Shown in pieces: positions 1 through 64,000 of a stretch of 64,000 bases of DNA; the first letter of the stretch is position 1, and every line of letters starts with the position of its first letter. A model generated the notes under the pieces. The model did not search any database. It saw only the letters and a list, made by a program, of their open reading frames with translations, and was not told where the DNA came from. The position numbers and the translations under genes were made by a program. The DNA lies in the NCBI RefSeq assembly GCF_006345805.1, contig NC_043015.1, positions 48,856,001 through 48,920,000 of the forward strand, read 5' to 3'. This stretch comes from Octopus sinensis (Eukaryota).

Positions 1-157
1 TGTGTACAGTGCTCGGGTGCACTACAACTCATCTAAAGTGTATATATAATCAGGTGTAGTTTCGGCGGATTTCGGAAAGCATGAGGGCCTTAAAGGATGC
101 AGTGTCATGGCAGTCAACAACTGACGCAGGCAGTTTATTCCATGCTTCAGCAACTCT
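1..157 (-). mobile_element. CR1-clade LINE 3' tail fragment
   Basis: Minus-strand translation RVAEAWNKLPASVVDCHDTASFKALM resembles the CR1 ORF2 C-terminus; near-identical to 11949-12105. Confidence 0.7.
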
Positions 158-1350
158 ATTATATATTATAATAGAGGCTCCGACCCCATCAACACTGGCG
201 GCAGCAACAACAATAACAGTAATGCCAGCACCTGCAGCACTGGACATGAGCAGGGATGAAAAACATCAATAGAGGAGCAAGAAACGAGGTGGGGAGTCTT
301 AGAATGTGCTAGAAACAACAGCCAGATGTCTCTTAAATCACACATTTTCCTCTGGAATTATTACCATTGTTTTTAAAACCGAAAATGTTTCTCTCGTGGA
401 TTTTAAGTGCGTAGTGAAAAAAAAAAAAACAAACAAAAAACGTCCCAAATCCGTCCGGTCTGGGGTGGTAAGAGTGAAAAAAAAATCATAAATTTTCAAA
501 TTTTTTTACTTTATTCGTGAAAATATGCTTCTCATCATTCCGAAGATTACTGGAAAAAAAAATTAGGAAAATCCGTCAAAACGGAGAAATTCTGACATGT
601 GTGGGCCGTCTGATCCGAAACACCGCCCCCGCGTACCGTTCCAAAAATATTTGCCTACAAATTTCTTTGTAATCGTAATCTACACCGTTTGAAGGGTTGT
701 TGTATAAAATTTCATTAAAAATACCCACTTTCCTGAGAGTTTTGAGGGGTGGGGGATATCGGGTCGAGTGAATTTTCCGAAACACCTCTCCCCAATATCT
801 CGGAAAACTTTTTCCAACAAGTCCTTACATACACTTAATCTACAGGATTTAAGTATTTGTTGAACATTTCATTTTAAAGTTATGGAAATGAAGTCTGGAA
901 GTGGCTACGGAGATTCCAGAAAAATGCCAAAAATCGGCATTTACCAATTTTTCCCCTCTCTACCTCTCAAATGTGTCCATTATCGAATATCTGAGATACA
1001 CGCACGTGTCGGTGTTGCAACCTGTTGTTAAATGTAATTAACGAAGTCATAGAAGGGCAGAGACTAAGTACTCATTAATAGACTTAATCTTCGCTCGTTA
1101 ATTTTCTTTTTACTAAAATGGGGGCGGGACGGGCGGAGGTCTTTCGAGTTACATTGATAGAACAGTTGGAATTCGTTAAAAGTGATGTCCGTTATTAGGT
1201 TTCTAATTACAAAAGTTAATTAAAAAAAAAGAATTCCATCGATGGAGATGGGTTGTTCCAATATTATACAACACCATTATTAGTTTGCTTTTATTGAAAT
1301 AACAGTTATTCATTAAGTTTGGCGGCGTAATAAAGACCCTAACCCTAATC

Positions 1351-1758
1351 GGATCTTTTCGGTTTGAACGGCAGTTTTTTCTAGCGGTGTCATGAAATTG
1401 TCACCCATAATTATGACCCTAGTATCAATCTATTGTATTTCAATCTTTTAGGGTTACGGGTGGGGGGAAGGGTATCTTTTTTTCTTCAGAAATGTAAATA
1501 AACCCAATCTGTTTCTTAAACGATGGACATATTCATACGGCACAGAATGTTTTCACCTCAATAGACGTCATTGATTGGTTGAAATTGCAGAAATTGAAGA
1601 AAAAACAACAACAAATATCTTACAAACTATAGAATTTTCTCAATAAAGCCAAGAGAAAAAGATGTTTTATAAACACATTCTACCAGTATACGAAGTTTAA
1701 AAGTGTTTAGTTACGTGGAAATTATGTTAAAAAACTGCTGGTCAAACCGAAAAGATCC
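1351..1758. mobile_element. hAT-type MITE (~410 bp, TIR GGATCTTTTCGGTTTGA)
   Basis: TIRs GGATCTTTTCGGTTTG / CAAACCGAAAAGATCC; 8-bp TSD CCCTAATC at 1343-1350 and 1759-1766. Confidence 0.9.
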
Positions 1759-2084
1759 CCCTAATCCTCTCTGGTGCCACCTGGAAGGTAAGGTGTGGTG
1801 TCCGCGTGCGGATGAATTCTTCTCGAGACCAGCCTCTTTGCAGAGATTTAAACCCAAACACCGGTTGTACGATTCTTTACTTTCGCCTTAAAATTTTATA
1901 GAAAGTTAGAAAAAGTAACAAACCGTGTCCATTATCGAATATCTGAAATACACGTACCTGTTGGTGTTGCGGGTCGTTGTTAAATGCAATTAACGAAGTG
2001 ATAGAAGGGCAGGGCGTACCTTCGATTCTAATTCGACAAAACCAAAACAAAGGTTCGACTGTTTCCGTGACAACTCGACAATTC

Positions 2085-2287
2085 ACTTCGGATATCTCCG
2101 TGACAGCTGCTAAAATGGGTGGATGAGAAGAAAGCTAAAGGTGTGTGTGTGTGCGTCGCTCTGTGTATGTGTGCTTGTTCTTGTCTGTGTCACGCCCACA
2201 CACAGACAAGAACAAGCACGCATACACAACCCTTTAGCTTTCTTCTCCTCCACCCATTTCAGCAACTGTCACGAAGATATCCGAAGT
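2085..2287. repeat. ~200-bp hairpin palindrome
   Basis: 2085-2141 is the reverse complement of 2231-2287; inner arms TGTGTATGTGTGCTTGTTCTTGTCTGTGT / ACACAGACAAGAACAAGCACGCATACACA close a short loop. Confidence 0.85.
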
Positions 2288-3792
2288 TTTCTAAGCTTGT
2301 CACTTTGAAACGGGCGAAGATCAAGTCTATTTATAAGTACTTAGTCTCTGCCCTTCAATGACTTCGTTAATACCATTTAACAACAGGTTATAACACCAAC
2401 ACGTACGTGTATTTCAGGTATTCGATAATGGGCACATTTGCGGGGTAGAAAGGGGAAAATTTTTAAATGCCGATTTTGGGAATTTTTCTGGAATCTCCGT
2501 AGCCACTTCCAGACTTCATTTCCATAACTTTGAACTGAAATGTTCAACAAATACTTAAATCCTGTAGATTAAGTGTATGTAAGGACTTGTTGGAAAAAGT
2601 TTTCCGAGAAATTGGGGAGAGGTGTTTCGGAAAATTCACTCGACCCGATATTCCCCCCCGCCCTCATAACTCTCAGGAAAATGGGTATTTTTAATGAAAT
2701 TTTATACAGCAACCCTTCAAACGGTGTAGATTATGATTACAAAGAAATTAGTTGGCCAAGTTTTTTTGGAACGGTACGTGGGGCGGAGTTTCGGTTCAGA
2801 CTGCCCACATAACATAGGTCAGAATTTCTCCGTTTTGACGGATTTTTCTCATTTTGTTTTTCAGTACAGTCTTCGGAATGATAGGAGGCATCCTTTTGCG
2901 AACAAAGAAAAAAAGGCGATCCTTCGGTATAGGTACCGTAAGTACCGGAAGTGGTTTTCTTTCCATTTCTGAAGATAACAGAAATCTTTTTCTCCCACCC
3001 CTAACATTAACACAAACCCTAATCGTAACCCCCCATATATATAAAAAAAAAAACACTTTCTTGAAATGTATCCGGTACCTATACCGAAGTTACGCCGAAA
3101 AAAAATTTTGAAAAATTTTTTTTTTTCACTCTTACCCCCCAGTCCGAACCGATTTTGGACGTTTTTTCACTGCACACTTAAAACCCATGAGAGAAACATT
3201 TTCGGGTTTAAAAAATTTGGTAATAATTCCAGAGAAAAATGTGTGATTTAAGGGACATCTGACCATTGTTTCTAGCACATCCCAAGACCTCCCACTGCGT
3301 TTCTTCCCCCCCTCTCTCACATTTATTGATGTTTTTCAATATTTTTCTCCCCATAAACACATTTTATGGAATGATAATGCCAAAGTAACGCATGCTTAGT
3401 CCATTGTTGGGTGGGTTAGGTTTGAATAATTCACATACTTCGTTGTATCTTCCTGAAAAATGGATATTTTAAAATTAAATTTTCTAGGAAACATTCCAAA
3501 TGGTGCAGATTATGATAATGTCAGAATTTAATACAATATATATATATATATCATCATCATCGTTTAGCGTTCGCTTTTCATGCTAGCATGGGTTGGACGG
3601 TTCAACTGGGGTCTGGGAAGCCAGAAGGCTGCACCAGGCCCAGTCTGATCTGGCAGTGTTTCTACGGCTGAATGCCCTTCCTAACGCCAACATTCTTTAA
3701 ACTGATACATCTGTTTGTTGTCTACACCACCTGTCTTCGTCTTTTGTTTTTTTGTGAATTCTCCCCCTATACATACATATATATATATATAT

Positions 3793-3981
3793 AGGGAGAG
3801 TTCACGAAAAAAACAAAAGATGAAGACAGGTGGTGTACAAAGTAAACAGATGTATTAGTATAACGCTCAGGAATAGAAAAAGTCTTTTACGTTTCAAGCC
3901 TACGCTCTTCTACAGAAATGAATACAGAAAAAACAAGGAGAGAAAAAAATGTGTATAGTGGCTAACGATCTATCATGGCGA
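3793..3981 (-). mobile_element. Short Penelope-like non-autonomous repeat in a (TA)n tract with a hammerhead-variant motif (3885-3918)
   Basis: Minus strand reads ttt CTGTAGA A GAGC gtag GCTT GAAA CG TA aaa; homologous to 28692-28870; short inverted 3' fragment at 3693-3768. Confidence 0.65.
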
Positions 3982-3996
3982 CATATATATATATAT

Positions 3997-4049
<53 letters not shown>

Positions 4050-4815
4050 GTATATATATATGTGTGTGTGTAGTGGATCTTGCATGCATGAAGTGGATTC
4101 GATCCACCATATCCAAATTTAAATCAACACTGCAACAGAACTTTTCCCACGGTGGAACAATGGTTTTTCTGTGACAGCAGTTTTACATTTTCCAGATGCC
4201 TTTAGCTAGGCCAAAATAATGTCTTCACCACTTGACCCTTTCTAACCTCTTCTACTTCACCAAAAGCTAGAACAGAGATAACAAGACCACCAACTAAATT
4301 TATTGTTCTCAATGATTTGTCTATCCTTCTGGGTGGTCATCAAAGCAAGAATACCCCAAGCAAAAATCAGTTAGTCACAGTCGGTGATGACTCAATGACG
4401 TCTGGCTGACCAGCTAGAACCTTGGTGAGAGGGAGAAATGAAGTTCACTGACAGCAACTGTGAGACAACGTCCCACACCTTACAATTCTTACTTGCTCTA
4501 ATTCTGTTCTCTTACAACATCATTCTATCTCTCTCTGTAATTACTACTAAACAATGAAGAGGATGCAAACACAAGCATTACTTTGCATGCTTTTGGATTT
4601 ATCATAACCTGCCCGTCAAGGCAAGGTATTTGAAACGTGACGGTAAATAAATACTTTCCTAAAACTTCATGCGTTGTTTATCTTTCACATCTTACAACTT
4701 GCCATCCTACAGAATGCATTTATAACAGCAAATTTTTATCGTCACAACTGCTGACTCCACACACTTCATAATAATGCCTACCCATCAATATCTCCTGCAA
4801 CATATATATATATAT

Positions 4816-5197
4816 ACTCTTTTACTTGTTTCAGTCATTTGACTGCGGCCATGCTGGAGCACCGCTGTTAATCGAGCAACTTGACCACGGGACTTATTCT
4901 TTGTAAGCCCAGTACTTATTCTATCGGTCTCTTTTGCCGAACCGCTAAGTGACAGGGACATAAACACACCAGCATCGGTTGTCAAGCAATGCTAGGGGGA
5001 CAAACACAGACATACACGCACACACATATATACATATATACGACGGGCTTCTTTCAGTTTCCGTCTACCAAATCCACTCACAAGGCTTTGGTCGGCCCGA
5101 GGCTATAGGAGAAGACACTTGCCCAAGGTGCCACACAGTAGGACTGAACCCGGAACCATGTGGTTGGTAAACAAGCTACTTACAACGCAGCCACTCC
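4816..5197 (-). mobile_element. tRNA-derived CORE-like SINE, family A (internal TA/TG microsatellite)
   Basis: A-box-like TGGC(T)GNGTNG and B-box-like GGTTCAGTCC head; CACCTTGGGCAAGTG core; (AAAAGAGT)n tail; many copies in the window. Confidence 0.8.
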
Positions 5198-5450
5198 AAT
5201 TATAATTAAGGGTTTCTAAAAGATACCACCATGCTAGATAAAGCAGCTAAATGTTCATACAGCACCAGGAAAGAAGACAAAGAGACAAAATAAACTAGCA
5301 AAAAAATTATTAGATAATTCCAGATCTTTTTGCTAGTTTATTCACCAACAGCCCCGAATACTGATGGAGTTCAGGGCTGTTGGTGGTGGTGTCGATTATA
5401 TTTTCATCCCTGCACGTGTTTCCTGTGCTGCAGTCATTGCTGCTGGTGCT

Positions 5451-5839
5451 TGTTTGTTTGTTTGTTGAGCGAAGCGGTCTTCGTTCCAGAGCTCGCAAGC
5501 TGTAGTGGGAGAAGTCCGAAACGTGGTCCTTTGCTATTCGTAAGACACACAGAAGAGAAAGCAGGGCAACCCCCGACACCGAGAGCATCGACGGATGGCT
5601 GAATGCGCATCCAGGCTCAGCAGTTGCATAGGGAGTCAGGGACAAGAAACAGAAGAAAGAGTGAGAGAAAGTTGGAGCGAAAGAGTACAACAGGGGTCGC
5701 CACCACCCCCTGCCGGAGCCTCGTGGAGCTTTAGGTGTTTTTGCTCAATAAACACACACAACGCTCGGTCTGGGAATCGAAACCGTGATCCTCCGACTGC
5801 GAGTCCGCTGCCCTAACCATTGGGCCATTGCGCCTCCAC
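5451..5839 (-). mobile_element. Full-length tRNA-derived SINE with (CAAA)n tail
   Basis: Minus-strand head GGAGGCGCAATGGCCCAATGGTTAGGGC...GGTTTCGATTCC; 14-bp TSD TTGCTGCWGGTGCT at 5437-5450 and 5840-5853. Confidence 0.85.
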
Positions 5840-6112
5840 TTGCTGCAGGTGCTGGTGTTATTGTTATCGTTGTCGCTGACGCCAGTATTGATGTTCTTGA
5901 TGGGGTCGGGGCTGCTTGTATTGTTGGACCAGGGGTTGCTGGAGCTGGCAACGGTGGAGGAGGTGGTGGTGACGACGGTAGTGCTATTGCCACTGCTGGT
6001 AATGGCAGGTAATTAAGGAATAGTCTATCTACATGTGTTATTGTTTTGAGGGAGTAAGGGTGGGGGCAAACCAAACAAGAGACACACTGACATCACACGC
6101 CCACAGAAATGC

Positions 6113-6355
6113 ATGGTATGCACTGGGAATTCTCTCAAACAGCATCTTACCAATCATTTGTCCTCCTTTAGAGTCTCGGAAAGGAGAGACATGACATTGC
6201 TGGCTAGACATATCTGGCAATTAAGAGATGAAGGGATACCATACTCGATCGCATGGAACGAAGCATTGCCAAACACATGCATCCTGAACTCCAGGACAGA
6301 GATATTCAGGCCATGCTAGCATTTTAGAAGATTCCTGTTGGCATTTTGGAATCCA
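6113..6355 (+). mobile_element. Penelope-like element GIY-YIG endonuclease C-terminal remnant
   Basis: TGNSLKQHLTNHLSSFR...TLLARHIWQLRDEGIPYSIAW...ILNSRTEIFRPC*H matches the PLE pattern FKxRYxNHxSSF...TxLSKHIWxLK...LNxRxE..xCRH. Confidence 0.75.
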
Positions 6356-6787
6356 CAAGCCAATACAGCCGGAAGCCAATAGCCAAGGCCACAGAGAAAC
6401 AGTCATTTACCTTCAAGGTCCATTGGTGACCGCTAGGTGGCTGCACAGCTAAACCTCGATGATCAATGGCAAAGAGAGATAATCACCTCGTGTTTACTTT
6501 TATAGAGAGATATTTACCCCTCCTTATTTTGAAGAGGTCTTAAACCAGTAGTGTTTGGGGTATGAAGATATGCCGCCTTATGAGCAAGAAACCCAGTGTA
6601 ACCCCATAACCCGGCCTCTATTATAATATATATATATATTTTGAGGAGAGGTAGGCTAATCTACACTCTTCGACTTTGTCTCCTCACACATTTTGATAAG
6701 TGATGAGTTGCCTCCCTTGCTCCTTTTCTCTACAAATTCCAATATAACCATAATCAACTAGGTCTGAAACGTACTCATTGAAAATCT

Positions 6788-6831
<44 letters not shown>

Positions 6832-6902
6832 GTGACCGTGTGTGTACTGTTGGCGATTTTTTTCCCTCTGTCTTCCCTTCTCTGGATCATTCCTTTTCTT
6901 AT

Positions 6903-6937
6903 GTTTCTGACGAAGAGCTCCGCTCGAAACGTAAAAC
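6903..6937 (+). ncRNA. Minimal type-I hammerhead ribozyme in a (TA)n-flanked ~200-bp repeat (6835-7035)
   Basis: gttt CTGACGA A GAGC tcc GCTC GAAA CG TA aaac: intact core, 4-bp stems I and II, palindromic ACGU stem III, GUA cleavage triplet. Confidence 0.75.
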
Positions 6938-7191
6938 CCTCCTTCTTCCCTTCCTTCCTTAGCGTCCAATTATACTATATTTGTTCCACGTCCTCGCATT
7001 GTTGTGTTTTCATGCTTGGATTAACTATATATATATCGTGTACATTTTATATGAATAATATATAGTCTATTGACTACATTTTTTTGCACTAGACCACTGG
7101 TAGTAAAAATTTCTATAATTCTAATTACCCTAATATTATATGTATAATATATATATATACACACACATACATATACATACATATACACACA

Positions 7192-7230
<39 letters not shown>

Positions 7231-9284
7231 TATATATTATATTCCAAACATTTATGAAGAAACAAATTCTATGGAGACACACGCAGTTGTAATTATGACA
7301 TATTTTCTATCAAGTGATGTTAGTAGTTTCTCAGATTGCCTGAGAACTTGAAAATGATGAGACAAGTGTTTAAAATTCCTTGAGTATCGTTGACTAAATC
7401 ACTTTGTCACTTGATTGCTTTCTTTAACTCAAAGAAAAAAAGAAAAGAAAATCCCAAGATCTATTGATATAAGTTTCAAAGAATTCTCTCCCTCTTTCTA
7501 ACTTCCTGACCCAAACAATATAAAAACTGGATAAAGAATCATTAAGAACCCTATTTATTTTGGTATCTTTAAAGAATAATGAAATAAAAGGTTTTTCATG
7601 AAACGTGAATACATATTTTACAAGTTTAACACTTTGGCATTTAAACCAACATTATCCAACCAAAATATTCTACCTGATTTATGTTCAAAGTGGCCTCTCA
7701 CACCTACCCTACAATGTCCTTCTAAAAATAAATGCCCACATCTTCAATTTCTTGAAGGCACAAGATAATTCATGATTAATCCAAGACAATGTAAATAAAT
7801 AAGCCCTAGATTTAACACAATAATCTAAATGTTAAAGGGTTACCTCACTTAACTACAATAATTCTTCAATTGGTTTCAGCTCAGAGCTGCAGCCATGCTG
7901 GGGCACTGCTGCTTTCAGTTACTCACTTTCTTTAACCAGATCTTTTTCGAGACATTCTGTCTTTGATACAATGTTACCACATTACTAGACCACCCACACT
8001 AACCCCTTACTTTATCTCTCTACTCCTACAGCAGTTCTTGTGTACCATTACCGCTGTGTATTATTCATTAAGCTAAACTGGAATATTGCTCCATCTAGCC
8101 TGCCATTCCTGGTAGAGCCATGGGAATAGAATCCCCAGGCACCTCCTCCATTACATACTATAAGAAGCAACCATCATTAGATATTTCTGGCTGAGTTCCC
8201 AAGCACAACTAAGACTATGGATATTATCCTATTCCTGCTGGTTGTGGGGAGTAGATTCTTCAGGAAACTCCTTCTTTCCACTTTCTGGATGGATTCTCAA
8301 GTGTGGCTGATTATAACTATGAATTTTATCCAACCATTTCACTTTTGCTCTACCTCTAAGTTTCCTGTCAGCTGGCTCAGCTTGGCTTGAAGAATTTGTC
8401 GTGCAATTTTTCTTCTCTGACATTCTAATCACACATCTGTAGCCTCAAAGCTGTGATCTGTTGATGTAGAGAAGTAGTGGCTCAACCTGAAGAGACTCCC
8501 TTGATCTCTGAGTTATGCAATGTGTTGAGTAAGGAATATCATTTTGTAAATAAACTCCATGTCTCTAAAGACCATACCTTAAACTATAAAATATATCACA
8601 ACTATGTAATAAACAGAATTAGCATTAATACAAGCCTCCACTTCACAAAACTAAACCTTCCCACCGATATATCCAGACTACCACGTATCACTTGTCTATT
8701 TTATCTATTGCTACCCATTACGATGGCTGTATATCATTTACAGAATCTTTTAAATTGTTTTATTTTCTTAGTTTCTGATAACAATCTCTCATTAAAAAAA
8801 AAAAAATCAGAGATTGTTCCTTTTTTTGAAACTGGCTCTTGAAACAGATATAAAGCTATAAATAATAGCAAGTAAATACAGGATTGAAAAGTTATTTTGG
8901 ATGGAAAATATTGAAGGCAGCCTCTGTCTTTTGCTATCCATGATTTTTTTCAACCAAATACTTATGTGCTGTTATTTATAGATTTATGTGTGCTTTGAGA
9001 GCCAATTCCAAAAAGGAATTTATTCATGTCCTCTCATAAGTTTATAAATTCTTTTGACATCAACATAAAAACTGAACATTTTCACCAGTGATGGTGACCA
9101 AATAAAAATGAACAAACTCATACATAGCTTTCAATGTATTTTAAAAACTTTTTATTTGGTATTCCCAATAAAGTTTTTGAATAATTTCAATCAAATCTAC
9201 TTTGTTAAAATTATAACACCCTATAATGTTGTAAGGTTTATCATTTTACCATTTCTTGATAGGGTGATGGGAAGGGAAATGTTT

Positions 9285-10442
9285 TTAAGCTGCTGGGTTT
9301 GTTACCTTGCCGATGAAATAAATCAATTCAGTTCTTCTGTCAGCAATTAAAAATATGAACGGGTGATTAACATCAAATTTCGTTCCAGTCTGGGCTGATA
9401 CTGGATCAATTACCACTTCTCCGCTTGCGGCATGAGCATCTGTTCCTTTTTCATTTACATCAATAAATGTTTTATGAAAGAATTTACTCACATACAAATC
9501 CTTCTCACTACTTATTCCTGATAAATTCGCTTTGCTGGCATCAAAAATATCAGAAAGACCAAGTTTTTGTAAAGTATCAGATAACTCGAAAGCACTTTGA
9601 AAATGAAACTTTGGTAAATATAACTCCAGAGCTAATCGTTCAAAGCCTTTTCTCTCTTTAGTTTCTTTGAGAAATTGTGCATTAATTTCCTTCTCTAAAG
9701 CAGCAAGACCATCCATTTTATTAGGAAGAATTACAAACATACTAAATTTCACTCCCATGTAAGGTAACTCTACAGCTTTATAGTTCTGGCTTATTTTGGT
9801 ATTAAAATCTTCAGATATAAACATAGAATCACAAGATACAGTCTTGCCAGAACTTAGATGAAACTCTCTAGATGATGTTACTCTTTCTGGGAATCTTGCA
9901 GCCCACATTCCTTCAAAGTGCATGGCATTAACGAGAAGTAACACTGTATCAGAGGACAAACTTTTACTTGGTAACAGATCTGTGATTTTGTTATAAGTCT
10001 CATTCTTCACCCACTTATTAATATCAATTCTTATTCTTTCAGCATTTTTAAAGAAATCTACATTTTTAACATCCGTGAAAAAATATTCTGAAATCTTGTG
10101 CTTATAGCTTTCTGAAATAGGGAATTTATCCTCAACATACAAACGATTCACCGATTTACTCATGTGAGCTTCATTTGAATTCTTCTGAACCGAAAAATAT
10201 TTTTTATAAGCCAAAGCTAAATCATTTGGTGTTGAAGTTACATTCAAAACATTTTTCAACTGCTCAGCTGAGTTTTGTTTTGCTCCTAAATAAACCATTG
10301 ATAAAATGGTAGCAACACTGAAGGGGGACATGAAGACATTTTCATTGGTTCCTATGACCATTTCTTGAAAAAGGCTGGATGTAAAATGATCAACTGATGC
10401 AGCCAGGTTTTTAATCTCTTGGTGCTGGTTGGATGAGTTCAT
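9285..10442 (-). CDS. Serpin, intracellular (clade-B/leukocyte elastase inhibitor-like), 385 aa, single coding exon
   Basis: Motifs NVFMSPFSV, INKWVKNETYNKITDLL, LLVNAMHFEGMW, LYLPKF, hinge DVNEKGTDA, FDVNHPFIFLI; pyrimidine tract plus AG acceptor at 10460-10461 just before the ATG at 10442; no signal peptide seen. Confidence 0.95.
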   Translation of the reverse strand: MNSSNQHQEIKNLAASVDHFTSSLFQEMVIGTNENVFMSPFSVATILSMVYLGAKQNSAEQLKNVLNVTSTPNDLALAYKKYFSVQKNSNEAHMSKSVNRLYVEDKFPISESYKHKISEYFFTDVKNVDFFKNAERIRIDINKWVKNETYNKITDLLPSKSLSSDTVLLLVNAMHFEGMWAARFPERVTSSREFHLSSGKTVSCDSMFISEDFNTKISQNYKAVELPYMGVKFSMFVILPNKMDGLAALEKEINAQFLKETKERKGFERLALELYLPKFHFQSAFELSDTLQKLGLSDIFDASKANLSGISSEKDLYVSKFFHKTFIDVNEKGTDAHAASGEVVIDPVSAQTGTKFDVNHPFIFLIADRRTELIYFIGKVTNPAA

Positions 10443-10747
10443 CTTCTTGCTATTAATTTCTATAAAAATTAAAAAGTGCAATTTAGTTTATTTAAGAATT
10501 CCACAAGCACAAAATAATTTCAGACCAAATTAATAGTGAACACCAAAAACTTATTCATTAATTCCATAATCGATTTAATTGTATTCTCACTCCAAAATTA
10601 TCACCTTCAAGCAGCTTCATAAATATTTCCAAAGCAATATTTAGATCAGCAATTACAATAGAAGTATTAAGTTAAAGAGTTAATGAGCTCAATTTGACCT
10701 TGGCACATATTTAGATGGAAGGAAGTCCCAAAAATAAGACAACAATA

Positions 10748-10827
10748 TTTCAACATATGTTTCGAAGACAACATGGTTTCATTCCAAAGGAATAAAGGGT
10801 GTAAGATGCAATCTTCTCATCAGGAAA
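10748..10827 (-). ncRNA. Type-I hammerhead ribozyme motif with a long stem-II loop
   Basis: Minus strand reads tttc CTGATGA GAAGA [43 nt] TCTTC GAAA CATATG TT gaaa; palindromic stem III. Confidence 0.6.
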
Positions 10828-11240
10828 GAAAGGGAGCCTCTCTCGACAACAAGACAAACCAAAATTTTGATGACCGCCTACATGGTAAACAAAACGATAA
10901 TAAGTGTTTTTAAAAAACCGTTAGAAGAATTGACGTCAAAGTTAGATAGTAGGAAGAGAAGCGTTAAAGGAATGATAGATAGGGAACCAGTGGATTAAGA
11001 ATGTTCCCTACCTATCATTCCTTTAACCCTTCTCTTCCTACTATCTAACTTTGACGTCAATTCTTCTAACGGTTTTTTAAAAACACTTATTATCGTTTTG
11101 TTTACCATGTAGGCGGTCATCAAAATTTTTGTTTGTCTTGTTGTCGAGAGAGGCTCCCTTTCTTTCCTGATGAGAAGATTGCATCTTACACCCTTTATTC
11201 CTTTGGAATGAAACCATGTTGTCTTCAAAACATATGTCGA
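10750..11240. repeat. Near-perfect palindrome (238-bp arms, 15-nt loop), Penelope-like, one hammerhead per arm
   Basis: 10750-10987 is the reverse complement of 11003-11240 with about 5 mismatches. Confidence 0.95.
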
Positions 11241-11243
11241 GAG
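11162..11243 (+). ncRNA. Hammerhead motif copy with G12>A (probably inactive)
   Basis: ctttc CTGATGA GAAGA [43 nt] TCTTC AAAA CATATG TC gagag. Confidence 0.55.
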
Positions 11244-11293
11244 TAAAGGAATTTTGTTAACATCTTCGTTCGACTCCATTCTTTCATTTATTC

Positions 11294-11363
<70 letters not shown>

Positions 11364-11583
11364 TATATATATGTATATATATATTATATATATATATATG
11401 TATATATATGTATGTATATATATATATACATATACATATACATACATATATATACATACGTACATACATATATACATACATACATACATACATATATATA
11501 TATATATATGAATACATACATACATACATACATATATATATATATGAATACATACATACATACATATATATATATATATATGA

Positions 11584-11616
<33 letters not shown>

Positions 11617-11638
11617 TATAAATATATATATATATATG
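11294..11638. repeat. Compound (TA)n/(TACA)n microsatellite
   Basis: Directly visible; source of the spurious YI/CMYV ORFs. Confidence 0.95.
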
Positions 11639-11924
11639 AGAAAGAGTGGGGAGAACACTGGCTCACTGGCTCATATAGTGGGAAAGATAGAGGTAGTGAC
11701 ATTAGCTTTTATATATATGTATACGTAAAAAAAAAGAGAGAGAGAGAGTAAAGTATGTCACTGGTAGAAATAGCAATAATTAAGGTCAGGAGGGAGACCT
11801 AGTTGTCAGTGTGCCAATGTGATATCAGTAAAATGAAGCCTTTCCGTCTCGCCTGGTTATCATTTTACTCACTATCTCCCTATCGATTACACTTACTTTC
11901 TCTGTGGTTACCTTACTTGTTCAA

Positions 11925-12196
11925 ATAATAATAATAATAATAATAATTGTGTACAGTGCTCAGGTGCACTACAACTCATCTAAAGTGTATATATAATCAG
12001 GTGTAGTTTTGGCGGATTTCGGAAAGCATGAGGGCCTTAAAAGATGCAGTGTCATGGCAGTCAACAACTGACGCAGGCAGTTTATTCCATGCTTCAGCAA
12101 CTCTGAGCGTGAAAAAATGTTTCCGAAAGTCATGGGAGCTGTATTGTTTTCTGACTTTGTAGGCATGTCCATGTGTGTTAGACACATGGAGATCAC
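11925..12196 (-). mobile_element. CR1-clade LINE 3' end with (ATT)n tail
   Basis: YKVRKQYSSHDFRKHFFTLRVAEAWNKLP on the minus strand, followed by a trinucleotide tail. Confidence 0.75.
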
Positions 12197-12544
12197 AAAC
12201 GCTATTGTACTTTAGAAGTCTTTGACCTCGAAAATAATCCTTTCTGTTATAGGCACAAGGCCAGAAATTTTTTAGGTGGGTGGGGTTTGTTTGTTGATTA
12301 CATTGATCCCCAGTGTTCAACTGGTACTCATTTCGTTGACTCTGAAAGAATGAAAGGCAATGTTAGCTTCAGTGGAATTTGAAATCAGAACATAATGGCA
12401 GATGAAATGTTTTTAGGCATTTTGTCAGGTGTGTTAAGAATTTTGCCAGCTTACTGCTTTATTCTAAAGAACAGTAATGGAATGTTGATTGTCTGTTTCA
12501 CTTTGTCAGCTTCAGATTCATTTAGAACAAGACTTTGAGTCTCT

Positions 12545-12757
12545 CTTTACTCTTTTACTCTTTTACTTCTTTCAGTCATTCGACTGCGGCCATGCTGGAG
12601 CACGGCCTTTAGTCGAGCAAATCGACCCCGGGACTTATTCTTTGTAAGCCCAGTACTTATTCTATCAGTCTCTTTTGCCGAACCGCTAAGTGACGGGACG
12701 TAAACACACCAGCATCGGTTGTCAAGCAATGCTAGGGGGACAAACACAGACACACAA

Positions 12758-12796
<39 letters not shown>

Positions 12797-12955
12797 CGAC
12801 AGGCTTCTTTCAGTTTCCGTCTACCAAATCCACTCACAAGGCATTGGTCGGCCCGGGGCTATAGCAGAAGACACTTGCCCAAGATGCCACGCAGTGGGAC
12901 TGAACCGGAACCATGTGGTTGGTTAGCAAGCTACTTACCACACAGCCACTCCTGC
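12545..12955 (-). mobile_element. SINE family A copy
   Basis: High similarity to 4816-5197 and 26585-27015. Confidence 0.85.
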
Positions 12956-13086
12956 GTCTGTGTATATCACAAGCCAAATCTGTTGATTTTATAAACAGAG
13001 ACCTTCAAGGCCACCCTTCAATGGGGCCATACCAATCATGTCTCTTTTAACAGAAAAAAAAAAAAAAAAAAAAAATTCAAGCACTT

Positions 13087-14751
13087 CCCATATACGAAAA
13101 CACCACAGCACCACACTCTTCCTTAACATGAGTATCACTCAGACTTTTCACAGTCACTCCAGATTTTTGACTTGACTATAGCTAAGCCCACTTTGGAGCC
13201 AGAAAATATTTCGGGCCCCAACACCTACTGACACTCCAAAAGACTTGAGTGAAGCTTAAAATTGAGTACCACTCCAACATCAAGAATGATACTACTGACA
13301 TCCTGGACACCATTCCAAGATGGGACCTCAGCTAATTGATATTCCGTCACTTCTGTCTCTGACTCCCCCATATACGAAAACACCATAGCACCACACTCTT
13401 CCTTAACATGAGTATCACTCAGACTTTTCACAGTCACTCCAGATTTTTGACTTGACTATAGCTAAGCCCACTTTGGAGCCAGAAAATATTTTGGGCCCCA
13501 ACACCTACTGACACTCCAAAAGACTTGAGTGAAGCTTAAAATTGAGTACCACTCCAACATCAGGAATGATACTACTGACATCCTGGACACCATTCCAAGA
13601 TGGGACCTCAGCTAATTGATATTCCGTCACTTCTGTCTCTGACTCCCCCATATACGAAAACACCATAGCACCACACTCTTCCTTAACATGAGTATCACTC
13701 AGACTTTTCACAGTCACTCCAGATTTTTGACTTGACTATAGCTAAGCCCACTTTGGAGCCAGAAAATATTTTGGGCCCCAACACCTACTGACACTCCAAA
13801 AGACTTGAGTGAAGCTTAAAATTGAGTACCACTCCAACATCAAGAATGATACTACTGACATCCTGGACACCATTCCAAGATGGGACCTCAGCTAATTGAT
13901 ATTCCGTCACTTCTGTCTCTGACTCCCCCATATACGAAAACACCATAGCACCACACTCTTCCTTAACATGAGTATCACTCAGACTTTTCACAGTCACTCC
14001 AGATTTTTGACTTGACTATAGCTAAGCCCACTTTGGAGCCAGAAAATATTTCGGGCCCCAACACCTACTGACACTCCAAAAGACTTGAGTGAAGCCTAAA
14101 ATTGAGTACCACTCCAACATCAGGAATGATACTACTGACATCCTGGACACCATTCCAAGATGGGACCTCAGCTAATTGATATTCCGTCACTTCTGTCTCT
14201 GACTCCCCCATATACGAAAACACCATAGCACCACACTCTTCCTTAACATGAGTATCACTCAGACTTTTCACAGTCACTCCAGATTTTTGACTTGACTATA
14301 GCTAAGCCCACTTTGGAGCCAGAAAATATTTCAGGCCCCAACAGCTACGGACACTCCAAAAGACTTGAGTGGAGCCTAAAATTGAGTACCACTCCAACAT
14401 CAGGAATGATACTCCAGGGATTCCCTGACTTGCGCGAGCCAACTTTTGATACCGAGTGTTCAGGTTGCACGAGTTGTATTCTCGACTTGCACTTGTTGTA
14501 AAAATACTTATTATCTATGGTTGCATTGCCTTGTCTGTTATCTTTCTCCAAGTGTTTCTTTAATATAACAATATTTAGCAGTTATCCCGGAAAATATTTA
14601 TAGAAGACAATATCTGGTATTTGACTTGTGCGAATTTCGAATTGCGTGTCCCCCAATTACTCACGCAAGTCGAGGAATCCCTGTACTGACATCCTGGACA
14701 CCATTCCAAGATGGGACCTCAGCTAATTGATATTCCGTCACTTCTGTCTCT
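13087..14751 (+). repeat. 280-bp tandem repeat x5 (fifth copy interrupted by a MITE)
   Basis: Units start at 13087, 13367, 13647, 13927 and 14207; four near-identical 70-aa ORFs occur at 280-bp spacing. Confidence 0.95.
14415..14683. mobile_element. 269-bp MITE, TIR CAGGGATTCC
   Basis: CAGGGATTCCCTGACTTGCGCGAG / CTCACGCAAGTCGAGGAATCCCTG; inserted at a TA of the repeat unit (flanks TC / TA). Confidence 0.85.
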
Positions 14752-15976
14752 GGCCCCACAGCTGCACTGTCTCTGCTGTCTTTCTCTTTTCTATCCCTAT
14801 TATAACAGCCTTATCTCCTCAATGTTGGCCGATCCACTCATTTCTCCACCACGACAAAATTCCATCATGGCTTTCATTCTCATGTGATTCATGCATTCAA
14901 CTACAATTTTAAAGCCCAATTATTTCATCAACCTACATTATTTCCTTTCTATTGCTCAGCTATATTTCTTTATTATTCCAGTTCTCTCTGTTATTTACAT
15001 TAGTCTGGCCTAATTCTTATTTATTTGAATAAACAAAGTGAGATCATGTGGATAGTTTTATTGAAACTTCTACCTTTGTTTTATGACTTAGGTTTGATTG
15101 ATCAGGTGTCAGTTTAACGTGATACACAGGTTCCTCCAAAAGAACTTCTAGAGTAATGTTAGTCAAAAGGGTACATAGCTAAGAGATCAGGGTGTCTCTT
15201 CCAACTGAGCCACTACTTCCCTGCTTCGAGGGGTTACAGCTCTGGTGCTATTGTCATGTGATTAGAATGTCACAAAAAAGAATTACAAGATGAATTCTTC
15301 AAGCTAAGCCAACCAGCAGGAGACAAAGGGGTAGATGTTTTTGATACCACCTTGTACACATACAACTTTGTAACTCCTGTTAGCAAATGAAACATCTGTA
15401 ATGGTGAATGAATAATACCAAAAAATTCTTTCCAATCTCCTCTTTATATATATATATATATATATATCATAATCATCTTTTAATATCCATTGTTCGTGCT
15501 GGCATGGGTTGCATGGTTTAAGCAAGGCTGGTAAGCTGAGGGGCTGCAGTAGACTCCAGTCTGATTTGGCTTGGTTTCTTCGGATGGATGCCCTTCCTAA
15601 TTCCAACCACACTGAGAGTGTAATGGGTGCTTTTGCATGACACCAGTATGTGCCACAACTAAAATTTCACTTGGCTTGATGGGTCTTCTCCCCTGGCACG
15701 GCATATTGCCTAAGGTCTCAGTCATTTGTCATTGCCCCCATGAGGCCCAATGCGCTAAAGGTACTTTTTACATGCCACCAGCACAGGTGCCAGTTATGCA
15801 ACGTTGGCATCAGCCTCCTTGCCTCCGTGCGACCCAATGCTCAACAGGTGCTTTTTACGTACCACATATAATGTGCGTATATGTATGTATACTAAAATGT
15901 TATACAGCAGTCAAGGGTGAAACTATAATGAACATTAAATGATGATGATTGTGTGTGTGTGCATATATATAGTGTA

Positions 15977-16192
15977 AGGCGGCGAGCTGGCAGACACGTT
16001 AGCACGCCGGGCGAAATGCTTAGCAGTAATTCGTCTGTCATTATGTTCCAAGTTCAAATTCCACCGAGGTCGACTTTGCCTTTCATCCTTTTGGGGTCGA
16101 TAAATAAAGTACCAGTTTCGCACTGGGGGTCGATGTAATCGAATTAATCCCTTTGTCCGTCCTGTTTTAGCCCCTTGTGGGCAGTAAAGAAA
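15977..16192 (+). mobile_element. SINE family B (GGCGGCGAGCTGGCAGA...GCCTTTCATCCTTTCGGGGTCGATAAA)
   Basis: tRNA-like head with a GTTCAAATTCC B box; further copies at 16631, 25480(-), 29600, 40390(-), 57780 and 59560. Confidence 0.8.
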
Positions 16193-19122
16193 TATATATA
16201 TATATATAGTACATATAAAGACTACCTCCACAAAACAAAAAGGTTAAAATCCCTAATATATTAATCAAACTGCTTGTAGACCAATGAACACCTAGATAGA
16301 AACATACAACCTTTACTTAAATACTTTGGTGAAAATCAAAGCACATGCAAAACAACTTTCTGTACTAACAAAGCCATGACATGCCTGATTAATAACTCCA
16401 ACCTCACAAATGAAAACAAGAAATACCCTAGATAACAACAACAAGTAAAGAATTGACTGGCTTAACCCTTAAGCATTCAGATTACTCTATCAAATGTAAT
16501 GTTTATTTTATCCCCATTGTATTGATTTAACCATGCATTATCTCATAGTTTGAGGTTTCCAAAAGGTGACTGTTTATTTTTAGAATGACATTGTAGAGTA
16601 GGTGTGAGAGACTACACATGGCCAATTATATGGCGGCGAGCTGGCAGAACCGTTAGCACGCCGGGTGAAATGCGTAGCTGTATTTCGTCTGCTGCTACGT
16701 TCTGAGTTCAAATTCCGCCGAGGACTACTTTGCCTTTCATCCTTTTGGGGTCGATAAATTAAGTACCAGTTATGCACTGGGGTCAATGTAATCGACTTAA
16801 TCCATTTGTCTGTCCTTGTTTGTCCCCTCTGTGTCTAGCCCCTTGTGGGTAGTAAAGAAATATACACATGGCCAATTTGAATGTCAAAACAGATAGAATA
16901 TTCGGGCTGGATATGATCGGTTTAAATGGTAAAGAGTTTAAACTTATCACCAACATCCTTTTGGAACACAAAGTTGACACACCCAATTACAAATGGCTTA
17001 AATACTGGACTTTGTACCTTTGATTTTTACATTGTCAGAGCAAAAGGATTAAATCCAACAATACCAAGAGCAACAAAATTACTCTCACACCTCCTGTCTA
17101 CCTGACAAAATTCCACATGCATGAATGAATTCTTAACACTAACATAACCCCAAATTTAATCAATTAAAAAATTTTCCCAAACACTTGTCCATGACAACCT
17201 ACCACAAAAGCCTAATTACCACCCAACTCAAACCCACACACCCAAAGAAAATATATGAAGTTCAAACTAACTCTAATAAAGGTCTCCCTCCTTACCTAAT
17301 GTCTTGGCTAGCAAAAACTTCGAAGTCACAGTCAACAACATTCTTGTTTAAGAATAATAAATTTGTACTCTACAAAAGTACAGAGTAATCCATCAGATTA
17401 AAGTAAAACTGTTTTTAATATAACTGAACATAAAAACAAACAATATATTACATGTATGTATACTAAAATATAATACAAATTAGTGGTGAATGTGTGTGTA
17501 TGTATATATATATATATATGCATGTATGTATAAACACAAACATACCTGTTATAGTTTGTAGGGTAACAACTATGAACAGCAAGACAAATCCATCTCGTTT
17601 CTTTAACATCTTTGTTAAGACTTATCCAAAAACAGACTTGACTGAGGATTGATTTCAGATTTGTGTTGGGCAAGTTTTTACAATAATATCCACAGAAAGA
17701 GTTTACAAACAGCTGAGAAAAGCAAGCAAGTTGTGTAGAATAAGTTATTTTTGAAAGTATTGATTTTTTTCTTTTATTAACGAGAAGTTGAAATTACTTT
17801 ACATCTTCACCTGAAACACTTTATATTGACTTTTTATAGTTGTATTTGTCTTCACAGTGAAACATGACACAAAGGAAATTAGCAAACAAAACAATGTCAA
17901 CAGACTGATTTCTATAGTGAGATGGTTTGAAGTTTGGTAGGACAAAATTAATTACCTTCATTTGACCCATGGAAAAGCGGACATTAAAATTGTGGTCATG
18001 GTGGTGATGATTGAATGAGGTGAGCGGGATGAAGTAGAGTTTTGAAGTAAAATGGACCCAATGGATGGTTCAACAGCTGAAATAAGCAAATAAAAGGAAA
18101 AATTGATAAAGGAATAAACCAATGGGAGACTGCGATTGTATGATGCATAAATGGTATCTATAAAAGTAGCCTTTGAGGACTCAGTTATTTTTGGTGTTGT
18201 AGATGGAGTAGGAATGAGAGTTTGTGGACGTCTTTAGAATAATAATGTAAAAGTTCAACAATCAGACATTCTGCATGGATGGATGTTTAGTGCTGAAAGC
18301 TGGGATGTGGAGCCAGGGTTCACCTTCACCCTGTGTCAATCGATGATGATCATGTACGAGTCAGTCACCATGCATCCCTTCCCTGGTCATACACTGCAAA
18401 CACCTACTTACTATATCCCCATATTCTTTCATTTGAAGTTCACAGCCGTTGTATAAGCAACATGACAACACTTAGATTGGCAACACTTAGATTGTGACAG
18501 TTTATATTTTATTTCATAATAATGTGTTGGCCATAGGAAGTTGATGCCTAGAGTTCATGACAGTTCATCTTGTTTTATGTCCAGACGCCATATGGTTTTT
18601 ATGTTGAAGTAATGAGATGCATTCCAATACAGAACATAGACAAGGCAGCGAGTTGGTAGAATTGTTTGTACACTGGACTAAAGCCTGGTAGCATTTTTGT
18701 CTGTCTTTATGTTCTGAATTCGAATTCTGCTGAGGTTGACTTTACTGTCCATCCTTTCGGGGTCGATAAAAAAAGTACCAGTTGAAAACTGGAGGGTCAA
18801 AGTAATCAACTTAAAACCCTCCCTTGAAATCGCTGGTCTTGTGGCAGAATTTGAAACCAAAATAAAAACATGGATATAGATGTAGATGTCTTGATTGTAA
18901 GGTCTTGGTGTTTGATATAGGGGTTGAAGAGAAAAGGGATATTAGAGAAAGGGAAGGGGATTATAGTATGCATTCATCCCCTAATATGGAGATTGTTGGA
19001 GTCATTAGGGTGTTCAGTGGATATATTAATGTTGGTGGGGATGGGGTTTGAGAAAACAAGGGAGATAACTTATACTTACCACAGCCACTATCATCGTTTA
19101 ACGCCTGCCTTCCATGCTGACA

Positions 19123-19155
<33 letters not shown>

Positions 19156-19605
19156 ACCAATCTATCTATCTGGCGTTATGAAGGGCATCCAGCTGTAGAA
19201 ACACTGCCAGATCAGACTGGGCCTGGTGCAGCCTCCTGGCTTCCCAGACCCCAGTCGAACCATCCAACACATGCTAGCATGGAAAGCGTACGTTAAACGA
19301 TGATGATACACGTGTGTGTGTGTGTATGAGTGTATCAGCAGTATCATCATTATCTTGATCAGTATTATTGCTTTAATGTCTACTTTTCCATGCTTGCATG
19401 CATTGTTGTCATCATCATCATCATCACTCTCTGGATATTAGTGTCTTGAGTCCTGGAACTTTACCTCCCCACAAATTGCTGCCCTTGTGACAAAATTTGA
19501 AACCATTATTATTGAGTGAGAGAGCAGTGCATGCCATCAAAGTGACACTGGGGTAAAAATATACGAAGCCCAGTATACCCATCATGACTACCTATCTGAT
19601 AAGGG

Positions 19606-20735
19606 TGCAGCATACCCTTAGTGAAATCCTCTCTCTCTGACATATATAACATAAATATGGTCGTAGCAGATAACAGCTAATCTTTGGCCGCTTAGGCCCA
19701 GTTGTGTCCACTGCTCTGATTGACTGGTATTGGCGCAGTTTGTCTCTTGCTGTATTACGCAACACTGTGCAAACCAACCAATCGCAATTTCTGATAAGGT
19801 CCCGTGACACAGTCTTCTAAATGCTCCGTTTGAGCCTATAATTTGCTATAAAAGCTTCAGCAATTCACCCTATCTTATCTTTGGCTCTAGACCTTCTAAG
19901 GTCTAGTCACTGACCACAGAGCGACACAGCCAGTTCCCGCAACAGACAACACCAGCAGCATTTCAGGACCTCTACCATCATCGCCTTCATCTTAACGATG
20001 CCTCTATCTCTGTCGCCTTCATCTTAATGTCGTCTCCACCACCGTTGCCTTCATCTTAACGACGACACCAACATCAATATGAACACAGCAACTCGCCCAG
20101 GTTTAACTTCCCACTGTTTGTGAATACTTCCCCATGGTTAACAGTAAGCTCAACCTGCGAGAACCTTCTGTACCAAGTAACCCGGGACAGCATAGAAGCC
20201 ACAACCGCTACACGACATGTAGTAACTGGCTCTGCCTTGCTCGCCTCAACCTCATTGTTACAGAACCACTACTGTGGTGCAATTTATTACGAACTGGTAT
20301 TATCTATCTTCAGTGTGTCTGAACTTCTAACGCCCTGATGTAGACTTTCTATTGCTCTGTATTTTATCTCACACGCATACACCCTTGTTTGTACACACAT
20401 ACACATTATATATACTTGACAGCCTGTCTATTATTATTGTTCTTATGTACTTATGGCTAACACACAGACACACTCAGCTAGCACTCATACACGTTGTTGT
20501 ATGCATGACGGTTTGTTTATTACTATTGTTCTTATATATGTATTTATGTAGAACACACACTCTGCTACCACATAAATAAAACCTTTCTCTTAACATTTAC
20601 GGTCGTGTCGCCTCCTTATTCTTTCTGGCACTCTTATTCATATATCCATATTTTGGCTTTTATTCCAAGGCGACCATGCAGTGTTTAAAGGAGTCATTCA
20701 TTCGTCACCTCTCCTTTTCGCGTGGTCCTTCTGCA
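19606..20735 (+). mobile_element. Solo LTR (1130 bp), Gypsy-type by TSD length
   Basis: TGCAG...CTGCA termini; 4-bp TSD AGGG (19602-19605, 20736-20739); TATAAAA near 19847 and AATAAA near 20575; interrupts another repeat. Confidence 0.8.
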
Positions 20736-21227
20736 AGGGTACACTAGGCACATGCATCACAACCATATGTGTGTGACATGGTGATCTCATATCAAGATAA
20801 ACAGCACATGACCTTGCAGGTGGGGCCCAGTTAGAATTTTCTTCTGGTCGAGTAACCCATCCTGCTCAAAAGGTCCCTGAATAAGGGCTGTTTAATGATG
20901 TTGAACGAAACACCCATGTTTCCAGAGGTGAATTATTCAAACACCAAAGGATCCCTCTCAACACATGGCTATGATGCTCCCTCACTACTTCTGCTCGTGA
21001 TCAGAGATGCACATATCGTCAGCCACTAAGGGACATGCTCAACTCGTTACGGGCAAACAACTGACAAGCAAATCTGTGGTATTGAGCAGAATATTTGCTG
21101 TAGCCCATCTTTTATACCAAGACAAAACAATGTACACGATAATACTTCCAATCAGTTAAGATCAGAAGCCACTGCCTGGTACTGCATCAAGGCATCTTCT
21201 TCTTCTTATTATTATTAAAGGTAGGTG

Positions 21228-21790
21228 AAGGCGGCAAGCTGGCAGAGTCGTTAGCATGCCGGGCGAAATGCTTAGCGATATTTCGTCAGCTGCTACGTTC
21301 TGAGTTCAAATTCAGCCGAGGTCAATTTTGCCTTTCATCCTTTCGGGATCAATTAAATAAGTACCAATTACGCACTTGATTATCATATAATAGACTTAAT
21401 CCGTTTGTCTGTCCTCTCTGTGTTTAGCCCCTTGTGGGTAGTAAAGAAATAGGTATTTCGTCTGCTGCTACGTTCTGAGTTCAAATTCCGCCGAGGTCGA
21501 CTTTGCCTTTCATCCTTTCAGGGTCGATTAAATAAGTACCAGTTACGCACTGGGATTGATATAATTGACTTAATTCGTTTGTCTGTCCTTGTTTGTCCTC
21601 TCTGTGTTTAGCCCCTTGTGGGTAGTAAAGAAATAGGTATTTCGTCTGCCACTACGTTCTGAGTTCAAATTTCTATTGAGGTTGATTTTGCCTTTCATCC
21701 TTTTGGGGTCGATAAATTGAGTACCAATGAAACACTGAGGTGTAAGCAACTATACCCCTCCCCACAAATTTAAGGCCTTGTGCCAATAAT
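21228..21790 (+). mobile_element. SINE family B with a triplicated 184-bp body
   Basis: Junction AAAGAAATAG|GTATTTCGTC at 21452 and 21636. Confidence 0.8.
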
Positions 21791-22179
21791 AGAAAGGATT
21801 ATTATTAAAGGTGGGTGAATGTCAGAAAAATGGCCGGTGTGAAAGGACCCATTTTAAGTATGCGCCTGTGAAAAACAAGAGAAGGGTTCCTGCCCTGTTG
21901 GTCAGGAACCCGTGGTTTTTGTGGGGTTTTCCACGAGTAGCCTTAAAACGTTCCCCCACTATTGGGTATTTTATTTGTTCAATTTTCAAACTTTCTTATG
22001 TTAAAACCCTGTGCCGACCAAAGTCTTGTGAGCAGATTTGGTAGATAGAAATTTTGAGTTCATAGAAGCCCATCATGTGTGTGTGTGTCTATCTATGTGA
22101 ATGTTCGTTTCCCACCACCGCTTATTTATTGGTGCTGGTTTGTTGTTTAGGTCCCAGCAATATAGTGGTTCGGCAAATG

Positions 22180-23014
22180 GGATCTTTTCGGTTTGAATGG
22201 CAGTTTTTTCTAGTGGTGTCATATGAAATTGTCACCCATAATTATGACCCTATTATCGATCTATTGCATTTCAATCTATTTTAGGGTTAGAGTTAGAGTT
22301 AGTTAGGGTTAGGGGAAGGGTATCTTTTTTGGTTTGGCATCAGTTACAGCTGAGTGCGGTAAGTGTTGTTTTGTCTTAATGAAAATGAACCTTCATTCAC
22401 CCCCCCCCCCTTTCATCCTCTCACAATCAAGATAGTCACCTTTCTTTTGCTAATTCTTCTCTGCCAGTATTTCCCAACCTATTTTCTATCACGCACCACT
22501 ATAATTTTCCAGCAAAATGTATGCTTCACTGGTGATTATACTTTCCTTAAAGAAATATCCACATATCCACACTAGGGCATTAGAATAGCACTGTTCTGGG
22601 ATCTTTTCGGTTTGAACGGCAGTTTTTTCTAGCGGTGTCATATGAAATTGTCACCCATAATTATGACCCTAGTATCGATCTATTGCATTTCAATCTGTTT
22701 TAGGGTTAGGGTAAGGGTTAAGGTTAGAGTGGGGGGAAGGGTATCTTTTTTTCTTCACAAATGTAAATAAACCCAATCTGTTTCTTAAACGAGGGACATA
22801 TTCATACGGCACAGAATGTTTTCACCTCAATAGACGTTATTGATCGGTTGAAATTGCAGAAATTGAAGAAAAAAAACAACAAATATCTTACAAACTATAG
22901 AATTTTCTCAATAGAGCCAAGAGAAAAAGATGTTTTATAAACACATTCTACCAGTATACGAAGTTTAAAAGTGTTTAGTTACGTGGAAATTATTTTTAAA
23001 AACCGAAAAGATCC
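22180..23014 (+). mobile_element. Composite hAT-type MITE carrying a fragment of the carrier gene's first coding exon and intron (Pack-TIR-like)
   Basis: Partial MITE 22180-22330, host copy 22331-22598 (matches 32870-33141), full MITE 22599-23014; single 8-bp TSD GGCAAATG at 22172-22179 and 23015-23022. Confidence 0.9.
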
Positions 23015-23740
23015 GGCAAATGACCAACAGAATAAGTCCCAGACTTTAAAAAAAATAATAAATACTGGAGTCGATTTTACGACTAAAACCTTCGAGGTGG
23101 TGCTCCAACATAGTCGCAGTCCAACGCTTAAAACGGATAAATGATGAATTGATTATTTATTCACTATAAATGTTGGATGTACTTTAGTAAACAACGCCAC
23201 GCGTTTAAAGAGACGAACCGGTGTATAATAAGAAAAGGTAGCAACGTAAAAATATACCGTGTAAACAGTGAAAGTTGAAATGACATTTAAACTTAGTAAT
23301 CTAATTCCAATAAAACTTCGTGTCTAGGAAGTAGAACTGAGGAGTGTGGTGGACAAACGAGGCATGCCAAAGACTAGAGTGTCCTTAGAAAACATCGTAA
23401 AAAAGACAAAGAAAAAGGGATTCTTTTGAATGAAATTTTTTACAAATATTTTTCAGCTGGTGTAGGTGTGTAGATCATAATTATATCGGAAAAATGTGAA
23501 AAAAAAAAAAAAGAAAAAAAAAGGTAAGCGCACACACATACATACTGACACATATCACATGAATAATTGAATAATTACATAATGAAACTTGAAATTCTCA
23601 ACCATTTTTCACTTTTAGAACCTTGATTCCTATTTTTCTTTGCAGGATCCCACTAACCATTCGCTGTTAAAAAAAATCTTATTATATTTTTATAATTAAA
23701 TATTATTAGGAATTGTATAAAAAAAATTGCTAAAATGTTT

Positions 23741-23895
23741 GGATCTTTTCCTTTTGAACGACGAAATATCTTACAAACTATAGAATTTTCTCAATAAAGC
23801 CAAGAAAAAATGATGTTTTATAAACACATTCTACCAGTATACGAAGTTTAAAAGTGTTTAGTTAGCTAGAAATTGTGTTGACATGGAAAAGATCC
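23741..23895. mobile_element. 155-bp deletion derivative of the hAT-type MITE
   Basis: TIRs GGATCTTTTCC / GGAAAAGATCC; 8-bp TSD AAATGTTT on both sides. Confidence 0.85.
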
Positions 23896-24239
23896 AAATG
23901 TTTTGTGTATTGTAGAAGTATAAGCAATTTATTGCACATATATTTGAACAAAATCTTATATGGACCCCCAGTTCAGAACAATAATTGATCAATGCTATCA
24001 GAAAGAAACTTGTAGAAAACTTCATTAAAAAAAATATCTATTTTTCTGAATGTTATGCGGGGTGATTGGAATATCATCTGAAAAGTATTTGTGGAAAATT
24101 TCTTCCAAAAATATCCATTTTTTTCTAAAGTTACAATGAAACAGTCTATGGGGCACGTTTATGTAGTTATGCATAGGACGTTTCGCTATAATTAGTCCGT
24201 ACGTGAACTGGTACATCACTTTCACACCAACCACGTGGA

Positions 24240-24314
24240 CAATAACTTCCGTCTTTGATCTCCGCTTTAATTAAGAAAGCACCCTTGCATTCGTCTCGCA
24301 CTTCGCATAGCACG
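24240..24314 (+). promoter_or_regulatory. Candidate promoter / non-coding first exon of the carrier gene
   Basis: Locally CpG-richer unique DNA, ETS-like ACTTCCG at ~24245, donor-like CACG|GTGAGC at 24314/24315; inference only. Confidence 0.3.
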
Positions 24315-24749
24315 GTGAGCTTCCTTATTTACATTACGAATCTCCTCATATAGACGGAATTATTTCTATTGTCATTGCTTTTAATTTTGTGAATGTTTTC
24401 TATTGTCGTTGCTTTAAATTTCTTGTATTATTTAATTTCTTTTGTCATTGCTTTTAATTTTGTGATTTTTATTTACAGTCAAAACACTACAAGTCATAAT
24501 TGATTAAACACGTTTATTTTATTTTTGAAATGTAAACTTTCTGGAGTACCCCCTCCGATTTTGTTTCCTCATAACTTCCAGAAAGATGGGTATTTTCTAA
24601 TGAAATTTTCTATAGTTATTTTCCAAGGGATGTAGATTACAATTGTATTGGAATTTTAATGCGAAAAAAAAAAAAAAATTGGTTTTCGTGCATACAAAAC
24701 GAACACTTATAATTTTCCTTAAAATTTGAAGTTTCATTTTGTAGATATA

Positions 24750-24944
24750 TACAAGGGGGTGGGGTGCTGAAAAGTTCTTGGCTTTCGAGGTGTCGCGAAA
24801 GGCAGGGCTTAAAAAAACCCTGAAGAACCGCCTGCAATAGGTGTATGAATCTGCGAGGGGAATTATGTTGAATAAAACCGTAATTAACTGATCCTCTTGT
24901 ATTTTCTTTTACCCAAAACCAGGAACTTCCCAGTACCCCCACGT
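24750..24944. mobile_element. Mariner-type MITE
   Basis: TA-flanked imperfect TIRs GGGGTGCTGAAAAGTTCTTGG / CCAGGAACTTCCCAGTACCCC. Confidence 0.55.
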
Positions 24945-26584
24945 ATATGTAATGTTCTTCAGTATGTATATTTGTGTGCCCACCAATTTTTGTTTCTTTT
25001 ACACATTAAATTAATATATAAACGTAAAATCCCTACCACCTGAAAGGTTTTCGAGGAAAATTTCATTGAAAGAAATCTATTTTCCCGAAAGTTATAAGGA
25101 AACAAAGTAGAGGAAGGAGCGGCACACTTGTGGAAGCAAACCTTTTTGTTTTACTCTTTTTAAGATATTAATTATTGCTGTTCTTTTAAATGATGTTTGG
25201 TCCTTCGTTTGCGAATTTCTTCTATAGGCCTATCTATGCCATTTCGTTTTAATTTAATTAGTTGCTGTATCCTGTTTTGAAACCGTCTACGTGTCCCAAT
25301 AAATCGATAGAATTCCATTTGATTCAGTTATTAAGAGGAGTAATTATGTACTTTAAAGATTTGCTGAAATTATTGACATAGATGTACTTTTAGTTACAGC
25401 AATTAGTAAGCTACTGAAAACATTAAATTGATAACACTCCCTTTTTTTCTGGTTGTTTTATTTCTGTGCATTTTCATTACCTATTTCTTTATTACTCAGA
25501 AGGGGCTAAACACAGAGGGGGACAAACAAGGACAGACATAGGTATTAAGTCGATTACATCGACCCCAGTGCGTAACTGGTACTTAATTTATCGACCCCGA
25601 AAGGATGAAAGGGCAAGTCGACCTCGACGGAATTTGAACTCACAACGTAACGACAGACGAAATACGGCTACGCATATCGCCCGGCGTGCTAACGTTTCTG
25701 CCAGCTCGCCGCCTTCCCATTCCTGACCACCACCTCATTTTACATTGAAAATATAGTCAAACAGGGAGGTTGCTAACAATCGCCCAGCCTGCTAGAAATA
25801 ACAGTTAAGTCTATTCTAAATCACATTACTATGGTAGAAAAGAAAAGTAAAAAAAATCACATTGTAATTGGCTATTGTAATCCTACGTGCATTAATACCA
25901 CAAAGCACCTTGGTTGTCACAGGTGAAGCACCTTGGGCCACAAGTCTGCACCAGAGCTTGGGGCTAAACGACATTTGCGTACTACACCAATTACGCCAAT
26001 ATTCTTAAGCTGGTGAAGGTCAGACCGGTCTGCTTCTTTCCATTTGGCACCCAGCCAAAGCTTCTAAGGTCATTCACATATTGAGTAAAGAACCTACGCA
26101 ATTTCCTGACTCGCTAGAAACATCAGCCAAATCTCTTCACATGAAGTGTGTATGAAGGGATTTGACAGTAGAGCGTTATGTCATACATTCTGTTCTCTTA
26201 AAAAAGGGGAGAAAGTACATGAGATGGGGTAGTTCCTGATATAAAAGAAAAAAAAGATGTGTGGCGGGAAATAAGTTTGGTCGCGACTGAAACGCCTCTG
26301 GTCATAAGTTTTCACCAACGAGGGAACGTCTTTGTGCTGGGTTAACTTGCTAGAAACAGCAGTCAAATTTCCCTTAAATTACATCAATGGATACGTGAAA
26401 GGTGGGGGACCGACTTGCCCTGACTTGTTCGAGCAAAGCTGGACGTGGAAGCTAAAACATCGACGAATGTAGTAATATGTCTCTTAATAAAAATATTACT
26501 GTTATCTAGATTTTGGGCATATCTGCATAACTGTGCCTCCCCAACATCGACTTTATTTCCTCATATCTTCCAGGATACCCTCTC

Positions 26585-26800
26585 TCTCTTTTACTCTTTT
26601 ACTTGTTTCAGTCATTTGACTGCGGCCATGCTGGAGCACCGCCTTTAATCGAGCAACTCGACCCCGGGACTTATTCTTTGTAAGCCCAGTACTTATTCTA
26701 TCGGTCTCTTTTGCCGAACCGCTAAGTGACAGGGACATAAACACACCAGCATCGGTTGTCAAGCAATGCTACCGGGACAAACACAGACACACAAACACAT

Positions 26801-26843
<43 letters not shown>

Positions 26844-27015
26844 CATACATACACACACGACAAGCTTCTTTCAGTTTCCGTCTACCAAATCCACTCACAA
26901 GGCATTCGTCGGCCCGAGGCTATAGCAGAAGACACTTGCCCAAGGTGCCACGCAGTGGGACTGAACCCGGGACCATGTGGTTGGTTAGCAAGCTACTTAC
27001 CACACAGCCACTCCT
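26585..27015 (-). mobile_element. SINE family A copy
   Basis: High similarity to the other family A copies. Confidence 0.85.
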
Positions 27016-27636
27016 GGATAATGTTTTTTTTTTTTTTTTTGTAGCGAAACTTTTCACAAATACTTTTTAGATGGTGTAGACAAGGATTATATCGGAATTT
27101 AATGTAATAGAAAGAATAAAAAAGAAAAATGACCACACGCATACATACTAACGCACATTACCTATACATATATCCGCAAAAAGACACTTGAAATTTTGAG
27201 AAAAATTACAGGATGTACTTTAGTATGTGTACGTGCGTTCCCACCAATTTTCCTTTTTTTTTCTTCTTTCTCGTATTAAATACTGATAGAATCGTGATCA
27301 ACATCGGCAATGGTTTTTTTTTCTTTTACTTTTACTTTTTTCAATCATTAGACTGTAGCCATATTGAGGCACCACCTTGAAGAATTTTTAGTTGAAGGAA
27401 TTGGCTCCAGTCTTCTTTTATTTTTTAATTTTTTTTTTTTTAAAGTCTGGTACATATTATGTCAGTTCCTTTTGCCGAACCACTAAGTTACAAGGACATG
27501 AACAGACACAACAGTTGTCAAGCAGTTGATCTGACACACCTTCACAGGCGAAGGTAAAGGATATGCGCACCCGGTGTTTAGGGTTAGGGTTACGGCGAAA
27601 ACCGATGGTGTGTGTATTCTTTACCTCCGCCCATAT

Positions 27637-27671
<35 letters not shown>

Positions 27672-28409
27672 TCAAAATAAGCAACTCCGGTAATTTGGTA
27701 CAATCGTTTCGTACTAGGAAACGATTGTAGTACGAAACGATAGTACCAAATTACCGGAGTCATTCTTGTTGCTTATTTTGATTATAATCACCCCACAAAT
27801 TTTTATGGATAACACCATGCAAAATTCTGGTGCATCTAAATTAAGTACCATATTCATTTGAATCTAAATTTTTGCTGAGCTTATATATATATATATATAT
27901 TATATATATATATACACACACACACATTCAGACACACAACAAGCTTCTGAAATCTAAATACCAAATCCACTCACAAGGTTTTAGTTGGCTCGAGGCTATA
28001 GTAGAAGACACTTGCTCAAGGTGTCACACAGTGGGACTGAAGCTGGAACCATGTGGTTGGGAAGCAAGCTTCTTGTCATACAACCATGCCTGTAGAAAAT
28101 TTCATTAAAAAATGCCTTCTTTTTTTTCCTGAAAGTTATGAGGAAACAAAGTCTGTGGGTGAAGGGTACTAATGTTTGTATGCCAGATTTTGTTGTAGAA
28201 TTTTTCATAGACTTACATTGTAATGTTTTCAAAAGAAAGTTTAATGATCCCAGTGTTTGATGTGATTGAAAGACTTTTTAAATATTGATATACAAAATAA
28301 ATCGTGTTTTATCTCCTGTCTTTCTCATATTCATTTAATATGATTGTACCTCAATTTACAAATACCTCTGATCATGAATAAATTGTGCTTTATCTCTCTC
28401 TCTCTCTCT

Positions 28410-28688
28410 TCCGACCGTGGCCGTTGCCAGCCTAGCTTGGCCCTCGTGCCGGTGGCACGTAAAAAGCACCATCCAATTGTGGCCGTTTGCCAGCCTAGTC
28501 TGGTACCTGTGTCGGTGGCACGTAAAAAGCACCCACTACACTCACAGTGGTTGGCATTAGGAAGGGCATCCAGCCGTAGAAACACTGCCAGATCAGACTG
28601 GGCCTGGTGCAGCCTTCTGGCTTCCTAGATCCCAGTTGAACCATCCAACCCATGCTAGAATGGAAAGTGGATGCTAAATGATGATGAT
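28410..28688 (+). mobile_element. Repeat family C (GTGCCGGTGGCACGTAAAAAGCACC subrepeats, (GAT)n tail; SINE or LINE-tail-like)
   Basis: Copies also near 3550(-), 15470(-), 19180, 30765, 38690, 43172(-), 47357, 48965, 58950 and 60390. Confidence 0.75.
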
Positions 28689-28691
28689 ATA

Positions 28692-28870
28692 TAGTGAGAA
28701 TTTACAAAAGACGAAGACTGGTGTAAACAACAAACAGATGTATTAGTTTAACACTCAGGAAGTGAGAACGTCTTTTACATTTCGAGCCTATGCTCTTCAA
28801 CAGAAAGGAACACAGAAATAAACAGGGAGAGAAAATAGAAAAGGGTTTAGTGGATAGCAATCTATCATGG
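28692..28870 (-). mobile_element. Penelope-like short repeat with a hammerhead-variant motif (28772-28807)
   Basis: Minus strand reads cttt CTGTTGA A GAGC atag GCTC GAAA TG TA aaag. Confidence 0.65.
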
Positions 28871-28874
28871 CAAT

Positions 28875-29150
28875 TGTCCCATTTGATTATCATTTATTCT
28901 GCAGTCTTTGAAATCATTTGGAAGGAAAAAATGTGAATTCTGTAGATGAGGTCAGAACAGTATTGGAAGAATACTTTTCATCACAGACGTGAATTTTAGA
29001 AGAGGAGCCTTGCGAATCTACCAGATCGATGGAAGAACATTGTAGAAAATGGAGTATATATTTTAGATTAAAAAAAGATCTTGGTTTATCTTAATTTTGA
29101 AAAATAGAAGAAATATTAAAAAAACTGCATTATTTACGGGATGACCCAAT
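28875..29150 (+). mobile_element. Mariner transposase C-terminal remnant plus right TIR
   Basis: PFDYHLFCSL*NHLEGKNVNSVDEVRTVLEEYF...LANLPDRWKNIVENG; TIR ends GATGACCCAATA. Confidence 0.8.
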
Positions 29151-32100
29151 ATTTCTGTGAATTGTTAATTTGATCTGCAATGATAAGTACTTATGTAGAG
29201 CACTACATTAATTTTTTTCTGAAAAATGTCTTTTATTTCTGGATAATTCCAGTAACCCCCCATGCCTTAACCAACTTAACTGCATGAATATTCATCAGTT
29301 CCCAACCACATGGTTTTGGTTTCAGTCCCACTGCATGACACCTTGGACAAGTATCTTCTACTATAGCAACTGAGGTTCCCTGGAACCCTAGGGTTCTGCA
29401 AAAGGTTCTTAGGGGTTCTGCGAGAAAGTGAGAGATAAGCTAATGCTAATTTCATGATCGTAATATTACAAATTGGGGTCAATCTAATTGACTGGCCCCT
29501 ACCCCCAAAATTTCAGGCCTTGTACCTAGAGTAGAAAAAAAATATTACTACATATGCACAACATATTATTGGTTATTGTAATATTACAATATGTATAAGG
29601 CAGCGAGCTGGCAAAAATGTTAACATGCTGGACGAAATGCTTAGCTGTATTTCGTCTGTCTTTACGTTGTGAGTTCAAATTCCACTGAGGTTGACTTTGC
29701 CTTTCATCCTTTCGGTGTCGATAAATTAAGTACCTGTTGCATACTGGGGGCGATTTAATCCACTGGCCCCCTCCCACCAAAATTTTGGGTCTTGTGCCTA
29801 GAGTAGAAAAGAATATTGTAATATAGCATATCATCAGACCTCAAAACCTGTCGGACTAAGATATATGTTTACCACGTGAACTATGATGAAAAAAATGTGA
29901 GAAAGATATGGCATATAATTTCATTTGTGCAGGGGTTCCTTGAGACATGTAGTTTATTTTAAGGGTTACGCAAGGATAAAAAGGTTGAGAAACACTGTAT
30001 TATAGTCTTGGGCTGATGAAAACTTTGTAAATGATTTTAGTAGACAGAAGCTGAAAGAAGCTTGTGTGTGTGTGTGTGTGTCTTTTACTTGTTTCAGTCA
30101 TTAGACTGTGGCCATGCTGGAGCACTGCCTTGAAGGATTTTTGTTGAATGAATCAACCCCAGTACTTATTTTAAAAGCCTGGTACTTATTCTATTAGTCA
30201 CCTTTGTGAAACTGCTAAGTTATGGGGATGTAAACACCCAAACACTGGTTGTCAAGTGGTGGCGGTGGGACAAACAGACACAAACAAAAGATATTATATA
30301 TGTATATATGAGATGGGCTTCTTTCAGTTTCCATCTACAAGTCCACTCACAAGGCTTTGGTGGCCTGAGACACTTGCCCAAGGTGCCACACAGTGGGACT
30401 GAACCCAGAACCTCGTGGTTGGGAAGCTAGCTTACCATAAATCCATGCCATATATTTATTTTTGCTTGTTTGTTCCCGCTACCTTGACAACCAGTGTTGG
30501 TTTGTTTACATCTCTGTAACTTAACGGTTTGGCTAAAGAGACTGATAGAATGTGTACCTGACTTTCGAAAAAAAAAATTGAATACTGGGGTTGATTTGTT
30601 TAAATAAACCCTTCAAGGTGGTGCTCCAGTGTGGCCACAATCAAATGACTAAAACAAGAAGATGAATTATAAAGGTTAAATGGCTTAGTAGTGTAAAGTG
30701 TCATACACAGCCCTAACATAACAAAACAAGAATTTAAAAAAAACGTCCAAAAACATGTATTATTCACTGGTCGCCTTATTGGCACTTGTGCCCGTGCTAG
30801 TAGGTTACCAAGAGCACCATCCAAGCGTGATCATTGTCAGAGCAGCCAACTAGCTTCCGTGCCAGTGGCACGTAAAAGGGCACCATTCGAGCATGATCGT
30901 TACCAAAGCCGTCTTACTGGCACCTGTGCTGGTGGCATGTGTAAAAGGATTCGAGCGAGGTCATTGCCAGTACCGTCTGACTGGACCCCGTGCCGGTGGC
31001 ATGTAAAATGCACCCACTACACTCTCGGAGTGGTTGGCGTTAGGAAGGGCATCCAGCCGTAGAAACTCTGCCAAATCAAGATCGGAGCCTGGTGCAACCA
31101 TCTGGTTCGCCAGCCCTCAGTCAAATTGTCCAACCCATGCTAGCATGGAAAGCAGACGTTAAGCGATGATGATGATGACAGAAGGCCCAGTTCTTAACAG
31201 ATCTAACTAACAGTGCTTCATCCACTTGGTTAGTTGAGTGGTTGATATTAAAGTAGATTCATACTACTTCACAAACACCACTATTACTGGTTGAGTGTTG
31301 GATTCGCTTGCAGAACAACTGCTTTCTACAAAATCTTATTTTCTCATTACATAGATTGAACCAGTTTCATCTACCTTACTATAGATTTCATTTTGGGTGA
31401 ATTACCTGAGATTGTGGAAGGTTTGCCTCTTCGTTTTACATAATGTTGAATGAACTAAATACCACAGAATGTTTTGAATATTCTTTAAATTTCCACTTTA
31501 ACTCATCTTTCGATTTTTATTTTTTTTATTTATTTTTTTTTTTTGCATTTGCCTCTTCATGAAGCTTAAGTCGAGTAACTATGTGTTTCTTGTAAGAGAA
31601 GTAGATGTGAGACCATTTTCCTTCGTCTACACTTTGTTCACTTAAATCCTCTTCATAACACTCCCTAATTAAACTCTATGATTAGCTCTATAACATCAAC
31701 ATATGCAATTTTCCTTTACTCTCACTCTTAGACGATTTCTTTAGAGTTGTTAAAAACGGGGACTGAAGGAGAATTAAAAACTGAAGATTGAGTGTTTACA
31801 CCAATTCCTTACTCTCTGTGTAGTGAGAAGTTTGTTTCCCAACCACATGATTGCATGTGGCACCTTGGGAAAATGTCTTCTATAGCCTAGGGCTACCCAA
31901 ACTTTCCATGCTGGCTTGGGTAGGACAGTTTGACTAAGGTCTGGCAAACCAGAAGGCTGCACCAGGCTCCAATCTGATAAACATTTAATAATAATAGTGA
32001 AAAAAATTATCTGAAAGTCATTTCTATTAATTTTTCACACACGTATGTATGAAAAAATATATATATATATATAATGTGTGTGTGTTAGTGTCTGTGTTTG

Positions 32101-32839
32101 TCCCTGCTCCATCCTTGACAACAGGTGTTGTTATGTTTATGTCCCCGTAACTTAGCAGTTCAATAAAAGAGACCAATAGAATAAAAAAGCAGAAATGAGT
32201 AGCAGCGTCAATTCATTTGCCTAAAAATTCTTCAAGATGGTGCTTCGCATGGTTGCAGTCTAATGACTGAAACATATAACGAAAAAGAGATTATTGCTTA
32301 ATACATTGTTAATTAGTATATAGTTTTAATTTACAATAAAAATGTTAAATAGTTTAATTAATTTGTCTTTAGAATCCTGTTATTCTTTCCCACAGTTAAC
32401 TAAATCAAAATGGGTCATGTTTAAACTGGCAAGGTTTTTACCCTTTAGTGTTCAGATTATTCTCTCAAATGTGATGTTTGTTTATTTATGTTGTTTTGAA
32501 TTAATCATGTATTATCTTGTAGTTTAGATAATTCAGTGATGTGATTTTTAAAGTTTTAGAATGACATGGTAGGGCTGAGGTAAGAGGCAAGCTCTGGTCA
32601 GTTTCAATATAAAACTGGTTAAATATTCTGGACGGATATGGCCGGTTTGAATGCTAAAGGGGTAATGATTCAACCATTGACTAACATTCTCATAGCCCCG
32701 AACTTTGGTTAAATTTTAAAGTTTATCTTCTACAAGTAAATTCATAGCATCAAATTAAAAGTGAATTATATTTTATATTTGATGCCCTTACTACAGCTGA
32801 AAGCAGACTTTTATCCTTAAAAGTCCTGCTTTACCCATA

Positions 32840-32897
32840 ATGAGTGATTGGAGACCGTTTGTATATGGTGGTTTGGCATCAGTTACAGCTGAGTGCG
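32840..32897 (+). CDS. SLC25A30: Carrier coding exon 1
   Basis: [19 protein letters not shown]; acceptor AG at 32822-32823; donor GTAAG. Confidence 0.92.
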
Positions 32898-35800
32898 GTA
32901 AGTTTTGCTTTGTCTCAATAAAAATGAACCCTCATTCACACCTCCCCCCTTTCATCCTCTCACAGTCAAGATAAGTCACCTTTCTTTTTCTAATTCTTCT
33001 TCTCTGCCAGTATTTCCCAACCTATTTTCCATCACATGCCACTATAATTTTCCAGTAAAATGTATGCTTTACTGGTGATTATACTTTCCTTAAAGAAATA
33101 TCCACATATCCACACTAGGGCATTAGAATAGCACTGTTCTGGGATCTTTTCGGTTTGAATAGCAGTTTTTTCTAGCAGTGTCATATGAAATTGTTACCCA
33201 TAATTATGACCCTAGTATCGATCTATTGCATTTCAATCTGTTTTAGGGTTAGGGGTGGGGAGAAGGGTATCTTTTTTTTCTTCAGAAATGTAAATAAACC
33301 CAATCTATTTCTTAGATGAGGAACATATTCATACGGCACAGAATGTTTTCACCTCAATGGACGTCATTGATTGGTTGAAATTGCAGAAATTGAAGAAAAA
33401 AACAACGAATATCTTACAAACTATAGAATTTTCTCAATAAAGCCAAGAGAAAAAAATGTTTTATAAACACATTCTACCAGTATACGAGGTTTAAAAGTGT
33501 TTAGTTACGTGGAAATTATTTTAAAAAACTGCCGGTCAAACCGAAAAGATCCCTGTTCTGTAGTAAACAGTCTTCACGCAGCATGCTTGGCTGGAGGGAT
33601 TGGTTCAGCTAGGCTGAATGTAGGTGTAGTATGCTTGCTGCTTAAAAAGATTTTCACAGTTACAAGTCCCACAATTTTCCCAGCGCCCCACCAGTGGGGC
33701 ATATACCCCATGGTGGGAATCATAGCTCTATACCATACAACCTTTTTGTTAGCTACAGACTCTTTGTAAACTCCTTTTACCATCCATCATTTTTCCAGTA
33801 TGCACTTGATGTACCAGACAGAGAAGGACTGGTGTTATTTTTACTTTTAAAGTACAGTTGATGTAATATATATATATGTGTGTATATATATGTGTGTGTA
33901 TATATATGTGTGTGTATATATATGTGTGTGTATATATATGTGTGTGTATATATATGTGTGTGTATATATATGTGTATATATGTGTGTGTATATATATGTG
34001 TGTGTATATATATATGTGTGTGTATATATATATGTGTGTGTATATATATGTGTGTGTGTATATATATGTGTGTGGTATATATATGTGTGTGTATATATAT
34101 GTGTGTGTGTATATATATGTGTGTGTATATATATGTGTGTGTATATATATATGTGTGTGTATATATATATGTGTGTGTATATATATGTGTGTGTGTATAT
34201 ATGTGTGTGTGTATATATGTGTGTATGTGTGTGTGTGTGTGGTGTGTGTGTGTGTGTGTGTGTATATGTGGTGTGTGTGTGTATATGTGTGTGTGTGTAT
34301 ATGTGTGTATATGTGTGTGTGTATATGTGTGTGTGTGTATATGTGTGTGTGTGTATATATGTGTGTGTATGTGTGTGTGTGTGTGTGTATATATGTGTGT
34401 GTGTGTATATATATGTATATATATTATATTCTTGTTGTTTAACTTCTGATCAAACTGACCACTGTAATCAAAAATGTTCCAACTGTTGCCAGACCTACTT
34501 TTTAGGGCTTAGATTTCATTATCCAATACACCCTTACTTTATTTTTTTTTTTTAAAGACTAGGGTGAGATTTGATGGGGGATTTGGCTGCTATTTTCACG
34601 AAGTCAAATGATCACGTAAAAGCTTGCTTGTTATCTCCTGTTTACATAACCTTGTTGAATATGTAAATTAAAAACCTGAGAGGCACTCAGAGTATTTGCC
34701 AGGAAATTGTTATATCCTGATAAATTTTGAATAAGTTATCAGTTGAAATATGTCAAGATCACATAAGCCAAACCCATCTTAACAGGAGTGGAGAGAGAAA
34801 GAGAGAGACAGAGAGTGTGTGTAATTTGAAATGTTTGGAGAATGAAAAAGAGGCTAATGATTTAGTTTTTATCATCGTCATTTAAGGTCCATGTTCCATT
34901 CTTATTTCTTTACTGCCCACAAGGGGGACAAACAAGGTCAGATAAACTGATTGTTGATTATATCGACCCCAGTGCATAACTGGCACTTATTTAATCGACC
35001 CCGAAAGGATGAAAGGCAAAGTCGACCTCGGCGGAATTTGAACTCAGAATGTAGCGGCAGACGAAATACTTATTTCTTTATTGCCCACAAGAGGCTAAAC
35101 ATAGAAGGGAAAACAAGGACAGACAAAGGGATTAAGTCGATTACATCGACCCTAGTGCATAACTGGTACTTAATTTATTGACCCCGAAAGGATGAATGGC
35201 AAAGTCGACCTCGGCGGAATTTGAACTCAGAATGTAGCGGAAGATGAAATCCTGCTAAGCATTTTGCCCGGCGTGCTAACGTTTTTGCTAGCTTGCCACC
35301 CTTCATTCTGGCATGGGTCAGGTGCTTTGACAGGATCTAATGGGTCCCAGGATTGTATCATGCTCCAATGTCTGCTTTGGTATGATTTCTATGACTGTAT
35401 GCCCTTTCTAATGCCAACCATTTTGCAGGGTGTACTGAGTGCATGCTTTCATGCCACCAGCACTAGCAAGGTTACCATATAGCTCACAAGACTATAAAGC
35501 CTGATATGAGGGGTGGGTGTGGCAGCTTTATACTAGGAGATGAGGAATTAAAGCAGTGGAATTAAGGCCTTTGGGGGTCTATTTAACCCTTTTGTTACCA
35601 ACCCGGCTGAAGCTAGCTCTGGCTTTGTAGTACAAATGTCTTGTTTTCAAAAGTTCTGAATTAAAATCTTCCACCAAACCTTAGTCACAATTTATGTTCC
35701 TAACACTAGCTTACTGATAACTAAGTTATTTTACTAAATTCTTTGTTATATTTAAAGTAATTGAAAGAAACACAGAACATCTCAAAATAAATACAATAAC

Positions 35801-38800
35801 GAAAAGGTTAAGATTCTGTTAAAACTTATCTGCAATAAATTGGTTATATTTTTACAACTCACAAAATATTTTAACACTGTTTTTTTTTTTTTTTATTATT
35901 ATAAAAATATAATAGGATTTATATTATACTACCCTGAAACATGTCTGACCAGCAAGGTGAAGCGGCTGACCTCCCCTGTTCAAAGGTTATAATGGATGCA
36001 GGTTCGTGTGTCATATAGCTAGCTAGAGGCGATGGCCTCTTGGAGCTGATCAGCGGCAGCTTTAGTCTTTTATTTATAGACTACCATATTAGCTTGGCGA
36101 TAACTATTAATAATAGGATTTGTTAAACATCACATGGCTATGAGGGTCCATCTGTGTAAAATTGGAACCAAAGGGGTCCATAGGAAAAAAAGTTGTTGGG
36201 AACCACTGGAGGTGGGTGGTAAGCAGGGACTTGTTGTACTCACCTTTATAAGAACAGCTGAGTTTTCACTCCATAATTACAGAGTGAGATTGGTATGTCA
36301 GCTATAGAAAGAAAAGTGACAGAAAGATTAGCTAAACACTTTAATGGCTGAAAGAGTGTCAAAGAATTAATATGGCCTTTGTTCAATGAATGCAGTTTCT
36401 GTTAGACTGAAGTTGTCAATTTCTTTTCTTTTCTTTGTATTTTCTTTTTCTAAATCTTGTTTACTCAGTATTCCAACAGGTTTGGTGTCTTCTAGATTGA
36501 TTTTACTTTCTTCTCTCCTTCACTCATTCTTCTCCACTTCCTACTAGATACATAAACCGTTAAAGATTATCTCTAATAATGTTTCACTGTCGAGCATGTC
36601 ACATTCAGTGGTAACTTTGGCTGATTAGACTTGGATTTTTTCACAATGCCCTGTGTGAAATATTGAGTAAGATCTGACTTGTTCCTAAACTTGTATTAGT
36701 CGTTATTTCTTTCAAACTGGTGTGGGGTTAAATAAAGTTAAGATTCATATTTTGGCAAAGTTTCATTCAATGACATGTAGCTCATTTCTTTCACTACCTC
36801 AAGAACCATCCATTCACAACTGTTATTGCCTATGATGATGATGATTTTGTAAAACATTAAATAATGCATTTTCGTCATTTCCTTCGAAAAATAGGGACAT
36901 TTCCAATTGACACCACAAAAACACGTCTTCAGGTGCAAGGGCAAGTTATTGATTCAAGGCTAACAGAATGCAAGTACCGGGGTATGTTTCATGCCTTTGT
37001 GAGAATCTTCCGCGAAGAAGGACTCTTAGCATTCTATTCAGGGTAAGTAATTATCTCCATGTTCAAACTTCTCACTGTTGCTTGTTTGGTCCTTAACATA
37101 GCTGTGGCCACAAAAGATGTATATTTTCAACATATAGCAAGATACCTGTTCCTGTCTCTTTATCATACTTTAATCCTTTAGTTTTTAAAGACCCACTCCG
37201 GTCATGACCATGGGATTGAACCTAGAAAGTTATCCTCTAAGGCGCAAGTCCAGGCAAGGTTGTTTATGGAAGACCAGCAGTCGCCCATGCATACCAGCCT
37301 CTCCTCTCCATGCCTCCAATGTTATTCAAGGGAAAGGCAAAACTCAATATAGTTTGGCACCAGTGATGCCGCAACTCATTTGTACAGTTTAGTGAATTGG
37401 AGCAATGTAAAATGAATTGTCTTGTTCAAGAACACAACAAACAACCCGATCCAGGAATTGAACTTGCTACCTCATGATTGTGGGCCCAATGCTCTAACCA
37501 CTGAGCCATGCACCTTTAATATTTAATCCAGCTATAGGAGTGGCTGTGTGGTAAGTAGCTTGCTTACCAACCACATGGTTCTGGGTTCAGTCTCACTGCA
37601 TGGCACCTTGGGCAAGTGTCTTCTGCTATAGCTTCGGGCCGACCAAAGCCTTGTGAGTGGATTTGGTAGACGGAAACTGAAAGAAGCCCATCGTATATAT
37701 GTATATATATATATATGTATGTGTTTGTGTATTTGTGTTTGTCCCCCCAACATTGCTTGACAACTGATGCTGGTGTGTTTAGGTCCCCGTAACTTAGCAG
37801 TTCGGCAAAAGAGACCGATAGAATAAGTACTAGGCTTACAAAGAATAAGTCCTGGGGTAGATTTGCTTGACTAAAGGTGGTGCTCCAGCATGGCCACAGT
37901 CACATGACTGAAACAAGTAAAAGAGAGTAAGAGTAACCCAAATATTCTACCATGTTTTATGTTAGAACTGACCTGGTCCAACCTCTCACACCTACCCTAC
38001 AATGACATTCTAAAAATTATATACAAACTCACCATTGAAATCTCTAACACTATAAACAACACATAATTCAAAACAAGGTGAATAAATAAGCAATACAATT
38101 GACAAAGAAATCTGAATGCTAAAAGTTCAACCTTTCATCATCTGGTACAAAGCTACTTCTCTCAAGACTCACCTCAGTTGAGACAGGGGCCTTGTCTTGC
38201 AAGTTACTTGGTGACCTCACCAGTGCTGGTGCCACATAAAAAGCAACCAGCATACGCTGTAAAGTTGCTGGCATTAGGAACATCACTCAGCCACATAAAT
38301 CATATCAAAGCAGACAATGAAGATTGGTGCGATTCTCTAGCTTGCCAGCTTCTCTTGAATTGTCCAACCCATGCCAGCATTGAAAACAGATGTTGAATGA
38401 TGGTGATATGTAATCCTGACATGCTTGAGTTAGTAGTTGTTTTCAACTCTAGGCCATCCCTCATTCAGCAGGCATATAGTCACAAGTATTGACGAAAGAC
38501 CGAGATCTCTGGAGATATGCTGTGACTGTGAAGACCTGACAAATAATGTGAGTTCATGGCTGTTTCCTGCACCAGTTTCACATAGCAGCCCCAACCCATC
38601 CAAAGTACCTTGGATTGCAGAATGGCCTGCTGTGCTTACATTGGATCGTAGGGCGACCTGCTGTGCTTGAGGAGACCTATCGAGTCATGTACATCAAAAT
38701 AAAAGTCAAATGGAAATTGTACTTGTGATACCCATGCCGGTGGCATGTTAAAAGCACCATCCGAACATGGCTGATGCCAGTGCCACCTTGACTGGCTTCC

Positions 38801-41800
38801 GTGCTGGTGGCACGTAAAAAGCACCAACCGATCATGGCCACTGCCAGCCTCCCCTGGCACCTGTGCCGGTGGCACGTAAAAAGCACCGACTACACTCATG
38901 GAGTGGTTGGCATTAGGAAGAGCATCCAGCTGTAGAAACACTGCCAGATCAGACTGGAGCCTGGTGCAGCCTCCTGGTTTCCCAGACCCCAATTGAACCT
39001 TCCAATCCATGCTAGCATGGAAAACGGACGTTAAATGATGATGATGATGATATTCCAGCTATGGCCATCCTGCCTTTATTTTTGCGACATGATGTGTCTA
39101 GTATCCTGGGCAAGATCTTTTGTGCCAACTCCAAAACTATGCATTTCACTGAGATGAAGTATTTATCCTGAATATTGCAGAATTGGTCCTGCCATTTTAC
39201 GACAAGCTACTTATGGAACTATCAAAATTGGTATTTACCAGTCAATGAAAAGAATGTTTGTGTCCAACCCAATGGGTAAGTTTGTCTTTTTTCTTTTTAA
39301 TTAATTCTGGGTTTAGTGAGAGGGGCAGGTGAAATGCCTATGTTTTTTTTTTTTGGTTTATTTGGTTTTGTTATGTTTAAATGGTTCCAAGTTTGACAGG
39401 AAAATGCTAAGAGAAGAAACTTATTCCCAAGCTTGAACCTTGCTTCAAAAGTTTGCTATAGGGCACTCTGCTAAAGGTATCTCAGGGCCAAATGGTGTTA
39501 AACTGGTTCACAGACCTCTAATCAAAACTATTCCAATTGTTACCATTCCATCTTTTAATATATGGAGAACCACATTGTCCTATGTGTCCTTCCTGTTTTT
39601 AAGAGAGTAGGGTGTAATTTGAGGGGAAATGTAGCTGCTATTTTGGCATGTCAAGAAACTGAGTGGAGTGGATCAGCAGGGTAGATAAAGCCATAACTCT
39701 CTTTGTTCTTAGATCCTCCAGTATTTATTTCTTTATTTAGCCCCTTGTAAAGGGGCTAAACTTAGAGGGGACAAACAAGGACAGACAAAGGGATTAAGTT
39801 GATTACATCGACCCCAGTGCGTAACTGGTACTTATTTAATCGACCGCGAAAGGATGAAAAGCAAAGTTGACCTCAGCAGAAATTGAACTCGGAACGTAGC
39901 GGTAGACGAAATACCTGTTTCTTTACTACCCACAAGGGGCTACACAGAGGGGACAAACAAGGACGGACAAACAGATTAAGTCGATTACATCGACCCCAAT
40001 GCGTAACTGGTACTTAATTTATCGACCCCGAAAGATGAAAGGTAACATTGACCTCGGCGGAATTTGAACTCAGAACGTAGCAGCAGATGAAATACCTATT
40101 TTTTTACTACCCACAAGGGGCTAAACATAGAGGGGACAAACAAGGACAAACGGATTAAGTCGATTATATCGACCCCAGTGCGTAACTGGTACTTACTTAA
40201 TCGACCCCGAAAGGATGAAAGGCAAAGTTAACCTTGGCAGAATTTGAACTCAGAACGTAGCGGCAGATGAAATACGCTACGCATTTCGCCCGGCGTGCTA
40301 ACGTTTCCACCAGCTCACCGCCTTCTTAAACTTAAGAAGCTAAGTTTAATACTTTGACATTCGATATACCTGCTGAAGTATTAATGATATATTTCTTTAC
40401 TATCCATAAGGGGCTAAACACAGAGGGGACAAACAAGGACAGACAAAGGGATTAAGTCGATTACATCGACCCCAGTACATAACCGGTACTTAATTTATCG
40501 ACCCCGAAAGGATGAAAGGCAAAGTCGACCTCGGTGGAATTTGAACTCGGAACGTAACGACAGATGAAATACCGCTAAGCATTTCGCCCGGCGTGCTAAC
40601 GTTTCTGCCAACTGCCACCTTAAATCTCCAGTACTGTCAGCTTAAGGACAATGAACCTCTTTCAAACATTCTGGCTGCTTGCTTTCCTCTTTGCTCTACA
40701 TGGGCTGACTCCCATTATTATCATTTTGTCCCTGATGAATGTATCGTACCAAATCTTCACTGGTCTTTCACTCAGGCTTTTTCCTCTTCCTGGCCTTCTA
40801 CCAGTGGACGCAGAGAAGAAGGACAGACAAAGAGATTAAGTTGATTACATCAACCCCAGTGCATAACTGGTACTTAATTTATGCTATCACAGTGATAGCA
40901 TGTCTCTCCTGTTATAATCAGTAAACCATGTCTGCCAGTATACGTTTTACTGATTGTGACCAGAAAACCATATCTGCCACTTAGTCACCATGTCCTGCGA
41001 ATGTCTCATGCCAGCTCTTCTCATCACCTCTTCATTTCTCACAGTCTCAGTAAGAGATGCTCCACATTGAATGTAGGCAGCATTGGTGGATCACATCCAT
41101 TGAGAGATCTTTGCTATCTTCTTCCAGATCTCACAGGAATGTCTCCACATTGCATGTTGCAGTTGTAATGATGGTGTTGGGATTGAAGATATGGTTCTTC
41201 AAGATCTGGGCTTCGTTTTGGCTTTGACCTGCATCCGTCATATGTCCATCCTGAGATGACCTGTCTTCATTTTTATGTCCATCATATATACCCCTATACT
41301 CTGGTACTCCATCACTTCTGATGACTAGGGTTCCAGTTGATCTGATCAATGGAACAGCCTGCTTGTTAAATTAACATACAAGTGGCTGAGTGTTCCACAG
41401 ACATGTGCACCCCTTAACGTAGTTCTCAGAGAGATTAAACGTGACACAGAATATGACACAGTTGGCCCCTTTGAATTACAGGTACTAGTTATTTTTTGTC
41501 TGCTGAGTGAATTGGAGCTATGTGAAATAAAGTGTCTTGCTCAAGAACATAATGTACTGCTGTGAATTGAACTTATGACCTTATAATCGTGAGCCAAATA
41601 CCCTGACCACTAAGCCACGTGACTTATCCATTATATATAATACAATCTATAACTGGCCAGTCTGTATATTAGAAATGAAATGTAGTTCTGTTTGATAGTA
41701 ATTTAACTTCAATATTCTTTTCTACTCTAGGCACAAGGCCTGAAATTTTGGGGGAAGGGCGGGGCAGTCAATTAGATCGACTCCAGTATGCAACTGGTAC

Positions 41801-44800
41801 TTAATTTATCGACCCTGAAAAGATGAAAGGCAAAGTTGACCTCAGTGGAATTTGAACTCGGAACATAAAGACAGACAAAATACTGCTAAGCATTTCGCCT
41901 GTGTGCTAACGTTTCTGCCACCTCACCTTCTTAATTTAACTTCAATATTAACAAGATTTGAAGTTAGTGAGCTGGCCGAATTGTTAGCATGCCAGGCAAA
42001 ATGTTTAGCAACATTTCATCTAAATGTTCTGAGTTCAAATTCTGCCTTTCACTCTTTTGAGGTCAATAAAATAAGTACCAGTTGTGTGCTGGTGTCAATG
42101 TAATTAACTTACCCCTCCTTCAAAATTGCTGCCTTTGTGGCATAATTATTTGAAATCATTATTTAAGATCAGAAGCCATCAGAACCACTGTCTGGTACTG
42201 CATCAGGGCATTATTTGTTGTTGTTGTTAGATATCTAGAAAATATTTTAAATACTTTGCAAATATTTATCTTGAGCTTTATTGTAAATTAACATTAATCT
42301 TATGCTGTTCTGTATTCATTTCAGATGAAACGCTCGCTACGAATGTTTTTTGCGGTGTTGTTGCTGGTATAGTTTCTAGTTCTATAGCCAATCCTACTGA
42401 CGTACTCAAAGTAAGAATCCATTTGTTGCTCAACATTTTACTGTAAAACTAGCTAACTTTTATGATAGCTTCTATTTTGTATATTTTATGCATCACTGGT
42501 TTGAGCACACACACACATACACACACACATTAGATTTTTCCTTTTCTTTGTAAGGTGGTTGTCATTAGGAAGGGCATCCAGTTATAGAAACCAAACCAAA
42601 ACAGACAGTGGTGTCTGGTATGGCCCCAGGCCATGCCAGCTCCTGTCAAGTCATCCAACCATGCCAGCATGGAAAATGGATGTTAAATGGTGGTGAATGA
42701 AATGGTAGGTGATCTCTTACAAAGTGCAAAGACTTTTGGTTGGAACTTTGTGTTTCTGATGTGAGATGGAAACAAAAATAGTAGAAGCCCTAGATTGAAA
42801 TGATAAGGAACTATCATTTCAATCCGGGGCTTCTACCATTTTTGTCTCCATATGGAATGAGAACAATTGGGTGCAGCTGTCAGAATGCTGGAGGTTTGGC
42901 ATAGCTGTGTGGACATTTATCCTGTTTTGGCAAAAGTACTTTCCAGTGCTGGGGACACACACACACATGCACAGAAATATATACATTCGGATAGAAAGAG
43001 TGAGAGACATAATTTATTGATTGAACATGTTTCACATAAACACTTTCCGTTCCTTCATACACATAAAGAGATGTTCACCCACAAACAGAAAATGTGTGAG
43101 GAGAGGTAGAAAGACATATCAATTTATTAATTGATTATGTTTGACATAAACACTTTCCATCTTCTCATACACATCATCATCATCACTGTTTAACGTCCGC
43201 TTTCCATGCTATCATGGGTTGGACGATTTGACTGAGGACTGGCGAACCAGATGGCTGCACCAAGCTCCAATCTTGATCTGGCAGAGTTTCTACAGCTGGA
43301 TGCCCTTCCTAATGCCAACCACTCTGACATAAAAAGAAATCTGCTCACACATAAAGAGAGAGATGGGGGACAGAAGGGTTTAATACACAGACAAATAAAC
43401 AAATATGTTACTACTATTACACATCATGTGGAGGCGCGTGGCTTAGTGGTTAGGGTGTCAGCATCATGATCGTAAGATCGTGTTTTCGATTCCTGGACCG
43501 GGTGACGCATTGTGTTCTTGAGCAAAACACTTCATTTTTCACGTTGATCCAGTCCACTCAGCTGGCAAAAATGAGTAACACTGCTATGGACTGGCGTCCC
43601 GTCCAGCTGGGGAACACATACGCCATAAAAACCGGGAAACTGGGCCCATGAGCCTGGCTAGGCTTTAAAGGGGCGCAGTGGAGGGGCATGGCTTAGTGGT
43701 TAGGGTGTCAGCATCATGATTATAAGATCATGTTTTCGATTCCTGGACCGGGTGACGTGTTGTGTTCTTGAGCAAAACACTTCATTTTTCACGTTGCTCC
43801 AGTCCACTCAGCTGGCAAAAATTAGTAACACTATGATGGACTGGCGTCCCGTCCAGCTGGGGAACACATACGCCATGGAAACCGGGCCCATGAGCCTGGC
43901 TAGGCTTTAAAGGGGTGCAGTGGAGGGACATGGCTTAGTGGTTAGGGTGTCAGCATCATGATTGTAAGATTGTGTTTTCGATTCCTGGACCGGGTGACGC
44001 ATTGTGTTCTTGAGCAAAACACTTCATTTTTCACGTTGATCCAGTCCACTCAGCTGGCAAAAATGAGCAACACTGCGATGGACTGGCGTCCCGTCCAGCT
44101 GGGGAACACATACGCCATAGAAACCAGGAAACCGGGCCTATGAGCCTGGCTAGGCTTTAAAAGGGTGCATTTATTTTTTATATTATTACACATTATACAG
44201 AGAGTAATTTTAATTGAAACTTTATTTTATTGCTTAAAGGTAAGGATGCAAGCTAAGACCGAAAGTTTACAGACTTCAATGTTTCAGTCTTTTATACAAA
44301 TTTACAAGAAAGAAGGTGTTCGAGGATTATGGAGAGTGAGTATTTTTTCCTTTACCTTTTTTTTGTTGTTTCCTTCAGTTTTTTTGTCCCACCTATTTAT
44401 AGTGTCTGTACGAGGAGGATGGAGGCTGTGTGGTTAAGACTGAAATATGTGGTTCAGTCCCACCGTGTGACGCCTTGGGTAAGTGTCTTTTGCTCTGGCT
44501 ACAGGCTCGTGAGTGTGAGTATTTTCATCTTTGTCTCTAACCCCTGCAACTACTTAGCAACTGGTGTTGGTTTATTTATGTCCCTGTAATTTAGCAGTTT
44601 ATCAAAAGTGACTGAGAGAATAAGTACCAGGCGTAAAAAATATATAAGTTCTGATGTTGATTTTTTTTTTTTTACTAAATCCTGCATGGTAGTACCCTGC
44701 ATGGGTACCAAGCTAGGGTTTGATATTTTTGATTAAATTTTTGTAACTTGTGTATATATTTTTATCAAAAATTTTGACTATTAATTCTTGCAGGGAGTCG

Positions 44801-47800
44801 TTCCAACTGCCCAGAGGGCTGCTATTGTGGCAGGAGTAGAATTGCCTGTCTATGATATCACAAAGAAACACATCTTGAAATCTGAATCTATGGAAGACCA
44901 TGCTGGAACACATTTCGTGTAAGTTTATCAATGTTTCCCTTATCTTCTTGAATAGTAGCACACCTATTTCTGTCCTCATTCTCTCTCTCTCTCTGGCCAG
45001 GTAACCATGTACCTCTTCTACAGCAAGACACCTGTTCCCACCTCTCTGTCTCTCTGTCACACTTGAACCTTTTGTTATCAGACACAAGATCACCTCCTCC
45101 AATGCCCCCACCTCTCTCAAAGGATCTTTGTCTTGCAAGTTACTTGGTGACCCTACCAGTGTTGGTGCCACTTAAAAAGCATCCAGTCCACACTATAAAG
45201 TGGTTGGCATTTGGAAGGGCATCCAGCTGTAAAACCCATGACCTTACCTGTGTGTCTGCCACACAAAAAGCATTTTGTCCACTCTCCTGGGTGGTTGGTG
45301 TTAGGAAGGGCATCCAGCTGTAAAAACCATGCCAAAGCACACACAGAAGTCTGGTGCAGGTTCCTGCCTGGCCAGTTCCTGTCAAACTGTCCTACCCATG
45401 CCAGCATGGAATGCAAATGTTAAATACTGATTATATTACTGGTACCTGAGGAATTTGAACTCAGAATAGACGAATTGCCACTAAGCATTTTGGTCTGGGG
45501 TGCTGCTAACGATTCTACCAGCTTGCTGCCTTAGCAGAACTAAATATTAATAATTTAAAGTCTGTTCTTTACCGAAGTATTTTCTGTCTAATTAGAAACA
45601 AATTAGCCTTATGTTTTTAATGCGTCATCATTGTAATGACAAGAGTCTGTCATATATGAGATGTAGGTATGGTTGTGTGGTAAGAAGCTTGCTTCCAAAC
45701 TACATAACTTTGGGTTCAATCCCACCTTTGGCAAGTGTTTTCTGCTTTAGCCATACGCTGATCACAGCTATGTAAGTGGACTTGGTTAATGGAAACTGGA
45801 AGAAGCCTGTTGTGTGTGTGTGTGTGTTACTGTCTCCTTGCTTTGACATTGCGTAATAGTCGTAAATAAATATCTCTATCAGGCAAGCAGTTTCCTTTGT
45901 TTTCAATCTTTTAAAACATGCTTGGTGATGGGTAAAATATTACTTTACCTGGAAACAGGTGATGGTTGGTGACAGTAGAGGCATCCAGCTGTGGAAAGAT
46001 GACTATCGACCCTGACCCTTTAGCATCTGAATTTTTCTATCAAATGTTATGATTATTCATTCTCATTGTTTTAAATTAATCATGTATTATCTTGTAGCTA
46101 TGAGATTTTGTTGTGATTGTTTATTTTTAGAATGATATTGTAGGGTAGGTATGAGAGGCTGGATCTTACTCTTTTGAGCATAAAACAGGTAGGATATTTG
46201 GGCTGGATATGGCCAGTTTAAATGCTAAAGGGCTAAGCGATGGTGATGATGTGACTCTTGTTTTACGATGCCTTGCAATGAGACTGAGCCTAGTATCTTA
46301 TTTTTCAGGTTCACTGAATATGACTGATATGAGTGGGGCAGTCCTTGTGATTGGCCCTTTAACATTCAGATAACTGTCAAACATAAAGCTTATCTGTTCT
46401 ATATTTAAGAGATGAGGAATTACGTACATTATTTACATTTGACGGATATTCGTCCTCATCTTGTTTGTTGTTAACACTACGTTTTGGCTGATATACCCTC
46501 CAGCCTTCATCAGGTGTCTTGGGGAAATTTTGAACCTGGGTCATTGTCGTCATCACCACTACCACCATCACAACCATCATCACCACCACCACCATCATCA
46601 CCATTCAGGTTACTGAATCGAACTCGGAATCTTTGGGTTAGTAGCCCATGCTCTTAACCACTATGCCATATGCCCATGTGCAATTATGGAGGGAATTTTA
46701 GGGCTTATAAATCTAATATTTTCCTATCCTTCCTTAACACCGGTTCCCATATGCTACTCATATCTGCACTCGGTCTGCTTAGGAGGTTGTTGTGTCCTAG
46801 CATATGTGCTGCTTCTTTTAGTTTTCATATTTTCCAGTCGTGTTCTCTCTCTATTATTTTAACTTCATCCCACAGGGGGAGGTGGTCTCCATTTTTCCAT
46901 ATACGATCAGCTATACCCGATTTATCAATATCTCCTGATGTCACAGCTTATCTGTACACATTGTTTTGAATTAATCATGCCTTATCCCAGAGCTTTGAGA
47001 TTTTGAAAATGTGATTGTATTTTCTTTTTTTTTTTCCTTTGTTTAGTGCCAGTTTTACTGCTGGACTTGCTGGTGCTATAACGTCTAACCCCATTGATGT
47101 TGTGAAGGTAAGTGATTTTGTAAATCTGTTAACAGTTTTTTTGGTAAACATGGAACTGGTGTGGTCAAGTGGTAAGAAGTTTGCTTCCTGACCATATGGG
47201 TTCAGTCTCACTGCATACAGCCTTGTGCAAGTGTCCTCTACTTCAGCTATAGCTCCAGACTGAGCAAAGCCTTATGAATGGATTTGGTAGATGGAAACTG
47301 AAAGAAGCCTGTTTGTGTGTGTGTATATGTATATATCCATATGTAGTATATATATAAGGGCATCCAGCTGTAGAAACTCTGCCAAATCAAAACTGGAGCC
47401 TGGTGCAACCATCTGGTTTGCCAGCCCTCAGTCAAAATCGTCCAACCCATGCTAGCATGGAAAGCAGATGATAAACGATGATGATGATGATGATGATATA
47501 TATATATATATAAGAATGAATGTTTTTATATATAATGAACGTGAAATACAGGAAGGGACGAACACGGAACACAGACAAATCATTCGAAGCCATCAATCTT
47601 CAGTCAGACACCGAATCATCATAGCAAATTTCGGCTGTTCAATTCTGATATTTGCTCCAACTCGGCCAGCCCCAAGAAAAAAAACTAAGCTGTAAGCATT
47701 AGATTTCTTGGTAGAAGACAGGAATGTGAACGCACAAGACGGATGTGAATACAAGAGACGAAAACGAAATTGAAAACAGTAATGAAAAAACAAAACATAT

Positions 47801-50800
47801 ATAACGGTGGTTGTCATACGACTTTAGACCAAATGAGACAAAACAACAACATAGCAGCTGGCGTAGAAATAATTACCGTTTCGGTAGCGGGGACACATGT
47901 TGGTCGAGATACGAAGGCCAACAGAATGGTTGAAAAAGCAGCAGGTCGCAGGAGAGAGAGAAAGAGAGACAGAGAGAGAGGGAATCAAAGAGGGTGGAAG
48001 GCAGGGGACAGAATCAGTGACCAGAGAGGAGAAAGAAGGGATTAAGGAGGATGGGAGGAAGAGAGGGGAAGAATCGGAGGGCGCCAAAAAGTTTGGTGAA
48101 GAAGCAATGGCGGGTAGTAAAAGACAGTGTGTATAGAAGTCGTGCAGGGTTTAAAATTGGACAAACAACGGGGGGGGGTGCACGTAACGCCGCAATAATA
48201 TAAGAATGAATGTTTTTATATATAATGAATGTGAAATACAGGAAGGGACGAACACGGAACACAGACAAATCATTCGAAGCCATCAATCTTCAGTCAGACA
48301 CCGAATCATCATAGCAAATTTCGGCTGTTCAATTCTGATATTTGCTCCAACTCGGCCAGCCCCAAGAAAAAAAACTAAGCTGTAAGCATTAGATTTCTTG
48401 GTAGAAGACAGGAATGTGAACGCACAAGACGGATGTGAATACAAGAGACGAAAACGAATTGAAAACAGTAATGAAAAAACAAAACATATATAACGGTGGT
48501 TGTCATACGACTTTAGACCAAATGAGACAAAACAACAACATAGCAGCTGGCATAGAAATAATTACCGTTTCGGTAGCGGGGACACATGTTGGTCGAGATA
48601 CGAAGGCCAACAGAATGGTTGAAAAAGCAGCAGGTCGCAGGAGAGAGAGAAAGAGAGACAGAGAGAGAGGGAATCAAAGAGGGTGGAAGGCAGGGGACAG
48701 AATCAGTGACCAAGAGAGGAGAAAGAAGGGATTAAGGAGGATGGGAGGAAGAGAGGGGAAGAATCGGAGGGCGCCAAAAAGTTTGGTGAAGAAGCAATGG
48801 CGGGTAGTAAAAGACAGTGTGTATAGAAGTCGTGCAGGGTTTAAAATTGGACAAACAAACGGGGGGGTGCACGTAACGCCGCAATAATATAAGAATGAAT
48901 GTTTTTATATATAATGAACGTGAAATACAGGAAGGGACGAACACGATATATATATATATATAAAATCACAATCGAAATTGATCAACATCAATGGAATTTG
49001 TAGCTGTGTTAGCAGTGCCGGTGGCACGTAAGAGAACCATCCGAACGTGGCTGTTGCCAGCACCGCCCCGACTGGCCTCCGTGCCGGTGGCACGTAAAAA
49101 GCACCATCCAACCGTGGCCGTTTACTAGCTTCGTCTGGCACCTGTGCCGGTGGCACGTAAAAAGCACCATCCAACCGTGGCCGTTTACTAGCCTCGTCTG
49201 GCACGTAAAAAGCACCCACTACACTCTCGGAGTGGTTGGCGCGTTAGGAAGGGCATCCAGCCGTAGAAACATTGCCAAATCAGACTGGGCCTGGTGCAGC
49301 CTTCTGGCTTTCCAGACCCCCGTTGAACCGTCCAACCCATGCTAGCATGGAAAGCAGACACTAAACGATGATGATGATATATATATATATATAATATTCT
49401 ACGTCCTTCTGATGATGATTTAGAGCACCTAATTCTTGGATTTCCCTACACTGGATTACGCTACCCTTTGAATTCCCTCAGAGTATGTTGTTTTTGTACC
49501 TTTGATTTATCTCATCATCATCGTTTAACGTCTGTTTTCCATGCTAGCATGGGTTGGACGGTTCGACCGGAGTCTGGGAAGCCAGGAGGCTGCACCAGGT
49601 TGGATTGAACCACATATTTCAGTCTTAACCACACAGCCTCCATTCCCCACGTACAGACACTTTAAATAGGTGTTAGAATCCCCCTCTCTCACTCAGCCCC
49701 CACCCTCCTGCCTCCATGATATTTGCTCAACCTATCCACCAGCAACTCATAACCACCTCTTCATTCATAGGAGTGGCTGTGTGGTAAGTAGCTTGCTTCC
49801 CAATCACATGGTCCTGGGTTCAGTCCCAATGCGTGACACCTTGGGCAAGTGTCTTCTACTACAACCTCGAGTTGATTAAAGCCTTGTGAGTAAATTTGGT
49901 AGAGGGAAACTGAAAGAAGCCTGTCATATATATATATATATAAAAGTAGATAAATGGTACAACAAGGCACCAATATTTACTGGAAAATAGCAATCATATT
50001 GTATTATTATTTTCATTGAAACTTCTTCACTGTTCTCGTTCTGTTAACATTTTGGCGTTCAGACTAGTATACTGGTATCGATGTGGCAACATCTGAAATC
50101 TTGTCTAGGTAAATGCAGCTGATGATGACTGATCAAATTTACGTTGTCAAACGTATTTGAAGAGTCAGAAACCAGTCCTGCATTATCTGATTCTGGGTTG
50201 TCCATTTATCAGATTTGTTGCACACACGCGTCTTTGCTAGTATATACGCAGTGAAGCTACACAATAGCGTCGTAGTTATTACGATTGCTATTTTCCAGTA
50301 AATATTGGTGCCTTGTACCATTTATTTACTTTTATATGTATAATTTTACCCTTATGGGCTATCCTTTACTGGAAAGTAATACATTCGTATTGCATTATTA
50401 TTTTCGTATATATGTATGTATGTACTTGTGTGTCTGCTTGTCCCCCTCCCCCATTCACCCTTGCTTGACACTGATGCTGGTGTGTTTACGTTCCCATAAC
50501 TTAGCTGTTTGGCAAAAGAGACCAACAGAATAAGTACTAGACTTACAAAGAATAAGTCCTGGGGTTGATTTGCTCGGCGAAAGGCGGTGCTCCAGCATGG
50601 CCGCAGTCAAATGACTGAAACAAGTAAAAGAAGGAAGAATGAGTTGCTGTATTTGATCTACATCAGTAAATTGGTCTTTAATCTACAAATACAATCATTA
50701 GAACATAATTGTATATCTAAGAACCTATACTTTATTCTCATCAAGTGTATTCCACTTACTTGTGCTTTGCTAACGAGTCCCAATAAGTCTGAAACATTGC

Positions 50801-52973
50801 TGTCCTCATCCCTACTAACAAGGATCTGATTTTTCCTTTAAGCATCATACTTAAATGTTTTATTCTTTATTGAAATTGTCTCCTTTTTGGAAGCCACAAA
50901 TGAATGATGGCAGATGTTTTGTTTCTTTTCTCCAAGAGGAAAATCTCAATCCATTAACAGTCTTCAAGGGTTTAATCGACTATGTTGCTCTCTGAAATTT
51001 GTTAACCTATTTTGTTATAAAAAAAAAAAATGTTGATATTCATGTAAGAGGAGATAACTCTGTCAGACTGTTTTTCTTGTACTCTGATGCTCTTTATAGT
51101 TCCACTTAACATGATCATAAATTTACTCTTTAGTATTTCAAGATATTTTAATGTAATTTTGGTAAATATATCTGTTAAAGTGAGATGTCAGTGTTATTTT
51201 CACTTTTAAATAATTTATTCACTGCACCCTGTGTGTATGTGTGTGTGTATATATATATATATAATATATATATATATTTATATATATATATATATATATA
51301 TATTTGTCATTCATGAGGAGAGAATTTATTTGAAAAAATGTTTGTATTTTACTGAAGTAAAACTATTTGAAAAATGGTAAAGTATTTTTGTCTTCTACTA
51401 TTGATTTTTTTAATTTTTAGACTCGTTTAATGAATCAACGTGTTTTAAAGACGACCAACGGGACTGCTTCTGCCATATACACCTCTTCGCTGGACTGCAT
51501 CATTCAAGTAATTCCTTTTCCCATTTACTTTTAAATGTTTGATTTAAATAATGTTTTAAATTCTTAATTGAAACGTCACTTCTATTTAGTTTCACAGGCG
51601 CAGGAGTGGCTGTGTAGTAAGTAGCTTGCTTACGAACCACATTGTTCCAGGTTCAGTCCCACTGCGTGGCACCTTGGGCAAGTGTCTTCTACTATAGTCT
51701 CGGGCCGACCAAAGCCTTGAGAGTGGATTTGGTAGACGGAAACTGAAAGAAGCCTATCATATATATATATATATATACTCACATGTGTGTCTGTGTTTGT
51801 CCCCCCCAACATCGCTTGACAGCCGATGCTGGTGTGTTTACATCCCTGTAACTTAGCGGTTCGGCAAAAGAGACCGATAGAATAAGTACTAGGCTTACAA
51901 AGAGTAAGTCCTGGGGTCGATTTGCTCGACTAAAAGGCGGTGCTCTAGCATGGCCACAGTCACATGACTGAAACAAGTAAAAGAGAGCTTAATATTATGA
52001 TAATCATTAAGGTAACAAGCTGGCAGAATCATTAGTATGTCCGGCAATGTGTTTAGTGGCATTCCATCTGTCTATGTTCTCTCCGTCAAGGTCAGCTTTG
52101 CCTTTAATCCTTTCGGGGCCAATAAAAATAAATGCCAGTTGAACATGGAGTTAATGTAATCGACTTAATCCCTCCCTTGAAATTGCTGGCCTTGTGCCAA
52201 AATTTGAAACCATTATGATGATCCTTGATGTAAGGAGCCAGAAGGATCATCAGCATGCCTGGCAATATGCGTGGCAGCATTTCATCCGTGTTTATATTTT
52301 GAGTTCAAATCCTGCTGAGGTCTACTTTCACTTTCAGCCTTTTTAGGATCAATGAAAAATAAGTACCAGTTAAGCCCTGGGGGTCGACTTTGCCTTTCAA
52401 CCTTTCGGGGACAATAAAATAAGTACCAGTTTAGCATTGGGATCAATGTATTTAACTTACCCGCTTTCTTGAAATTGCTGGCCTTGTGCCAAAATTTGAA
52501 ATCATTATGATAATCCTTGAAGTAAGGAGCAAGAAGCCTGGCAAAAATGCTTAGCAGCATTTCATCTGTGTTTATATTTTGAGTTCAAATCCTGCTTTGA
52601 GTTCAATGTATTTAACTTACCCGCTTTCCTGAAATTGCTGGCCTTGTGCCAAGATTCGAAACCAACATGTTCATTTTTTCCTGTATCAATCTATTAATGA
52701 TACCTTTTTTTTTTTTTTTTTGCAGACTGCCAGAACTGAAGGCTTAATGGCTTTTTATAAAGGTTTTATCCCCACGTGGATCAGGCTTGGACCCTGGAAT
52801 ATTATTGTATCCTTAAAGACAGTATAGGTGTGGCTGTGCCATAAGAAGTTTACTTCCCAACCTCGTAGTTTTGGGTTCAGTCCCACTGCATGGCACCTTG
52901 GGCAAGTGTCCTCTTCTATAGCCCTGAGGCTGACTAAAGCCTTGTGAGTGGAAACTGAAAGAAGCCCACCGAG

Positions 52974-53005
<32 letters not shown>

Positions 53006-54176
53006 CATCTTTGTCCCCACCACCACCACCACTTGTCAATCAGTGTTGTTGGTGTGTTTATGGCCCCATGACATAGCAGTTCTGCAAAAGGGATTGATAA
53101 AGTGCCAGGCTGAAAAATATTAAAAAAACTGGGGTCGATTCATTTGACTAAAGATTCTTCAAGGTGGTGCCCCAGCATGGGCGTAGTCTAATGACTGAAT
53201 CTACAAAGGTAATGGTGGATGAGAGTTTATTAACCTGTAAAGGTATGTGGCTCAGTAGTTAGGGTGTTGGGCTCACAGTCATGAGGTTGTAGGTTCATTT
53301 CCTGGGCTGGACAGTGGATTGTCTCTGAGCAAGGTACTTCACTTCCAGCCCTACCCAGCTGAAACAAGTACCCTCTTGTTTCAGCTGGTGCAGCCCTTTC
53401 AGCCCTCCCTACCCTGTCACATTCTGGGTGGATGGGAGTGGTCTATGTTTGCCCATGGTTAAATAGGTGGGTCCTAAAGCAATTTGTAAGTGTGACTCAG
53501 ACTCTGCATAGAGATGATGAGGGTGTTATTAGGAAAAATATTTAATTTGGAAAGTTCTAACTCCATCTCATATAGAATGACCACAAATATTCTCATGGGG
53601 AATGGTTTAGCCTTTTTGATACCAAAGTGCCAGAGACTGCCCCTGGTTCCATAATATAAACTTCCGATTTTAAATTGATCTAAATTAAAACTTTTCCTCA
53701 AAATTCCATGTTAAATTATATCCTTTACACCAGCTTAATAATGACAAAATTATTTTACTAAATTCTTCCTTATTCCCAAAATTAATAACAAAAGGGTTAA
53801 GGCAATTTAAATTAAAACTTTCCCTCAAAATTCCTTGTTAATTTAAATTCCGTACACCAACTTAATGACAAAATTATTTTACTAAATTCTTCCTTATTCC
53901 CAAAATTAATAACAAAAGGGTTAAGGCAATTTAAATTAAAACTTTCCCTCAAAATTCCTTGTTAATTTAAATTCCGTACACCAACTTAATGACAAAATCA
54001 TTTTATTAAATTCATTATTCTCAAAATTAATGAAAACAAAAGCTGTGTTTTCCAAAAGAAATATAGTAATGAAAGGGTTAAAAATTTATGTTTTATGATT
54101 TTTGTAGTGTTAGTAATTTTTCCTTAATTGATTTTAGTTTTTCCTAACATTTGAAAAACTGAAGAAAATTTATTAA
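32840..54176 (+). CDS. SLC25A30: Mitochondrial carrier KMCP1/UCP5-like (SLC25A30/SLC25A14), 10 coding exons, 876 nt, 291 aa
   Basis: join(32840-32897,36895-37042,39181-39275,42325-42410,44240-44335,44794-44918,47047-47107,51421-51507,52726-52806,54138-54176); all introns GT-AG and phases consistent; three carrier signatures [30 protein letters not shown]; runs [14 protein letters not shown] to [10 protein letters not shown]. Confidence 0.95.
33142..33552. mobile_element. hAT-type MITE in carrier intron 1
   Basis: Same TIRs as 1351-1758; 8-bp TSD CTGTTCTG at 33134-33141 and 33553-33560. Confidence 0.9.
33866..34425. repeat. Compound (TG)n(TA)n microsatellite array
   Basis: Directly visible; source of the CVYI ORFs. 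Confidence 0.95.
36895..37042 (+). CDS. SLC25A30: Carrier coding exon 2
   Basis: [16 protein letters not shown]...[23 protein letters not shown]. Confidence 0.95.
37537..37934 (+). mobile_element. SINE family A copy
   Basis: Full head to tail similarity with the other copies. Confidence 0.85.
39181..39275 (+). CDS. SLC25A30: Carrier coding exon 3
   Basis: [31 protein letters not shown]. Confidence 0.95.
39725..40325 (-). mobile_element. SINE family B with a triplicated body
   Basis: Same internal junction as 21228-21790, at ~39915 and ~40095. Confidence 0.8.
42325..42410 (+). CDS. SLC25A30: Carrier coding exon 4
   Basis: [28 protein letters not shown]. Confidence 0.95.
43428..44170 (+). 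mobile_element. Head-to-tail trimer of a ~250-bp tRNA-derived SINE
   Basis: Units at 43428, 43678 and 43920, each with a TGGCTTAGTGG A box and a TTCGATTCC B box. Confidence 0.85.
44240..44335 (+). CDS. SLC25A30: Carrier coding exon 5
   Basis: [32 protein letters not shown]. Confidence 0.95.
44794..44918 (+). CDS. SLC25A30: Carrier coding exon 6
   Basis: [28 protein letters not shown]...THF. Confidence 0.95.
46395..46940 (-). mobile_element. Penelope-like element 3' remnant (GIY-YIG tail plus hammerhead at 46473-46518)
   Basis: [42 protein letters not shown]; downstream gacac CTGATGA A GGCTG [10 nt] CAGCC AAAA CG TA gtgtt. Confidence 0.8.
47047..47107 (+). CDS. SLC25A30: Carrier coding exon 7
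   Basis: [20 protein letters not shown]. Confidence 0.95.
47510..48945. repeat. ~690-bp tandem duplication plus 57-bp third partial copy, inside a (TA)n tract
   Basis: ATAAGAATGAATGTTTTT recurs at 47510, 48200 and 48889; the two units are nearly identical. Confidence 0.9.
49942..50332. mobile_element. Insertion with ~50-bp terminal inverted repeats inside the TA tract of a family A SINE
   Basis: 49942-49995 is the reverse complement of 50283-50332; host SINE halves at 49769-49940 and ~50410-50635. Confidence 0.65.
51421..51507 (+). CDS. SLC25A30: Carrier coding exon 8
   Basis: [29 protein letters not shown]. Confidence 0.95.
51596..51988 (+). mobile_element. SINE family A copy
   Basis: Full-length similarity with the other copies. 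Confidence 0.85.
52726..52806 (+). CDS. SLC25A30: Carrier coding exon 9
   Basis: [27 protein letters not shown]. Confidence 0.95.
52807..54137 (+). other. U12-type (minor spliceosome) GT-AG intron
   Basis: Donor GTATCCTT; branch site TTTTTCCTTAAT at 54117-54128, about 10 nt from the AG; no long pyrimidine tract. Confidence 0.9.
54138..54176 (+). CDS. SLC25A30: Carrier coding exon 10 (terminal)
   Basis: [12 protein letters not shown]. Confidence 0.92.
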   Translation, partial: FFLTFEKLKKIY

Positions 54177-55097
54177 TTGGACTTTAGAAGAAATGAACAA
54201 AGACATGTCTGATTTTCACGAATCTCAACAAGTTTGTAATCAGCATCCAAGATTATGAACAAAGCAATACAACATATCTATTTTCATTTGAACATATTTC
54301 TAGAATCTCACAATATTTTTCAGAAATTCAGGTTTTTTTTAATTTATTTTTTCACTTCATTTTTCAAGCAGTTTTTTGTCAAACGGTCAAGTTCACTTTT
54401 GATGCTTACGAGTTCAGCTTTTTGTTATTGTGGAGTTTTGCAATTCTTGCCGCCAAATACCAACGTTATGATGTAAGCCGATGTCTTTTACAGTACGTAG
54501 CATACATGGATTGATAAATATGATTGATTTACTGGATAATGTCATTTCTTTCTACATTCACCTCATCATTCAAACAAACATTTTCAAATGTTGCCATCAA
54601 TTTCTTCCTTAAACTTCGTTAAGCCCAATAATCCCACCTGTCTTGTTACCTCATTTGTACCTGCCTCAGCAAAATTCTGTCACATTGCACTTCCATCAAT
54701 GTCTCCTTCATTCATCCTACACTTTATCGTCACCGTAAAAGTCGATTCCTTTTACACCATCATTCTTCATGACATCAGTCTCAAAGTTCTTTATTTGACC
54801 CCTGCACTGCACTCAATCCCTCCACTGTCACATCACTGATCTTCCCATCTCTAAATGCTCCTCTTTCTCTCAAAGAGAACGAACAAAACCGTATTTAGCT
54901 TCCTGTAATTTTCATGAACCTCAACTAGTCATGCTCTGAGATTAATGAACAAAGCAATACATCATATCTATTTTCATTTGAACATATTTCTAGAAATTCT
55001 ACCAACATGTGAGTGGAGTAGACATGGAGTGTCAGATAGGTTCCAATTAAACTTTGTTTTAGACCTCACTGAAACTCAAATTTGCCCCCCTGTTTAA

Positions 55098-55308
55098 CCC
55101 TTTAGTGTTTGCATTATTCTACTAAAATTAATCCTTTTTCATCCACTTTGTTTTGAACTAATTATGCATTATCTTGTAGCTATGAGATTTTGATGAGGTA
55201 GCTGTTAATTTTTAAAACGATATTGTAGGATTGGTGTGAGAGACCTGATCTGGCCAGTTTGAACATAAAACAGGCAGAATACTTTTGGCCGGTTTAAATG
55301 TTAAAGGG
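55098..55308. mobile_element. piggyBac-type MITE (TTAA TSD)
   Basis: TTAA|CCCTTTAG...TTAAAGGG|TTAA; related copies near 7625-7841, 16461-16940, 32438-32664 and 46015-46236. Confidence 0.75.
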
Positions 55309-58300
55309 TTAAGCAAACCCCTAAACTGCTACACCAGTAATAGTATCAATGCCACTTCACCCCCTTTTTTTTTCTTTAATGTCTTTCATCTGCACAATTC
55401 ACCATCATTACTTCCAATTTCTTAACACCCCCGACATTTCTGCCTTTATCCACATCATCCATCTCTCCACACTACAGATCAACAAACTCTTGTTTTTGTC
55501 TCGACTAAGTTTCCTTCTTAACACTTTCATCACTCAATCTGCTTTCCCTTTTCACATTTTCTTTGGTTCCATTGCTTTTTACAGTCAGGACACCAGTTTT
55601 AATTATTTAATCAAAGCAAATGCATCCATTTTGCCTATCAAAGTTACCCTGTACAAATTGTGAATGTAGACAAATTACACCCTTGCTTTTATTGTATTAT
55701 AATGTATCTCGTTAAGTTGATTTATTAGTTAAGAAATATAACCATTTTAGGATGATTTAAATTTAATGAAGTACTCTTGAATTATGAAATTTTGCTCTAA
55801 AATTACTTCTGGCTTCTTGCTGTAAAATTCTTTTCCAAATTCCTTTAATTAAAAACAGTTTTTTAATTTACTTCTAAGTTAAAATGGCTTCTCTGAACTG
55901 TGATAGAAAAATAATTTAATCCTTTTGATACCCCCTCACCTGAGATCGTTTCTTGTTCTATGTTTCAAGCTTTGTTTTAAAAAAATTCTTAAAACCCTCC
56001 CCTTGATTTCATGTTAATTTATCTTCCAAAGCTCCAATTTATTTTCAAAATTAATTTGAACAAAAGGCAGCCAATGTGTTTCAGTGAAAATATAGTAAGA
56101 GTGGAGGTACGTGGCTCATTGGTTGAACTTCTGATTGAAAGCTTCATCGTTATCATTCTTTAACGTCCGTTTTGGATGATGAAGAATTTTTCAATTGTAA
56201 GTCCAACACCCTAACCACTAAGTCATGTGCCTGGTGATGTATTGTGTTCTTGAGCAAGGCCTTTCATTTCATATTGCTCCAGTCCGCTTGGCTGGCAAAG
56301 ACAAGTAATCCTGTGACAGACCATCCCATGCAAGAGGGGAATAAATATATACGACAGAAACTGGCCCTAGGGATCTATCCATATGATTCTGGAAAGATCC
56401 TTTATCCATTTTTGTATGGTAACAACAGGATCAGTTCAGAGTAAAACATTTGTCCAGAAACTAATATGGTCTGGCAGCAGTCGAAGAAGATTGGTTTTTA
56501 GCTTTGTCTTCCTCTTATCTGTTTGGATAAGTATTTTGGATCTCACTGTATTTGTACTCGTTTTCTTTATACACCTAAATCATACAAGTAACTATTTAAG
56601 ATGTAATCTCAGCCAGTAAGTATACTGTTAAGTGTCCATAAATATTAACCTGATGTAGGTCTTAAGTTGTGAAAGATTTTGCTTTTTGTCTTCTAGAATA
56701 TAACATCATAAAAGAACAGATTTCCATCTGTTTATAGAGGGTAGAAGGGGAAGATAACATATCTTTATAAGGCAAAGAGAAAAAGTTGAGAGAGAGAGTA
56801 TGTGATAATTACTATGGCGACAACAATACCTAACAAGTTTTGATTAAATGCATGATTGTGAGTGAGTCTGTCAACACAACGCAACACAGACCTAAAAAAA
56901 AATATCTAAAATACAGTTATCTTTTGAGTTGTTTGTGTCAACATATAGACAACACTGACTTTAAAAAGGACTTCACTATAATGACTTGTTGAGTGTGTGA
57001 AAGATAGAATTAAAATTTGTTTCAAGAAAGAAAAAACAGGTTCTTATTGAGCATATCAATGTGATCGCTGTTGTAGGCTTCTGAAGGAGATGTATTTCAT
57101 GTTGATTAGGTTGTTACCCGGCAGCGTAGTGACAGGTTACGACTGGTAATTTATAAGAATTTAAAAAATTAGCTAGTTTAATCCCTTAACATAATAAAGG
57201 ACCAATAAACTTAATTGTTGGTTTACTTGGCATCAACATGAATTCTGACAATTGGTTATCAGTGACTAGAAAGAAATCAAGACTTATAATGTTTAATATA
57301 TATAAAACATTTATTTCTCTGAGGTTTACATTTGCTTTTGTTAAAGAAAGCAAATTCTTGAAAGTTCTTAGCAGTTTTACAATCACTTATGCCAACTGAT
57401 AGCGTTACCATTCTTTCAATTCCTAAATCCATCAGGACGAGGTAGTTGAAGTGGTTTTGTGAGTTATGGATAGCAGAAAACTGCCAAAATATAGTGTTTT
57501 TTTTGCCCAATTATCTTAAATGGAAATGAAGTTCTAGTTCAGTTCCTCTTCCACCCCCTCCAACGATAGAATCAATAAAGAACATCTCCAAAAGTAAATA
57601 GATCAATGTGAGTAAAATTTTGATTAATTTCCAATAAAACATATTTCAATGAATGAAGGCAGATATAATTTAACAATAACCCTGCAAAGAAACTTGTAAC
57701 ATCCAGCTACAAAGTGATATCTTTATAGACAATTTCCTTTACATTTGAAGAGAAATATCGAAGATATTACTTGCTACTATTAAGGCAGCGAGCTGGCAGA
57801 ACCATTATTAGCAGACCAGACAAAATGCTCATTGGTATTTCTTCTGGCTTTATGTTCTGAGTTTGAATTCTGCCGAGGTCGACTTTGCCTTTTATCGTTT
57901 CAGGGTTGACAAAATATGTATCATTTAAGCACTGGGGGGGTGATTAAGGTAATTAACTTGCACCACCCCTCAAATGTTCAGGCCTCATACCTATAATAGA
58001 GAGGATTATTGTTTTGTGACTCTGGTCTCTATTGAATTAAATAGTTTACACTGCTTAGAGGGAGGCAAAAAATAAAAAGCATTATTTTGACGTTTATAAA
58101 AGAGAGGTTTTTTTTTTTTTATCGTGTGAGGATTGTTTTCTCTTTTTTTAATGCCTGTATAGAATCTGGCACGAAAAGAAATTTAAACTTTAACAAATAG
58201 TCTGCAACTGGTATTAAAGAGTCAAAAAAATTCCTGCTCTTAGTTTCTTCAATGGATGGAAAAGGCTTAAAATTTTATAAAAATCTTTTAAAAAATTATA

Positions 58301-58412
58301 ATTTAGAACATTTTAACAGATAAGTGGCATTGACTGCTGGAGATCATGAATGGCATTTCTTTAATTCTGGGTTCCAAAGGTAATCCATAGTTCTTTTTTG
58401 TTTGTTTTTTTT

Positions 58413-58597
58413 CTATGAGTGGATAGAATTAGCTTCTTTTTCAGACTTTTCCTTATTATTCAAAAGCTGGTCTTCTGGAGATTCATGCTGTTCAGTTTGA
58501 ATTTCTTTTAATTCTAAATCATGGTTGATTAGCATTGGTTCTCTGTAATCTTGTGGCTTAACAATGATTACATCGACATTGGACGATTTCACAGGAC
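58413..58597 (-). CDS. Probable terminal coding exon of an unidentified convergent gene
   Basis: Acceptor TTTTTCTTTCGTCTTGCTTTAG; 60-codon open frame PVKSSNVDVIIVKPQDYREPMLINHDLELKEIQTEQHESPEDQLLNNKEKSEKEANSIHS*. Confidence 0.45.
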
Positions 58598-60964
58598 CTA
58601 AAGCAAGACGAAAGAAAAATATTTAATATACAAATAATATAATTCCATACAGACAAACTTATAATGGAGAATTATCACGTCTGTAAATAATTTTATATTC
58701 TTACTTTCAATTGTTACAAGACAAGGAAATTATTGACCTCAATTACCTTATTCTTTACCTGACAATCAATCAGTTTAATATATTTCCTATTGATTTAACA
58801 GGTTCGTTAACTCTTATTTCAAGGGGCTCATTTCCATGAAACTAATTATATTTATTATATAATTATATTTATTAATAAAAGGTTTAAAATATGAACACTT
58901 TTTAAATGTTTTGTATTTTCCAAGTTGAATGATTTTTGTTCAGATAAATACGAGTGTGATCGTTGACAGAGCGGCTATTCGAGTATGATCATTACCAGTG
59001 TCGCCTTACTGGCACTCATGCCTGTGCTAGTAGGGTGCCAAGAGCACAATCCGAATGGGATCGTTTGCCAGAGCAACCAACTGGCTTCTGTACCTGTGGC
59101 ACGTAAAAGGGCACCATTCGAGCTTGATCGTTACCAACGTCGCTTCACTGGCACCTGTGTCGGTGGCACATGTAAAAAGATTTGAGCGACTGGCCCCTGT
59201 GCTGGTGACACGTAAAAAGCACCCACTACACTCTTGGAGTGGTTGGTGTTAGGAAGGGCATCCAGCTGTAGAAACTCTACCAGATCAAGATTGGAGACTG
59301 GTGCAGCCATCTAGTTTGCCAGTCCTCAGTCAGAATCGTCCAGCCCATGCTAGCATGGAAAGTGGACGTTAAACGATGATGACAAATATTGTTACTGTAA
59401 AGATTCTTTATTTTTACAATAAGGCAGAATTATTACTAGCAGCATTTCTTCCAGCTTCTGTACTGAGTCCAAATGCCACCTCCCTCAAAATTTCAGGCCC
59501 TCTGTCGATATCAGACAGCATTATAAAGGCAGTGAGCTGGTAGAATCATTAGCATCCTGGAAGGCGGCAAGCTGGCAGAAACGTTAGCATGCTGGACAAA
59601 ATGCTTAATGTTATTTCGTTTGCCATTATGTTCTGGGTTCAAATTCCGCCGAGGTCGACTTTGCCTTTCATCCTTTCGGGGTCGATATAATCGACTTAAT
59701 CCATTTGTCGGTCTTTGTTTGTCCCCTCTATGTTTAGCCCTTTGTGGGTAATAAAGAAATAAGAAACGTCAGCACACTTGCGAAATGCCGAGCTGGCAGA
59801 ACCGTTAGCGTGCCGGGCAAAATGCCTTGTGGTATTTCGTTTGCCGTTACATTCTGAGTTCAAATTCCGCCAAGGTCGACTTTGCCTTTCATCCTTTCGG
59901 GGTCGATAAATTAAGTACTAGTTACACACAGGGGTCGATGTAATCGGCTTAATCCCTTTGCCTGTCCTTGTTTGTCTCCTCTATGTTTAGCCCCTTGTGG
60001 GCAATAAAGAAATAAGAATCATTAGAATCCTGGAAAAAATGCTTAACATTTCATTAGTCTATATGTTCTGAGTTCAAATTCTGCCATGGTCAACTTTACC
60101 TTGCATCCTTTCAGGGTTAATGAAAGAAGCACCAGTTGAGCATTAGAGATAATGTTATCAACCAGACCCCTTCCTCACAAATTTCAGCCTTGTGTCCATA
60201 ATGAAAAGGAATTGTTACTTTGCCAGACAAAATGCACATCATTTTTTCTGGCTCCCTATAGTCTTTACTCCTATTTTCTCTTTCTACTATGGTGAACCCC
60301 TTTCTTGACCTACAGCTGTTTTCTGTCCCATCTTTTGACCTTTTCCTATGAATTACCGTATACCAGGGCACTGTATTCAATGAACTCTTTATTGGCACGT
60401 AAAAAGCAACAACCAATCGTGGCCGTTGCCAGTCTCCCCTGGCACCTGTGCCAGTGCCACGTAAAAAGCACCCACTACACTCACGGAGTGGTTGGTGTTA
60501 GGAAGGGCACCCAGCTGTAGAAACACTGCCAGATCAGACTGGTGCCTGGTGCAACCTCCTGGCTTCCTAGACCCCCAGTTGAACCGTCCAACCCATGCTA
60601 GCATGGAAAACGGACGTTAAACGATGATGAAGTTGGTGGACTGACAAAATTGTTAGACTGTTAGAGAAATGCTTAGAGACATTTCTTCTTGCTTTACGTT
60701 CTGAGTTCAACTGTTGCTAAGGTCAAGTTTTCCTCTCATTTTTTCTTCTTTTCAGGGTTCTACACAAAATTCCTATATATTCTGCCAACAATTCCAAGAT
60801 CTAGCAATACAGTAATGTATTTCATTTGTAAGATCTCTAATATCAAATACCCTGAACAGTCAGTGTATGGCCGAAGATCATCAAAACTCACCCTTCCCCC
60901 TGTTCCATTTTATTTTTTAATTAAGGTTAATATAAATTCATGAGTTATCTCCCCTGTCTTTCTC

Positions 60965-61428
60965 AACATGCGTCTCCATCTTTCCTTTTACTCGAAAATA
61001 CCCTCTTCCCAGAATTGAGGTGGTTTCATGGCAAAGAATTCATCAAGGTATCTTTTTATGTCATTCAAGGAATTGAAATTTTTACCATTAAGACTATTCT
61101 ACAGAGACCTGAATAAGTGGAAATCCAAAGGAGCAACATCTGGTGAATATGGAGGGTGGGGTAACACATCCCAGCCAAGCTGCTGCAATTTTTGTCTGGT
61201 TCCCAAAGCATCAAGTGCCGAAAATGAACTTTCTTATCTTCCATTTTAAAGGGTTACAGAATTAACACAGGTTATAGAAACATAAATCTTCTTCCACGAA
61301 AAGATAGCTTAAACTATACTCTAAATGGAGGTGTAGTCAAATCCTATTTTATGGACTCAACCACGTTCTAAAATAAGTCGAAAGGTAAGCTGCTATAAAT
61401 CGGCAAGAACTTTCCGGACAACCCAATA
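60965..61428 (-). mobile_element. Internally deleted mariner element
   Basis: TRQKLQQLGWDVLPHPPYSPDVAPLDFHLFRSL*NSL...WEEGIF (YSPDLAP motif); TIR-like TATTGGGTTGTCCGGAAAGTTC. Confidence 0.85.
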
Positions 61429-62015
61429 TTCACTAATTAATAATTTTCAATAAATCATTTCTCAATTAACGTATTGGTGATCATTAGCATTTTGAAATTC
61501 ATTTACAAGTTAGAAAATAAAACAATAAAGAAACTTAATCAAAATGTGGTACTGTATTTTCTGGCATACAAACCAAATTTTTCAGACTGAAAATTTATGG
61601 TAGGTCAACACCAAGAGGACTTTGGAGGATCAAAAATTCCATGTGAAATGCAGTAGAATTAGGAAAGATACTGACAATGTTTGAACATTTGCACTATATA
61701 CTACATTGACTTGTGACTGCGTGACCAACCAGGCTATCAGATGTTGTTACACATCGCTGGTCACAATGCACTTTTTTCGTGGTTTAGCCTTCAAATGATG
61801 CAACCCTGCTAGCCAGGTATGCAGGCCAACATTCTCCACTGATCAAAAAGGGAACTGGAACAACATGAAATGAAGTGTTTTGCTTAAGAACACTATGCAC
61901 TGCCCAGTCAGGGGATTGAAACCACAATCTAGTGATCTGGGCACAAGCCTTTCCACATTGACTTGTATGCTGGAAAATACAGTAAATCAGAAATTAAATA
62001 AGCAAAAAGGTTTAC

Positions 62016-62091
62016 GATTTTCTTGTGGTGCCCTCATGTCTGTCAAAGAAACTGCAGCAAATTCATCAACTTGTGTAACAGCAGGAAGGGT
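62016..62091 (-). CDS. Probable internal exon of the same convergent gene
   Basis: Acceptor TTATTTTTCTTTACAG; TLPAVTQVDEFAAVSLTDMRAPQEN; phase-1 donor C|GTAAAC compatible with the 58597 exon. Confidence 0.4.
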
Positions 62092-63072
62092 CTGTAAAGA
62101 AAAATAAGAATTACAGTTCAATTGATATATTTCGAACAAAAAAAAAAAATCAGTTTTTACATGGACTAACGATAATTAAATCAATGAGGTTTATTTTACA
62201 TATTCAAAAAAAATATTTGCTAAAAAATATTCTAAATAAATCCCTTTTCTTCTCCCTTTTAAGCCTTGAGAATGTGAGTGCATGTGTGAATCTTTTGATC
62301 TGAAAAAAAGCAAGATTATTTTAAAAGTGCAAAACATGATTTTCTTTTTGTCTCCAAATATATTAAACAAAAGTTACTCCAGATTGTCATCAGTTTTCAC
62401 AACCCTGTTTCATCAAATTGTTAACCAATTCCTGCCTCAAATTAATATTGGTGACAATTATCGGTAAAAATTGGTTGGTTTAGGACTGTGATGACAAACA
62501 TGTAATGAACTTTGGAAAAAAAAGAGGAAAAAAATACAAATATTAGGTTATAAAAAGCTTATCAATAAATATTGACGTAAAAGTAAAGTACATGCATACA
62601 TGTATATAATACTCCAATATTTGGATTATCAAAGAAATGTTTGATATGCTGGACTAAAATCTTTGCCATCATTTATCTAAATCTACACCATCTAGTTTGT
62701 TAGTTACAATATATCCATTCACATGTGAATATATTTTTGCTTTAACTTAAACTAGATGCATCACATTATCATCTTTTAACAGGAACCCAATCAACAGTTT
62801 ACTTTCGACTCTCAACTAGAATGGTTTCAAATAGATTAATAATTCCCTTCAGAAAAAAAAACATGACTGTCACAAGTTTTTTTGGCATGAATGTGATTTC
62901 ATGCGTTATTCCAGTAATGATATTAAATATCTATAAAAAAACAAAACAAAAACAAACAGAACTGGTATTTCTTAACAGAAAATATTTCTAAACATGGCAT
63001 TCCTCAACAAAGACAGATAAGTATAGAAAAACTGCTTTCTGCAATTAAGGGCAATGAAATTTTGAGTAGATA

Positions 63073-63564
63073 CCATAAATCCTTGAGTATAATACGCAGG
63101 GGATTTTTAGGGGGCTATACCTCTGAAAAACCTAAACCATGTGTATAATACGCACCCCTTCTCTAACTTGAGTCAAAGAGGTCTATATAACGTCCTTGGT
63201 TTGTAAAAATGTATACGGTAATGTCCTTTATTATCATTGTATAAATAACAATGCAAATGTGTAGCATTTTTGAGCATTTTGTTTGAAGAAAATAAAGAAA
63301 TAACAGTAATAATGTTTAATAAATGTTGCTTACTGCAAGTTATGGATGATTCTTTTATGACTTCATTGCATTCAAGCTTAGCTTAAGGTATTTTTGCGTC
63401 CGACATCACAAAATGCATATGAATAAACATTGCTGGACAGCAAATTGGGACTCGGACATTGCTTAGAAAATATTTTTCATTTTTAACCTCATGTATAATA
63501 CGCATTAGGGATTTTGACCTCTAAATTTTTGGAAAAAAAATACGGATTATACTTGAGGATTTAC
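63073..63564. mobile_element. pogo/Tigger-like MITE
   Basis: TA|CCATAAATCCTTGAGTATAATACG ... CGGATTATACTTGAGGATTTA. Confidence 0.6.
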
Positions 63565-63589
63565 ATCTGATTTCTGTAGTCGAATCAAT

Positions 63590-63752
63590 ATCCAGGGCTT
63601 CATCACTCCTGAAGGAGGAAGCCTTCCACCACTGTTTGTCTCTGGCTAGTTGTAGCCATGTAGGGTCCAGGTAATCGGTAAGATCATCTTGCCATCTTGT
63701 CTTTGGTCAGTCTCTTGAACTTGTCCATTGTCTTGGCGTCCATTCCATCTGT
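63590..63752 (-). mobile_element. RTE-clade LINE 3' remnant
   Basis: MEWTPRQWTSSRD*PKTRWQDDL...WLQLARDKQWW resembles the RTE pattern RxRGRPxxRWxD...AxDRxxW. Confidence 0.7.
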
Positions 63753-64000
63753 TGACCTTTAGTCAAAGAGGTAAAGAATAATGGTGACAAAAGACAGAAA
63801 TCAAGAGAAGAATAGCGCTTGGTTGGGCAGCCCTTTGAGAAGGTGGTAAACCTCATGAAAAGTCTCAAGGTTTCCATGAAAGAACTTCGAAGAGTACATC
63901 CTACTAGCGGTGAAACATGGGCCCTCAACACTACCATCATGAATGCCCTCATTGTAACCCAATCTTACAAACAATAACTCTGAGCACCTTTTCGGACTCC

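Follow-up and report, generated by a model that had tools for sequence, protein, structure and literature searches.

The palindrome studied here, in a 64,000-nucleotide stretch of the Octopus sinensis genome (the window), is very probably a pair of 3' ends, 5'-truncated and placed head to head, of a Penelope-like element of the Hydra clade: an ordinary insertion into a serpin intron that was later damaged. On this account the locus itself is ordinary transposon debris, and the hammerhead motif in its arms likely serves the element and not a switch in the serpin gene. Its history would have begun with an endonuclease nick in (TA)n, the insertion likely having occurred at a (TA)n tract; two cDNAs would have started at the two 3' end sites of the family, ~+55 and ~+210 from the ribozyme cut site, and would have been joined at their truncated 5' ends, and a later deletion at microhomology would have shortened the left arm by ~210 nt and may also have taken out ~1 kb of host intron. 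In the serpin pre-mRNA, a long duplex with both hammerheads silent is predicted.

The palindrome and its host intron

The longest inverted repeat in the window consists of two 238-nt arms, 10750-10987 and 11003-11240, which are 98% complementary, differ at 5 positions and lie 15 nt apart; the initial annotation had described it in the same terms (238-bp arms, about 5 mismatches, a 15-nt loop). Of the 15 bases in the loop, 8 belong to the element and only 7 are filler. The left arm is 93-96% identical to other copies of the family and the right arm 95-98%; four of the five differences fall in the left arm, one of the four being host-derived. The right arm continues to 11297, the normal end of the repeat, where (TA)n follows. 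Both arms contain CUGAUGA, 53 nt and (G/A)AAA-CAUAUG-U(C/U), again as first described; CUGAUGA starts at 10823 on the minus strand and at 11167 on the plus strand, with 53 nt between it and G12. At base 11122 and at the corresponding base of the left arm stands a substitution that 1 of 28 other copies also has; this hints at a single source template or at conversion. The features of the locus are as follows.

9285-10459, minus strand: main coding exon of the serpin gene, acceptor at 10459 (Pfam Serpin, E 2.9e-105; in two RNA-like runs the contigs depart from the sequence at 10461)
10460-17545, minus strand: GT-AG intron of 7.1 kb, containing the palindrome
17546-17609, minus strand: upstream coding exon with a predicted signal peptide
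10750-10755: host/element microhomology at the left junction; five of six bases match the element, 10752 is the host letter (the paralogue alignment ends at 10755)
10756-10994, minus strand: left arm, 5'-truncated 3' end of a Penelope-like element, probably of the Hydra clade, with the 3' end and tail missing (identity to family copies)
10995-11001: 7-nt filler between the two 5'-truncated ends
11002-11297, plus strand: right arm, 3' end of the same element, likewise 5'-truncated (it stops at the short end of the family, ~55-59 nt past the cut site)
11294-11637: (TA)n/(TACA)n microsatellite adjoining the element end, the likely target site (family ends adjoin (TA)n)

The serpin open frame on the minus strand spans 9285-10487, and its acceptor at 10459 is 291 nt from the palindrome, in agreement with the ~290 bp first given. 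The loose end of a contig from run X13 maps exactly to 17548 and thereby defines the GT-AG intron; this contig, from another organism, has the window letter at 8 of the 9 sites that distinguish the serpin gene from its paralogue. Joined to the main exon, 17546-17609 translates to P0123, labelled as an Octopus sinensis serpin isoform, with 0 differences. Thus, the placement of the palindrome in a 5' intron of the serpin gene stands as far as intronic position is concerned, but in the annotated isoform the upstream exon encodes a signal peptide and is not solely 5' UTR. Sequencing runs are called RNA-like here by guess. In one of them, X10, a low-depth contig covers 10443-10691 of the intron; the RNA-like contigs stop short of the palindrome centre and are uninformative as to transcription there.

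Several further observations concern the serpin gene and these runs. A contig of X10 with a depth of 402 joins window position 10856 to 11165 with 3 letters between, and is likely a palindromic family copy from elsewhere that is abundant in that run. Runs X2, X4 and X10 contain a serpin haplotype with one base inserted in the coding exon at 10192, possibly a pseudogene copy. A 280-bp tandem repeat (4.7 copies, 98% matches) occupies 13087-14413 of the intron and is absent from the paralogue alignment. Elsewhere on the same contig (G000:C19:28.54-28.74 Mb), many serpin-like matches of 76-82% identity are clustered in both orientations.

What would such a structure do in a transcript? The predicted fold of the 601-nt minus-strand region has an energy of -436 kcal/mol, as compared with a mean of -130 for 20 shuffles. 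Repeat duplexes are heavily edited in animals, and cephalopods are known for heavy editing. The duplex might be a passive by-product, subject to editing by ADAR or to dicing but without regulatory meaning, a reading compatible with an ordinary insertion and one that we consider evenly poised: the 238-bp arms, 98% complementary, lie in a transcribed intron, but the letter differences in the arms are also present in DNA-like runs, as judged from contigs only. At this locus we expect a stable duplex, possibly edited, without a switch. By extrapolation the genome holds several hundred such palindromes, which could supply double-stranded RNA in octopus.

The Penelope-like family and its inverted insertions

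A genome search gave 1,594 candidates; the 40 that were scored show 92-96% identity. Longer copies have reading frames that are open for 455-670 aa and include DKT, YRDD and an endonuclease at the C terminus; their protein matches a Hydra-type protein with an E value of 2e-95; in copy L164, a 644-aa frame runs from the RT core to the end of the endonuclease and aligns with Hydra-type proteins. The Penelope-like origin proposed in the initial annotation is thus borne out by RT and a GIY-YIG endonuclease in the longer copies of the family, of which the window copy is the non-coding 3' end only. DKT stands in place of DKG (QSDKTG in L148, L156 and L161), and the endonuclease has CxxC and CxH around a conserved E and N (CNIC..E..LVN..KCKH). 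At the N-terminal RWK position, the sole copy that reaches so far, L148, reads RWLAFF. The CxCX5C linker, present in 6 of the 7 nearest relatives, is absent from all 20 open linkers and is replaced by a tract of 78-154 aa with 20-33% Asn. The 7 homologs found carry the Hydra motifs; Pfam returned GIY-YIG below threshold only (E 0.033) and left the RT unmatched, and the endonuclease, used by itself as query for homologs, gave no match. Subfamilies diverge to ~59-60% endonuclease identity. Motifs, best hits and the published alignment point to a variant of the Hydra clade rather than a typical member, and we file the family as a variant because the CxCX5C linker is absent.

The accessible part of PMC8557442 describes the Hydra clade by a C-terminal endonuclease of the GIY-YIG type without CCHH, DKT, a 3' hammerhead and (TA)n flanks. 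With this clade, including Hydra-1_Obim of Octopus bimaculoides, our family shares the C-terminal GIY-YIG without CCHH, CxxC and CxH, DKT, the 3' hammerhead, the (TA)n flanks and the inverted 5'-truncated copy; it differs in an Asn-rich tract for the CxCX5C linker, in RWL for RWK in the one copy that extends there, and in a tail of ~155 nt where Hydra elements have 30-40 (PMC8557442, as far as available). Hydra-1_Obim is another family: the same source gives its hammerhead a stem II of 7 bp and a loop of 8 nt (PMC8557442). Penelope elements of the rotifer Adineta vaga, in the available text of PMC3846280, also form inverted repeats that lie head to head, one of them tailed, and have an Asn-rich insert between RT and endonuclease; they are low-copy, however, with inserts of several hundred residues, whereas the octopus insert of 78-154 aa takes the place of the Cys linker in a high-copy family. 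The literature searched contains no description of the octopus family or of its long-stem hammerhead; Repbase and Dfam lay outside its scope, so that the family may be catalogued there.

Three observations on protein frames stand beside these results. Relative to P0128, the long copies L156, L164 and others have a second insert of ~50 aa after the RT thumb. A 310-aa frame (L037:2006-2935, plus strand), with a CxxxxCxxC linker and an end resembling GIY-YIG, belongs to a further Penelope-like element, which we take to be Neptune-like. A 323-aa frame at L033:7595-8563 on the minus strand presumably encodes a Tc1/mariner-like transposase.

In this family the inverted palindrome is the routine insertion form. 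An 18-mer of the 3' half of the ribozyme has 1,963 exact matches in the genome, and among 100 matches listed, 40 form 20 head-to-head pairs (minus/plus) within 3 kb, as compared with 1 tail-to-tail pair (plus/minus). The earlier remark that Penelope-like elements often form inverted structures therefore applies here, with at least 20 such pairs among the matches listed, and 5' truncation, an inverted 5' copy and a tail at one end are all found in the family; an inverted form with a one-sided tail is known from the available parts of PMC8557442 and PMC3846280. By a crude rule, 3' ends are bimodal, 60 of 114 meeting (TA)n at +40-69 past the cut site and 31 of 114 at +200-219. Early end classifiers miscalled tails that start with three TA units, and pairs were therefore classed by an alignment rule. 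One short and one long end were found in 24 of 25 classifiable pairs from 30 loci and in 26 of 27 from 29 further loci, that is in 50 of 52; the rule was fixed after the second set had been viewed, so that this set is not strictly blind, and apparent duplicates were skipped in choosing it. Both exceptional pairs are long-long. No rule governs which arm reaches further 5' (short 23, long 17, equal 6 and 3 unresolved among 49 pairs), and, as regards a common template for the two arms of a pair, arm-arm identity is about equal to that with the best other copy in 18 pairs. The right arm in the window is of the short type; the left arm was thus most likely long, which would put its loss at ~210 nt.

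The Cys linker has been proposed to help in the targeting of (TA)n; the ends of the family adjoin (TA)n even with the Asn-rich tract in its place, a combination that makes the linker-targeting idea directly testable. Of 114 ends, 106 are followed within 330 nt by (TA)3 or more, a count that includes (TA)n of target and of slippage origin alike, and both outer flanks have (TA)5 or more at 25 of 29 pair loci, a count taken apart from any background rate.

Does the geometry of the pairs say more about the way they are made? The near-strict rule of one short and one long end constrains models of inverted insertion by Penelope-like elements. One such model would have the octopus Hydra lineage record a two-ended integration: two RNAs would pair through stem III of their hammerheads, and a dimeric RT-endonuclease would prime one at +55 and the other at +210 on opposite strands of (TA)n, yielding the one-tailed palindromes seen in 50 of 52 pairs. 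Were it true, the ribozyme would, besides cutting, act as a signal for template pairing, and (TA)n could be targeted without need of the Cys linker. The Poseidon element PAc of Anolis, in the available text of PMC11167929, resembles our family in that its tail is defined by two RT start sites, its targets are AT-rich and both strands are cut and extended; PAc, however, is of a different clade and shows no strand preference of the start sites in vitro, whereas the octopus pairs have one of each end (PMC11167929). We regard this model as improbable.

The left junction

A paralogue of the serpin gene is found in inverted orientation ~14 kb away (G000:C19:48850300-48856000; L135, L144). It is 95% identical to the window over 7227-10755 and lacks the element; its frame is open and its intron much shorter. 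At the left junction of the window the paralogue reads TATTTCAACA, from which it follows that 10750-10755 is host sequence, microhomologous to the element at 5 of 6 bases. That arm identity stops 2 nt past the predicted cleavage site, to which the initial annotation had drawn attention, is accounted for by this microhomology. Beyond the junction, ~975 nt of the paralogue intron are unmatched in the window, the window has ~5.4 kb extra, and homology resumes at 17157; between window and paralogue, neither a target-site duplication nor a clean empty site was found, and in view of both the missing empty site and these differences we infer the order of events. A contig of run X2 aligns just to 10755, with 195 further letters unaligned. 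In run X4, which is from another organism, a contig reaches 10777, 28 letters into the arm and below our bridging standard; the junction seems to be present in that organism and so may be older than one species. Separately, the loose end of a contig from X10 maps exactly to an alternative upstream exon of the paralogue; a similar donor lies near 17957 in the window.

A deletion at microhomology most simply accounts for the left junction. Alternatively, the left arm could have been copied from ribozyme-cleaved RNA, primed by host DNA on its last three bases, and would then record cleavage in vivo. The junction does lie within 3 nt before position 17, and three other copies (L041-L043) have their ends no more than 4 nt from the cut site. 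There is no significant excess of such ends: they number 4 in 1,963, the window included, against 1 in 1,357 for a control 20 nt downstream (Fisher p 0.65), where inspection had reduced 9 pattern hits to 4 true ends and 11 control hits to 1, with a filter that sees about one third of true ends. The 5/6 microhomology, moreover, extends past the cut site, ~975 nt of host intron are missing as well, and the family ends cluster at the two positions given above, so that we consider copying from cleaved RNA quite unlikely at this junction.

The hammerhead in the family and at the locus

Positions are given in the conventional hammerhead numbering of the C3-H17 core. A pattern of CTGANGA, 35-65 nt and CGAAACATATGTC has 2,941 exact matches in the genome and 0 for the reversed control, which is the genome-wide family search that the initial annotation had called for. 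Three subfamilies were sampled by tags outside the core, giving 83 copies of which 50 reach the core; it is intact in 38 of the 50, N7 being variable. The type I core (C3 U4 G5 A6 N7 G8 A9, G12 A13 A14, A15.1-U16.1 and H17) has the canonical base as its commonest letter in all three subfamilies, and these agree in the commonest letter at 16 of 16 core and junction columns, as compared with 25 of the 51 columns within stem II and 21 of the 55 upstream. Across 20 aligned copies, 84% of stem cells are paired versus 32-49% in slid controls. The structure was drawn from one member and the rows are related; the alignment leaves out L119 and seven cluster representatives with truncated or altered flanks, and contains the right copy of the window in place of its left. 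Paired-cell count and score exceed those of all 500 shuffles, values that the relatedness of the rows can inflate; 7 of 27 pairs, in stems I and II, have changed on both sides, a number also reached by 272 of 500 shuffles. One stem I pair is U-A in 11 rows and C-G in 7, and stem III is invariant and thus uninformative. Core and stems are therefore conserved among family copies, as the proposed hammerhead with its palindromic stem III requires, and this conservation and pairing are indirect evidence of selection in an active lineage.

The stem II noted as long in the initial annotation is so throughout the family, with inserts of 53-59 nt, mostly 53, 55 or 58-59; in 26 published Hydra hammerhead rows (PMC8557442), stem II has 3-7 bp, the loop 3-10 nt and the insert ~25 nt at most. 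A search of window positions 9000-13000 against Rfam gave no hammerhead among 41 matches with E up to 10, all hairpin or microsatellite noise, consistent with the long stem-II insert. With at least 2,941 long-stem-II motifs missed by Rfam here, cephalopod ribozymes have likely been undercounted. PLE-X1_sMoe of Selaginella, flagged as non-canonical, provides a precedent for a long stem II: there stem II plus loop likewise comprises 53 nt (PMC8557442, File S2, as available). That element, however, is an endonuclease-less plant element with an rDNA target and one large loop (PMC8557442, File S2). With the minimal hammerheads of Penelope-like elements, as described in the available part of PMC4209133, the octopus motif shares the type I core, G10.1-C11.1, a short palindromic stem III and a predicted dimer; it differs in a stem II that is much longer and contains an internal loop and an apical hairpin, in lacking the extra base between A9 and G10.1, and in a stem I that can extend to ~10 bp (PMC4209133).

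Folding predictions for the family motif are mixed. Unconstrained RNAalifold gave other, weak helices and did not recover the hammerhead fold, and monomers fold no better than shuffles (z -0.5 to -1.1) with the exception of stem II taken by itself (z -2.4). Stem III, of 8 nt, can pair with itself in a dimer; by prediction the active dimer lies 11.8 kcal/mol below two active monomers, with other dimer folds lower still. In the available texts, minimal hammerheads of this kind do not cleave as monomers (PMC4209133), and that of PAc is active only with protein (PMC11167929). We therefore think it likely that the hammerhead is functional in the parent element, probably as a stem-III dimer with help from protein, and that it would not be so at this locus, where the two motifs read as follows.

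10748-10827, minus strand: serpin-sense motif; CUGAUGA 10823-10817, stem II 10816-10764, GAAA 10763-10760, stem III 10760-10753, position 17 at 10752, 3' strand of stem I 10751-10748
11157-11249, plus strand: serpin-antisense motif; CUGAUGA 11167-11173, stem II 11174-11226, G12A at 11227, C17 at 11238

The plus-strand copy retains the family stem I (11162-11166/11239-11243, with an extension), which the minus-strand copy has lost. G12 acts as the general base of the hammerhead, and G12A abolishes activity. In the plus-strand copy this position is indeed A (11227), as first noted; it lies within a CpG, and 24 of 28 family copies have G. The minus-strand copy does have all core bases, a GUU triplet and a 4-bp stem I, much as first described; yet position 17 and the 3' strand of stem I ('gaaa', 10751-10748) are host DNA, so that the copy lacks a cleavage site and stem I of its own and its stem I pairs by chance. 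Nor does GUU reflect a CpG transition, as had been supposed: by the paralogue its last base is the host letter, and 28 of 28 family copies have C17.

Could serpin pre-mRNA nevertheless toggle between a duplex, as substrate of ADAR or Dicer, and a self-cleaving hammerhead, and so regulate the serpin? This was the switch proposed in the initial annotation, and the intronic position, the core bases with the GUU triplet and the chance stem I, and the X10 contig over 10443-10691 would fit it. The active fold of the minus-strand copy, however, is predicted to be 10.5 kcal/mol uphill on its own and 113 kcal/mol uphill within the palindrome; the same cost on its own is 3.2-4.3 kcal/mol in two family copies. 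The ribozymes being on opposite strands, one transcript carries only one of them, and for the serpin-sense ribozyme the complementary, blocking arm is transcribed first. Its cut site is a host patchwork, the 95%-identical paralogue has no element and the X2 contig also breaks off at 10755, palindromes of this kind are common genome-wide, and the published hammerheads are inactive as monomers or without protein in the sources just cited. A switch is thus highly improbable, and the sense ribozyme is better read as the broken part of a routine insertion; from the predicted energies, both hammerheads would be silent and the pre-mRNA would form the long duplex. An assembly artefact from a fold-back read, of the kind by which perfect palindromes can arise in long-read data, is more improbable still, given five arm differences that fit separate decay, a 7-nt filler and a layout seen at dozens of other loci.

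Hammerheads on both strands have parallels in the available texts: the Hydra element Penelope-13_HM is listed with them (PMC8557442), and in Schistosoma, pairs lie on opposite strands 100-700 bp apart (PMC4209133). Finally, a different hammerhead-like motif is found at L119:1562-1677 on the minus strand; this copy gave no protein match to the octopus Hydra-clade family, and its motif has CUGAAGA, a long insert, the same stem III and a weak stem I, followed by (TA)n.

Follow-up and report, generated by a model that had tools for sequence, protein, structure and literature searches.

Genomic Setting of the Composite

The stretch of DNA analyzed here (the window) comprises 64,000 nucleotides of contig NC_043015.1 of Octopus sinensis (positions 48,856,001 to 48,920,000, forward strand), and contains both a serpin open reading frame and a gene encoding a mitochondrial carrier. 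The serpin ORF (9285-10487, minus strand) is intronless, encodes 400 aa, matches the Pfam Serpin profile over its full length (E 2.9e-105), and is the upstream neighbor of the carrier gene, to which it is divergently oriented. The coding part of carrier exon 1 (32840-32897, plus strand) specifies 19 amino acids followed by a G that is completed in exon 2, and exon 2 itself lies within 36861-37043. Farther downstream, carrier motifs are found in an ORF at 36861-37043 (Pfam Mito_carr, E 5.5e-11) and in another at 42231-42443 (E 5.8e-6), and the gene presumably resembles the SLC25A14/30 branch. Within the ~22-kb stretch between the serpin ORF on the minus strand and carrier exon 1, 10.5 kb upstream of that exon and on the same strand, lies a composite of MITE sequence and copied gene DNA (22172-23022) that is the subject of this report.

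The DNA from which the gene-derived part of the composite was copied is located at the carrier gene itself (32870-33141, plus strand), and extends from the last part of exon 1 through early intron 1, including the left half of an older repeat (hereafter repeat B), to the octamer CTGTTCTG. Immediately downstream is a 411-bp MITE (33142-33552, plus strand; the intron-1 MITE) that is inserted into repeat B and bracketed by CTGTTCTG on both sides (33134-33141 and 33553-33560). This MITE represents a real insertion, as uninterrupted repeat B paralogs occur at two other sampled loci (L003 and L006). Repeat B, which occupies 33000-33141 and 33553-33672 around the intron-1 MITE, is present in dozens of diverged genomic copies with 69-89% identity. 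Just 3' of the intron-1 MITE, and likewise within intron 1, is a 560-bp compound (TA)n(TG)n microsatellite (33866-34429) that is open in all six reading frames.

Anatomy of the Composite

Reading of the window and alignment of the two loci confirmed the layout of the composite nearly to the base, and each element of the original prediction, which had described MITE sequence flanked by a target-site duplication (TSD) and enclosing DNA from the end of exon 1 and the beginning of intron 1, was found in place. The composite, all parts of which are on the plus strand, opens with the left TSD, GGCAAATG (22172-22179), a match at 8 of 8 positions to the right copy (23015-23022). There follows a 5' partial MITE (22180-22330) that corresponds to consensus positions 1-137, contains the 5' TIR with one mismatch, an expanded TTAGGG-like array and a terminal T-run, and carries private changes at positions 19, 35, 74, and 99. 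Adjoining the partial MITE is a captured, non-MITE host segment of 268 bp (22331-22598) that matches 32870-33141 and is made up of the last 28 nt of carrier exon 1 (22331-22358), the start of intron 1 from its GTAAGT donor onward (22359-22590, of which 22458-22590 is the left half of repeat B), and a copy of the left TSD of the intron-1 MITE, CTGTTCTG (22591-22598). A full-length inner MITE (22599-23014) then extends to the right TSD; it was present as predicted, save that it starts one base earlier than had been implied, and it has a 12-bp deletion inside its 3' TIR as well as a C allele at position 144 and a T allele at position 382. Both the shared CTGTTCTG and the match of the host segment to 32870-33141 uphold the earlier identification of the donor as the site of the intron-1 MITE, 10.5 kb downstream.

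Across 268 aligned positions the host segment and its parent differ by 15 substitutions and 2 indels (94.4% identity), while their first 34 nt (22331-22364) are identical. The captured DNA stops exactly at the 5' junction of the parental MITE, includes the TSD of that MITE, and contains none of its 3' flank. On its inner-MITE side the captured piece passes seamlessly into MITE sequence, so that this boundary is one of long MITE homology, whereas the sole non-homologous junction of the composite, 22330/22331, shows a microhomology of 1 nt (a single shared T), which is no more than chance gives. The overall arrangement is that of a Pack-TIR: host DNA (22331-22598) lies between a 5' TIR beginning at 22180 and a 3' terminus at 23014, a TSD surrounds the whole, and a parental copy can be identified at 32870-33141.

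Insertion Site

The composite interrupts a ~320-bp interspersed, SINE-like repeat, the left part of which occupies 21989-22171 and the right part 23023-23155, and paralogs of this repeat both within the window and at sampled loci align up to the TSD. In all 40 paired paralogs recovered from 594 kb of sampled DNA, the two flanks abut and the octamer is present once; the offset between the flanks is exact in 28 of these and departs by 1-3 nt, from alignment indels, in the remaining 12. As 40 paralogous copies are uninterrupted at the site, the outer ends of the composite are those of a true insertion. Furthermore, the paralogs mostly read GGCAAAAG while both TSD copies here carry the private variant GGCAAATG, from which it follows that this repeat copy's own variant was duplicated upon insertion. 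The outer ends of the composite were thereby shown to be those of a genuine transposon insertion.

The interrupted repeat had been described as a family A SINE. Its abundance is evident from the 84 left-flank and 83 right-flank matches in the 594 kb of sampled DNA, and a short, very abundant repeat is what a SINE would be. The SINE identity itself was not borne out, in that no Pol III-type head (tRNA, 5S, or 7SL) was recognized: 21500-23500 contains neither an ARAGORN (tRNA) hit nor an Rfam hit at E<=1, a search that a diverged head could escape.

Copy Number and Independent Sequence Data

At full length, the host segment matches only itself and the parental locus in a search of the genome. 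Specifically, the 127 bp of the segment that are unique (22331-22457) gave two candidates and two matches in the 2.7-Gb genome, and the composite has therefore not been amplified; further composite copies, for which the original prediction had suggested a search, are thus absent from the genome as assembled. The 3' half of the segment consists of the left half of repeat B and accordingly has many further matches, at 69-89% identity. The two copies of the host segment are on the same contig and the same strand, 10,539 bp apart, and the composite is accordingly in single copy with its parent in cis, the state associated with Pack-TIRs that originate by gap filling.

The similarity of the composite to the gene locus has two exact ends, the 22330/22331 junction to the left and the terminus of the MITE to the right, and the DNA outside them is unrelated. 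With ends as sharp as these, no segmental duplication extends beyond the element. Together with the 40 of 40 empty-site paralogs, these ends agree with the earlier reading of the locus as a Pack-TIR-like capture in which homology does not continue past the TSDs.

The second copy of the host segment is real. When Logan contigs from four organism labels (A-D) were compared with the composite and with the gene locus, contigs of all four labels were found to hold the composite-specific host copy, the cover being clear in labels A, B, and D and weak in label C. In runs of labels A, B, and D, the composite-type and gene-type versions of 22335-22483 form separate contigs, and in run X1 the interval 22335-22616 is tiled by contigs that match it without a difference. 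Contigs extend 24 nt into the left outer junction and 18 nt into that between host segment and inner MITE, both of which fall below the 31-nt criterion for bridging. Logan contigs begin at 22335, so the join at 22330/22331 rests on the assembly. A contig across this join is not to be expected, as the two loci are identical over 22331-22364 and de Bruijn contigs end at such shared 31-mers. In X8 and X16, loose contig ends at 22330 lead on into ordinary MITE sequence and are indistinguishable from other copies of the family. The joints seen among the contigs, considered as signs of an empty or simple-MITE allele, derive from other copies of the repeat.

The MITE Family and Its Classification

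The MITE belongs to a large family, with at least 4075 first-look candidates in the genome, and 40 scored full-length copies are 93-95% identical to the intron-1 copy. The consensus is 411 bp long and has 30-nt TIRs that start with GGATC, giving termini of the form GGATC...GATCC. An 8-bp TSD is typical of the family: among 40 copies with intact termini (58 sampled), it was perfect in 26 and had one mismatch in 4. These 30 TSDs have an A/T-rich center, and 20 of them carry A as the second base and 14 carry T as the seventh. A telomere-like (TTAGGG)n array followed by a G-run is located within the MITE at consensus positions ~103-127 (22283-22320, 22702-22740, and 33245-33265 in the window), and structured variants of this array, with TTAGAG units and a short TTAG unit, recur among the copies.

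Five segments of the family are present in the window when the two parts of the composite are counted separately. One of these is a full copy at 1351-1760 with the TSD CCCTAATC. Another, 730 bp downstream of the composite, is a deletion derivative of ~154 bp (23743-23896) that keeps both termini and its own 8-bp TSD, AAATGTTT; its deletion joins ~position 22 to ~262, and part of the 3' TIR region is missing as well. Rearranged copies are not rare in the genome at large, and additional short or inverted fragments of the same family accompany copies at G000:C27:9918830-9919340, C27:16410675-16411135, L044, and L058. A second MITE segment was found nearby at 8 of the 58 sampled loci, and at none of these did it end at position 137, the breakpoint of the composite.

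The original prediction assigned the MITE to the hAT superfamily, the hallmarks of which are a YARNG-type terminal motif and the target consensus nTnnnnAn. Only the 8-bp TSD fits this assignment: the ends of the MITE are GG...CC, the target pattern is the opposite of that of hAT elements, and the TIR was found at none of 23 sampled loci around Dimer_Tnp_hAT matches (+/-1.5 kb; 1386 first-look candidates). Elements of the Merlin superfamily have 8-9-bp TSDs and TIRs beginning with GG. The ends and the 8-bp TSD of the MITE are compatible with Merlin, a compatibility that does not amount to proof, and the TIR was present at none of 12 sampled DDE_Tnp_IS1595 (Merlin) loci out of 690 first-look candidates. 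Merlin transposase is abundant in this genome, with 150 matches scored of the 690 candidates, many with intact frames of ~300 aa. One 1358-bp Merlin element (L082:817-2174) has GG...CC TIRs of 106 nt that are 99% complementary and a 9-bp TSD, and one weak Merlin transposase match lies 17 kb upstream of the window.

Origin of the MITE Parts

The alignment with other MITE copies that the original prediction had called for sets the parts of the composite against a majority line built from 97 distinct genomic copies. Relative to this line, private substitutions number 13 in the intron-1 MITE, where several fall at CpG, ~5 in the inner MITE, and 4 outside the array in the partial MITE, and no derived state is common to any two of the three. 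It follows from the lack of shared derived states that all three MITEs were near the consensus at the time of the event, during activity of the family. At position 144, G is found in 60 and C in 36 of the 97 copies, and at position 382, A in 63 and T in 29, and four samples chosen in different ways all gave similar allele frequencies at both positions. The inner MITE has C/T where the intron-1 MITE has G/A, and when genomic matches to the inner MITE are ranked, the intron-1 copy is missing from the best 40.

Because the alleles at 144 and 382 differ, no derived substitution is shared, and the intron-1 copy is not among the best 40, the inner MITE from position 144 on is likely to be a resident element, and these data do not support its being a copy of the intron-1 MITE. 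The same comparison moderately favors the view that the inner MITE would own the right-hand GGCAAATG. At position 99 the partial MITE has A, an allele found in 7 of the 97 copies, and the inner MITE has G. The TTAGGG-like array measures 33 bp in the partial MITE, 35 bp in the inner MITE, and 18 bp in the intron-1 copy.

The weight that these markers can bear depends upon how they behave across the family. The polymorphisms at 144, 382, and 394 show no linkage to each other or to array length among the 97 copies (loci L014-L167), which suggests either that they are mutational hot spots or that recombination or template switching among copies is frequent. If 144 and 382 are hot spots, the argument for a resident inner MITE would be weakened. 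Array length was itself rejected as a marker of origin, as lengths of 17-72 bp occur in copies selected independently of it. Similarly, 224T and 231C were set aside as candidate subfamily markers, since they occur only in samples picked for their likeness to the inner MITE, and never together. For polarizing the 15 host differences, only three repeat B paralogs were usable.

Proposed Mechanism of Formation

The reading that we prefer, with a confidence somewhat better than even, is that the intron-1 MITE served as the ectopic template for repair of a resident MITE, giving a single-copy Pack-TIR-like product. A MITE already inserted at GGCAAATG would have been broken, or would have stalled in replication, and the repair template would have been the intron-1 MITE of the same family, ectopically homologous, 10.5 kb away, and on the same strand. 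Synthesis would then have passed the 5' end of the intron-1 MITE and CTGTTCTG and continued through the start of intron 1 to a point 28 nt inside exon 1, where the new strand, with 1 nt of microhomology, would have been joined to the T-run of the MITE on the opposite side of the break. Two variants of this scheme can be envisaged. In one, the break would have occurred at ~position 137/138, and the right-hand end would have invaded the intron-1 MITE and copied leftwards out of it. In the other, the resident MITE would have been cleaved at its 5' terminus, with that end extended on the upstream flank of the intron-1 MITE while the other end copied 137 nt from the sister chromatid. The MITE markers fit neither variant cleanly, and do not separate a resident from an intron-1 source for positions 1-143 of the inner MITE. 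We infer the prior existence of a simple resident MITE, the kind of break that it suffered, and the route of its repair (SDSA or gap filling versus replicative switching).

Several observations favor repair on the intron-1 MITE. Firstly, a lone non-homologous junction with a seamless opposite side is what homology-guided invasion of the intron-1 MITE predicts. Secondly, a gap-filling origin was inferred for single-copy animal Pack-TIRs in cis, with a median microhomology of 2 bp, by Tan et al. (2021; Nat Commun 12:4280, PMC8277862), and the presence here of two copies, in cis and 10,539 bp apart, matches both the cis bias and the single-copy state that these authors tie to gap filling. Thirdly, the deletion derivative 730 bp away is of the type given as the usual product of abortive gap repair in PMC3814204, and this derivative (23743-23896) shows that such repair products exist in the neighborhood. 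In addition, the breakpoint lies directly 3' of the G-rich TTAGGG-like array and the T-run, which together would make a plausible stall or break site. Also in favor of this reading are the exact stop of the captured DNA at the 5' junction of the intron-1 MITE, the family-typical outer TSD with its empty-site paralogs, and the differing alleles of the inner MITE at 144 and 382. Counting against repair of a resident MITE is that an orthologous site with a simple MITE was not seen among the contigs of the four labels, all of which are of the composite type.

An alternative, which we disfavor and consider doubtful, is that the composite formed at the gene and then hopped as a unit in a FoSTeST-like manner. 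Replication would have stalled at the array and T-run in the intron-1 MITE and slipped back ~409 bp to exon 1, generating a local tandem duplication; transposase would have cut the partial copy at its 5' end and the full copy at its 3' end, moving the composite 10.5 kb upstream and creating GGCAAATG, and the gene would have been restored from the sister chromatid. This scheme is economical in that it needs only a short-range switch and ordinary cut-and-paste transposition, it accounts both for a TSD around the whole composite and for a filler that is the DNA exactly upstream of a MITE, and the presence of five family members in the 64-kb window would fit local hopping. A model of this kind is also described for multicopy Pack-TIRs in PMC8277862. 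However, it predicts that the MITE parts were identical at the time of the event, and the inner and intron-1 MITEs differ at both 144 and 382, the partial MITE differs from both others at 99, and the three arrays are of 33, 35, and 18 bp. Moreover, the composite was never amplified (2 of 2 genomic matches of the host piece), and the same paper ties the FoSTeST route to multicopy, distal Pack-TIRs and not to single-copy ones in cis. Of the two mechanisms that the original prediction had offered, template switching or repair between neighboring MITE copies is thus the better one.

That the arrangement instead reflects a segmental duplication, non-allelic recombination unrelated to a transposon, or an assembly artefact is highly improbable: the region is repeat-dense and no displayed independent contig bridges 22330/22331, but homology ends exactly at that junction and at the MITE terminus with unrelated flanks, the host copies differ at 15 of 268 positions, both versions form separate contigs in independent runs of three organism labels, zero-difference contigs tile 22335-22616 in run X1, and the outer TSD and empty-site paralogs are those of a transposase-type insertion.

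Relation to Known Systems

The Pack-TIR phenomenon has been documented in 100 animal (UCSC) genomes (PMC8277862). The words octopus, crassostrea, mollus, and cephalopod gave no match in a word search of the main text and 12 supplementary files of that paper, and the composite described here is probably outside the set of Tan et al. As with the single-copy Pack-TIRs described there, a fragment of a host gene resides within a TIR element, is present in single copy with a parent in cis within kilobases, and is delimited by a breakpoint that is internal to the element; short microhomology at a breakpoint is a further feature of those Pack-TIRs, and here amounts to 1 nt. Unlike those cases, the filler has at one of its ends a second copy of the MITE itself, whose TSD is retained. 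As this second copy and its TSD are retained, one of the switches was homology-guided, and part of the MITE was duplicated rather than replaced.

In plants, Pack-MULEs and related Pack-type elements are in many cases multicopy and mobile, and some are transcribed. Like Pack-MULEs, the composite consists of gene fragments between transposon termini flanked by a TSD; unlike them, it is present as one copy with a damaged 3' TIR, has no coding potential, and was not seen to be expressed. Pack-type elements of plants are named in the abstract of PMC8277862 as well.

A further parallel is provided by abortive gap repair, or SDSA with template switching, at the excision sites of Ac/Ds, P, and Tc1 elements (Rubin and Levy, 1997; Nassif et al., 1994; both as cited in PMC3814204). 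There, as in the reading preferred here, synthesis on a homologous copy of the element is interrupted or switched and then followed by end joining, yielding deletion derivatives and filler DNA; the differences from those cases are that the template here would have been a neighboring MITE and that synthesis would have continued beyond its end into host DNA. FoSTeST, as set out in PMC8277862, involves stalling in a TIR element, a template switch, and transposition of the resulting chimera, and so resembles the alternative weighed above; it predicts that all MITE parts derive from the copy at the gene locus, and usually amplification, neither of which fits well here.

The composite is therefore a single-copy Pack-TIR-like capture, a known kind of event, and a clean but ordinary example of transposon-mediated duplication that introduces no new principle. 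Its value lies in its unusual legibility, given that parent, product, both target duplications, the sole non-homologous junction, and paralogous empty sites can all be read within 11 kb, and in the detail that it adds to the gap-filling picture, namely that template choice was guided by a second copy of the same element beside the captured DNA.

Consequences for the Carrier Gene

The copied piece of exon lacks an in-frame ATG, and an in-frame TAG is located 7 codons upstream within the MITE; the composite therefore adds no coding capacity. Immobility of the composite is suggested by its damaged 3' TIR, which is 12 bp short, and by its presence in single copy; it is probably a non-coding, immobile relic. 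Two putative RNA runs (X15 and X16, as Logan contigs) give no cover over 22362-22589, a result that shows nothing either way, and X16 covers ~22338-22361 only, a stretch that is identical to the real exon 1.

In the copy, the GTAAGT donor remains intact, and it is placed upstream of the gene in the same orientation; judging by its sequence and position, its use in an alternative, non-coding first exon is conceivable. A broader proposition is that MITE copies serve as homology landing pads from which repair regularly spills into the flanks, systematically duplicating exon ends and splice sites near genes, with the GTAAGT donor in this instance furnishing an alternative non-coding first exon of its own gene; this we regard as very unlikely. 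At the level of a single event, the composite illustrates how exon ends and splice donors get copied to new places.
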